A DNA stretch of 64,000 nt, taken from Octopus sinensis. Its lineage: Eukaryota. Positions 1 through 64,000 of the stretch are shown in pieces (within the stretch, counting starts at the first letter, position 1; each line of letters opens with the position of its first letter). The stretch is taken from assembly GCF_006345805.1 (NCBI RefSeq), contig NC_043005.1, positions 69,688,001 through 69,752,000 of the forward strand. The letters run 5' to 3'. The notes under the pieces were generated by a model. The model saw only the letters and a list, made by a program, of their open reading frames with translations, searched no databases and was not told where the DNA came from. Position numbers and translations under genes: made by a program.

Positions 1-289
1 CGTCATTGTAAGCTGTTTCAAGCATGATAGCTGTTTCGGTTGCCATTTTCCCCAGCGGAACACAGAATTTCGTTGCCGTTGGAAGACCGAGCATAACTCA
101 CCGAAGATGCGATTTGAAATGTTAACTTTCATGCCCAAATGACAATGTAACCTTCATATAATTAAGGTAACTTCAGCCTAATGAGTAGGTAGCCGAGTGT
201 CTTTCGTTGAGTAATTAATCCACAAGAGGAAATACTAGGTAGGAATCATATGTAGCATGGGATTCACATGTTCCACTTCCTAAATTTGA

Positions 290-358
<69 letters not shown>

Positions 359-1520
359 GTGTGTGTGTGTGTGTATGTGTGTGTGTGTGAGTGTGTATTC
401 ATAATACATGTGCATATATATAAGAATAATTTGAGGAAGCAATATCCACGTAAAAACAATCTCGATTTTTATTTTTTATTAGCTGTTGTAGTCCCGAATT
501 TAGAAACTGGTGCTTTTAGTGTGCTTCAATGCTTCTCTGGTATTGGTAGTAGTTCGTGTTGTGGTCCGGAATTTGTGAATGTTAGTAATTTTAATGTGTT
601 TCAATGTGTTGGCGTAAAGTCTATAACATGGATACACACACTCATAGATACAAAATACACGGAGATCACAAGTAGCTCAAATTTTAACCTACGGAATTTG
701 TCCTGTAGCGCCGTTTTTGACATTCCTAGTATTGATATTAGTTCTTGTGTGTTGTATGGTTTTTGTGCACCTTGTATGTTAAATGCAATATTTTATTCTT
801 AGAATCGGTAGAGATTTTGGCTTGAATGATTTGATTCATAGATAGCACCAATGCTGTTTATCAAAACTTTATTTCTTCCTAGTATATTTTTTCGTATATT
901 ACATAACACACGAAGAGTTATTGCTGTCCTTTTGCCACCTCTATTGCATTAATGTATGTGTAAATATGAAAATAGTTTAGTATGTGTGATAGGTAAGTTT
1001 AGCTTACTTTTCAAATGGATTCGATGTTTAAGTAGCATTGTAGCGTTTAATATTAGCTAAATTTTAAACGATACTTGCTAAGCACATAAAATATGCGTCT
1101 TTTAAAGTAAGTTTGTTTACATTTGAAAATATCTAAACTTTGTCGTCAACTAAGTCAAATACGATATTTCGTAACTCAGGACTAAAATTCACTTATTTTT
1201 CTTGAAGAGATCAAACAATATAAGATTATTGCATCTTTGAAGTTATATTTATTGATGAATCTTAAATATTGTTATAGCGAAACATATATTTGTATGAAGA
1301 ATATCTTTTGCAATGTAGAATATCTTTTGGGTTATTTTGTTGGCTGAGGCGGTTACTTTTACAATCTTATACTCTCATGGGTATATTGTTTCATCTTTTA
1401 ATCTCCAATGCTTTTCCAATTGTAATACAGTTAAAACAAACTAAGCATTTAAAAATTGTTTCTTCTCCATTTTCTTTTATTGACATTTTAAGTATATACA
1501 TACATGCACACATACATACC

Positions 1521-1579
<59 letters not shown>

Positions 1580-2141
1580 TATACATATATATATACATAT
1601 ATAAAGAGAGAGAGTTAAAGTGTGGTGGGGTACAGTAATAGATATGCACTATAAGTGCTTAGTTACGTTTACCTCGAAAACTTCCGTGTGAAGAGCAGCC
1701 AAGAAAAAGCACTGTTGAAGCTGCCTATCAAAGATGGTTAGAAGTGATTCGTACTTGAGCAGGAGAATATACATTGAAAACATTTCAATAATTGATATGT
1801 TTTACGACGACTCATCTGAAACATTTGATCATGGGTCTACCAACGAATGTCATCTTATTTTGCGTTCTTTTTAATTCCTTAATCTCTCGTTATACTTGGA
1901 AATAATAGTATCCTGGATTAAGGTTATTCTTCATTTCTCTATTTCTCTCTCTCTCTCTCTTTGTCTGATAATGCAATACCTAGGTAACGTTAAAATCTTT
2001 ACTCGATAATATAAGGGTCACATGCTCAGCTATTCTAGAAACAATTATAGAATATTTACCTTGTTTCTATAACTATTTTGCGCAGAGTTTAAATATATAT
2101 ATATATATAAATATATATACGCACACACACATACACACACC

Positions 2142-2180
<39 letters not shown>

Positions 2181-3367
2181 GCATCTACGTATGTAACTTA
2201 GTGGGTGAAGCACACTGTTCATGAATTTGTTCAGGGGCTTACAAGTCATAATGTGAAAAATGACGACGTTAATCTGAAAGAGGTTACCCTGCCGAAATGC
2301 GCATGCATTAATTTCGTGTTTACTGGGAAATCAACAATGGAGCAGCTAGTGGTGGAGGTAAAATGCCTGTCTCGTGCATCAAATGCCATTTGAAAAGACA
2401 TTGTCTAAAAATGTTGTCATTGCCACCTCTAAATAATTTGGTTGTAAAGTGTATTTGAAATTAATACCTGTGCTTATTCCCGCATAGCATACCTATACTT
2501 TGCGGACACAAAAATCACATCGGATAAAACATTTGTCTGTAAGGGAAGACAGTTTCCGTCTATGTGCATTGCAGTTAAGTTCATAATTTTCCTAATCATG
2601 AATACAGATTACAAAATATTTTTGTTATTTAGGCAAAGTATTTCGTGAATATGAATTGTCATATAAAATATTTCAACGTTAGATGCCTGGAGTAGACGCA
2701 AGCGATGTATTGGGATGAGTGAGCGAAGAAAAATAATGAAAGTAGTAGCAGCTGAAATCGGAGAGCACTTGGGAAGACAAAAACACCTCATAAAAATGAA
2801 GACACAAACACCTCATAAAAATGCGGTCACATAGTTAAGAAATTTAGCAGACACGACACGATGTTCCGAATTACGAACGCAACGTTTTACACGAAATATT
2901 ACTAAACGTATTAATTAATAGTCATTCCTGTAGTTACGATTCAACGCAATCGACATGCTTGGTCGAAGAGCGAGAGAGTGAGTAGAAGCAACAAGGATAT
3001 ATAATGTGCATTATCTACTAGGTTCATATGACCAATTTTCCTTAACGATCACATAATAAAGCTACAAAAGCAAAGTAATTTTTTAAAACAAAATCAGTTA
3101 CTTTCCCAAATTATCGTGATTATATCATAAATCATAAACGAAGTAGTAATTTCACAGTTTGGGTAAAAGAATTAAACAGATTCCATAATATTTCAAGTAA
3201 TACTGTTCGTGTTTTTAATAGTGGCTGAATTTGTACTATGTGTGTGGCATAAGAGATCTGTTAATCGATGTACATAACCAATCATCACATCGTCTGATGC
3301 CAATTTGTGTGTTTATCTTTTTATCTATCCATCTACTTATACATAAATACCTGCATACAAACATATA

Positions 3368-3407
<40 letters not shown>

Positions 3408-3732
3408 CATATGTACAAATGTGTGTTTGTGTATGTAGTTGTGTGTTTGTGCCTGTGAGATTCACACGAACTCGATAACAATTGCATTACATCTTAGAGC
3501 AGAAACAGCCGCGAGCGAAGGAAGTTCATGGCTTAAGAACTTATTTCCTTGTAATTTGTTTAATTTCTTATTACAGATCTGCACTCGGTTCTTTGTTCGT
3601 AACCATATGTGCACTGAGTTTCAAGTCAAGGTTATTAGTACGACTATGCCTAACCGAAATGATAACATACTCTCTCTCTCTCTCTCTCCTCTCTCTCCTC
3701 TCTTCTCTCTCTCTCTCTCTGTATATAATATA

Positions 3733-3772
<40 letters not shown>

Positions 3773-3896
3773 AATATGCGTGTGTGTCTGTACGTGTATG
3801 TATGTGCGTCTGTATGTCTGTGTGCGTGTGTGTGTTTGTGTGTATAATGTACGTGTGTGTGTGAGAGAGAGGAAATCATTGAGTAAAATAGATAGT

Positions 3897-3964
<68 letters not shown>

Positions 3965-4943
3965 CGCATAAAGACGCAGTCGCACACAAACACATACACA
4001 CGCGCATGTACATACAGGACGATGAGAATATGTGTAGGCTAAATAATGGGATGATTTCATGTGAATACATGCTAAATATATTCATTGGAAGAGAGGTTTT
4101 CTTTAGAAATATATTTTGTAAGGGAGAATACGGAAGAGCGTGCTCAGATTCCGTATGGATTTCATATAATAAATAGTTTCATGCATACACGTGAACGCCT
4201 TATTCATATGTTATATTACATTACAATATTATTCGTTGTGCTATACAAGCCGATGAGATGGCTATGACATGGATTGCAGATATCAGAATAGAGTCAATTG
4301 GATTACAGACACAAACACACGCACACACACTGGTGCAGATGAACACTCAAACAATGGGAATACATATACTCATACAACCATATATATAATGTGTGTGCGC
4401 GTATACACTCACACAAACACAAACACACACACACACCCGCATATATATATATATTGTGTGTGTGTGTGTGTGGTGTATGTTGTGTATGCATATATATATA
4501 TATATATATATAATATATATAATATATATATATAGAGAGAGAAGAGAGAGAGAGATAAATAGATAGAGATATAGATTGATAGATAGATAGATACATATGT
4601 ATATGTATATATGTACTAATAAGTTATGATTCAAGTATTTCACCATGCAACTTTCTTCCATACTATGCTAACAGGCAGTGTCTCAGACTACGTTCCTTTC
4701 AAGCGCTTTGTATTTCTGTTTGTGAACGTATTGGTGCACGTGAGTGACTCCCTAAAGTAAATATACGGGATTTTATTCGAATTTAAAGGTGTGAGACTTA
4801 GTAACACCAGCACATGCAATATAATATTTTTACTATTATATTATATCAAATAATATTTCTTTGTATACCACAGTATGGACTGAATTGAAGTAGCTACCGT
4901 ATCAATTACCAAACTCATCCTATAGAGAAATGTTTGCTTGGTA

Positions 4944-5305
4944 GGCGCATGGCTCAGCTTTTAATGCGTCGGGCTTACTTACAACTCTGATATTTTGAGT
5001 TCAATCACCGGACCGAACTGTGTGGTGTATACTTCAGCAAGACACTTTAGAAATGAATAGAAATGAAACCAGATGTCATTAGTGTAAACTTGTATCCGCC
5101 TGTGCCTTGATTATGGTGGCGATCTGGCAGAATCGTTTGCGGCATTTCGTCCTCCTTCATTTTCTGGGCTTATATTCCGCTTTTTATTGACTTTGCATTC
5201 TATCGTTCTGGGATCAAAAAAATATGTACCAGTTAATTGCTGGGGTCGATATAATGTATTTATACCCTTCCGGAACTTGCTGGCATTGTGCCAAAATTTG
5301 AAACT
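4944..5305 (+). mobile_element. tRNA-derived SINE (decayed), family B
   Basis: tRNA-like head GGCGCATGGCTCAG...GAGTTCAATC followed by the body motif GTACCAGTTAATTGCTGGGGTCGAT, which recurs inverted at 9.8, 27.6, 41.6 and 41.9 kb. Confidence 0.6.
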
Positions 5306-5803
5306 AATATCTGAATTGTTTGTGGAAAATAAAGTAACGAGATTTGGGTTTATCACGTTTCCTCTTTTACGCTACATGTATATCTATAAAATTTGCAATC
5401 CATAAAATAGAATAGCACATATCTCTCTGCATTAAAATTATTTTAGTAAATTGAAACAGGCAAATTGAAGGTGTAGATAACCTCATAGTTAGTTATTAAA
5501 CAATTTCTTTATAGATCATACGATGTGAAAATGTATTAATTGATTATGATTTTATGATAAGGTATAAGTTTATTATAAGTAAGCAGAATATATCTGAAAG
5601 GAAGAGAAATATCAACGCACATGACCATATGAACAACTTCAATATTTCCTAACCTATCCACGCTCTCTGCCCCCCTCTTTCACACTCTTTCGTACACACA
5701 CATAGAAAGTTGCTCATGCAGAGTATATGCATATTTATATACATATTTATACACACACACATATATATGTAAATGTATATGTAAATATATCATTCCATAT
5801 CTA

Positions 5804-5846
<43 letters not shown>

Positions 5847-6840
5847 CTGTATATATATATATATAGTATATATATATTATATTATATATATTATATATAT
5901 ATATATGTATGTATGTATGTATATATATTATATATATATATATTATATAATATATATACATATATGGCAGTAAATTCAACTGCAAAATTGCCGTACAGTA
6001 CAGATAATCTTCATTCAAGCAGGGTCTCTACGGTAAAAGGAAAAAAAGATATATCGTTCTCAACATCATTTTTATACGAAGGAGGCATCGCCTTATGTGG
6101 AGCTAGGTTGTCTTCTTTCAGATATAGATGTAGCTGGATATGCTACGTGCCCTATCATAGTCAGTGCAACGGTTGATGGTCTCTTCCTTTTTTTCCGCTG
6201 TAGGTATCTTAAAATCGATGTCAGTACAAATATTTCAAGCAGTATTTTTCTAATGTCAGCGATATGATAAACTGCCAAACATTGATATATTTACAAAGGA
6301 AGCTGAAAACTTTGATAGTTTTATCCACTTAACAATTGTTTTTCTCGTATTCAAATCTCAATGTTTCACACAAAAGTTCATTTTCTTCATGAATTTTTTT
6401 TTTCACCTTGCTTCAACTGTCTGCAATTTTTTTCTTCTTAAGCCTGTTTGTTCTACATTTCTAATCGATTGGCACGCACTTTGTTCCTCTTAGTTGCGTC
6501 AAATACATATATTTGTTTGTTTATCTATGTACGCATGCACGTTCACACATGCATATACCCACACTTACTTTCATTGCATTCTTAATATTTTTTGTTGCAT
6601 CTTTCTCCGATTCTAAGCACCTCACTCACTTACCGCTTCTCAAACTTCTATAATTCATGCATTTTTTTCGTTTCTTCCATGTCCATTATGTTCATGTTGT
6701 GTTATTACTTAACGTTTTGTTTTAATTAATTTTATCACTTTTGTTTCCTGCACTGTTTACTCTTCTTTGTCAATCTTTTTCTACTCAGTCACATTCATAT
6801 CAAACGCACAACGCTGCAAAAATACAAATGAAATGAAAGC

Positions 6841-6905
<65 letters not shown>

Positions 6906-7049
6906 TTATATATATATAAATTCCATCAACAAGAGACTATACAATGTGTGTGTATATGCATGACGGTATGTATGAATGTATGTAGATATGTATGAATCTA
7001 TGTATGAATGCATGTACTCCAAGAGAACAAAATAATGATGATAATAATA

Positions 7050-9550
7050 ATAATAATAATGTGAAATTGCCAAGCAAAATAGATAAAGAAAGCGGTCTGA
7101 ATGAGACTGGAACAAATGGTGCGGCACTCTGCAGCAGGGTGGGCCGGCTCATAATCCAGCAGCTGCTAGCTATGCTACAAGACATAAGCGGAGTAAACAA
7201 GATGCTTATGAAATGTTACTACCTGAGCACCGCAGTGGATGCAAATGTCGTGTCTGTCAGAGGGTACAAAAAGCGAATGCACAGTGAATGGCAGGCATGG
7301 AACTGTTCGATATTACTGAACAGAGATTATGAGACCAAGCAAGAGCAATACGAAAGAATGGATGGTTAACAGAATTGGAGCTAGAAGCTACTAAAAGAAG
7401 GATAACGAGTGAGGCTAGTCATGCGAGAAACGAAAGTTGTATAGTAGAAGAGATGGACAGAAGAATATAATACTGTGAATTATGAAAGAATTAAGATCAG
7501 TGACTATTCAACATATGAAGATCGAGTAATAATAGACATAATTTGGGATCTATAAAATACAGAAGGCGAAAAATGTATGTGCGACATTAAGAAGGCTAAC
7601 CAATGGAGACTAAATCAAGAAAGTAATAAGGTCAATAATGTACTGAGACACATTAAAACAAAGAACATCAAACAAACAAATCGTCTTGTCAAGGTTATTA
7701 GTAGGAATGTGGCAGAAAGAATGGGATTGAGAACTACTGAGAATAGAACAGCGATGGACAGAAGAGAAAATAAACAATGGTTGTGGAAAAGAAGAATATA
7801 TGAAGATATAAGCTCCTTGAACAGTTTAGTGTCAGTACGTGTCTGGAAAATAAATTCGGATTTTAAAGATAAATAGAAATTCGAAAAAGTTAGGAAGAAA
7901 TACGGTGTAGATACAAAAAGTCTGAATGTTTTAACTGAAGAATGAAGCAGCCCCTACGGATTAAGCAATACCAGCAAAAATATTGTTTAAAACCGACCAG
8001 CGAAAAGTTTACCAACAGATTAATGATGATAAAAAACGTGAAAGATCAATCCCTGATGATGATGAAAGTAAACATTTTTAGGGTAAGATATGGAGTAAGT
8101 ATGAACAACACAATACTAAAACTGGATGGCTCTGCAGCCTGAAGCAAACAGCTTCTTATCTACAGCAAGAGGCTATCCACGTCATAGAAAATAATTTCAG
8201 AACTACGAATAAAAAGAGAAGCAATTGGAAAGCAGCAGGAAAGGAACTGATGGTGTACAGGGTGATTGGATAAAAATGTTCAGTATTTATCATAAACTGA
8301 TCGCAGAGCAATTTAATGCATTGATTAAAGGAGAAGAAACCTCGGGATGTTTGACAAAAGGAGGAGCCGGTGTTGTGCCTGAAATATTTATCAAATGGAA
8401 AAGCGGCTGCCAATTTGTTCCCTCTTATTAATGTGGAAGTTACTGTCAGGAGGAATTGCAGAAGGATTGTATAAATTCCTGGATGAAAACGGTATATTAC
8501 CGCCCGAACAAAAAGGCTGTAGAAGATACACAGCTACGAATGATGCACTATTGATAGACGACAAAATGTTAATGCAAGATTGTAAACGAAGGCGAAAAAA
8601 TCTGAGAATGGCCTGGATTGACTATCGCAGACCTTATAAAATGATTCCACATTCGTGAATCATCGAGTGCTTAAATATGTTTGGAATTGCGAGGAAGATA
8701 CGGTGTTTCCCGAAAAGAAGTATGGTGGGATGGAAAACAGAACTGACAACTTATGGAAAGAGCTTGGGCATTTACTTTCGGTGATTTTTGTTCTGTGCAT
8801 GATACCCCTGATTTTGGTACTAAGGAAAATGAACCTGGTATACAAATAAACAGAAAAATCTCAAGCAATAAACCACGTTCCCTTTATGGATGATTTGAAA
8901 TTGTATGGCAAAGATGAGACTCAAGTGAGTTCCTTTGTGAACACGGTCCACTGTTTTAGTACTGATATAAGAATTGAATTTATACTCAAGAAATGCGGAA
9001 TAATTTACCTAGCAGGGATAAAATTACCGATCAGAGACCTGATTAAAGAAATTGAAAGAAGGATATAAATACGTTGGTGTACCAGAGTCCAAAGAGATAA
9101 TGAAAAAGGAAATGAAAGAGCAACCGATGATGGAGTATTTCCGAAGACTGGGGTTGGTGTTGCGTTCAAAATTGACTGGATTGAATAAAATCCAAGCAGG
9201 TAATACGTGAGTGAGAGCATCACTTCGGTATTGAGTAAGAATTATAAATTAGCAAAAGAAAGATGTGAAGAAAATGAATATCAAGACCAGAAAAATGTTG
9301 ACAGTACACAGAGCCTTCTATATTAAGTGGGACACCGATTGACTGTACTTGTCCAGACGGAGGGGGAATATTTAATAAGTTCCCGGGACTGTATCGAAGC
9401 AGAGGAAAACAGCCTAGGGTGGTATTTTAAAATGCCGTGGAGCCAATGATGAAAGACACGAAGAAGGCCGTCGCCATCAACACTGCAAATTTTGTAACTA
9501 GAGAAAAAATTTAAACAAGAAATGAACAAAACAAAAAGTAAAAGTATGCT
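7050..9550 (+). mobile_element. Decayed R4/Dong-like non-LTR retrotransposon (RT region), frameshifted, 3' end missing
   Basis: Motifs in order across frames: MKCYYLS...[64 protein letters not shown]...IEFILKKCG, DCIEAEENSLGWY. Many stops and frameshifts. Confidence 0.85.
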
Positions 9551-9728
9551 CTCTCACTCTAATAATATGGAGAAGATGAAGGAAAGGAAGAAAAGAAAAT
9601 GAATTGTTATTACTATTATTGTCGTTTTTATTATTACTGTTGTTATTATTATCGTTATTATCATTTATATTGTTATTCATTTTCTTTTTCTTCCTCTTTT
9701 GCACTGCTTCAGTCAATAAGTAATAGAC

Positions 9729-9790
<62 letters not shown>

Positions 9791-9823
9791 AATAATAATA
9801 ATAATAATGATAATGACAGTGAT

Positions 9824-9995
9824 GGTTTCAAATTTGGCCACGAGTCCAGTAATTATGGGGCAGTTTGGAAATGTCAATTACATAAATACCAGCGCTAAAC
9901 TGGTACGTAATTTATCGACCCCGAATAGATGAGAGGAAAAGTTGACCTCGGAGGAATTCGAAATTAAATGATAGCCGGAAGAAACGTTGTACCAG
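9824..9995 (-). mobile_element. SINE family B fragment
   Basis: CTGGTACGTAATTTATCGACCCCGAATAGATGAGAGGAAAAGTTGACCTCGGAGGAATT is shared with the 27.6 and 41.6 kb copies; abuts (AAT/AAC)n. Confidence 0.7.
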
Positions 9996-10610
9996 GCCAA
10001 GGGATCAATATCAAAAGTTCGTACACTCTGTATATCGAACGAAATAACTATTTCTAAAATAACGGCAATTAAATTAGACTCCTATCATGTGAGATTTCAG
10101 AACGAGAATACGACAAAGAACAGTATAATTTTCAAAAACCGTGGCTTGGAATATATTAGTGGAAACAGATTAAGAGCTAAGTTATTCTATTGGCGATTTA
10201 GCTATAATTGTGTGAGGCTAAATATATTAATTTCAGAAAATGGTGTTTTTGTGTATGCATGTACATGCACTTGTAATTGTTCGTGTGTTAGAAGCGTGTA
10301 TATGATCGATATATTTAAATAGATAGAGAAAGAGCCTGAGACAACACGTTTCACATGAATGCATAGATATGGATCGATGGACGTATGGATGGAGATAGCT
10401 GAATGAATAAATGATTGAATGCAGGCGTCACAAGATGGAAGATTTGATCATTCTTGAAAAGGATACTCTGATAGAAGTAGAGATCTATGGATCGATGGAT
10501 AAAGAGAAATATAAGTAGAGAATTAGATCGATATATTGACATCTAGATAAATATATAGACATGCTGACAGAGAGATTAATAATTTGGATAGTATAAAAAT
10601 ACTTGGATGA

Positions 10611-10642
<32 letters not shown>

Positions 10643-11194
10643 ATGTGTAGGTATGTATGTATATACACATATACTTATATATGAGAATATCAAACGCCTT
10701 TATAATTAAATGAATCAGAAAATATAGAAAGGGCACACGCATGGAATCTCTGACGGACGATCTTATTTTACCCCTGATGCACTTACAGGAAATTATAGAG
10801 TGTATCTTTGATGTCTTGTGAAATATTTTACTTTGGTATTCAATCGCAATTTATAACTGGAGTTCATTAAAAATGGCAATGATCACTGTAGGAGAAGTAT
10901 TATTGTGAATATATTTTAATGTAACAGAGGATGGTGATGTGGATGAGGAGGAGGCGAAGAAAAAATACGAATATGCAGATGTTGAGATGAAGATGATGAC
11001 GATGAAGATGACGATGTGGAGGATTATGTTTATAATAATAATAACATAAGAGATTAATTAATTTTTTTAATCACCTTATGCCAGAACGATCGTGCCGGCT
11101 CTAGATATTTACATATATGTACAATTATATATACACACGCACACACACACACACACATACACACACATAGGTATATATGTATATATGTGTGTGA

Positions 11195-11229
<35 letters not shown>

Positions 11230-11316
11230 CATACATATATATACATGTATATATATATATACATGTATATATATATATATATATAAGCAATAAAGGGTTT
11301 AGCAACGAATTGCCTT

Positions 11317-11355
<39 letters not shown>

Positions 11356-11370
11356 TATTATATATAATAT

Positions 11371-11399
<29 letters not shown>

Positions 11400-11413
<14 letters not shown>

Positions 11414-12700
11414 TAATGTTCATATAATCGATATCCAGAAAACTTGTTAGCGTTGGAGAGGTGGCAGGGTTCATGCTTGACATTTGGATGTATGGACTGT
11501 TTTCTGTGCAAGGAGGAGGATAACGTTTCCTCCCCAATGTTTGAAAATTTCGCTGTTGATGGTATAATATGTGTATAACGTTATATCTTTAAATTTTTAT
11601 ATGTGTATGCGTTTGTACATATATGTGTACATTTGTAACTATCGGTATGTAACAGTAATTTTCACACGAGATAATTATAGAATTATTTAATGTGTTGTTA
11701 TAACTTATGTTGGTGTATGTATAACTTTCTTAAATATAAAAGCCGATTTTAACGTCAAAACAATGCAGGTTATACAGAAGTAATTATAATTTCGATACTT
11801 AGTACAATTATTTAATATTTCAGCATTTCATGTTTTCCCTTGAATATGCCGATTTTGTCTGGTGGTTTGATAATATCTTGACGTTTAGTAAATGACTACA
11901 GAAAAACACTCTACATAAAGACTTTTTAGAATCGTAGCTTGTTGGTGATCTTGCTTTTTCAATCACTGCATCTGCTGCGCATCCTCTCGATCTCATTTCC
12001 ACTGTTGGTCGTCTTAGGTCTGTTGTGCTGGTAGGATTTATAATATTCAAGTAAGTCCCTGCATGCAATAATTATTTGCGAATGTTTCGTTCATTGTGAT
12101 TTTTGTTTGAAAATGAAGCAGTTTTAAGGAACAAGTGTTACTGAAGTGCTCCACTTCAAATTTTAGATCCGCATGGATTTTGTTGAATATATTGTTATAT
12201 TCTGAGAGTATTCGCGAGATAATGATGTCACCACGGATCTAGCTAAATATGAAGATGTCCTCCACGCATGTAGCGAAAAAGTCAAGGACGTGACAATGTT
12301 GAATGCTCTGTATTCCAACTAGTCCATGAATGTAGTGGCTCATAGACCTGTCAAACTTTACCTTACCAGCAGTTTAGAGATTTCTTTGTAAATGGACCGC
12401 TCGAATTGCAATTAAATATATTCCAATATACTTCTTAAAATTCGTGAATATCTGCAGCTGTGAGCGCAAAGCAACTAAATGTATGAGAGGCGGGAATGTG
12501 TACCATTAGCAAGTAGATAGAAGGGTCACCGGGACGGAGCTGCATAACGAAACAACTCCGCTAAATATATGGATCGAAATCTTTCTGCTTGTTGAGGACT
12601 TCCGTGCAGGTTTCAACATGACTGGCAAGGTTTTAAATAGCGTCTCAAGAATATTAGATGCAAGGGATTTTGTTGAAGTGTCCGCTAATAATGGAGATAG
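11400..12700 (-). mobile_element. Decayed Penelope-like element reverse transcriptase
   Basis: Minus strand reads YKEI...ATTFMD*LEYRAFNIV..L.F(fs)ATCVEDIFI, resembling the PLE RT motifs YKQ..G.AMG..LS..LA.IFM..LE and RYVDDIF. Heavily decayed. Confidence 0.6.
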
Positions 12701-13129
12701 TAGTTCTAAATTTTAAATTTAATTCTGATTTATTTGATGAGGATCGTATCTTTAAACAACACATTATTTATACGTATACGTCTAATGGCACAGATAATTA
12801 TATTCTCATTAAAGTAGTATTGGCAAATAATGGGGGGAAATGGTCATGAAGCAGAATAATGTTAATTTTGATATGTTGAGTTTGTTCTTCATTAAAAAAA
12901 GGTGACGGAGGTATTGCTGTTGATGCTGCTGCTACTGCTACTACTACTAGTAGTCTACTGGTGTTGTTACTATCTAGTTTCTTCCCTCTCTCTCCATATG
13001 TATATATATGTGTGTATGTGTGTAAATACTTACATACATATATGTATATATATATATTGTTTGTGTGTGTGTGTGTTGTGTGTGCATATATATATATATA
13101 TATGTATGTATATATATATATTGCTTATA

Positions 13130-13173
<44 letters not shown>

Positions 13174-13181
13174 CATATATA

Positions 13182-13244
<63 letters not shown>

Positions 13245-13676
13245 TGTGTGTGTGAAGAAGGCGAACGATTGGTCAAGGCTCTGACATTTAATTTCATTTA
13301 ATTCAGTCTAAAAATAGTAAATTAATAGAAAACTGGTCAATGAATTTAAATAGTCCTGCTTTGCCTAATTGTTTGCCTTCCTCACTACTTTAACCGACAC
13401 GTACTAACTCAAAGGTAAGCTAACAACTGCTACATTCTTTCGAACAATATTTTCACACAACCACAACCCCAGCTAGTGTTCTAACTAAAATTTGAGGAAT
13501 TACCTATTGGAGGATTCATAATTAATTATAAAATATATAAAAAATATAAAATATAAATATAAAAATCCAATTATATATATTATATATATAAATATAGATA
13601 TATATATATATATATCTATTATTAGTGAATTGAAGAAAAGGAGTTGAACGAAGATTGAACAGAAATCGTCTTATTA

Positions 13677-13760
13677 CATTCTACACCTGTTTCGAGGGCA
13701 CAATTTACCAAATTCCGATTGAATAAAGAGACCTATTGTGTCTTTCTCTTCAGGAGAAAT
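13677..13760 (-). ncRNA. Mirror hammerhead motif in left arm
   Basis: Minus strand CTGAAGA (13753-47)...GAAA CAGGTG TA GAATG; helix III palindrome carries one substitution. Confidence 0.5.
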
Positions 13761-13915
13761 GGAAATCGTTGGAAAAAACAAAACAGAAACAGAGGCGGAG
13801 CAAAACAAATCGAACGAGGCTCTTAGGAGCCTCGTTCGATTGTTTGCTTCAGGAGCCTCGTTCGATTTGTTTTGCTCCGCCTCTGTTGTTTTTGTTTTTT
13901 CCAACGGATTTCCTA

Positions 13916-14001
13916 TTTCTTCCTGAAGAGAAAAGACACAATATGGTCTCTTTATTCAATAGAATTTGGTAAATTGTGCCTTTCGAAACACGTGTAGAAT
14001 G
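13916..14001 (+). ncRNA. Type I hammerhead ribozyme motif, long helix II
   Basis: CTGAAGA 13923-29; helix II GAAAAGACACAAT/ATTGTGCCTTTC; GAAA 13985-88; palindromic CACGTG; triplet GTA (cut after 13996). Stem I is only about 3 bp (TTC/GAA). Confidence 0.65.
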
Positions 14002-14298
14002 CAATAAAACGATTCTGTTCAATCTTCGTTCAACTCCATTCTTCAATCCACAAGATATTAAAATTCAATTATCCGCACCAACGCACGGTTGCAACACCAT
14101 AGGGTTGTACCTCCAACCGTGCTGGCTTTTGCTGTGATTTTGCTACCAAGGTATCGGTTAAACTTTTGATTAATCTGCAACAAGATTATCATTTTCTATT
14201 TCACAAAAATATATATATAGTATATATATATGTATATATAATATATGTAATATCCAATATATATAATATATATATATATAATAGATATATATATATAG

Positions 14299-14341
<43 letters not shown>

Positions 14342-15784
14342 GTGTGTGTGTTAGGTATAGATAGCAAATAAGAAAATGGAGGAGAACAATATTCTTTTAA
14401 AATCTAGTTTCAGCTCACAAGCTGTGGCCATGCTTGGGCACCGCCATTGCAATATAAATTAATTGTAAAATCCTCTTTCTCTTCACCCATTTAATACACT
14501 AGGTAATGTTATTGAATTGCAATAAAAGACAGTTGTGTATTAATAATTGGGCATTCTACCAACAGTATATGAGATTGATATTATCCCTAGTGGGTTGTAT
14601 TCACATCCCCCTAACTTTCTTGGATTTATATATATACATATATATATATATATTCTTTTATTATTCTTTTAATCGTTTATTTGTTTCAGTCATTTCACTA
14701 CGGCCATATATATATATATAAGTATCAACGATGTCCAGATATCAATGCATTACGGCCGTTTCAAGCGGCTCTATTTAGTCGATCATGGGAAACATTGCAC
14801 CAATTTTGAATAAACCACTCTTCTCGGACGCAACCAACCTTATATATTTCCTACATTGAGTATAAACCATTTGTTTTTAACAAAACTTACAACAGTTCTG
14901 GCAACCGAAATAGTTACATTGTTTACTCCTATTTCTGTGGCAGAATGAATTTAGTAAATAATGCACATCTACAGTCCACTATAATTTGGAGTGGCATATT
15001 ATATTAATGAGAGTCAAAATGAAGAAAAGATATATAGATCTACATTCATCATTATTATATTTCTCATATTATTTGCCGCATATTGTCTCCAATTCTTAAG
15101 AATTCAACCCATTGTGAGTTGAGAGCTACGTTACTAGTAGAGGAGATAGATTAATTAAATGTGATATACTCCATCCATCCACAGGCCTATATTTTATTGA
15201 GACCTAAAGTCTTGTCGTATCTATATAAAAAGACCTGTCAGTGACCTGCTAGTAAGAGAATGACAGAAGTAAAGGGAGGTGATAACTAGAGTGAGGAAGA
15301 AAGCGGTGGCCAAATATATTTAGGTTTAAGCAAATAGAAGGTGCATAGGTTTGAAAACAAAACGAGGCCAAAACTTTTACGGAAAGTAGTTAAAACTGAA
15401 GATAACGAAGCATATCTCAACTCTAAAATAAATATATAAAAAGACAAACTTAATTAACTAGCAGGAACTTAACTCTCAGCTCCTAATAGACTTAATTCTT
15501 TTGAGATGAAGACAATACGCTGCAAATAATCCTAGAAATGTAGTAATGATATATGTAGAACTCTTTCTCCTTTCCACATTCTCGACTCCCACTATTCCAC
15601 TATGCTTCTTCAAACCATAGTGGGCTGTAGAGATGCATTATTTACTAACTACAGGTGGTCTGTACAGAGACAATGTTTTTTTTTTTCCTGTTGAAAAACT
15701 GCACTAAATTTGAGATAAAACAATACAGAAAATAACTTCATAAATTCTTTAGATATTTTTTTCGTTTCCGTTGCCATAGACCGT

Positions 15785-15960
15785 AAAGTAAACATTTTCG
15801 ATGAGATGCAACTTTCAATTTGGAAAGTGGCATGTATGAAACATACCAGAAGCCTAATGACTGCTTAAGATACATAAATGTCAATTCTAATCATCCGCCT
15901 TCCATAATCAATGGTATAATTAAGAACGTAGCTAACAGAATATCGAGATTATTAGCTGGT
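15785..15960 (+). pseudogene. Penelope-like RT thumb-region remnant
   Basis: Reads ...FNLESGMYETYQKPNDCLRYINVNSNHPPSIINGIIKNVANRISRL, matching the PLE motif Y.KP....YI...SNHPP.I......RI..L. Confidence 0.7.
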
Positions 15961-16818
15961 AGAGAACAAACAAATCAAGACTTCACAGAATTTAACACCA
16001 ATAACAAAAATAAACAGAGAGACTGCAAAAACTGAGATAACGTAAAAGACGGTGGCAATAAAATTGAAATGTATCATCAAAAAAGATACAACAGAAAAGA
16101 TTGCGAATACAGGAAAACAAAATCAAAAGGCCACCAGATAAACATAAACATAAAAATAAGAAGAATACGAATGCTGTAGAAAATCCGTCTGTCCCCTCTT
16201 GAACCAATGTATCCAAAAAATATATTATATAAATGCGTAATATTCATCACGCAATATAAATACGTGTAAATGCTGCCAGGGAAAAAAAAACAATTCTAAG
16301 TCCGTTATCGAAACCACATCTCGTCATACCGAAAGTGAATAGACGAGACGCTACCTCACGGGCAGACATCATAAGGGGACTGAAAGAATAAAAAATTAAA
16401 TACCAAATGGAATGTCAAAAGTAAAAGAATAAAATGTACACCCATGTAATTCGCTATCCGGAAAAAATGTGACCTTTGCCTTAAGGAAGCATTGACTATA
16501 CTGCTGAGTAATAAAATATGGCAAACAAAACTGAGAAAATTCCATGGTGTAACCACTGCACGAAATAGGCATTTTCCAGATGGTACAGTGTATAAAAATT
16601 ATAATTATTATTCTATTTCACCAAAGCCATTCTTTCCCGTCTCCACGTCTGTATAGGGGTCTGTGTATTTATGAAGGAGTGTCCGACGATATAACTATGT
16701 ATATTAATATGAGTAGTAAAATGTATATGTGTCTATGTATGCGTGTGAATGTGTTTGTTGATCGGTATGTGTATGTTTGTGTGGCTGTGCATCTATGTAC
16801 GTGTACATATATTTATAA

Positions 16819-16863
<45 letters not shown>

Positions 16864-16904
16864 ACACACACACACACACACACATAAATATATATATATA
16901 TATT

Positions 16905-16941
<37 letters not shown>

Positions 16942-16977
16942 CAGTAAATGTAATATGTGACAATTATTCGGTAGCCA

Positions 16978-17040
16978 AGATAAAAGTCTGAGTTTCGGAT
17001 GCTGAGGTGGAAATCCACGCCACTATCTCTTCAGTTATCC
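16978..17040 (-). ncRNA. Hammerhead motif (family C), helix III mutated
   Basis: GGATAA CTGAAGA GATAG..GCATCC GAAA CTCAGAC TT TTATC; the base pairing with C15.2 is C instead of G. Confidence 0.45.
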
Positions 17041-17044
17041 GACC

Positions 17045-17106
17045 GGATAACTGAAAAGATGGAGGCGTGGATTTCCACCTCGGCATTCGAAAGTCAGAGT
17101 TTTATC
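17045..17106 (+). ncRNA. Hammerhead motif (family C), core mutated
   Basis: GGATAA CTGAAAA GATGG..GCATTC GAAA GTCAGAG TT TTATC; core G8 is A and the first helix III base is altered. Confidence 0.4.
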
Positions 17107-17229
17107 TGGGCTACCGGAAAATTGTCACATATTACATTGATTGAAAATTCCTCTATTTACATAATATCGAGGTCTCTTTCTTTCTTTTGTTATCGTACCG
17201 TTTGTACCAATATATATCTCTATATATAT

Positions 17230-17260
<31 letters not shown>

Positions 17261-17844
17261 CATGTGTGTGTACGTGAGTGTGTGTGTGTATGAGGATGCC
17301 CAGATATGAAGTGGTATATCTGCGTGTCAGTGATTGTATAATTATGAGCGTATGTATGAGTGTATTTGCGAAATAATAAAAGTTAGAATATACAGCCTAA
17401 CATGTAAAACTACGTAAACAGAACACATACACAATACCGCTCATGTGGAGCATGCAGAGGCACGCTCACAGTGAGGAGAGTGAAATTGTCAGCGTTTACT
17501 AGATTCAAAGAAACCAGCTGGATTTGACAGCATCGAAGTCAAACATTTACTTACGGAAACAGCGATTATATATCACCCGAGGAGGTACAACTAGGTCCTA
17601 TTATACAGGTAAACCGTTATTTAGTTTAAGTTTAAATCATGTATATATATGGAACTCGTTTGCATCGAAATATGTGAAGATGTCATTAAACCGCTGTCGA
17701 ATCGTTCTCCGTCTTCCTTTTGTCTCTTCTTACCTATAAAACTAGCCAATAGAATCATATATTACTGCCAAAAGCGAACTTCATCCAGTATATATTAAAT
17801 TAGTCTGAAAATCACACACACAGAGACACACACACGCACACAGA

Positions 17845-17882
<38 letters not shown>

Positions 17883-18699
17883 AATTTATAATTTATATAT
17901 ATAACATACACACACATATATATAGATATATGTAGTTATGTAAGAATATATACATACGTAGTAAATATATGCATCCCTATATATACACATAAATGTGTGT
18001 GTGCCTGTGCATTTAGATGCTTATGTGCTTGCGTATTTATACATGTGAGTTGCGTGTGTATTTAAGTAAGTATATCACCCTGTATGATGTTCATGACACA
18101 AAAACAATATATGCTATTCAATTAGACACGGAAAGTCGAAAGTTACGAGACAACACATCAGCAGCAATCTCCAGAGGAAAAACGAAAGTACCAGACAAAA
18201 TGAATATTGTCATTTGCTCGGTGATGATCATAAATAATCAACGTTGCTTACTTTTGACCATATATACTCTAATATACGCTAATATAAATGTATTATCTAC
18301 TGGTAAGGTAAGTAAGATATATTGATTGTCCTGCCTTTTGATCTGCTTTGAACCATTTCCTTGTTTCGGTGTCCTTTATTAACTATTAGTTTATATCCTT
18401 AAATTTAGTACCGTTGGTTATTATAGAGACTAGACAATGAATTAACTACCGCATTATATTTCAGTTAATACGTCTGGAAGTAAATAATAATGTATATATA
18501 TTTTTTGATATACATTAATCATGAGTGGGCGCTATTTCTGAGAGTCGATAACCTGTTGATTGAAATATTCCTTTCGTTATTAACTTATATCTACAAACGT
18601 TATGATGTTTATTTTTTACTCTGCTTGTCAGACATTGAACAACAATTCTTGTCACCTGTATTAAAATCCGCTCGTTGAATTTCTAAACCTTCTATGATA

Positions 18700-19940
18700 T
18701 CATTCAACTACGGTTGTAGCTCAATACTATTCTTAAGGAGGCAATTTACTCACATGCAGCATTTTTCAGAGCTCTGTCGCTAATTCAGTTGTAAGCCAAA
18801 TTGAAATCTGTTAACAGTTTTGAAGAGGACTGGTCCGTAGCTCCATTTTAGCATAAGACATTGCGATTTGGTCCAGAGAAAAACCCGTTTACATTAAAAT
18901 TTGTAGCAACGTTGAAGGAGAGTAACACCGCCAATCAAGTTTAGATCTGAATATTTTAATTTTATTTTAAAGTCAAAATATATTTATGTTAGCTTCGGTA
19001 ATAGACGAAAGCTTGTACAATTTCATAGTTTTCGTCCTATGCAACAAAAATGTGTATCCAAAAAGTAGTGAGATAAAATAACATGAAAAATATATAAAAG
19101 TAAAACAAAAAATTGGATCTAAGTATAATTGAATTGTTTTATTTAAAAAACAAACAATATTTTAATTCAGCTTAAACGACAGAGGTGAATTCCAGCAAGT
19201 TCATGGTATCAATCTCATGCAAGGAAGTTTTAAAGGGAAACGTTATGAGTATTTGTTTCTCAAATTTTAGGGAGGTAACATAGTTCTATCCATTTTTATG
19301 AATATAGTTCTATGAGAAGACTTCTAATATATGTCACCGGCTTCATTGAAGCAAGGAAATCATTATCATTGACACCGCTAATTTGCAATTAGTTTAATTA
19401 CATCATCTGTATTAATTAAGGCAAGTATATCATGTAAATACAGTCCCGTAGTATGTGAGACGAGAAACAGAATCGTAGTAATTTACATTGAAAGGAATAG
19501 CTGTTGTTAAGACTTCTCAAAGAATCATTCAACTACAGTAGTAGCTTAATAATATTATTAAGGCCGCAATTTACTCTCACGGAACATCGTTTAGGGCTTT
19601 GTCACTAATTCAGTTCTTGACCAAATTGAAAAGTCTGAACAGTTTTCAAGAAGACTGGTCTCTGTAAGTAACGCTTCCAATCAAGTTTAAATCTAAATCA
19701 CATTTTTATTTTAAAAGCAAACTATATTTATCTTAGCATAAGTAATAGAAGAAAGCATGACGAATTTCTTAGTTTTGGTCCCATGCACCGAAAGATTGTA
19801 TCAGATAGGGTGTGAGGAAAAATATGAAAAAAATATAAAGGAAAAAACATGGATTTAAGTATACAATGAACTTCTTTGTTAATTTTAAAAACAAACTGTA
19901 TCTTAATTAGCTTAAATGATAGAGCTCAATTCGAGGAATT
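18700..19940 (+). repeat. Diverged direct repeat pair (about 18700-19200 and 19525-19940)
   Basis: Collinear blocks (ATCATTCAACTAC, CTAATTCAGTT, CCAAATTGAAA, GACTGGTC, CCAATCAAGTTTA, TAATAGA.GAAAGC, CAGCTTAAA.GA.AGAG). Copy 2 lacks about 80 bp of copy 1. Confidence 0.75.
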
Positions 19941-22900
19941 TGATTAGTAAAACATTCAATAATAATCGTTCAATCACAAAAATTAAAATATTATTTTAAG
20001 ATTTATTTAATTTATTATTCAGTTTTCAATACGGTACAATCTGAAATTATTAATTAATACATTATTGATTAGCACAATAGTATAGCCTGGAAAAAATGGA
20101 TAACATGTAAAATGCAAGCCAGAAGAATAATATTCTTAAGATTAGAAACCTGGAAAAGTACCAGACAAGTTATTACTCGTGGAAAAGTTCAAAAGTTCAG
20201 AATAAGTTATTACATCTGGTAAGGTACAGAACAAGAAAATGTTTACTGAACATTTTGCAGCCAAGGATAAAATTTGAATATTAAACATAATTTGATTTTA
20301 ATTAACAAAGTAACATTATAATTAAAAATGTTACCATTATTTTTTTTTTAAATATTGACACACTAGAATATATAAAAATGAGAGCCAGAAGTGCCAATAC
20401 TGCTAAAGTTTTATGCAGAGGTTAAATGGTATATATGGTAAGCAACTTCATTATGTAACAAATAGGCTATCAAGACTAACAATGTGAAGGCTTGACAATA
20501 ACTTAGGCCACAACCAAGGAAATTTTACTGTGAATTTGTTGTTATAGGTAGATTTTATTGTAATGTATAACGCATTTTTGTATTATTCTAATTACTTTTC
20601 TAATTATGTACTACTATTATCTTTATATCTTATTTTCGAATTTCTAATTATTAATTAATAATTTTAAGAAATTAATATTTTTAAGTGTTTATAGATTGTG
20701 ATCTTGGACAGGTACCACCAATTTGGTTAATGTACTGCATTTCCATTATCAAGGATGCGAGTGCAATTACTCAATCTTTACATTTCCTTGCAGCAGCATA
20801 CATAAGGGTTTACTTTCGAAAACTAAAATAAATTTAATAAATTCCATTAACGAATGATGAAACATAGATTTTCTGTAAGTCACTCACAAGATATCGGGAC
20901 TGCGCGTTTCGATCCAATACTTTGTCATTTACTGCAAAGGAGAATATTTTCAAATCTATATGGATATTTCACGTTACCAATGAAAGGTTCCATTCATTCT
21001 CGTTTATGATATTAGTGTGACTAGAACAGTCCGTAACTTTCCGAGAAATTCCTAGCGCAGTATATAGTAAGTAGATTATTGTTATGTATAATTACCTCAA
21101 TGTAATTGTTTAACGTGCTAGAAAGAATAGCCATAATTTTCTAAAGGTAGAAAAACACTACTAAAGACATTGAAGATATTCCTAGATAAATAAGACGAGT
21201 TGTCGAACCTTCTAACATACGTCAGAATCCGCATAATTGATATGGTGTTAAATACTGACGCAGCCATTAGCTGCTGTTCAATATAGATGCTGGTTAGAGT
21301 GTTGCTTGTATCATTTCCTTTCTCTGTCGTAAGCATTCTGAATTTGAATTTACGTGCTTTGCCATACGCAATGCAACACTAATCGACAGATCCAGCTGCG
21401 AGTCTTTAACTAAATTGATAACGTGAAAATAAAAATGACTCTTGTGTATATTTAATTATTCTCAACTTGTCAAGATTATGTTTTGTCAGTTCGTCTCTGC
21501 TGGCACAGCTTATTCTGTGAAACATCAATTCAATAATACTCTCTACAGAACAGTAATAAAGGTTGAATATTTTATTACCATCGTTGTTTGCAGAAGATTT
21601 AAAGCCAAGATGCAAGACTTTCAACATGAAAAGATAGAACAAATATCGAAATCATCTCTCAGTAGCCGTGTTATTGTATTGAATTGTCAAGAGAAAAAGA
21701 AAGGGAAAATTAACACGGAAGTGTACACGACGCATATCTGAAGACGCAAATTTCTGAATAGTATACGGGGATATATTTTGTCTATTCAAACATGAGATGG
21801 CTATTGTCCACAAATATTGGTTTTGAACTTGACAGGAGGCTGATTTACACACAGAAAAGCCGCATTGATTTCAACGCACTCAGTGCACTATTCGTTCTTG
21901 CTATATCGATCATTGTAGCATCGCACATCACAGTCGGTATTGAAATTTAAAGGAAAATCGAAAATATCTTAAAGCAGTAACGTTTCGCCGATTTCTCTTG
22001 ATCATAAGCATTCCACTAAAAACGCTTATAAGTATTCAGCGCTAACATAATATATACATACGTATGCATGTGAACATATAAACACACACACATTTGTATG
22101 TTTATATACATTTACACACACACACATATATATATATATATACATATATATATGTGTGTGTGTGTGCCTGTATGTGTCTGTGTGTGTATGTATATCTACA
22201 TGCATACATACATACACATCTATATGAATGTATGTATGATGGGAGCCTGTGTGTATGTTTACGTGTATGCTTGTGGCTGTGTGCGTGTGTAAGTGAAGAT
22301 ATGCATCTATTATGAACGTTTTCGAGTTTCTAATGCCTAGTGAGGTAGAAACATGATTTGGATACTATCTTATCTGAACAGAAGATAGGATCTTTTCCTG
22401 CTCTTTTCGTAAAGATGTTTTAAGTTCTGGTGATATTTTTTTTATATTTTGTGATTATATTCCCATCCCAAGTGGAGATGTTCTCCATTGCAATTTGGTA
22501 ATTGGAAATCATATTCTAGAGACGGAAAAAATTTTAATTAATCAAAAATTGAGATCGTAGGCAAATGATATTGTTGTAATTATGTTTTTTCACATGCCTA
22601 CTACTGGACATTTTGAATTATTTCTCTCCGCTCATATTTATTTTTTGCTTGATGCATATTGACTGTTTATATTTATGTATATATTTATCTTCATTGAATA
22701 CAAGAAATAAATTAGGGTACTTTTCGTGCTAAACACCATGACTAAGGTAGAAACATATGCTACAATCTCAACTCATCAACTGACAGTAAATTTACATCTT
22801 ATCCTTAATATCATGATCACCCTCCACAATACACAATTCATTAAATTATACCACTTCTCATATACTCCTTTCGTAATTATTACATAAATGTACAGGTGGA

Positions 22901-23039
22901 CATTATTCTTTTTCTTAAAAAACATCAAATTTTGTAGTATTTGGTAATCCTATTTTTATCTACACCCCCCCGCACACGCAAAAATATATACTGATATATA
23001 TACACATATATATATATGTGTGTGCGTGTGTGTGTATAT

Positions 23040-23095
<56 letters not shown>

Positions 23096-23699
23096 AGTTA
23101 CATATATACCGATAGATGTGTATGTATGTTAATTTATAAATCTGTATATATATCTATATATAAATGTGCGTGTACGTTTGTGTGAGTGTAAGAGGTACAT
23201 TTCAGAGATTTTGAGGCTTTTTAGTAGTATGTAGTATTATCCTTAACCAATAGAATTTTAGCGTATCATTATTATATTCTTAGCGGTCAAGTTTGTTACT
23301 CCCCATTGAAATAGACGGCTGTAACAGCTGTTTGACACATCCTGAAGGCAATATTTCTCACAGTTCAGTAGTTCACAGAAGGCAGCTGGGACCTGAAGAC
23401 AATTTTGGAAGCACTTTATGTATTAAAATTCTGTCAACAGAAGCATAAGAATTGCCCTAGACAGACATTGGATTAATTTGTAGCCTAGCATTTACTTTTT
23501 ATGCTCGAACAAGAGGCTCCAAATGCAGGTCTACCACTAAGTTCATGATAACATCGCTATTATGATGCTATGTACATACACTAGGGACATCAGGGTCCAC
23601 AGTCAACACATTTGAGACAATTTGTGTGAGTTCCGGAAGAGATTTCATCGTTAATATCTAGAGATCTTCCACCAAAACTGTGCAGCTGTTCAAAATTTC

Positions 23700-23830
23700 A
23701 TTCTATTAAAAAAAAGTATTTGAACGAAATGGGTATCCAACCTCTTGCTTATCCTCATTATGATGTAAACTTTGCTTCGTTTCCCATTTCATTTTTCCCC
23801 AAGCGAAAGGTGTACATCAAGGAGGTTGTG
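23700..23830 (+). pseudogene. Mariner-like transposase C-terminal remnant
   Basis: LNEMGIQPLAYPHYDVNFASFPISFFPKRK resembles a decayed L.HPPYSPDLAPSDF.LFPKLK. Confidence 0.4.
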
Positions 23831-24013
23831 ACGATAGTTCAGGACACCTTCCCTTTCTGAAGTATCATAGAGACCTCACAAATTGGCTCGAAAGCTAAAA
23901 CAAGTGCATTAAGTAATTCCAAGAATCTTTTAAACTTTTATAAGTCTTGCACTACTTTCAAAGTAATAAAAGATTCTCACAAAAAAAATCCAAAAGATCT
24001 AATATAGCACGTT

Positions 24014-24064
<51 letters not shown>

Positions 24065-24565
24065 ATATATATATACACACACAATTAAGATTCAGCTGAA
24101 ACAGGTACTCAATTTGATGTTACACGTTATGTCGGGTTACCATGCACACAAAGCAATATTAACTAAAAATCAAACTTGGTACGTAAGTGCCGGCCACATG
24201 ATACTCTTGCAGTGTATGCTGATAATTATATTCAGATCCGTGGATGTGAAACTACGTGAAACCAGTCGAATTGTCCTCAATGTTTGGAGTTCATGAATAC
24301 CTCTGACGAAAACGTATTCTTTGTAATTTTGCTTTCATTAATCAATTAAAGGAGTCTTTGGAAACCGTCGAAATGGAGTGACACATGTACCTCTTTGTTA
24401 CTCACTGATATATATACAATAAAAGCAATTAAGATTCAAGTCAATTCCAATGAATTTACTTGAATGTGGTACTTAACTTAGATGCACCAGAAAACTATAT
24501 GGTGTTAACCATACAGTAATGTGGGGTGATTATAAACGAGAAAGAAGCAACAAGAATGGATTAGT

Positions 24566-24656
24566 TTTTAGTACAATTGTTTCATACAAAGACAGGCTTT
24601 ATTAAAAGTTGCAAAAATTGCAGCAGATAAAAGTGTCCCGTACTCATCAGCTAAAA
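24566..24656 (-). ncRNA. Type I hammerhead ribozyme (left arm), long helix II
   Basis: TTTTAG CTGATGA GTACGGGACA...TGTCTTTGTAT GAAA CAATTG TA CTAAAA: perfect 6-bp stem I, intact core, G.U at the helix II base, palindromic helix III, GUA triplet. Confidence 0.85.
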
Positions 24657-24990
24657 TACATAAGAGATCTCCAAACATCTTAGTGGGTGAGGCTATACTC
24701 ATGAAGTATTGGAGATAATTTCATTAAAAGCAGATTTAGGTTGTAAACAGATTTCCGAAGTTCCTTAATGATGATGCACAGTCTTATCACAGGTTTTAAA
24801 AAAAGCTTATTAGCTTCACAGAGAAGGTGAATTAATCCGTAGTGTAGATATAAATTTCCAGAGATATGTGCATCATCATTAAGGAACTTCGGAAATCTGT
24901 TTACAACCTAAATCTGCTTTTAATGAAATTATCTCCAATACTTCATGAGTATAGCCTCACCCACTAAGATGTTTGGAGAACTCATATGTA

Positions 24991-25081
24991 TTTTAGCTGA
25001 TGAGTACGGGACACTTTTATCTACTGCAAATTTTGCAACTTTTAATAAAGCCTGTCTTTGTAAGAAACAATTGTACTAAAA
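24991..25081 (+). ncRNA. Type I hammerhead ribozyme (right arm), long helix II
   Basis: TTTTAG 24991-96, CTGATGA 24997-25003, 60-nt helix II, GAAA 25064-67, CAATTG, TA (cut after 25075), CTAAAA 25076-81. The helix II base pair is a G-A mismatch. Confidence 0.8.
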
Positions 25082-25119
25082 ACTAATTCATTCTTGTTGC
25101 TTCCTTCTCGTATATATAT

Positions 25120-25184
<65 letters not shown>

Positions 25185-25278
25185 TATATATAATATATAT
25201 ATATACATACATATATATATACATGTATGTATGCATACACACGCTCACATATCCTTACATGTGTTTGAGTGCTTTTTC

Positions 25279-25316
<38 letters not shown>

Positions 25317-27586
25317 ATATATATAAATATATTTATATATACATGCATATACACTAGCGAATGATCATTGATGCTTGCAATCAGGCACCCGCTCAATTTA
25401 TTTGTTCTTCGTCGTGAAATATTTTAAATAGTTGTTTTTTACCCATGACTAGAAAAGGTTGGGAACACTCCATCTAAAAGTGAAACTCAAATCAGTATAT
25501 GAAGTTTAATATGTGTGTGTTAGCCTGTGTATGTATGCATATTATATGTATGTGTTTATGAAAGAACACATGTATTCCACATGACTTTTGTCATTTATGT
25601 TTCGAGTAGTAATTAAATATTAGTTCCAGCATATTTCGACCATATCAACCCGCACTATCTCAAAAATGTGCGTGAAATTTGTGTCTGTAACAGATACCGT
25701 TATTATAACTGATACAAACATCACCGTATATTTGAAGTAGTTTTAAACAAATGTAATATTGGATTATTTCATCTACATATGTGCTGCGTAAATATGCTTG
25801 TTAATACCAAGAATTACGACTAATCATATTTAAAATACATAAAAAGCCATAAGAGTTTTTATTGATATAATGATTAGATATGTAGATAAAAAATATATTT
25901 TCTATTTCCTTGCAATTTTTGCGTCTACAACAATGTAACATACATTAGATTCACTTTCACAAATGAAGTGTTCTTTTAAAAAACAATAGAGGTGAAAAAT
26001 CGTTTCTCTTTACACTCATTCCCCTTCCTAGAATACACACAAGTACAATACAATAAAAAAAAGAGACGAATAAAAGTTACACAAAGTTAACTAGGAAAGA
26101 ACAACTACATATATTTATGCAGAGAATTGATTCTGACAGACAAATGTAACCTTTCCAGCTGATTTCAATCTCTCTACCATTAAATCTTATCAAAAGTCAG
26201 TTTAATATGAACAAAAAACTGTACTTTTTTAATTTATTATTTATTTTTATCTGAGAGCACTCCTACATTATAGATACAGCAAAACAAAAGATTGAAATAA
26301 TGCTTTAGACATCAATAGATTTTGATGAGAGATAAAATCTACGCATACATAAATACACACATACATGCATACATATAACCTACAACTATATATTTGCATG
26401 GTAGGTGTGTGTACGTGTATAGACATAGATAGGCACATGAAGGCCTTTGTAGTTTGGAACATAATAATATACTGACAAACAAACCAACACGTCCATTTTC
26501 TAATTCATGTATGTGGAGTGTAATTTATGTGCCTGTGTGTCTGTCTAAAGAAATGATTGTAAAACATCTGTGTAATTAGTCGCACGAAAGCGTACATAAA
26601 TATAAAATTGCATACTCCATCGCTTTCGACATGCATTGCATCAGTTGTACTGCAGGATGGATTGCTGACCCGGTAACTATTCAGTCACACGTGCATTTCA
26701 CAGGTATTCGAACTGAAAACGCAATTTCCAAGAGGTGTCAATAGGAGACAGTGTGATGATACTGTGCCTTTAGATTTAAGGTATAGTTTCACCGGCTGCA
26801 TTTCGCATATTTCTTGTTTTTCCATCTTTGACCAGAAATGGGAACTGGCGCCAGTTACCATTTAGAGAGATCGATCCGTATTCCTCACGATTCCAAAATG
26901 GATTTCGGAACTACTTAGACATGGTTGTAAACTTTACGTACATACTGAATGAGTAATCGTCTTCGACGTTATTGGAAATTTGTTTACTACCGTAAATAAT
27001 GTGTTTTTCAAGTAAATTTAAAGTAATTCATATCATCAGATAATTGATTTATTTTAGAGGCAGCAATTGCTTGTTTTCTGGGCTTGAATCCACATTAGCT
27101 TTGAAATTAAAACCGATCATTTTTACACCGATTTCTCATTAAATAAACAGTCATACAAAAATCATCCAGTTTGTGCAATTGTACTGATTGAACTACATTT
27201 TTGTTACAGCTTCGAACGTATGTGATTTTATTGGAATACACTCCGTTACAAGTATCAAGACTATGTCCCCCATATAAGAGTAAATTTTTCGTTTCCATCC
27301 GCAACTAATAGAAACCCGCATCTGGAGCTAATTTAACTTTTTGAACTTTGGACCATAAACGTCAACATTAAGGAGAATTTCTTTTCACTTTTTGTGTTTC
27401 TGCTCTCGAGGGGTCTTTAAATTCATGACGCTCAAATTGTATATATTTCAGAATAAATTTACAATATTCCTTGCAGTTTATTTCAGAATACTGAAAAGCA
27501 AAGACAGCTGTAATACTATTTACATAAGGGCAATTTATACTTATGCTTTTCGTCCCACACTCACCACTGTATGCATTGTATACATT

Positions 27587-27760
27587 TCTACTCTAGGCAC
27601 AAGGCTCGAAATTTTGTGAGAGGGGACCAGTCGATTAGATAGACCCCAGTGTGCAACTGTTACTTAATTTATCAACCTCGAAAGGATGAAAGGCAAAGTC
27701 GACCTCGGCGGAATTTGAACTCAGAACATAAAGACACACAAGATACCGCTAATTTGATAG
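27587..27760 (-). mobile_element. SINE family B fragment
   Basis: GACCCCAGTGTGCAACTGTTACTTAATTTATCAACCTCGAAAGGATGAAAGGCAAAGTCGACCTCGGCGGAATTTGAACTCAGAAC is nearly identical to 41660-41745. Confidence 0.8.
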
Positions 27761-28228
27761 GCATTTTAGACAAGTATTTACATCCTGACTTTCAGGACCT
27801 TTTAACATTGGTTTCCCCTCACAATATCGCAACAAGGCCTTATCATTGATTATTTAGGGTCACCATTGTGATTAATCCTGTAATTTTTGTTGTTTTGCAT
27901 GTTTTGGAGCTTTTGCAATTAAAATATTTTTACTACTACCGTAAGTATCCCCATCTTTTAACATTTAGTTTCTGCTATAAGTGCAGTTGTTTATCATATG
28001 CTTGATATTATATCTGTGGCAGGTTTTTACTCTTCTATATTTTTAGAAATGAGGAATTGTGTACATTATTTACATTTGATGGATACTTGTCCTCATCTTC
28101 TTTATGTTAAGACAACGTTTCGGCTGATATACCCTCCGGCTTTATCATGTGTCTTGGGGAAATTTCGAACATGGGTCTACTCCATGTAAAGGGCTCTCCG
28201 AAAAAGATACAAAAGATATGCGTCCCAT

Positions 28229-28657
28229 ATGATATCAGGACATTATTCTAGAGTAATACAAACTTCGCAAATATCTCTTTCGGGTAAAATCACAAATAGA
28301 AGAGAATATGACCAAAAACTGCGTGTACTGTACTCCATCCTATGCAGCTGTGGTAGGTTATACAAAGGCGAAAAATGCCGCCCCCTCAAAATAAAGGTAG
28401 AGGAATGTCGCAAACATGTGACACGAGGAGATATTGAAAAATCGTGTATAGCTGATCATGTATGGAAACACGGAGACCACCTCCACCTGTGGGATGAAGG
28501 TAAAATAATAGACAGAGAACATCACTGGAAAATACGAAAACCAAAAGTAGCAGCACATATGCTGGGACACAACAAACTCCTAAGCAGACCACGTGCAGAT
28601 ATGAGCAGTATATGGGAACGGGCATTAAAGAAGGATAGAAAAATATTATATTTATAA
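28229..28657 (+). pseudogene. Penelope GIY-YIG endonuclease domain remnant
   Basis: VLYSILCSCGRLYKGEKCRPLKIKVEECRKHV...KSCIADHVWKHGDH..W..GKIIDREHHWKIRK matches the PLE pattern VY.I.C.CG..YIGET.R.L..R..EH...S..A.H. Confidence 0.8.
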
Positions 28658-28687
28658 GCCCTAAAAATTCACTCCCTAATTGCCCAC

Positions 28688-28750
28688 GGGCATATGGCGT
28701 AGTGGTTAAGAGTCCGGGCTACTAACCCCAAGATTCCGAGTTCAATTCTA
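28688..28750 (+). mobile_element. tRNA-like SINE head (Pol III A/B boxes)
   Basis: GGGCATATGGCGTAGTGGTTAAGAG...GAGTTCAATTC followed by (AAT)n; no complete cloverleaf. Confidence 0.65.
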
Positions 28751-30355
28751 AATAATAATAATAATATTGATAATAATAATAATAATAATACCATACCATA
28801 GGGAATAATACCATACCATAGGAATGAAAACCCAGGTTCGAAATTTCCCCTAGACACCTGATGAAAGTGTGTTAACAACAAACAAGATGACGACAAATAT
28901 CCGTGAAATGTAAATAATGTGGTAGGTTTTGTTGATTGTAGCGATCGTAAGTGCAACAGCCTAACCCTTAAGCCTTATGCTCTTTAATACATGGTCTGAA
29001 TTATATAACTGTCAAAAACGAAGAAATGTTCACGGGTGTATTAAACAGTCTCACAGCGAAAATTCAGTAACCAACATAGATTCAAATTTGCCACTATCTA
29101 TTCTCTATATGATATTCTGCTCATTAATGATCGCTTTAATCACACAATATAGATTCTATGATTAGTACTCATTCCAGTGTCACTTTCATGATATATTATT
29201 TCTATTCCCTATTGGCCATGCTAAATATATTATGTAATTAATGTATGTCTTGATTTTATATTATATTAATCAGATGCGCAAACAAGAAAATACGCTTGTT
29301 ATCATTATTCAGTCAGTAACATATGGGTTTTGACATATCATAAATCAAATTGTTTAATTGAGCATAACATTCTAATATTGAATTTTTATATATCTACACC
29401 ACATCTGCCTATTTATTTATACTCTCAGTTGGGTATATTTAGGTATAGACGTAACACTGTAAGAGCTTCTGTAGTAATCGTTCTCCCAATTCTGTTGTAT
29501 AACCAAGACCATCTGACAGGAAAAAATTGGAACACAGTTATCTGTAATGTTTAACTTCATTTCTCTGATTTTTGTATAGGAATTCATACTTCTATACACA
29601 TGATACCTGCTGTTATAACGCACAATAACGTCTTCAAAAATTAAATATTTTGCCACCTACTTGCAATTACCGATTTTATCTAGTCTTCAGCACTATCAAC
29701 CCGGTGTTAAATCCTGAATCGCATACGCATCGAATAATAGAAATATTTGTAAAGTGATCAGACAAACAATTGCATTTGGTAAACAAGCAATGACAGCCGC
29801 GCTGACTGAATTTACATCGAGATTCATCCATTTTAATCCAGGTCAACCCTGTCAAAATTTTAAAGATATTTAAAAAAAAGGGAGGAAAACAAACACACGG
29901 AGCATCTAGTTAACATTTATTGCAGTAAACAAATCAAATACAACTGTCCTCAAATGATGACAGTGAGCCCGACTGGAACGATTTTCAATATAGTTTTTAG
30001 AAACCAGGATTGTTCGAACTGAACAAGATTTAATATTAGACAAAACACAAAGCTACAATTCGCTTGGCGATGTCATGTTGTAATGTAATAAAAAGGGTTC
30101 AATACGTCAATATTTCTTGGGGTAATATGTAACAGAATTACATATATAAATACAGTTCTATGCAGGTAAGAGTACCAAATGGTACATTTATTGCCTTGTG
30201 AACGTAATTATAGAGCTAGACTAGATAAACTTGATTGATGGTTCACAATTCCCTGATGTGATATCATAATCCCGTAGCAGTGAGTGGATTTTTTATAAGA
30301 TTCGCAATCACATTTAAATGTCGATGTATGAGTACAATTACATACGTACTCATAC

Positions 30356-30510
30356 TTGTTCGTGCATATATATAGGGAGAGAGAGGGGGAGGGAGAGAGA
30401 GGGAGAGGGAGGGAGAGGAAGAGAGAGGGAGAGAGGGGGAGAGATAGGAGCGAGAGAGGGGGAGAGAGAAAGAGAAATATATATATATATGTATATATGT
30501 ATATATATAT

Positions 30511-30552
<42 letters not shown>

Positions 30553-30649
30553 ATATATATGTATATGTATATATGTATATATACAAATGCACACACGGCC
30601 ACACACACACACATATATATACATATATATACATAGACACACATACACG

Positions 30650-30691
<42 letters not shown>

Positions 30692-30855
30692 CAAACATGC
30701 ATATCTATGTGTGTGTGTTTGTTCGTGCATATATATAGGGAGAGAGAGGGGGAGGGACAGAGAGGGAGAGGGAGAGAGAGGAAGAGAGAGGGACAGGAAG
30801 AGAGGGGGGAGAGACGGGGAGAGAGAAAGAGAAATATATATATGTATATATATAT

Positions 30856-30898
<43 letters not shown>

Positions 30899-31012
30899 GT
30901 GTCTGTATATGTATATATGTATATATGTATATATACAAATACACACACATCCACACACACACATATATATACATATACATAAATATATACATATATATAC
31001 ATAGACACACAT

Positions 31013-31058
<46 letters not shown>

Positions 31059-31086
31059 ACATGCATATCTATGTGTGTGTGTTTGT
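30356..31086 (+). repeat. Tandem duplication (period about 363 bp) of a compound (GA)/(TA)/(CA) microsatellite block
   Basis: TTGTTCGTGCATATATATAGGGAGAGAG starts at 30356 and 30719; CATGCATATCTATGTGTGTGTG ends both units. Confidence 0.85.
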
Positions 31087-31703
31087 ATGTTTTTGTTTCT
31101 ATGAGCGTGCGTACTGCCCACATAGATAAACTGGATTCAATAATTACATGTTAATAAAGAGATTATAATCAGGCAGAAAAGGCAGCTATAAAATCTAATG
31201 AGCTGATATAATTGGGGTTAAATGATCAGGGCAGCATTAACCAAAGTATAATGCCGTCTCAACTGAACTATTTCCACGTTTTCGCACTTAATCAATTGGT
31301 TTGAGTCGCAATGAAATATATCCTCTTGCCAATTACCACTACGGTTTGCAGATGTAGCTAAGTTAATAGAGGAAATAGAGGATGATGATAGCGATTATAA
31401 TAATTTTAATATGCTAAAAATAATGATGTGATAGCCTGATTGAATAGGACATGTCGATATGGAAGCAGATATATTTGATTGAATTTACGCGTAGTGTATT
31501 ATTGTTATTAATGTCTATATGCATCAGCGAACAACTCCCTTGCCAACAGTATCAGATTTGATATCAGAAATCAAAAAATATAACAAATGAAGGCTACTGA
31601 AGATATGACATTCTTTACGTTTCATTATCCATTCTGCAAGGGATTCATGTATATGTATACAAATATGAATCTCATCCATACACATACAATTATACGCACA
31701 CAC

Positions 31704-31768
<65 letters not shown>

Positions 31769-31771
<3 letters not shown>

Positions 31772-31935
31772 TCAAAATAAGCAACAAGAATGACTGCGGT
31801 AATTTGGTGCGATCGTTTCGTACTACGTCATTTTATTAAATGTTGTAAGTAATATTTACAACATTTATTAAAATGATGTAGTACGAAACGATCGTACCAC
31901 ATTATCGGAGTCATTGTGGTTGCTTATTTTGATTA
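31769..31935. mobile_element. Short palindrome carrying the 3' half of a hammerhead
   Basis: About 80-bp inverted arms around a roughly 7-nt loop; GTAC GAAA CGATCG TA at 31881-96; outer ends AAGCAACAAGAATGA shared with the 24.5 kb element; abuts (TA)n. Confidence 0.8.
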
Positions 31936-32031
31936 TAATCACCCCACGGATTTTTGTGGATAACACCATACAGAATTCTTGTGCATCTAAATTAAGTACC
32001 ATATTCATTTAAATCTAAATTTTTGCTGAAC

Positions 32032-32055
<24 letters not shown>

Positions 32056-32062
<7 letters not shown>

Positions 32063-32182
32063 ATACAGTGTACATTTAAACACATAAGAGATGACCATAA
32101 TAGGACATCTGACTCACTAGAAAGAGCAGTTAAAACTCCAAGACATCTCTTATGTGTTTAAATGTACACTGTATTTTTCTAT
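32056..32182. mobile_element. MITE-like element with Tc1-type ends
   Basis: Perfect 28-bp inverted repeats 32066-32093 and 32144-32171 beginning CAGTG, flanked by TA on both sides, with a 50-bp spacer. The symmetry extends about 10 bp further out. Confidence 0.65.
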
Positions 32183-34316
32183 GAATAATATACAGCCTAT
32201 TGACTAAATTTTTTCGTTATCGCTAGACCACTGGTAGAAAATAATTTTTCTATAAGTATATTCTCTGCTACCCTTAGATTTTTTAATATATATGTATGTA
32301 TATATATATCATATATCGTATGTATCTCAAAATATATATATAGTGGACATAGTCGATGTAGCCCAACTGCAAAAATTGATACAGCGCTGGACAAAATAAA
32401 TATCGGCGTTTCATCCGGCACTATATTGTATGGTCATATTTGTCTTAAGACCTCTTTACATTCCAGCGCTGAAGAGGCAATAAAAGAAGTACCAGTTGAG
32501 TACTGGGGTTACGTAATATGGTACACTTTATTCAGAATTGAAACCTTTTACTTTTTAGTAGAAACTATTGTCTCTCTGTGTATATACTCATATACACGCA
32601 CATACGTACATGTATTTATACATATGCACATACATATACACATACATATACTTACATATATAGATATGGCAACTGAAATAAGAGGCAAGAAAAAATACCA
32701 GACATACATTACAATATCAATTAACATTCAATATACAAAAATCATAGTATATATCTCGTAACACACATTGTAACTCTCCCTTTTGGAGTTTATGTTATCC
32801 CTGTCTGTGTTAAATTTCGGATTTTGTTAGTGTGCAATATAAGACTCTTTCATATGATATATCCATTCTATTTATTATTTATCCCGGCACCAACCCTTTC
32901 TTAGTACTTCTTTTTGATAATCAATTGTACCGAGATTGAAATAATTGTTCTTACCGTTAATGTCACAAAAGAATTACTGTTTGCTCATCATTATCAAGGG
33001 CCAAACGTTTGCAAATTCAGCTTCTTTAATCTCTGTATTTTGCTTTAAACATTTATTTATGATTTTCACTTATTTGTGTAACTCTTCCTTTTTAGAATGA
33101 TATACTTACTGAAGGACAAAGAGAAAGCGCTTCATGAAATTGCTACAAAGTTTTTATTTATTTCCTAACTAAATATTTCTCGAAGATAATTGTTTTCAAT
33201 GTCCAAATTAAAAGTAGGGACGTCTAAAATACCCCATGTCATTGGTTTAGAAAATGAACACCAAAAACAATACCTTACACAAATAAATCGTTTTAACAAT
33301 CGAAGTCCTTGAGAACACCGCACACTTTAATACGGGCGGAATATAATAATGGTAGTAATAACAATGATAACAATAACAACAGCCACTAGAACAACAACAA
33401 AAGAATAATGATGATGATGACTATGATGATGATGATAAGAATAATAATAATATAAACAAGACTTGGCACGCAAGCAAAGGAAAGGAAACACGTTGCAAAC
33501 AGAAAACCAGACAAATTAAACAATTAGCAAGAAGATATGTGAAGTGACGACGACAATATAATTTTCAAGTGTACGTGCGTGACCAGAGAGTTGGTGAGAA
33601 TCAGACAGAGTCATTGACACGCATACACACATTTACACAGATATATACATACTTAAATACATATATGGTGTGTGCGTGTGTGTGTGTTGTAAAAGAGAGT
33701 GGGTTTAAACAAGGTCAATGATAGAAAATCAATAAGAATGCAGACAACAGAGATATACGCAGGAACCTGACGTGAAAGGAAGTGATGTGGCGGCAGTTCA
33801 GTACGATGCTTGAGTGAGTGCCATAGAAAATAACACTTGTAATTGACTGTAAATTGTTGCGCCTAGAATATATTAATTTTTTCATTACTTAACTGAACAG
33901 GTAGTAGCACCCATGACAATTTGCGTTCTAATTTCTAATAGTTTGCTCGAAAGAATTAGTATACTGACAAAATATCGGTAACTTTGGTGAGTTCCTATTT
34001 CTCTGAGAATTAAGGGAAGAATTGCAAAGCAGTGGCTTTAGGAAGGCACCTGGGATGTGTAATTGTTTCATATTAAGCTATTAGTAGTTCTCACAGACAA
34101 TAGGAAGAAAAATGCATGCACAACCGTATCAACGTATCAGCAAACGAATAGAGTAGCGTAAGGTGAAAATGCCGCAGCGTGATGTCGTGACCTGGAGGCG
34201 ATGACTTGTAGTTTAATATATATTCTCCCTTGAATGCTTATGCAGCGTTGCGTTGTATACAAAATTAGAGATATATATATATCACTTTTTGGAGAAACAT
34301 ATACATATTATTCATA

Positions 34317-34500
34317 GGCGCAGGAGTGGATGTGTGGTAAGTAGCTTGTTTACCAACCACATGGTTCCGGGTTCAGTCCCACTGTGTGGCACATTGGGCA
34401 AGTGTCTTCTACTATACCCTCGGGCCGACCAATGCCTTGTGAGTGGATTTGGTAGACGGAAACTGAAAGAAGTCCGTCATATATATGAATATATATGTAT

Positions 34501-34536
<36 letters not shown>

Positions 34537-35422
34537 ATTTGGCTCAAAAGCAAATAGCAAGGCCATGTAGGGGGACATGGACTTAAGTACAGCGTGGTGT
34601 TCCTGTAAAGAGTTCAGGCCACTTGGGGTCCAGGGAGGCTTTGAACAAAGCGGTCGTCGGCATCTTTACCATCTCGTCTGGCAGCTTGTTCCACGGATCC
34701 GCAACCCGGACGAAGAAAGCTCCTCTCCTTCGATTGAGATGAAATCGTCGCAGGAAGAGCTTTTCGGAATGACCCCGCAGCCGACGCTCTGGAGCAGGAG
34801 TGAAGAACAGCTCTTTCGAGAGGTTACACTTTCCGCTTATGATGTTGTGGGCGAGAATGAGATCACTACGGCGGCGGCGTTTTTCAAGAGAATAAAGGTC
34901 GAGCGTCCTCAGCCTTTCTTCGTAGGACAAATTTTTGAGACCATGAACCATGCGGGTAGCCATCTTCTGGACTCTTTCGAGATGCTGTATGTCTTTGAGG
35001 AGATAAGGAGAAGAGGCTTGAATCCCATATTCCAATATGGGTCTCACCAGCGTGACATAGAGTGGTAGGAATATGGCTGCTGTGAGCATTCCGAATGACC
35101 GTCGAATCAAGAACAGAATTCCGCGTGCTTTGTTGGCAGCATGGACGCACTGGGCCGAAGGCGAAAAGGAGGAATCCACCAAGATGTATGTGTGTATATG
35201 TGTGTGTGTTTGTGTGAGTGTGTTTGTCCCCCTAGCATTGCTTGACAACCGATGCTGGTGTGTTTACGTCCCCGTCACTTAACGGTTCGGCAAAAGAGAC
35301 CGATAGAATAAGTACTGGGCTTACAAAGAATAAGTCCCGGGGTCGATTTGCTCGACTAAAGGCGGTGCTCCAGCATGGCCGCAGTCAAATGACTGAAACA
35401 AGTAAAAGAGTAAAAGAGTATA
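34317..35422 (+). mobile_element. SINE family A (tRNA-like head, internal microsatellite, conserved tail) interrupted by a CR1 insertion
   Basis: Head GGCGCAGGAGTGGATGTGTGGTAAG...GGGTTCAGTCCCAC; tail GGCGGTGCTCCAGCATGGCCGCAGTCAAATGACTGAAACAAGTAAAAGAG. Inverted copies at 46 and 61.7 kb. Confidence 0.85.
34503..35183 (-). mobile_element. 5'-truncated CR1-clade LINE 3' end, open ORF2 C-terminus, (TAAC)n tail, 8-bp TSD
   Basis: Uninterrupted LVDSSFSPSAQCVHAANKARGILFLIRRSF...LYVTLVRPILEYG...LERVQKMATRMV..L..LSYEERLRTLDLYSLEKRRRRSDLI...WNKLP. (GTTA)n at 34501-36; ATGTATGT at 34495-502 and 35184-91. Confidence 0.92.
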
Positions 35423-36816
35423 TCATTTAGAATGTCATTTAGAATATATATACATAATAGAAAAATTATATATCGATATGTATATGCATAATACATTTTT
35501 TATCATCGTAAGGGATTGGTTAACGTCTAAAAGTTATATAAGCTGGAGATTTTTCAATTGTATTGCATCAGTCAATTGACTAACGAAATATCTATCATTT
35601 TTTTTACCATGGTCTTAGATTTCATCGTGGTAATGATTTAGTTACTTTTAGATTCATATAAGCCTGTGTATCTCTCTAATAATATATCTATAAATGCGCG
35701 TAAGTATGCGTTTTATACAAATGCTCACACACAAATAAATATTTACGTAATTATATGTATATGCATATATGTGTATATATATATATATATAAAGGTATAT
35801 GCATGTATACGCACATATATATATATATATATGTATTTATATATATATTTATATATATTTATATATATGTATGCCGAACTGACACTTGAAGAAATGCACA
35901 AATTACAACCAATGGTCATTTCGTTAGGTAAGGCAGTAATTTTACACCACGTGCCGCATAGCATACGACCCGGATCTTTCATGAAGTGTTACTCATTTGA
36001 TTGCGTAGGTTTTGCTAATACCTACAAAAATATATGTATGTATACAGCATTAGAGCATTTAGTTCTCATCTCTATCAATGTGTTTTCAACGCCTTAGTCG
36101 TATTTAGTGACAGTTATGGTTTTCATATATATATATATATATATATATAACGGGAAATTTACGAAAATAAACAAAAGACGAAGGCAGGTGGAGTACAAAC
36201 AAACAAATGTATTAGTATGGCGTTCTTCGACAGAAAGATACACAGAAAAGAAACAAGGAGAGAAACAAGGAGAGAAAAAAAAGGCGTGTAGGAGCCAACG
36301 GTCCTTCATGGCGTTCTAAATGCACTTTAGTATAAATACATTTTTGTCTAAACTCACATTGGTCTTAGAACTATTTTGCCTCTAGTATCTAAAAATAAAA
36401 TAGAAAATTATCTAAATAAATCTACTCTAATAATCCTTTCTTGTGCAAAGAACTATCGTCTAATCATTATTTTAGTATAATGACTTGTTTGTTTTACGAG
36501 ACAAACTGTATAAATTTAAGTTTCCTAATAATCCTTTTTGTGCAAAGAACTATCGTATATTGATTCTTTTGGTGTAATGACTTCATTATTTCACGACACT
36601 AACTGCATAAATTTTAGTTTCCCCGTTAATTCGTTTACATATATCTCAATGTTTTTGAGTTGTAAAGCTTATTATTCATTCTTCGTGTTTTAGTTATGTT
36701 AGTGGAGAAGATGATTAAGAGAGAATTTTCATTGTTGCAGGACCATCATACTTGTAATAGCTACGTTCATCAAAACACTGGCCCCAATATATATATATAT
36801 ATATTATATATATATA

Positions 36817-36855
<39 letters not shown>

Positions 36856-36858
<3 letters not shown>

Positions 36859-37075
36859 TGGTAAAAAAGGTAAGATAACAAAAGAAAGAAATAGACCTAT
36901 TATGTAAATAGAGGAATTTATCTGTGAATATAATATGCGACAATTATTCGGTAGCCAAGATAAAACTCTGAGTTTCGGATGCCGAGGTGGAAATCCACAC
37001 CACCATCTCTTCAGTTATCCGGCCATCGGAAAAACGCCTGGGTGGAAATCAACACCACTATCTCTTCAGTTATCC
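36856..37075 (-). mobile_element. Short HHR family C, copy 2 (single arm plus direct partial repeat)
   Basis: Tail and arm as at 17 and 56 kb; GGTGGAAATC.ACACCAC.ATCTCTTCAGTTATCC is repeated directly at about 37041-37075; abuts (TA)n. Confidence 0.85.
36959..37020 (-). ncRNA. Type I hammerhead motif (family C), apparently intact
   Basis: GGATAA CTGAAGA GATGGTGGTGTGGATTTCCACCTCGGCATCC GAAA CTCAGAG TT TTATC: 5-bp stem I, minimal 1-nt-loop helix III, GUU triplet. Confidence 0.7.
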
Positions 37076-38230
37076 ACGGTGAAATATATCCTCTTATTTT
37101 TGTATTTCTACCAGAGAAATCGTAAGAAATTTACGTTCAAAGTTGTATGCACTTCTAGAAGGATAGAAGCTCACGGAATTGAAAATGACATTACACAGGT
37201 GAGCACAGAATTTAAACTGTCAGCTCGAAATGTATCTTCACCTATTTGTGGTAACAATGCTTTGCATTTCTGTTTTTCCGTTTCCGCCAATCGACCTGGA
37301 AAAAATTTCAGCCATTGTGACTTATAACTCTTTATAATAATGATATAGACTTTTCTTTATTCTGTCGAAAAGTGAACGCTTTGGTCTTTGCGCCTGTTGC
37401 TGTTGTACCAATAGGACTGCAATACTTGAAACAAAGTGCACCTGAAAATGTATTTCCGTTTATTGAATACATAGAAAATACTGTTGAAAATGGAATGCTA
37501 CGACGAAATTGAAGACGGATAAAGACATTATTATCAATACCTGAATGGAATGTTTACGATTGCACACGTGATGGTAAAGCACGTTCAATTACTTCTATTG
37601 AAGCATGGCATTGGCCATTTTGGGTCTTCGATCACATTCGAGTCCATATAACGTTCTTGATGTTCTAAGAAGAGAAGAGCAATTCATCACAGCAAGGTTA
37701 TCTCAACTTTACGTAAGGACAAGCCCCAAGAAGAAAAGTACCATAAGCAACAAGAAGAGAGAAAAGAATATTACAAGTTGTCAATTTCAAGAATCGATCA
37801 GTGGAACATTACCTTCCTAATATTGCTTATAATCTGGGTTCTTTGTAAATTTCATTTTCATTCGTATTGATGTCCTAATTGTCGATACAACTGTTACTTA
37901 AACATGAATGGTGCAATTACGTCGCAAGAAATGGTCTACTGGTGCCGTCGCTAGGGGAAGGTAGGGGTCGCTCTCCTGCACACAATTTTATTAGATGCAG
38001 CTATGCATCGTTAACCACCTAGTGATGTCTTCTTGGGGTTAAACATTGCAATAGAATCCACTCGAACGGATAGCCAAGTTAAAGTGGTTACGAATATTAC
38101 TTGTCATTTTCATTTTTTTTATACTGATAAATCTATATTCTATTTGAAGCATATATATTACGCATATATGAAATTTATTTATCAATAGATATAATAACAC
38201 AAGTTTCGTTATACGTAACCTAAGTGTCAC

Positions 38231-38390
38231 TATACCAAGGTGTCTTTAGATGAGACTGTCCTTAGATGAATGAGCTTTGGCGGAAATGCTTTACGACAAA
38301 AGCGTCTTTACACAAAAATTATTTTGGAGCAAATTGTCTTAAACTAAAGTGGTTTAGACCAAGGTGTATTAGACCAAAGTGCCATATCAC
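38231..38390 (+). repeat. Degenerate 15-16-bp periodic array (about 10 units)
   Basis: Units such as TAGACCAAGGTGTAT, TAGACCAAAGTGCCA, TAGATGAGACTGTCCT and TAAACTAAAGTGGTT start at 38231, 38247, 38263, 38278, 38292, 38309, 38325, 38340, 38355 and 38370. Confidence 0.7.
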
Positions 38391-40391
38391 ATATATATAT
38401 AGCGTTTGTAGAAAGCATAAATCCGGAGAAATTACATATGTATATATATGTGTATGTGCGTGTGTGTGTAGAAAGAGAGAGACGGAGGGAGAGATAGGGA
38501 GAGAGGGAAAGAGAATTAAAGAAAGAGAATCATACATACATGCATACATACATATGTATGTAGAACAAACACGTGTAGAAGGTTAGAGGTATAGATCTAT
38601 ATGCTTCCGTTTTTTTCTATATACATCAAACAACAAAATGAAAGCCCCTTCCAGAGTTATAGGTTCATGCTAAAGGCCTGTTTCCTTAGCAGAATATGCT
38701 TCGTAGTTTTATTTCTGTGACAGCACTATGCCTGCCATTGAACCACTTACTATCTACATAATTTCCTCCTCATTTTCCTGAATTCCTGTTTGTGGATAGC
38801 AATTTATGACTACGAAAACGTAGCATTCATGTTTAAATAATAGTTACATTTTATATGGCATCGGCAATTAGGACATGAATGTGAATGAAAGAAAAACATA
38901 TTTATCTCTTTACAACATAAAACGGGCTTTGCATTTTATTTTCTCATCGAATACCCTCTCTTTTTCTTCAGAGTTGCTGTTAAGCCATGCACTCCCTCTG
39001 TCACTTTATCCCTCTGTATCTCTCTCTAAGCCTGTTGCAAATAACACTCGAAGGCTTTTACCTTTCACACCCAGAATCCTTGTCAACTGCCCTCGATATT
39101 ATTAACTTATACTCGTTGAAGCTGAGTTTATCTTACTCAGCATCAGCTAATTCATGTATCCAACGTATTAGTGTTTCTCTGCGGAAAGTGGTATGTCTTA
39201 CAGTATTATTAGTTACAAAGAAACATAGTATCTCATTAATAAAATATATCTAACATAAGCCAAACCAAAGGAAAACAGATTCAAATAAATAATGCTTTTT
39301 GAGATTTGATCAAATAAAACCCAATTTTATGTTAGGGGAGAGCAGATGCTTTTACGTCTCATTCGATTTAGCATTGATATTAATTAAACTAAGTTCCTTT
39401 TAATTGATTTCACAGCGGTGCACCGACTTCAGTAATTGTCAGGCTAGGAAATTGAGTAGTACCCTTCTGTAAGACATATTTTTGTATTTTGAGCATGATT
39501 CGTTTCAGGTCATCGGTGGGCTAATCCGTATCGTCACGGACAGATAACCGATTGCTCACTTTTAGAATTCGAAGGTCTTGCTTTGTTCATGATGTTGGAT
39601 TTATGATGTTTATTCTAATGTCCATTTCGAATGCATAAGTCTGAACAAAGCGTTCTACAGGTGGCAAACCCGTGTTTCTACAAATGTAAAGAGAACGGAC
39701 GAATAATATCTTATCAGCACAGCGATAAGTCGATAATGTATGACATAGCAAGAATTAGCTGTCATTCCTAGCAAGTCAAATAACCTCGTATAGTTTGTAT
39801 TGATTGATACAATTAAACCTAGCTTTCTAATAGTTCCCTAATGGTTACATAATAGGGGAATACTGTTAAATCTCAATTGTGAAATCCTAAATCATTGAAG
39901 ACCTATGTATCTGAACATTCGACTTAGTAAAAATAGCCGCTGCATCTACTCTCAAATGACGCTTCACCATTATGAAACAGTACACGTCGGTGTACTGTAT
40001 ACTCCTAGAATGATGGGACGTCGAGAGAGCCTTTCATCAAAAATATAATCAAATTTGATGAAAGAATTATTAGCTTGTCGTGATGTTATTATAAAGTCTT
40101 TCACAAAAGTATGATTCCTTTTATTTTTCTATAATATCATGTATTCCTAAAATTACATAATATAATATTAAAGAAATAATAATGCCTTTCATAAGATGAG
40201 TTATATTTTCACTAGTGAATTGATTAGATTAACAAATTTCAACTGTTCGGATACTTGCTATAATCATTACGTTTAAAGTCAAATAAAGTGTTTCTAATAC
40301 TACTACTCGACAATTATAAGCGCGTGTGCCTTAAGAAGCATAGGGATTGTATTTTCGTTCAGACCTCCAAGTGTGTCCACGTTAAATGATA

Positions 40392-40895
40392 TATTGGGTT
40401 GTCCGGAAAGTTCGTGCCGGACAACAAGTAGCTTACCTTTCGTCATATTTTAGAACATGGTTGAGTCCATAAAATAGGATTTGACTACACCTCCATTTAG
40501 AGCACAGTTTACGCTATTTTTCGTGGATGAAGGTTTGTGTTCCTACAACCTGTATTCATTCTGTAACCCTTTAAAATGGAGTATAAGTTTATTTTCGGCA
40601 CTTGATGTTTTAGGAGCAAAACAAAGATTGGTGCAGCTCGGCTGGGATGTGTTACTCCACCCTCCATATTCACCAGATATTGCTCGTTCGGATTTCTACT
40701 TATACAGGTCCCTGCAGAATAGTCTTAATGGTAATTATTTCAATTCCTTGGATGACGTAAAAAGATAACTTGATGAATTATTTGCCATGAAACCATCTCA
40801 ATTCTAGGAAGAGGGTATTTTCAACAAAATGTGCAACAAAATGGTTCATATTTAGTTTATTAAAAATCGGCACGAACTTTCCGGACAACACAATA
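40392..40895 (+). mobile_element. Internally deleted mariner (non-autonomous), TA TSD
   Basis: TIRs TATTGGGTTGTCCGGAAAGTTCGTGCCG / CGGCACGAACTTTCCGGACAACACAATA with TA on both sides; transposase C-terminus LGWDVLLHPPYSPDIARSDFYLYRSLQNSLNG. Confidence 0.92.
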
Positions 40896-41580
40896 TATCG
40901 TAGAGTATTTCAGAAGTTGTTCCATGTGCAAATTTGCATACAAGTTGGAAGTGCCTCTATTAAATGGTTAGGAAGAAAATCAAACAACTGGTGTACAGGA
41001 GTATCGTTATTCTTAAATGTTATTTTTTCCATATGGAATATCAATATTTGAAATGTAATAAAATATATATATAAAATATATATATTGCATGTGTGTTTGT
41101 GTGTGTGTGTGTGTGTGTGTACGTGTGTGTGTGTGTGTGTTTGTGTGAGTGATTCTCAGGGAAAAGGTAAAGAAATGATTTTATGTTCTATTCATAATAA
41201 ATGACTGTCAAGAGATTCTTTTTCATTTATAAACTTTGGCAAAAATCCGTCAGAAAATGTGATTGATCATCACTGAAAAATACTACTATACAATAATGTT
41301 GTATGAAATACCTAAATCGCAATTCTAGCAGAAATCAATTGGAAATAATTTTACCTTGATTCAACATAACGGCGTTGGGCAGAAATCTCTCCTTCAAGTC
41401 AAAACAGCAACTTTATCGAACCAGCCAATTAGGATGCCCATTGTTCCGCTGATTTCAAATCTCACGCTTAAATGTGTTAATCAACTCTTGTATTCTGCTA
41501 TTTTACATCGTTTTTATTCTTTTGTTGGTTACTCTTTAATTATTTGTTTGTAATATCTACCTGTGGTCTCCTTCTCATGT

Positions 41581-41815
41581 TTCTTTATTGTCCACAAGGG
41601 GATAAACATAGAGAGAGGACAAACAAGGACATACGAAGGTATTAAGTCGATTACATCGACCCAGTGTGTAACCGGTACTTAATTTATCGACCCCCGAAAG
41701 GATGAAAGGCAAAGTCAACCTCGGCGGAATTTGAACTCAGAACGTAGCGGCAGACGAAATACCGCTAAGAATTTCGCCCGGCGTGCTACCGATTCTCCCA
41801 GCTCGCTGCCTTATA
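41581..41815 (-). mobile_element. SINE family B
   Basis: Same core as the 27.6 kb copy plus a head-like segment (CGTGCTACCGATTCTCCCAGCTCGCTGCC). Confidence 0.8.
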
Positions 41816-41914
41816 CTGGTAGCATATATGAATATATGAGTGTTTGCGTCTGTGTGTATGCATGTGTGTGCGTGCTTGTGTGTGACTGCTGATTTTGGAA
41901 CTGGCCCTTCATTA

Positions 41915-42145
41915 ACTGGATGCGGGATCGATTCTATATAGCAGTTTCCCATTTTGGCATAAGGCCATAAATTGCAGAGGAATGCGCCAGTCAATAACAT
42001 GAGCTCCAGTGTTCAGCTGTTACTTATTTTATCGACACTCTTGCAATAAAAGACAAGGTGAATCGTTGTGAAATTATAACGCTAGGACGGCTGCTGCTAG
42101 GCATTTTACCTGTTGTGCTAGAGCATCCGCCAAAACGCTGCTTTA
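41915..42145 (-). mobile_element. Older SINE family B copy
   Basis: CCAGTGTTCAGCTGTTACTTATTTTATCGAC...AAAGACAAGGTGAATC is a decayed match to the neighbouring copy. Confidence 0.55.
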
Positions 42146-42614
42146 ATCGAATCTGTATGTCACTCTAATGTTGGTAGATTTAAAGACTGAATGTTACCCT
42201 GAAGGAATATGAACGATATATTTGTAGAGTCATATAATCATAAAATGTATACTCTGCAAGGGAACAAGTCAAGAAAGTGTGTAATTATAAAGTACATGGG
42301 TTGTTGATAGAAATTGATAAACATGAATTGCTAAATACAATGGAATGTTCATGCTATATGATTAGTAAATGAATTCGTACTAACACCCATATCATTTACC
42401 TTCTGTTTAAAAAATGATGATATATACCTACATGATTTCCCGCCATACGCACACACAAACGCACCCATTCTTATGTTAAACATATTTAGAGACATATAAT
42501 TTAAAATGCCTAAAATCAGAAGTAGAAACACAAAACGGTTGATCGATAGTAACATTAGGCAATAAATAATATAGTCTTCAGAAAATTATAGAAATTTCGG
42601 ACATAGAAAACAAG

Positions 42615-42693
<79 letters not shown>

Positions 42694-42770
42694 CTCATAT
42701 ATATATTCATGTATATGTACATATAAATTCATACTTACGTATATACATTACATACACCATACACACACAC

Positions 42771-42865
<95 letters not shown>

Positions 42866-42985
42866 CAATTTAGGAGTGACCCTAACAGGTCATTCGTCCA
42901 CCAGAAAGAGCAGCCATAACTCACACCGCCAAGTAGTAGTAATTCAGAAATTAGGTGAAAATTTAAAAACATTTACCCTAATTCA

Positions 42986-43088
42986 TCTTTTAGACGTTGC
43001 AACGTTTCTGTGTCATTAATGATTAAATTAGCTTAATTAAAATAAAATTAAGCCAAACTACCATAGGTTACACTTCATCAGTAAAAGA
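42986..43088 (-). ncRNA. Type I hammerhead ribozyme, unit 1, long helix II
   Basis: TCTTTTA CTGATGA A GTGT...(66 nt helix II region)...ACAC A GAAA CGTTGCAACG TC TAAAAGA: perfect 7-bp stem I, palindromic helix III, GUC triplet, A.A at the helix II base. Confidence 0.8.
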
Positions 43089-43457
43089 CCTGGGAGAGAC
43101 AAATATACACGAGGCGTCTGTATCGATGCCTACGGGATATCTGACTTAAAATTTTCAAGACTGCCGCATTCGCGCCAAACTTATCAGCAGTAAATATAAA
43201 CTGCCGATTCAATCTCAGAATTAATCAGAAAATTATCAATTAGTCAATTTAGGGTAGCAAAAAATTCAATAGAAATTTATCGCTACCAGCGGCCTGGTGG
43301 AAAAGAGAAGGTAGTCAACGACTACATATATAAATATAACAATTTAGGAGTGACCCTAACAGGTCATTCGTCCACCAGAAAGAGCAGCCATACTCACACG
43401 CCAAGTAGTAGTAATTCAGAAATTAGGTGAAAATTTAAAAACATTTACCCTAATTCA

Positions 43458-43560
43458 TCTTTTAGACGTTGCAACGTTTCTGTGTCATTAATGATTAAAT
43501 TAGCTTAATTAAAATAAAATTAAGCCAATCTACCATAGGTTACACTTCATCAGTAAAAGA
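43458..43560 (-). ncRNA. Type I hammerhead ribozyme, unit 2, long helix II
   Basis: Same as unit 1; helix II contains a 15-bp stem TAGATTGGCTTAATT/AATTAAGCTAATTTA (with G.U pairs). Confidence 0.8.
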
Positions 43561-44049
43561 CCTGGGAGAGACAAATATACACGAGGCGTCTGTATCGATG
43601 CCTACGGGATATCTGACTTACACTTTTCAAGACTGCCGCATTCGCGCCAAACTTATCAGCAGTAAATATAAACTGCCGATTCAATCTCAGAATTAATCAG
43701 AAAATTATCAATTAGTCAATTTAGGGTAGCAAAAAATTCAATAGAAATTTATCGCTACCAGCGGCCTGGTGGAAAAGAGAAGGTAGTCAATGACACAGAA
43801 ACGTTGCAACGTCTAAAAGATGAATTAGGGTAAATGTTTTTAAATTTTCACCTAATTTCTGAATTACTACTACTTGGCGGTGTGAGTTATGGCTGCTCTT
43901 TCTGGTGGACGAATGACCTGTTAGGGTCACTCCTAAATTGTTATATTTATATATGTAGTCGTTGACTACCTTCTCTTTTCCACCAGGCCGCTGGTAGCGA
44001 TAAATTTCTATTGAATTTTTTGCTACCCTAAATTGACTAATTAAATATA

Positions 44050-44093
<44 letters not shown>

Positions 44094-44468
44094 GCTTAAT
44101 TATCCGATCCTTCTTTGCTGAGCTGTTACCTCTTCCCTATCTTTTCTTTCTGTAGTGCAAACAATATGTTAAATATCTATGACACTTAAATTTTCTACTT
44201 GCATTTCTAGTAAAAGCAGAATACTCAACCGGCATAATGTCGGTAAAATCTACCAATAAAATTTCCAGAGCTGGAAACATTTGAACTAATGACATTGGCC
44301 TAGGCTTTAGCAGGTATTTAATCTGATATTATTGGAAATATTTATTTTGATGAGACCTAATACGTTTCAGTGCATACAGATATCATTTGTACACAGCGTA
44401 AGTACTTTTCCTGAAGAATTGACATTATTGTAAAGTGTAGTAAAAAAAAAAAAAGATGCTGCAGCATC

Positions 44469-44922
44469 TTAACATTTAAAACAAGCACCAATTTGAAGGT
44501 AGCATATATACATAAATATATTTGTTAGTTAACATATTTCATCTTCATATTTCCGATGTCTAGACATTAAAATAATTTGAAGTTTGCGTTGGTGTAAGTA
44601 GCAATTTCTGATGGATACTGTTTGTGTAAATCAGAAATAATACTTGTCCTTTGATAAAAGCTTAATGAACCGTGAAACATGACAGGAGAATTTGCTTTAG
44701 ATTTTTGCAAGAAGAACAAAATAGAGAAAGGATATATTTACATATATTTAAAGTTATGCAGTAAAAGATTTATAAAATGTAGATTTGTTACTTTAAATTA
44801 ATTCTTAAACGTGACAGCTTTATAATGCATAAACATTCATTAATTACTTAATGAGGCCGTCAAAGACAAATTAGGTCAACCATTAGTGCTACCTTCAAAT
44901 TGGTGTTTGATTTAAATGTTAA
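44469..44922. mobile_element. MITE with about 35-bp TIRs, possible TTAA target (piggyBac-like)
   Basis: TTAACATTTAAAACAAGCACCAATTTGAAGGTAGCA vs TGCTACCTTCAAATTGGTGTTTGATTTAAATGTTAA. Confidence 0.55.
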
Positions 44923-45974
44923 TCTAATGGATTTAAATGCTAATCTAATGGATTTTAATGTTAATCTAATGATGTTAAGCTAGTCTAATATTTATCTCAT
45001 GGGTTTAATTTCAGTCACTTTAAACCGACTTGCGTGGGAAGATGTATTCGTGTGTACCTGGCCTATTTTCTTTGAACAAATGAACGAAAATTATACTTAT
45101 CTGTTTAACATTTCAAATCTAAACGTGAGCTCTATTAACCACTGCACTTCATAGGTAATTCATTTTTCTCACAGGTTCATGCACCCACGCACACACACAC
45201 ATGCACACGCACGCACACACGAACAGAGACACATGCACACAGGCACACACACACACACACACACATACACCTGCTGGTATAGACACTCGTACAAACATAA
45301 ACATCTCTTTATTGCCAACATAACATGGTAGTCAAATGTTGCAGTAATTTAGCCCCAGGAGACATCGTCTCCAGCTGGCTATGTGACACGATCTGTGCCC
45401 TTATATTTTCGATCAAGGGCATTATAAGTAATTTTGCAAAGGAAAGTTATGTCACATTAGAATAAGGGAATAAAACCCAAATGACGCTATTAAAGTTAAC
45501 CTGATCAATCAATTTTTATTTATTCATATTAATATGGCAGTTCATATTAGAAGTCAGTAAACGCTTAAATATAAACGTATATTCGTATGATTATACTACG
45601 ATATTTCCAAAAAGTCAACGTTGTTTTTTGACTGACTACAATCTTATCATGTTACAACCTATAGTTGATTGTACCTTTTGATATGCAGGAAAACAAAATC
45701 GTACAGATATTTAGAGGGAGAATGTTCTCTGAAATATGTTAGAAATCTTTTTTAAAGAAAAGCTCTAAATGAAAAATTGAACTAAAATCCAAATTAAGGC
45801 ATGAAGCAACGTTTTAAATTATTTAAAATAGATTTTCCATGAGAAAGAATTTCAGTAGTTTTACATCAGCCGCTTGATACAGATACAGGACAAAAAATAA
45901 TCTTGCAAGCAAAATAAACATAAAGCAAATGAAAAGTTTGAAACAAGATTCTGTATACATGTTCAAATTCGTCT

Positions 45975-46198
45975 TTCTTTTATTCTTTTAATTGTTTCAG
46001 TCATTTGATTGCGGCAATGTTGGAGCACCGCCTTTATTTTAAAAAATCGCCCCCAGTACTTATGCTTTACAAGCCTAGTACTTATTCTATCGGGTTCTTT
46101 TGCCAAACCGCTAAGGTACGGGGACAGGAACACACCAACATAGGTTGTCAAACGATGGAGGGCAGAAAAACAGACAGACTAACATACATACAAACACA

Positions 46199-46285
<87 letters not shown>

Positions 46286-46431
46286 CTACAGGTTCCTTTA
46301 AGTCTCCGTCTACCAAATCCACTCACAAGGATTTGATAGGCTCGAGATATAGTTGAAGACACTTGCCCAAGGTGCCACGCAGTGGGACAGAACTCGGAAC
46401 CATGTGGTTGGTAAGCAAGCTACTAACCACA
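45975..46431 (-). mobile_element. SINE family A
   Basis: Reverse complement of the 34.3/35.2 kb head and tail, with (CA)n inside. Confidence 0.85.
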
Positions 46432-47110
46432 GGACTATTTCTAATGAGTTCACTTCTCATTGACTCGCGTCTTAGAATCTAAGTATTTCAGAATGTGAAA
46501 GTTATATGTTTGAATCTTTAATAACATAGCATCATAAGCATCATCCTCACTTACAACCTATAATTGTAGATAAATAAAGCCATGTGCGGTTTGACTTCGT
46601 CCAGTACTGATTAGTTTCCAGCAAAGAACATTACGTTTAATTCATTGATATTATAGTGCAGATCTACATAATTTAATATCACATCGTTTGCATCTTAAAG
46701 ATTGTTTGTGGAGTTAAACTGCAACTATTCATATTTATGTCAGTAACCTTGTTGGCTTATTCCGAATAGTATTTCTCTTTTAATATATGACACTGTACCT
46801 ATGTATGAAATCGATATGTAAGTGTATTTATATGGCAAATGAATAAAGCACATTTTAATTAAAATGTCAAAACTGTTCTTAAAGATTTGCTTGAATTTGT
46901 ACAGGTGCTCAATAACTTTTAAATGTATTTTAGCGTGTGTTGATGCTTAGATTCATTTACGAGTATAAGAAAATTTTAGTGTGCTAGTATTTGCAGTAAT
47001 GTATATCAAAACATCTTACATTCATTAAACAGATGTAGACTTGATGTGGAGGACTATTCTTAATGAGTTCACTTCTCATGACTTGCGTCTTAGAAGCTAA
47101 GTATTTCAAA
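46432..47110 (+). repeat. About 60-bp direct repeats (46432-46495 and about 47050-47110)
   Basis: GGACTATT(T)C(T)TAATGAGTTCACTTCTCAT(T)GACT.GCGTCTTAGAA.CTAAGTATTTCA occurs twice, about 620 bp apart. Confidence 0.8.
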
Positions 47111-48209
47111 ATATTTCATGTTACCCAAACGGAACCATGCGCGTTATATGTTTCTGTGTATGCAAGGTCTCCTCTTGTGAATTTTTTCCAACTATACGTA
47201 CACTAAAGGGTTGATATGAAAGATTTGTGAATGAAATAGTACGCTTATAAAATGACATTTTATATGGATATACGGTAGAATATTTAGCACGAGACTAAAA
47301 AAATGATTTAAGAAAATCATTTATAAAGTTCTACAGAACGCTTTCTTCAATTCATCCTTTGTGCCGAAAGGTCCGTGACAAACATATTTTTAATTCTCTC
47401 ATCAAAATGTCGTTTACATAATTTTACGAGTAATTAGACGAAAATGTATGTTCTGGTAATATGATGAAAAATGTTCATTTGCAAATACGTTCTCTGTGTT
47501 TCAATCTCACTGGGAAAAAATCTCGGCCAACAGCTTGTAACGTAAACTTACTGCATATCAATTTGTATCGAACATATAGTTTTGCGTCTTGATGCGTTGC
47601 TTCCGGTCCTTCTTTAAAAACGATGGAACAGCTCGTAGTCATACAATATAACATTTTCTAATGCCTAATAAATGATTCTCTTAAAACTGCAACACTAAAT
47701 CGATATCACCGCATCAGATAGTAGACACTAGAGGTAAAAGTTACATTTGAAAAGCAATTTACGTCTTTACATTTCTAACAATTCTAACGTTAAACTAAAT
47801 TTAAATTTCTGTATTCTGTATTTTGTATGCTTTAGCATTGAACCATTTGCGTTTAATGAAAATGCAGCGTTTGTTGATGTTGGCTTTTAGCACCAGCTGA
47901 ACACTGAACAAGCGGATTTATGACTAAAAACATTGGTCCTGGAATCACTTGCCCATTAGTTTCTGTTTCTTCAGGATGTAAAGATGCACTTTTATAAATA
48001 TATGACTGCTGCTTCTATGATCAGATTGAGTATACAAGTACAGCTCCATCAATGGAGCTGTACATTATATTCATCTAATTACTTCCAGAAAATGTCCAGA
48101 AAATCATCCTGCGTTTGAGAATTTAAAATCCCTTCTTTAACTTTCTAAGACATCTAAACGCTTCTAATGGAAACTTCTTTTGTTTGTTTACGTTCAACGT
48201 AATTGAATT

Positions 48210-48256
<47 letters not shown>

Positions 48257-48298
48257 CATACGCACGCACACACACATACGCATATATATATATATAAT

Positions 48299-48370
<72 letters not shown>

Positions 48371-48460
48371 CATACAACAAGAAATAATGTTTGTCTCCTT
48401 TTATAGAAAGAAAAGGGTTTGAGGACTGCAAAAGAAGAGCTCAAATATAAAAGAAGATAA

Positions 48461-50648
48461 AGAAGCGTAGATTATAGAACAAACGTTAAATCTGGGTCAA
48501 CGACTTTACATACAACACCACCACACAAACATTTAATCATATATAAAAATCTCCATGGTTCCCAAACACATAAAATTAATACATATACATAAAATCACAG
48601 AAGATAAAGATATATAATAGAATAAAATGCAAATAGAACGGCCTATCAAAAAGTTAAATATATACGACTAAAACATCAAAACTAACAAAAAACCTAATAG
48701 ACAAATGTAAATTAAGTACAGGTGAAAATAAAATAAAATAAAATAAATGTCCACCAGCTAAAACATTTTTAACAGACTATTAAATTTTTAAAAAATTAAG
48801 TTTTTGTTTTTTAAATATTTGAAAAAGCATTTGGAAAAAGTCTTGCACTTCACTCATACAAGTACGTCCGGCTTTCACAGGTCAAATTCATATACATCTT
48901 GAAAAAAGTCAGTTACATCCCTCACACAAAAACGTCCAAAAGTTCATAATAAGCAGACTTCCACAGCTAAATTTCATATACATCTTGAAAAAAGTCAGTT
49001 ACTTCCCTCAAACAAGTACGTCCAAAAGTTCGTATTAAGCAGACTGCACAGGTCAAATTCAACATTCACACATATATATATGGCCATTTCGTGAGCTCAC
49101 CAACTGATTTTCTTTTCATTACAGTGCATCACGGCTATGACCCTTTCATTAGGATGAACAGGAAACAGGAAGCACGCATAGTGATTCTTTATTACCCACA
49201 ACGCGCACACACAGAGAGGATGATACAATACATGTGGGGACATATAACAATTAAAATAATAAAATTACGTTAAACCTGAATGAAAAGTGAAATAATATAT
49301 GGAAACGATCTAGCTACCCCAACTCAGTAGCATCATTTACTTCCCTCTAGATCCAGTTCATGTTGATTCCATAACGTTCTTCCAATTCCTTAATTACAAT
49401 CTCATTTGGCACATTCTTTATATCGCAAATCACGTTTCTGCATCTAACACTTTTCTTTACATTCTTTAATCTCTCTCATCCGATATTTCGGCGCCAATAC
49501 ACTTGCGACCATATTTTCCTTTTTTATCTTTTTATCTCTTTTCAAACTAACAAATCTCATGTCTCTCCATTGCGACAATTTCTCTACCAGTTTCTTATCC
49601 ATACCCTTAAACTAAACACAAGCATAACACATGGAAGGGGAGTTTTGTGAACTTTTGTGTGTTTGCACTTTTTTCGTTTTGGCGTCGTGGGGAGTGGGTG
49701 GGTTTGGTGTCTGCAGTGGGAAGATGGGGTTGTGAAGGTATGAGTGTTGTGGGTTGGGTACTGGTTGGGGTTCACTTTGACTGCCCTTCTTCTTCTCCCT
49801 CTTTTCTTGCCTTCCAGCACTCTTCATACTTCTTCATCGTGTGTTTCATCTTTATCTTCCAACATCTTCTCCTTCTAGGCTTTCTCTTGGGCTTGCTTTT
49901 TTTAGGGCGGTCCGCTCTAATGTAGCCATTCAGGCCACATTTACATCACATTTGGCTATATTTATAGTAGCGAGAGGTTCTGCCCTCCACTCACACTTTC
50001 ATCACCGTTTCTACTACTGTCACCGTTTCTGCCAATTTTTCCAAATTTTCTTGTGAAGATTGTAGTATCATATCTAGATTTTCCCTCAACAATTTGTTAC
50101 TTCAGTCTCCGTAGCTTGGAGCACAGCCACCTCTTTCTCACTTCCAAGAAGCACTTTCCCGCATCCAAGCCACGTCTATATCGGGGGGATTCCCTCCACC
50201 CTGACCCTGGAATTTCTTATTCCAAGGTATGTGGGTAAGAGGATCAATCTTTCTGTTTTCATTGCATTCAATTGCATTCAATTATTTTTAATGCTGTAGT
50301 ATTTAAAATAAGTCTTCTATCAAGTTCTCTTACTCAGTAATGCCAAATTTAGCCTCCGGTATTGCATCTATAAATAGAAGCAGATAAAATGGGGAAGTGC
50401 ACTGTAGATGTTATTCTGATGAAAAACCCTGTTCTGGGGAGGTAATTTCTGATACGCCTAAGGTTAGTGATGACAACATGACGCCCCCACCGGGTGTATC
50501 GAACCCCAATAATGAGAAATGTGAAGGAGTGAATGTGGGAAACCTAACAAGTACTATTAGTAGTAGAAATAAGGTTAGGGATGGCCCTGGGAAATCATGT
50601 AATTTTAGAAATCCTGAACTATGTCCCCTTGATCGATTCTGTCTAATT

Positions 50649-50702
<54 letters not shown>

Positions 50703-51874
50703 CCGTTGTTAAAGATGCGGATAATTTAAGTAAGTTTAATATAAATAGTTCAGTAAATTTTAAGGCTAGATACAGGACCCATATGAGCTCGTTTTCAAAC
50801 GAAAAATATTGTAGCCCTACCACACACGCAGCTTATTTATGCGATCTAAAGAGGAATAATAAGTGTTATTCTCTGGAATGGTCCGTTATTTCGAGAGCCC
50901 CTTACTTTAGAGTAAATAAGTGTCATTTTTGTGTAAAAAAATCCCTTGCCTTTTGGACCAATAACTTTGAATAGATTTACTGAGGTGACCGCTTTTTGCA
51001 ACCACAGGTTTTCGTCCACCTTTTTGAAAGTGTATAGAAATAAAAGTAGTTATTATAAAATCGTTTAGCGTTAGAGGATTTGAAACCGGCAAGGTTGAAT
51101 TTCTGTTAACTACAGAAACATGAGTATTTAACAATAGACTGTTTTTTTTTTCGAAAATCTGGACTAGTTCACTGATGGGATTTTCTTTTAAATCATATTA
51201 TGCTTTTCATACAAAATAATTCGATCTGTGCGTGTCTCCTGTTTCCTGTTTATCCTGATGAGAGGGTCATTACTGTGATGCACTTTAGTATAAATAAACT
51301 GCGATGGTGAGCTCCGGATATGGCCATAGCTATATGGGAATGTTGAATTTGACCTGTGAAGTCTGCTTATTATGAACTTTTGGAAGTACTTGTGTGAGGG
51401 GGAGTAAAAGACGTCTTTCAAGATGTATGTGAATTTGACCCGTGGAGGTCTGTTTACTTATGGACTTTGGAAATACTTGTATGAGTGAAGTAAAAGGTTT
51501 TTTTCAAATGTTTCAAATACATTTTAAAAGCTTTTTAAAGAAACTAAGAGAAATATTTTTTTTAAATATTTTAATCGTCTGATAAAACTTTTAAAAGTTG
51601 TTGGACATTCGTTTTATTTTAGTTTATTTATTTTATTTTATCTATTAGGATTTTGGTAGTTTTGAATTTTTAGCCGTTTAGATTTAACTTTTTGATAGGC
51701 CGTTCTATTTCTATTTTATTCGATTGTATAATTTTATCTTCTGTGGTTTTATGTATTATTTTTATGTGTTTGGGAACCATGGTGATTTTTTATACATGAT
51801 TAAATGTTTGAGGGTCGTGTTGTATGTAAAGTAGTTGACCCAAATTTAATGCTTGTTCTATAACCAATGCTTCT
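48461..51874 (+). mobile_element. Old Penelope-like element with about 700-bp inverted terminal (pLTR-like) repeats
   Basis: 48461-49178 is a diverged reverse complement of 51229-51874 (shared GATAGGCCGTTCTATTT, TATGTGTTTGGGAACCATGG, about 85-bp subrepeats). It encloses a GIY-YIG remnant. Confidence 0.8.
50400..51000 (+). pseudogene. Penelope GIY-YIG region remnant split by (TA)n
   Basis: SCNFRNPELCPLDRFCL (CNC....CPL.G.CL motif), then NFKARYRTHMSSFSNEKY..PT..A.Y.CDLK......LEWSVISRA.Y...KCHFCVK. Confidence 0.75.
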
Positions 51875-51937
51875 ATATATATATATATATATATACATAC
51901 AAATAAATAACATACTTATATATATATATATATATAA

Positions 51938-51982
<45 letters not shown>

Positions 51983-52825
51983 CGTTCAACACAAATCGAC
52001 ATAAAAATCTTAAGAAAAGTTCAAACCAGCAACACACCTTCCCCGAAAATACTGCCGTACACTCACAGATACAAAAGTTTTCACCTTCATCACCCCAAAT
52101 ATACCAATGCTACATAAGGTCCCAGAAGTGAAGGAAATTTTACACATACATAAGATCATTAAAAGCCACAATCAGCCGAAAACACCAAAAAACATCGTCA
52201 CAAAAGCAAAATTATTTTCTAAATTAACGGACACAAAAGTGAAATAATGTGGTTGACCATATTGCGTGTACGAGGGCATGCGCATGCGAATAAGGATTGT
52301 ATATGTAACGTATATGATATATACATGTATATACATATTCACATATATAATTTCTCAGTCTTCTAAACATTGATGTTTCCTTAATTATTCATATCATTGC
52401 CTCACAATTAGAAGCCACTACTACACATTGGTCCTTCCTCTACCTCTTAACCCCCCATTCCTCTATCTTTTACACTGTAACACCTTTCTCTCTCTATCCC
52501 CACTCCTACTTTCAAAATATCTCCTACTTTCAAAATACACTGACCACTGACTAATCTATATCTAATTTTTACTTTATTTTCTTTATGCCTTTTTTTCATA
52601 TCTTCAGGTTTCTTATTCTTTATTTTTTTATTAGTTTTTTTTATTTTTACTAATCTTCTCTCTCCTCTCTCTTTCATTCTGTCTTTCTCTCCTCTTCCTT
52701 CTCTTTCTTTTTTCTTTTTTCTCTTTTTTTCATTACTCTTTTCCTCTTTTGAATTTAACCATACTAATACACTCCATATTTCTAGGTCATTTTAAATATA
52801 AACCTTGAATTTGCAACACTATACA

Positions 52826-52860
<35 letters not shown>

Positions 52861-53202
52861 ACTTGGGAATGACCAGGTTTAGAAGGATCATCAATATTAC
52901 GGAGAGACTTGCTTGAGTGAAATGCGTGTAAGTTGGTTTGAAGACAAAAATTGTAAACAAAACAGGTTAAATGTGAAATCGGAGGAAACACAAGAAACAA
53001 ATTTGTGTTCTGCTTATTAGGGCATATTCATATTTCTTTCAATAATCGAGTTTATTTTGTATTAATCTTAAAAACAAAAAAAAAATTAACTTTATTCTCT
53101 TAAGATTTATGACTCGTTAATACAAAAGTCACTTCAAATTCAAGCTCACATAAATACACATATACATTCACACACGAACACACACATATTTATGTGCGTG
53201 TT

Positions 53203-53267
<65 letters not shown>

Positions 53268-53536
53268 GCCTGTGAGAGTGTGTGACCATGTGCGTGTCAG
53301 TCTGCGTGCTCGCACGTGACTGTAAGATGAAGAATCGAAGACGGAGAATTTATTATGATGCAAAAAATGTTTTGTAAGCAATTTAAATATGTATTTCAGG
53401 CAAAACGCCTATAGCCAGAAGTAAATAGTGAAGAAATAAGAGTCTAGACAGAAGCAAACGTAACTGTCTATCTATCTATCTATGTATCTATGTATCTGTT
53501 TAACTATTTATCTATGCATCTCTCTCTCTCTCTCTC

Positions 53537-53580
<44 letters not shown>

Positions 53581-55313
53581 TGTGTGTGTGTGTGTGTGTA
53601 AACAAACACATATATACACATACACACACATATGTATATATACGTTTGTATTAACGAATGCATGATTATACAAGTATATATATGTAATTGTGTGATATGT
53701 GCGAATTTATATCTGAACGTATTTACATATGTGTGTTTGTATTTAGGCAGATATACTCGTGTTCTTTCTGTTTAGCAATTGTGATCTATTTTGTATCTAA
53801 TAAAGCAGATTTCTTTTTTGCAACTTTGTTTTCCTTTAGGCCGGCACCATTATCTGTCATTGTAAGAGAAAAATAATCATTAAGTATCTTCACACACTAA
53901 AATTCTAACTGCTGCACCAATTACTGGAGTGTTATATTATCTATAGTATCCTCAAACCATATCACCACGTCTATTAAATACTATAGTATTTTTTCAGTAA
54001 TTTCAATTGTTTACGCACACAAACACGCTGTTATGCATACACATACGTAAGTTTCGTTTTAGGCTCATTAGTATCTCAAGCGAAACACGAAAGAGAAAAG
54101 AAAAACAGAAACGGACAATGCTTGTATGCATATTTTCTCGCCTCTACTAAAATATTTATCCTGCTCACTACGTTGACGCGTGCAGAATAGGGTTTAGAAT
54201 AGGAAAAAGTGCAAGTAAGTATATATAAAATTCGACTAAAATTGTAGACAGACAGAAACACAATGGTTTATCGAAACAGAAGTCACAGAGATTAAGATGG
54301 ATTTCGAATAATAACGGCTTATTATTTTTACAACAGCGGAAATTTGAGCTTTGAACTTTTGTACTTCTTTTGTCTTCCCTCCTTTCATCTCCTTATTCCT
54401 TAACTCCTGTCTTCTACGTCGTCAATTCGTTAATCTATACATTTCTCATTTCCCTCTTTGTCTCTGATGTCCTCTCATGATAAATAACGCAGAATTCTGT
54501 CTTTACTCCAGTAAACTGGAGTTAAATATTACCTGTTGGTATTAATATTGCTTCTGTCACTGATTACTACTGTTTATTTCTTAACCCAATTTGTATTTGT
54601 GACGTCAATCGTTTAGCAGACACCAAGATTCTCTGTATTGCTGACGGGTTAGTCGTCTGCCTTGCGCAGCTGGACACCTGTGATTGACAAGGCGGTAATT
54701 GAGTGATTTGACAGTCCTGTAGGACGCGGCGGAATATTATTGCCCGTCAGCGATGTAATCGCGAAAACTTATATGCGCCATGGTCCATACGAGTGGCTCT
54801 ATCATTGTACATTCAGTGTTCTAATACTAGATTCAAGGATACGTTGCATCGTGTCAAGAGTTCAATTCTATTTTGATTTTATTAATAAAGTGTTCAGTCA
54901 TGAAGTATTATGTTGCTATGCGCTCGGAAGTACTTTTTCATCTTGTAGTGCGTGTGTGAGGTCGTGCCGCGTATACGTGTATATACGTGTATACACACAA
55001 CTATAACGATAATAAATATGTGTATACACACAATAATAACAATATTAACAACCAATTACCTCCCTTTATTGTTCTACTTGTGAAGTCATTCACTCGTGAA
55101 TTTCATCACACAAACATGGACCAAATTTCTTCTTAAGAAAAAATATATATTCAAATGAATAAAACATAATATCATGAATAGCGATAGCGAAACCGGTCGA
55201 TATATTAAAAATTATATTAAAACCATGTAAGTGTGCGTATTTTCCTTTTTTAATTTCTTATATACCTAACAACCCACCACGTGGGGATAATCGAAATTCC
55301 TTTTTTCTGTTAC

Positions 55314-55357
<44 letters not shown>

Positions 55358-55407
55358 TTATACATATGTCTATATATATATATATGTATACACACACACA
55401 CATATAT

Positions 55408-55464
<57 letters not shown>

Positions 55465-55774
55465 AGTGTAAATAAAATTAATGGTACATAGAGTTCCATC
55501 GATTAATACGTTCAAAAACATAACAAATGCTCAGATAAATAGAAATCAAGTACAAATATTCACCATATCCTTGTCAGTTATTAACCAGAGGGTAAAACGC
55601 AAATTCTGACCCTCAGACCGATAACTAATGAGGACTTGGTGAACTTCTATGTTTGCTTTCTGTTTGTTTCAAAAATTATTGTATATATTTTAGGTGCGCG
55701 TGCGGGTTTGTGTATGCATATGTTCGCACGTGTGTGTGCATATGAATGCATATGTGTCTATAAATACCCATATA

Positions 55775-55915
55775 TGTATACATGGTAAGAACGTTGCTTC
55801 TCACCTACATGGTTCAGGGTTTTTTCTCACAGCGTGGAACGTTGTGTACATGTATTCTTATATAGCCCCAGGACAATCAAAGCCTTGCGATTGGATTTGG
55901 TAAGAAGAAAGTCAA
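55775..55915 (+). mobile_element. SINE family A head fragment (decayed)
   Basis: TGGTAAGAACGTTGCTTCTCACCTACATGGTTCAGGG...AAAGCCTTGCGATTGGATTTGGTA. Confidence 0.6.
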
Positions 55916-56022
55916 ACCCATGGTATTATATATATATGTTTGCGTGTGTATGTGTGTGTGTGCATGTGTGTGCGTGCGCGTGTGTGTGTGAATACAATAT
56001 GTGACAATAATTCGGTAGCCAT

Positions 56023-56084
56023 TCTAAAACTCCGAGTTTCGGATGTCGGGCCGGAAACCCACGCCGCCATCTCTTCAGTTATCC
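56023..56084 (-). ncRNA. Hammerhead motif (family C), left arm
   Basis: GGATAA CTGAAGA GATGG..GACATCC GAAA CTCGGAG TT TTAGA: intact core, weakened stem I. Confidence 0.6.
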
Positions 56085-56121
56085 GGCCATAAAAAAAAAA
56101 TGGTATGAAATATCGATGGCC

Positions 56122-56183
56122 GGATAACTGAAGAGATGGTTGCCTGGGTTTCTGCCCTGACATCCGAAACTCGGAGTTTTAGC
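56122..56183 (+). ncRNA. Hammerhead motif (family C), right arm
   Basis: CTGAAGA 56128-34, GAAA 56166-69, CTCGGAG, TT, then TTAGC pairing with GGATAA (one mismatch). Confidence 0.6.
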
Positions 56184-56326
56184 ATGGTTACCAAATTATT
56201 GTCACATATTATATTCACAGATAAATCCCTCTATTTACATAATATCGAGGCCTCTTTCATTCTTTTGTTGTCTTACCTTTTCTATCAATATATATAAATA
56301 TATATATATATACATTTATATATATA

Positions 56327-56448
<122 letters not shown>

Positions 56449-58517
56449 TATATATATATTATATATATACACATTTATATATATTTATATGTGTGTGTGT
56501 GTGTGTGTGTGTTTGAAAGTGTACGTATAATTTTATGTAGGTGTTAGTGAGAGGATGTGTGTTCGGGTTTCCTTGTCTTGACATTGCATGGATAGATGTA
56601 AAATGATTGTCACATTTTTAAAAGCAGTTTCGTTTATTTTCCAGTATTTTACGAGACGATGCTTCGTCATTGGAAAATATTACCTGGCTTGAAAGCAGAT
56701 GGATTTTGTGAGAGGATATGTGTCTCTCGGTAGACAATCTGCCTCTAATAACTCCGCTAGTCAATGCAAACATGGAAAAGAAATATCAAGAGACGATGAC
56801 ATTGACGTCGATGAGGATGAAAGTGATGAAGATGATGATATAGTATGTGTGCTTGTGTATATAAATGCATGAGGAGTAATGTTTTAAGGCATTTAATGAC
56901 GCAATTATGCAAATATATTATCGTGTTATTTGGCAATAATAATTTATGTCGAAGATATCAATAAATATATACGACAGTGCAGGTTTCCCACATCCTCTGG
57001 TTTTTCCCATTTAATTCCTTGATTTGTTTCTATAAAACGTGGATCACTTAACAGAGTTTAATCCTCGCTCACTGCAATATACTTGAAATTGCCTGACATT
57101 AAACTTTATATGTGCTGGGGCTCTACAGGATCTGCAGATTTCAAGAAAATGGCAGAATAAATATATGATACTTAAGCTTCCACCCAGTCTTACGTATGTC
57201 TTACCTTTAATTACTTGTGAAGAAATGCCTCTTAAGAAGTCCAAGTTGACTTGATTTTTGTGGAGGTAGGCTGGAAAAGCTATATGGATTTTCAGTCGAT
57301 CTAATTTTGTGTTTATTAATGAACCCTTTAACCTTTCCACGATCGTGGGTGGTGCTGAGCCATTCTAAATTAGAATTTCACGAAGAGTAGGGACCGAAAC
57401 CGGACGTGGTTCCTCCTGATGATGTCGTGAGCTAACTGGATCCTATAAAGGAGTTGTTGTGATAGCAGACCAAGAAACACTGTTGAAATTCCTGTTAATC
57501 ACAGATATGAAACTATTTACATTTATTGTGCTTAGGTTAATAAACAACTACATATGAATACGTTGACCACAGCTTCAAAATAATCCCAGTGTTATTAATT
57601 AATAAGTAGAAATCATAGGTGATTGATGTGGATGAAATTTTTATTTAAGCTAACTGTACTTTTTTGATGACCACCAATAATTTGATGAGTCCAAAACAAC
57701 TGTAATGCATTTGACGCATGTTATTAGAAACAATATTACTTGTAATCGTATTAGAAACGATATCACTTGTAATGGGTTCTCAAATGTTGTGATGGCTTAT
57801 CTGATTAGATATCTGTTTGATGTCTGTAGATATTAAATTCCCCAAAAAGGATATTCGTCAAATAATTTCTCGTAAATATCCAATTAATTGAAGTTAAACG
57901 AAACAGTCTACTAAAACTCAGGCGTACTTCGGCTGTTGTATGTAAGTTCAAATTCGATTTCATGAGTCACAGAAATGCATAAGTCGAATAACACATCTTG
58001 TTCAAGCTTCAATGAAAAGGTTTGAAAATTACAACGCGTACTTATGTTGGGTAGAAGTATTCTTGTGTACGTCTGTTACTATGCGATGTAAGTATAGATG
58101 CTCTCACCCCTTCTTTCTTTCTTTGTCACTCTCCCTCCCTCTACCTCTGTCTCTCTCACCCTTTTAACCTAAAATATTTCAAAATATTTTGGAAGTCTGT
58201 ACCTGAGCAACGTCTGCCGTAATGGATGTTTTCCTATCAAAACCTACGCTCACGACAACGGGGCGTATAAAATGAGTTCGCAATATTATTATTTGGTTTC
58301 ACTTCCTTATTTCAACTTTTACTCGATGCCTGCACAACCTGGCCGGTGCATACTCTTCTTAGTCTACAACGATTTAGAATAACTTAATATATTTGAATTA
58401 AGTCGAAAATTCTAATACTGTGCACTTCTTCTTCCGCAAAACACAATTTTCAGTATGTGTATATGTATATAAATGTGTGCATGTATGTGTGTTTGTGCGT
58501 GTGTGTGTACATATATG

Positions 58518-58599
<82 letters not shown>

Positions 58600-59585
58600 C
58601 ACAAAGCTTGGATCAAAAGCATCCCGAAGGAATTTTGTTTAATCAAAAATAACTTATTCACCTAAGTTTTAATATCTACTTCGAAATACGAGTTATTGTG
58701 CGCAAAAATACACCGGTTCCAGCGTCCCTGCCACTTTTGGAATCCGGTCTAAAAGTCATTTTCCTTCAGTGATGCTCTTCCTGAATCTAGACAACAGTGT
58801 TAAAATGGCGACCTTAGAGCTACATTTTCATCTGGGGAAGAGATAGAAGTCCACAGTTATTAAATCTGGTGATTAGGGTGACTTTGGAAGCCGTAGCCTG
58901 TTGTTTTTGGCGAGAAACTCACGAGTTAGCAGGGCACGGTGGCAGGATGCATTGTCGCACGCTACTGAAAACATCCTGCACGAGCCATTGCCTCGTCGCG
59001 GAAATATTGCCGAAGTATTACGTATTGTCTCTTCCTTGTTCCTTCTCGAGCCATGCCTGGCTCATAAGGGCCGGTTTCCAGGTTTCCGCGACGTATAGGT
59101 TTCCCACCTGGGCAGAACGCCGGTCCGTCGCAGGTGAGCTGCAAGATGCAGGAGGAAAGAGTGAGAGAAAGTTGTGGCGAAAGAGTCAGCAGAAGTTCGC
59201 CATTAGCTTCTGCCGAAGCTGCGTGAAGCTTAGTTTTTTCGCTCATAAACACACACATCGCCCGGTCTAAGATTTGAACCTGCGATCCCTCGAATGCGAG
59301 TCCGCTGCTCTAACCATATGCCTCCTACGTATTGACTCTGTATCAGACGTACCAAGCTTAACGAAAGATTTCACATTGGCTCTCTGTTCCAGGTTCCTGC
59401 CCGTAAAAAACTCGCAAACGAGAGCATACAAGGGATTAGTTTGAAAAGTAGACATATGTATGTCACTCAGCACACTGCCACATGGTAATGACTGCTAGCT
59501 GTCACTGTACACACAACCATCTTCTGTGATCTGTTGACCTTCTAGACAACTAGTCCGAAAAATGTTTTGTTACCACTTCGTACGT
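58600..59585 (-). mobile_element. Decayed mariner, internally deleted
   Basis: Minus strand LEQRANVKSFVKLG (N-terminus) and DNASCHRALLTREFLAKNNRLRLPKSP*SPDLITVDFYLFP (catalytic region). The right end reads TACGAAGTGGTAACAAAAC, which is TIR-like. Confidence 0.8.
59259..59322 (-). mobile_element. tRNA-like SINE head nested in the mariner
   Basis: Minus strand GGCATATGGTTAGAGCAGCGGACTCGCATTCGAGGGATCGCAGGTTCAAATCTTAGACCGGGCG with A/B boxes. Confidence 0.7.
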
Positions 59586-59669
59586 ATATATATATACAAA
59601 CAGACAGACAGACACCCCTACATACGCACAGTTATATATGTATATATATATATATATATTATATATTAT

Positions 59670-59722
<53 letters not shown>

Positions 59723-59763
59723 ATTATATATATATATATATTATATATTATATATATATATAA

Positions 59764-59805
<42 letters not shown>

Positions 59806-61443
59806 TATTATATATATATATATATATATACATATTTATATATATATACACATGTGTGTATCTGTTTTTATGTATTAGAATTGGTATGTGCGACGTTACA
59901 TAAGTATATATATGTATATATGCACTGCGAAATATTTATACATAAAGCCATATTATCGTATGCGAGCTTATACATCCAATAAAAGATAAGGTCTAATAAA
60001 TATATGCTTAACCCTACAGTTACGTCAAAACGCAAACATGCGCACTGTTAGACACATATATATAGCCCACGCATACGTTATAAAACGACTCCAAATATAT
60101 AACATATAAAATATTCAAATATATAGTACGATACATGTATCGACACATACAACTATTTTCTAAATCATACATTCTATGAAAGCCGCAGGCAAACATAAAC
60201 AAATATTTGTAATTCTATATATGTATATATGCACACATATAGACACGAGCAGGCACATACATAAACACACACACACATATATATATATATATATTTATGA
60301 TATATATGTATGTTTCTATTGCCTTGCTTCTCTCTCTCTCTTACTCTCTCTCTCTAACTCTCGTGTTACGATCTTTGCTATGGTTCCCTTTCTCTATTCT
60401 AGGAAATCAACTGGAACATCAACGAATGCGCTGTATTAGCAGATTGTGCGATGGTAACATCCGCCTAATCAACAACGACGACGATTACAAATAGTGACAA
60501 TGGCGACATTATAAACAGGAATAATAGCCATGCCATTTACAATTCTGTCGTGGACATTTATTTGCTCGGGGTTGTTTTTGTTTGTACGCCACAGTGATAC
60601 AAACTTTATACTGGATAATGAAGTGAGAAAGTAAATAGAAATACGATGATGACGACGACGACGACGACGATGTTGATGATGACGATGTTGGTGATAATGG
60701 AGATGATAATGATGATGATGATGAAGATTACAATGATAAGAATAATAATAGACGTTGTAGAGTTTTACTACGAGAAAAAGTCTGTAGCAAAAATAGTCAG
60801 AGTTGTTATAGCCTCCTCTTGAGGTAATAATGTGGAAATTAGTGATCACAAAAAAAAAAAAAAACAGAATTACTGTTACCTTTTCTGAATTAGTTACATC
60901 CATATCAGAGACCGGAATCACTTTCGTACTCAGAGTTGGAAAAGCTGATAACAAGAAAAAGAGAGTAAATGATTTTCGATAGATATGCTATACGAACACT
61001 TGCGCTATGTGTGCCTCTCACTTGTATATATGCTGATTCGATCCGATATAATACATAGATGTACGTGTGAAATGGGTGAATAAGATATATATACATTTGT
61101 TTATGCATGGATTCGTGTGAATATAGCATGCATGGATTTGTGTACAAGAAGGTTTGTTATCAGTTACTACTCTAATACAATTTATTCGTGAGAAACGGTT
61201 TTGTTACGTAGACGTGTCAATATGAATAATGGATAGATTCACGTCTTCGAGTGTAATATTCTTTTGGAAATGTCCAATACAATATGCATTAAGTGTTTCA
61301 ATATATTCGGGCCATTAAGAAGCAGAAACCGTTTCTCCTAGTGTGTAGGGAGCCAATGCAATGAAATTAGTATATGAATATTAACAGACATAGCCATGAT
61401 ATGATATGATATATGATATGTGATATGTGATATGATATATATA

Positions 61444-61491
<48 letters not shown>

Positions 61492-61493
61492 TA

Positions 61494-61609
<116 letters not shown>

Positions 61610-61661
61610 TAGATAGATAGATATAAGGATAGATAGACAGACGTACATATATGTACAAACA

Positions 61662-61866
61662 TTTACTCTCTTTACTCTCTTTTACTTGTTTCAGTCATTT
61701 GATTGTGGCCATACTGGACCACCGACTTTAGTCGAGCAGATCGACCCCAGGACATATTCTGTGTAAGTCTAGTACTTATTATATCGGTCTGTTTTGCCGA
61801 ACCGCTAAGTTTCGGGGACGTAAACACACCAGCATCATTTGTCAAGCGATGTTGGGGGGGGGGTCA

Positions 61867-61906
<40 letters not shown>

Positions 61907-62056
61907 CATACATATATACGACGGATTTCTTTCAGTTTCCGTCTACCAAATTCACTCAAAAGGCTTTGGTCGGCCCGAGGTTCTAGTAGAAGTCATTTGC
62001 CCAAAGTGCCAAGAAGTGGGACTGAACCCGCAACCATGTGGTTGCTTAGCAAGCTA
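61662..62056 (-). mobile_element. SINE family A
   Basis: TTTACTTGTTTCAGTCATTTGATTGTGGCCATACTGGA...(CA)n...CCGTCTACCAAATTCACTCA...GGACTGAACCCGCAACCATGTGGTTG. Confidence 0.85.
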
Positions 62057-62100
62057 TGTGTATATACATACATAAATGTATATAATACATACATACACAC

Positions 62101-62149
<49 letters not shown>

Positions 62150-62160
62150 CGTCATATATA

Positions 62161-62922
62161 TACGTGGACTGTGTTTCATAGTAACAACTCTAACGTACGC
62201 AGAGTAAAGCCCTTTGGTACAGATTGACATGAACTCTGCTGTGCATGTGCACTAAGTTTTTGGGCTCTAGTTCACTTCAACTTTTTACACCAGTGCTTGA
62301 AACCTGTGATCATAGCATTGACCAAAAGTAAGTTGAGCAGATAATCAGCATTACATCTTGCCAACACCATGGCGATAGCTCGTCTGGGGCCTAAGCAAAG
62401 TTTTCAAAATTTGTTATCGTTCTATACACAACTGAACCCTGACTGTTTTTGTTGTCATATTAAAGCAGTTTTTGCACAAACTTGTCTGGTACGCGTCTCA
62501 AATATTTAGTGATAATTGAACCGTCACTAATCTGTACAGTTGCACGAACATGTGTGATGTTTTTCAAATTCTGCTGGTTGGGGGTCTGCCAGAGCTTTCA
62601 TCAATACCAGCACATTTTCAGCCATATTTGAAATTTGTGAACCATTCTCACACTTGGGTGCGGACCTTGCACCCCTGTCTATACAATTTCTATAAATTTG
62701 CGTGGGCATCTGAGCAGATATAGCCATGACAATTTTCTCTGTCGTAGTCAATGCGACGATCACACGCTACATACTTCCCTTCTAAGCACTGCTGTAAACA
62801 ATGGAAGTGAAGTAGAGCAATGAAACTTAGTGCGCATGCAACAGCGGGGTCCGAGGTCAACCTTCGCCAAGCGGCTTTAGTCTGCTTGCTTTACCTTCGT
62901 TACTATGGCAACAGTCTAAATA
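62161..62922. mobile_element. Old MITE with about 150-bp imperfect TIRs
   Basis: About 62161-62310 and about 62755-62922 are diverged reverse complements (GACTGT..CATAGTAAC; GCAGA.TAAAGCC; GCTGT.GCATG.GCACTAAGTTT; CACTTC; CAGTGCTT). Confidence 0.7.
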
Positions 62923-62950
62923 CTTATTGATCAGACCTTATATTCCATAT

Positions 62951-63005
<55 letters not shown>

Positions 63006-64000
63006 GTATTTTCTATGTATATAGCTACCTAGCTATGTATGTGATGATTATGAAAATTTAATGTACGTCAGCTGTAGCGCTGATAAACTTTCAGTATTTT
63101 GTATCTCCTACTGGCGTTCAGTAGTGGAAGAAAACAAATTAATTTAAGTAAGAAGTGAAAATGCATGACAGACGTTTCCCATCACTAAAGTGCCTCTTGC
63201 TTAGCAGAATTTCTCCCGTTGGTCACTCGGTGATTTAAAAATAACAAGAACTCCGTGCAATCACAACACTGCATGCTCTTTTATCCAGTAAAGCGTTAGC
63301 CAAAATTATTTATTTTTTCTTATCCATCGGGCATAATTATCCTATAAGAAACATACATATGTATGTAATTATATATGTGTGTGTCTTTGTGTCTTCGTGT
63401 GTGCATATGCAAGTATATACAAACATGTATACATATTTGTGTGCGTGTGTATGTGTGTGCGTTGTGCATTATGTGTGTGCGCGTACCTCTGTGTGTGTAA
63501 TACCAAAAGCGATTATTCGTTTGGTCTAGTTTCCAGAGAGTATTTGCTCGGTGCAATTGCCATCATTGTTGTTAGTTTAGTAGGTATGGAATCTAACGTT
63601 TACTCATATCTTCTAATGTTACAAAAACGTGTTGCTTAATTTCATATTTCAGTCTTGTTTAGTGTTTTAGAGACGTTGGTGCTTTACGTTCTTACTCTTT
63701 CTTTGATTTAAGCTCATAATTTAGATCCTTCTTTCGCTTGCAGCATTTTATCAGTACAGATATTGCAGCTAATTCCTTTCCACTGAGGAGTAATTTCGTC
63801 TTCAAATGTCCACCGTTATAAATAGATGTGTGAGGTAGATCAGGTCGGGAATGATTTCGAACATTTAATGATTCATTTTGTTTATGCGCGATACCCTGAT
63901 TGCTGTCCAAGAGACCTAGTGAACTTTCTGTAACTGTTTGTTATATTAGTCACTCACGTCTTGGACAAGATGACCGTTGTCAGACATAAACAGTACTAAC

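What the first reader, a model, noticed from the sequence alone, without database searches (positions are those of the whole stretch)
24536..25111. Twin-hammerhead fold-back element: two near-intact ribozymes facing outward from an 86-bp spacer
Seen: 245-bp inverted arms with about 7 substitutions. Each arm encodes a full type I HHR (TTTTAG-CTGATGA-60 nt helix II-GAAA-CAATTG-TA-CTAAAA), one per strand. Known: Penelope-like elements (PLEs) carry HHRs with palindromic helix III in their pseudo-LTRs and often have an inverted 5' terminal repeat. Inference: this is a non-coding PLE-derived unit, not a Tc1 MITE. Divergent transcription from the spacer would give two self-cleaving RNAs. Read-through transcription would instead fold a 245-bp duplex that masks the ribozyme and could feed ADAR or Dicer. 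A small element with two such alternative RNA states is the best candidate here for an undescribed system.
Basis: partly seen in the sequence, partly recalled or inferred. Interest (0 to 1): 0.9.

Follow-up and report, generated by a model that had tools for sequence, protein, structure and literature searches.

The report
Head-to-head hammerhead retroelement insertion
The inverted repeat with a hammerhead-ribozyme motif in each arm is real, but it is the ordinary footprint of a Penelope-type retroelement that inserts two truncated copies head to head into a TA microsatellite, not a new two-state RNA device.

Summary
Observation confirmed. Positions 24531-24780 and 24867-25116 are 250-nt inverted arms (97% complementary) with an 86-nt spacer. 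Reading outward, each arm carries a complete type I hammerhead (HHR) core: TTTTAG-CTGATGA-60 nt-GAAA-C-AATT-G-T-A|CTAAAA, predicted cut after 25075.

The "twin-ribozyme device" reading is not supported.
- The insertion is asymmetric. It runs from about 24418 to 25111, because the inverted copy carries about 113 nt of extra 3' "tail".
- A diverged relative at 31765-32031 has the same tail/inverted-arm/forward-arm layout. Its arms are only about 85 nt and are truncated inside the ribozyme.
- Three other HHR families in the window (13617-14209; 42865-44042; 16942-17210, 36850-37081 and 55988-56290) show the same design. Each has head-to-head or tandem copies, a tail at one end, and (TA)n at both ends.

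This matches published Penelope-like element (PLE) and non-LTR retrozyme insertion architecture. The fold-back is a by-product of integration, and both ribozyme copies are inherited.

Caveats:
- Rfam hammerhead models do not score these motifs.
- The 10.1-11.1 pair is G.A or G.U in the two arms.
- No copies from outside the window could be retrieved.

Verdict: new member of a known kind, low to moderate interest.

The parts
24408..24416 (.). Short (TA) run at the left edge of the insertion. Probably a remnant of the target microsatellite.
   Evidence: Sequence read. The boundary is inferred from the end of homology with the relative at 31765-32031 and is accurate to about +/-35 nt.
24418..24535 (-). 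'Tail' X: about 113-118 nt of 3' extension carried only by the inverted (minus-strand) copy. It contains two small hairpins (ATTCAAGT/ACTTGAAT and TATGGTGTTAACCATA).
   Evidence: 80% identical over 82 nt to the equivalent flank of the relative at 31933-32014. It is absent after the forward copy, which ends CTCG|(TA)n where the inverted copy continues CTCGTTTATAATCACCCC.
24536..24780 (-). Left arm: a 5'-truncated copy on the minus strand, with its 3' end pointing left.
24566..24656 (-). HHR motif of the left arm. Predicted cut between 24572 and 24571 on the minus strand. The 10.1-11.1 pair is G.U.
   Evidence: Descriptor hit. The HHR-constrained fold is -10.1 kcal/mol against an MFE of -12.8. 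The helix II segment alone folds as one long imperfect hairpin, -9.9 kcal/mol.
24781..24866 (.). 86-nt spacer. Most simply it is the extra 5' sequence of whichever copy was truncated less; which copy that is cannot be decided.
   Evidence: No second copy of this stretch exists in the window. Inference.
24867..25111 (+). Right arm: a 5'-truncated copy on the plus strand, with its 3' end abutting (TA)n.
24991..25081 (+). HHR motif of the right arm. Predicted cut after A17 at 25075. The 10.1-11.1 pair is G.A (25004/25063).
   Evidence: The HHR-constrained fold is -8.4 kcal/mol against an MFE of -11.2. The isolated motif folds no better than shuffles, z = +0.5.
25089..25102 (+). 3' box CATTCTTGTTGCTT, identical in both arms (also at 24545-24558 on the minus strand) and in the 72%-identical relative (31779-31792 on the minus strand). 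Candidate recognition or priming region for the reverse transcriptase.
   Evidence: 8 matches with up to 2 mismatches against 0.74 expected. The three exact matches are these copies. A similar T-rich box ends family 4, which is only suggestive. The function is inferred.
25112..25235 (.). (TA)n microsatellite directly abutting the forward copy. This is the target sequence.
31765..32031 (-). Diverged relative of the same family. Layout: (TA)n, tail X' (32031-31938), inverted arm (31937-31853), forward arm (31852-31767), (TA)n. The arms are about 85 nt, 88% alike, and truncated inside helix II, so there is no CUGAUGA box. It keeps GTAC-GAAAC (C at 11.1) and a palindromic helix III, ACGATCGT.

Best explanation
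The locus is one integration event of a short, non-coding, hammerhead-bearing retroelement of the Penelope-like-element (PLE) / animal 'non-LTR retrozyme' kind. It landed in a (TA)n microsatellite.

Inferred mechanism, by analogy with the one PLE studied in vitro:
- The element's RNA is copied by a PLE reverse transcriptase/GIY-YIG endonuclease supplied in trans.
- That enzyme cuts AT-rich DNA and extends both target strands. Two cDNA copies therefore grow toward each other and are joined head to head after 5' truncation.
- This gives the 250-nt arms, plus 86 nt from the longer copy.
- Reverse transcription can start at two internal sites of the template. One copy therefore ends at CTCG|(TA)n and the other carries about 113 nt more (the 'tail', 24418-24535).

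Each copy includes the element's type I hammerhead because the ribozyme lies only 36 nt from the proximal 3' end. Two outward-facing ribozymes are therefore a by-product of integration, not a designed pair.

In the source element the ribozyme has a 2-bp helix III with the palindromic loop ACAAUUGU. It would act as a dimer between tandem units, or with protein help, to process multimeric transcripts.

The two copies at this locus have drifted 3% apart with no sign of constraint. They are most likely inert relics.

Whether the source was a retrozyme-like short element or the pLTR end of a full-length PLE cannot be decided from this window.
For: Shown directly:
- The arms, spacer and HHR motifs are as described.
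- The insertion is asymmetric, with a tail homologous to that of a second, diverged copy.
- That second copy (31765-32031) has the same tail/inverted-arm/forward-arm/(TA)n layout, but with 85-nt arms truncated inside the ribozyme.
- Family 2 (42865-44042) is a 472-nt tandem with one HHR per unit. It also has a head-to-head inverted copy that starts inside helix II and extends about 85-100 nt further 3' than the array. (TA)n lies on both sides.
- Family 3 (13617-14209) and family 4 (16942-17210, 55988-56290) are further fold-backs with an HHR in each arm, a one-sided tail and (TA)n flanks. Family 4 also occurs as a non-inverted partial tandem, at 36850-37081.
- HHR-like motifs with a palindromic helix III number 5, in 3 unrelated families, against 0.037 expected.
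- Between the two family-1 subfamilies the helix III loop changed AATT->GATC, keeping self-complementarity.
- Predicted helix III self-duplexes are -6.4 to -17.9 kcal/mol.
- 3 of the 7 arm differences fall in the HHR, against 2.6 expected, so there is no post-insertion constraint.

From the literature:
- HHRs lie in PLE pLTRs, have palindromic helix III, work as dimers, and occur as dual motifs on opposite strands (PMC4209133).
- Inverted 5'-truncated copies, a tail at one end only, and (TA)n targets are described for PLEs (PMC8557442).
- A PLE protein cleaves and extends both strands of AT-rich DNA. It starts reverse transcription at two internal sites that delimit the tail, and uncleaved RNA is the substrate (PMC11167929).
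- Animal retrozymes are non-autonomous PLE derivatives (bioRxiv 10.64898/2026.07.22.740005; PMC7229834).
Against: - No Rfam hammerhead model matches family 1 or family 2, even at E<=10.
- The isolated motif does not fold into the HHR shape as its MFE and is no more stable than shuffles.
- Helix II is unusually long (60 nt) and imperfect. Its closing pair is G.A or G.U instead of G-C.
- The tail is about 113 nt, against the 30-40 nt described for PLEs.
- No autonomous PLE was demonstrated. The only candidate, ORF 28229-28657, has a GIY-YIG-like Cys pattern by eye but gets no support from Pfam, NCBIfam or PDB searches.
- No copies outside the window could be found. Conservation therefore rests on a handful of sequences.
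- Self-cleavage and transcription are untested.
Confidence: 0.8

Rival explanations
1. A functional two-state RNA element. Divergent transcription from the spacer gives two self-cleaving RNAs. Read-through gives a 250-bp hairpin that masks the ribozymes and feeds Dicer or ADAR.
For: A read-through transcript would fold into a near-perfect 250-bp hairpin (-416.9 kcal/mol, z = -48). Both arms keep the complete catalytic core. Fold-backs of this kind recur in the window.
Against: - Arm length and ribozyme completeness vary freely among related insertions. Selection is therefore not acting on a twin-ribozyme unit.
- The spacer has no second copy and no sign of conservation.
- The arms diverge at the same rate inside and outside the HHR, and one change hits 11.1.
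- Each divergent transcript would hold a single HHR with a 2-bp helix III. That form is reported inactive as a monomer (PMC4209133).
- No promoter or expression data exist.
Confidence: 0.05
2. A fold-back DNA transposon or MITE that targets TA, in which the HHR-like string is a chance or irrelevant motif.
For: There are long inverted arms next to TA repeats. The shorter relative keeps the outer parts of the arms, as internally deleted MITEs do. Rfam does not recognise a hammerhead.
Against: - The conserved insertion unit is asymmetric, with the tail on one side in both family-1 copies. Its two termini are not inverted repeats of each other.
- Family 4 occurs with the same 3' end but without a fold-back.
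- Family 2 is a head-to-tail tandem.
- Complete HHR cores with a palindromic helix III occur in three unrelated families, against 0.037 expected.
Confidence: 0.05
3. The arms are two 5'-truncated copies of a full-length, autonomous PLE (its pLTR/3' end), not of a short non-coding retrozyme-like element.
For: PLE insertions are heavily 5'-truncated and the HHR lies in the pLTR (PMC8557442, PMC4209133). Only 336 + 113 nt of the family is visible here. No direct tandem of this family is seen.
Against: - The other HHR families in the window are demonstrably short. Family 2 has a 472-nt tandem unit without an ORF, and family 4 units are about 175 nt.
- No reverse-transcriptase-like ORF adjoins any of them.
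- The PLE-endonuclease-like ORF at 28229-28657 shows no sequence similarity to family 1.
Confidence: 0.25
4. The palindrome is an assembly artefact (a fold-back chimera).
For: PLE tandem/inverted structures are known to trouble assemblies (PMC8557442).
Against: The arms differ at 7 positions, and one side carries a unique tail. Independent loci in the same window have the same architecture with different sequences and ages: arm identities are 74-99%.
Confidence: 0.03

Closest known systems
Penelope-like elements (PLEs): pLTR hammerheads and complex tandem/inverted insertions (Cervera & de la Pena 2014, PMC4209133; Craig et al. 2021, PMC8557442; Frangieh et al. 2024, PMC11167929)
   Same: - Type I HHR close to the 3' end, with a short helix III and a palindromic loop.
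- Head-to-head inverted 5'-truncated copy.
- Extra 'tail' at one end only.
- Insertion into (TA)n / AT-rich DNA.
- Dual HHRs on opposite strands 100-700 bp apart have already been described.
   Different: - There is no RT/GIY-YIG ORF in or next to the element.
- The tail is about 113 nt instead of 30-40 nt.
- Helix II is 60 nt, whereas PLE min-HHRs have 6-8 bp.
- The 10.1-11.1 pair is not G-C in these two copies.
Animal non-LTR retrozymes (Cervera & de la Pena 2020, PMC7229834; Li, Clavereau & Pollet 2026, bioRxiv 10.64898/2026.07.22.740005)
   Same: These are short (51-972 bp) non-coding units, each with a type I HHR that works as a dimer, derived from PLE pLTRs. Family 2 of this window (472-nt tandem, one HHR per unit) fits the definition directly.
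   Different: The reported locus has no head-to-tail tandem, only an inverted pair. It cannot release a unit-length RNA by two cuts on one strand. Circular RNAs are untested.
Twin-priming 5' inversions of LINE-1
   Same: Both target strands prime reverse transcription, giving inverted segments joined in the middle.
   Different: L1 twin priming inverts different, essentially non-overlapping parts of one template. Here the two arms are copies of the same 3' region, as in PLEs.
Fold-back elements and TA-targeting MITEs (Tc1/mariner-derived)
   Same: Long inverted arms, small size, TA-rich flanks.
   Different: The conserved unit is asymmetric and has no terminal inverted repeats. Relatives share a fixed 3' end with a variable 5' structure. 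The elements carry ribozyme motifs.

Membership tests
Hammerhead ribozyme, type I | Catalytic core C3-U4-G5-A6-N7-G8-A9 ... G12-A13-A14, A15.1-U16.1 pair, and H17 (not G) before the cut | tested here: met
   CTGATGA at 24997-25003, GAA at 25064-25066, A15.1 at 25067 with U16.1 at 25074, A17 at 25075. The same holds on the minus strand at 24656-24566.
Hammerhead ribozyme, type I | Open helix I formed by the 5' and 3' ends | tested here: met
   UUUUAG pairs with CUAAAA, 6 bp.
Hammerhead ribozyme, type I | Helix II closed by the conserved G10.1-C11.1 pair | tested here: not met
   G.A in the right arm (25004/25063) and G.U in the left arm. The diverged relative has C at 11.1 in both arms, so the ancestral family probably had G-C. 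A mismatch at the base of helix II has a precedent in axolotl HHR_Amex2 (PMC7229834).
Hammerhead ribozyme, type I | Match to curated covariance models (Rfam hammerhead families) | tested here: not met
   No hammerhead hit at gathering score over the whole window, nor at E<=10 on 24400-25250 or 42900-43650. The 55-66-nt helix II insertions and the 2-bp helix III are the likely reasons. PLE HHRs are known to escape canonical descriptors (PMC4209133).
Hammerhead ribozyme, type I | Helices supported by covariation among homologues | tested here: inconclusive
   There are only two near-identical arms plus one 3'-half relative. One double change (AATT->GATC) keeps the helix III palindrome, which would happen by chance roughly 1 time in 10. 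For family 4, RNAalifold recovers helices I and II but finds no compensatory pairs.
Hammerhead ribozyme, type I | Site-specific self-cleavage | not testable with these tools
   Needs in vitro transcription as a monomer, as a dimer, and with PLE protein.
Penelope-like element (autonomous) | Single ORF with a telomerase-like RT and a GIY-YIG endonuclease | tested here: not met
   No ORF longer than 44 aa lies in 24418-25111. The element is therefore not a PLE proper. At most it is a truncated end or a non-autonomous derivative.
Penelope-like element (insertion signature) | Inverted 5'-truncated copy adjoining the 5' end, a tail at only one end, and an AT-rich/(TA)n target | tested here: met
   for this locus. 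The same signature appears in three other families. The features are as defined in PMC8557442 and PMC11167929. The tail is longer than described (about 113 nt against 30-40 nt).
Non-LTR retrozyme | Head-to-tail tandem of short non-coding units, each with a type I HHR | tested here: not met
   No direct repeat of family 1 exists in the window. The feature is met by family 2 at 42865-43794, which has 2.0 units of 472 nt.
Non-LTR retrozyme | Expression as unit-length circular RNA | not testable with these tools
   Needs RNA-seq with back-splice-type junction reads, or RNase R northern blots.
Tc1/mariner-type MITE | Terminal inverted repeats at both true ends, flanked by a TA duplication | tested here: not met
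   The true left end (tail, about 24418) and the right end (25111) are not inverted repeats of each other. The flanks are TA repeats, so a duplication cannot be read.

The most novel reading that the evidence does not exclude
The integration mechanism lays down head-to-head copies so often (at least five fold-back or inverted insertions in this 64-kb window). These elements could therefore routinely create long-hairpin loci. Read-through transcripts from such loci would be processed into small RNAs that silence the same ribozyme-bearing family, so the element would plant its own silencing triggers.

A lesser novelty is that this genome appears to carry a lineage-specific HHR variant. Three of the four families have a 55-66-nt helix II, and two families have non-canonical pairs at its base.
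Probability: 0.1. Interest if true: 0.5.

Novelty: new member of a known kind. Interest (0 to 1): 0.25.

Why it matters
It gives a clear worked example of PLE-type integration by short hammerhead-bearing elements. Four families in one window share the same design: head-to-head or tandem copies, a one-sided tail, and (TA)n at both ends. That supports the idea that animal retrozymes use PLE machinery, and that PLE enzymes extend both target strands in vivo as they do in vitro.

It also flags hammerheads with very long helix II that current Rfam models miss. This matters for ribozyme annotation. It does not reveal a new kind of system.

Tried and rejected
- **Rfam.** I searched the whole window at gathering score, and at E<=10 around family 1 and family 2. 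There was no hammerhead hit, only spurious microsatellite miRNA-like hits.
- **Unconstrained folding.** The isolated motif gives no HHR shape and z is about +0.4.
- **Scans for outside copies.** I scanned metagenome, prokaryote-genome and viral contigs with CTGATGAGTAC-N40-65-GAAACAATTGT. The three metagenome hits have no helix I and no further similarity, so they are chance matches. The other two collections gave none.
- **Exact look-up of ten window ORFs**, including the 44-aa ORFs over the HHR. None is in the protein collection, so copies could not be fetched through proteins.
- **Homologue search with the PLE-endonuclease-like ORF 28229-28657.** It returned one unnamed 78%-identical protein on a 621-bp metagenome contig. 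That says nothing about the organism.
- **Pfam, NCBIfam and PDB searches for the same ORF.** None supports GIY-YIG. Its PLE identity stays a motif-level impression.
- **Other matches to the 3' box** (2986, 19039, 33727, 37745). They have no (TA)n or HHR context and I rejected them as chance.
- **A possible solo tail copy at 24076-24150.** Only about 20 nt are convincingly similar, so I did not count it.
- **3' box similarity between families 1 and 4.** It is T-rich and suggestive only.
- **Organism.** It could not be identified. The sequence is about 33% GC and dense in (TA)n, (TG)n and (GA)n, consistent with an invertebrate animal genome.
Full report
**1. The observation**

The repeat finder reports inverted arms at 24531-24780 and 24867-25116. 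They are 250 nt long, 97% complementary and 86 nt apart. Aligning the right arm with the reverse complement of the left shows seven substitutions within 24867-25111, at 24980, 24984, 25023, 25030, 25063, 25088 and 25104. Identity is lost beyond CTCGT: the right side runs into (TA)n and the left side into unique sequence.

On the plus strand it reads:
- UUUUAG, 24991-24996
- CUGAUGA, 24997-25003
- a 60-nt segment, 25004-25063
- G12-A13-A14, 25064-25066
- A15.1-C-AAUU-G-U16.1, 25067-25074
- A17, 25075
- CUAAAA, 25076-25081

The predicted cut after 25075 is therefore placed correctly. The mirror motif lies at 24656-24566 on the minus strand.

**2. Is it more than chance?**

I wrote a descriptor with these requirements: CUGANGA; a helix II base of at least 3 bp; GAA; an A15.1-U16.1 pair; H17; and helix I.
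- In Markov-simulated copies of the window it gives 0.04-0.08 hits per 64 kb, and 0.007 or fewer when helix III must also be palindromic.
- A second version has helix I of at least 3 bp, a perfect even-length palindrome from 15.1 to 16.1, and one-nucleotide slack at the base of helix II. It expects 0.037 hits. It finds five, in three unrelated repeat families.

The motif is therefore not a chance string.

There are weaknesses.
- No Rfam hammerhead model matches, at gathering score or at E<=10.
- The isolated 106-nt RNA does not adopt the hammerhead shape as its minimum-energy fold and is no more stable than shuffles.
- The pair at the base of helix II is G.A in the right arm and G.U in the left, not G-C.
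- With the core held open, the left-arm version folds into a hammerhead shape at -10.1 kcal/mol against an MFE of -12.8. Its 60-nt helix II segment forms one long imperfect hairpin on its own.

**3. The real extent of the element**

A sensitive self-search of the window found a 72%-identical relative on the minus strand at 31765-32031. Reading its sense strand, it consists of:
- (TA)n;
- a roughly 94-nt segment;
- TATA;
- an inverted arm of about 85 nt;
- a forward arm of about 85 nt ending CATTCTTGTTGCTTATTTTGAG;
- (TA)n.

The 94-nt segment is homologous (80% over 82 nt) to the sequence immediately left of the reported left arm, 24454-24535. The insertion at the reported locus therefore does not end at 24531. 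It runs from about 24418, next to a short TA run, to 25111, and it is asymmetric:
- The inverted (minus-strand) copy continues CTCGTTTATAATCACCCC... for about 113 nt.
- The forward copy stops at CTCG and meets (TA)n.

The relative's arms begin inside the helix II loop, so it has no CUGAUGA box at all. It keeps GUAC-GAAAC, with C at 11.1, and a palindromic helix III, ACGAUCGU. The reported element has ACAAUUGU there. That is a double change preserving self-complementarity.

**4. The same design in other families of the window**

Family 2 lies on the minus strand.
- It has 2.0 head-to-tail units of 472 nt, 99% identical.
- Each unit has GUCUUUUA-CUGAUGA-66 nt-GAAA-CGUUGCAACG-U-C|UAAAAGAU, at 43561-43457 and 43089-42985.
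- Its hammerhead-constrained fold is within 0.7 kcal/mol of the MFE.
- Cutting at both sites would release a 472-nt RNA, which is the definition of a non-LTR retrozyme.
- At its 5' side sits an inverted copy (plus strand, 43789-44042). This copy starts inside helix II and extends about 85-100 nt further 3' than the array.
- Both outer ends abut (TA)n.

Family 3 (13617-14209) is a fold-back with arms of about 210 nt.
- Each arm has CUGAAGA-55 nt-GAAA-C-ACGU-G-U-A|GAAUG. The G10.1-C11.1 pair is canonical.
- It has a roughly 160-nt tail on one side and (TA)n at both ends.

Family 4 has GGAUAA-CUGAAGA, a 31-nt segment holding helix II plus one unpaired C, then GAAA-CUCAGAG-U-U|UUAUCU.
- It occurs as fold-backs at 16942-17210 and 55988-56290.
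- It also occurs as a partial head-to-tail tandem, not a fold-back, at 36850-37081.
- Every copy has the same roughly 70-80-nt tail ending in (TA)n.

Across these loci the constant features are a fixed 3' end, a one-sided tail and a (TA)n target. The 5' structure varies: the length of the inverted copy, tandem or not, ribozyme complete or cut.

**5. What this means**

These are the published hallmarks of Penelope-like element integration.
- HHRs lie in the pLTRs, have a short palindromic helix III and are thought to act as dimers. Dual motifs 100-700 bp apart on opposite strands were noted in Schistosoma (PMC4209133).
- Craig et al. (PMC8557442) describe heavy 5' truncation and partial tandems. 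They also describe an inverted 5'-truncated copy at the 5' end that creates inverted repeats, a tail present at only one end, and (TA)n as the preferred target of several clades.
[quoted passage not shown] It starts reverse transcription at two internal sites that delimit the tail, and it uses uncleaved RNA as its substrate. Its HHR cleaves only with protein present (PMC11167929).
- Animal retrozymes are regarded as non-autonomous PLE derivatives (PMC7229834; bioRxiv 10.64898/2026.07.22.740005).

The reported fold-back is therefore best read as one integration event. Two cDNAs were primed from the two target strands, 5'-truncated and joined head to head. The ribozyme sits only 36 nt from the proximal 3' end, so both copies include it.

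Shown: the anatomy, its recurrence, and the statistical excess of HHR motifs. Inferred: that a PLE enzyme did this, and that the ribozyme works as a dimer in the source element.

**6. State of these two copies**

The arms differ by 2.9%. Three of the seven differences lie in the 91-nt HHR, against 2.6 expected, and one is at 11.1. There is no sign of constraint since insertion.

A read-through transcript would fold into a 250-bp hairpin (-416.9 kcal/mol). That follows trivially from the inverted repeat. Nothing available here speaks to transcription, a promoter in the spacer, editing or small RNAs.

**7. Rivals**

- **Purpose-built two-state device.** This is contradicted by the free variation of arm length and ribozyme completeness among relatives.
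- **TA-targeting MITE or fold-back transposon.** This is contradicted by the asymmetric unit, the non-inverted true termini and the non-fold-back copy of family 4.
- **Truncated ends of a full-length PLE, not a short element.** This cannot be excluded for family 1 (about 0.25). The only PLE-like coding trace in the window is ORF 28229-28657, which has a C-x-C inside a GIY...YxG-like stretch. It has no profile support and no similarity to family 1.
- **Assembly artefact.** This is unlikely given the diverged arms, the unique tail and the independent loci with the same design.

**8. Limits**

No eukaryotic genome collection was available. Pattern scans of metagenomes, prokaryotic genomes and viral contigs gave only chance matches, and protein routes to other copies failed. 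The comparative evidence therefore comes from this window alone. The organism is unidentified; the sequence is about 33% GC and dense in microsatellites.

**9. Verdict**

The "undescribed system" reading is not. This is a new member, or several new families, of a known kind. The modest points of interest are the very long helix II that defeats the Rfam models and a clean natural record of two-strand priming by PLE-type machinery.

Noticed in passing
window 42865-44042 (minus strand array; inverted copy on plus strand 43789-44042): A retrozyme-like tandem of 2.0 units of 472 nt, 99% identical. Each unit has a type I HHR (43561-43457 and 43089-42985) with an 8-bp helix I, a 66-nt helix II and the 12-nt palindrome ACGUUGCAACGU. 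There is also a head-to-head inverted copy truncated inside helix II. (TA)n lies on both sides. Two cuts would release a 472-nt RNA (43464-42993).
   Followed up: yes
window 13617-14209: A third HHR family in a fold-back with arms of about 210 nt (87% alike). Each arm has CTGAAGA-55 nt-GAAAC-ACGT-GTA|GAATG with a canonical G10.1-C11.1 pair but only about 3 bp of helix I. It has a roughly 160-nt one-sided tail with a GCACGGTTG...CAACCGTGC hairpin, and (TA)n at both ends.
   Followed up: partly
window 16942-17210, 55988-56290 and 36850-37081 (minus strand): A fourth HHR family of about 175-nt units: GGATAA-CTGAAGA-31 nt-GAAA-CTCAGAG-TT|TTATCT. There is an extra C between helix II and G12, and helix III is an odd-length near-palindrome. 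Two copies are fold-backs whose arms start at the 5' edge of the ribozyme. One copy is a partial tandem. The right arm of the 16942-17210 copy has core mutations (CTGAAAA, GAAAG).
   Followed up: partly
window 28229-28657 (+): A 142-aa ORF with a GIY-YIG-like stretch containing C-x-C (VLYSILCSCGRLYKGEK...R...E..H), reminiscent of PLE endonucleases. Pfam, NCBIfam and PDB searches give no support. The only homologue found is an unnamed 78%-identical protein (P0001) on a 621-bp metagenome contig.
   Followed up: partly
window 28685-28750 (+): A tRNA-like stretch (GGCGTAGTGGTTAAGAG...GATTCCGAGTTCAATTC) just after that ORF. It is probably the head of a tRNA-derived SINE. ARAGORN calls no tRNA in the window.
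   Followed up: no
window 34583-35248 (-): A 221-aa ORF that looks like the C-terminal part of a LINE-type reverse transcriptase. It has no Pfam or NCBIfam match. Related repeat pieces lie at about 35185-35423, 45976-46431 and 61661-62056.
   Followed up: no
whole window: The window is extremely dense in (TA)n, (TG)n and (GA)n microsatellites at about 33% GC. Most long 'ORFs' are microsatellite translations. Rfam miRNA-like hits (mir-297 and others) at 25176-25244 are microsatellite artefacts.
   Followed up: partly
window 48457-49181 and 51226-51878: A pair of roughly 700-bp inverted repeats (74% alike) about 2 kb apart. I did not examine them.
   Followed up: no
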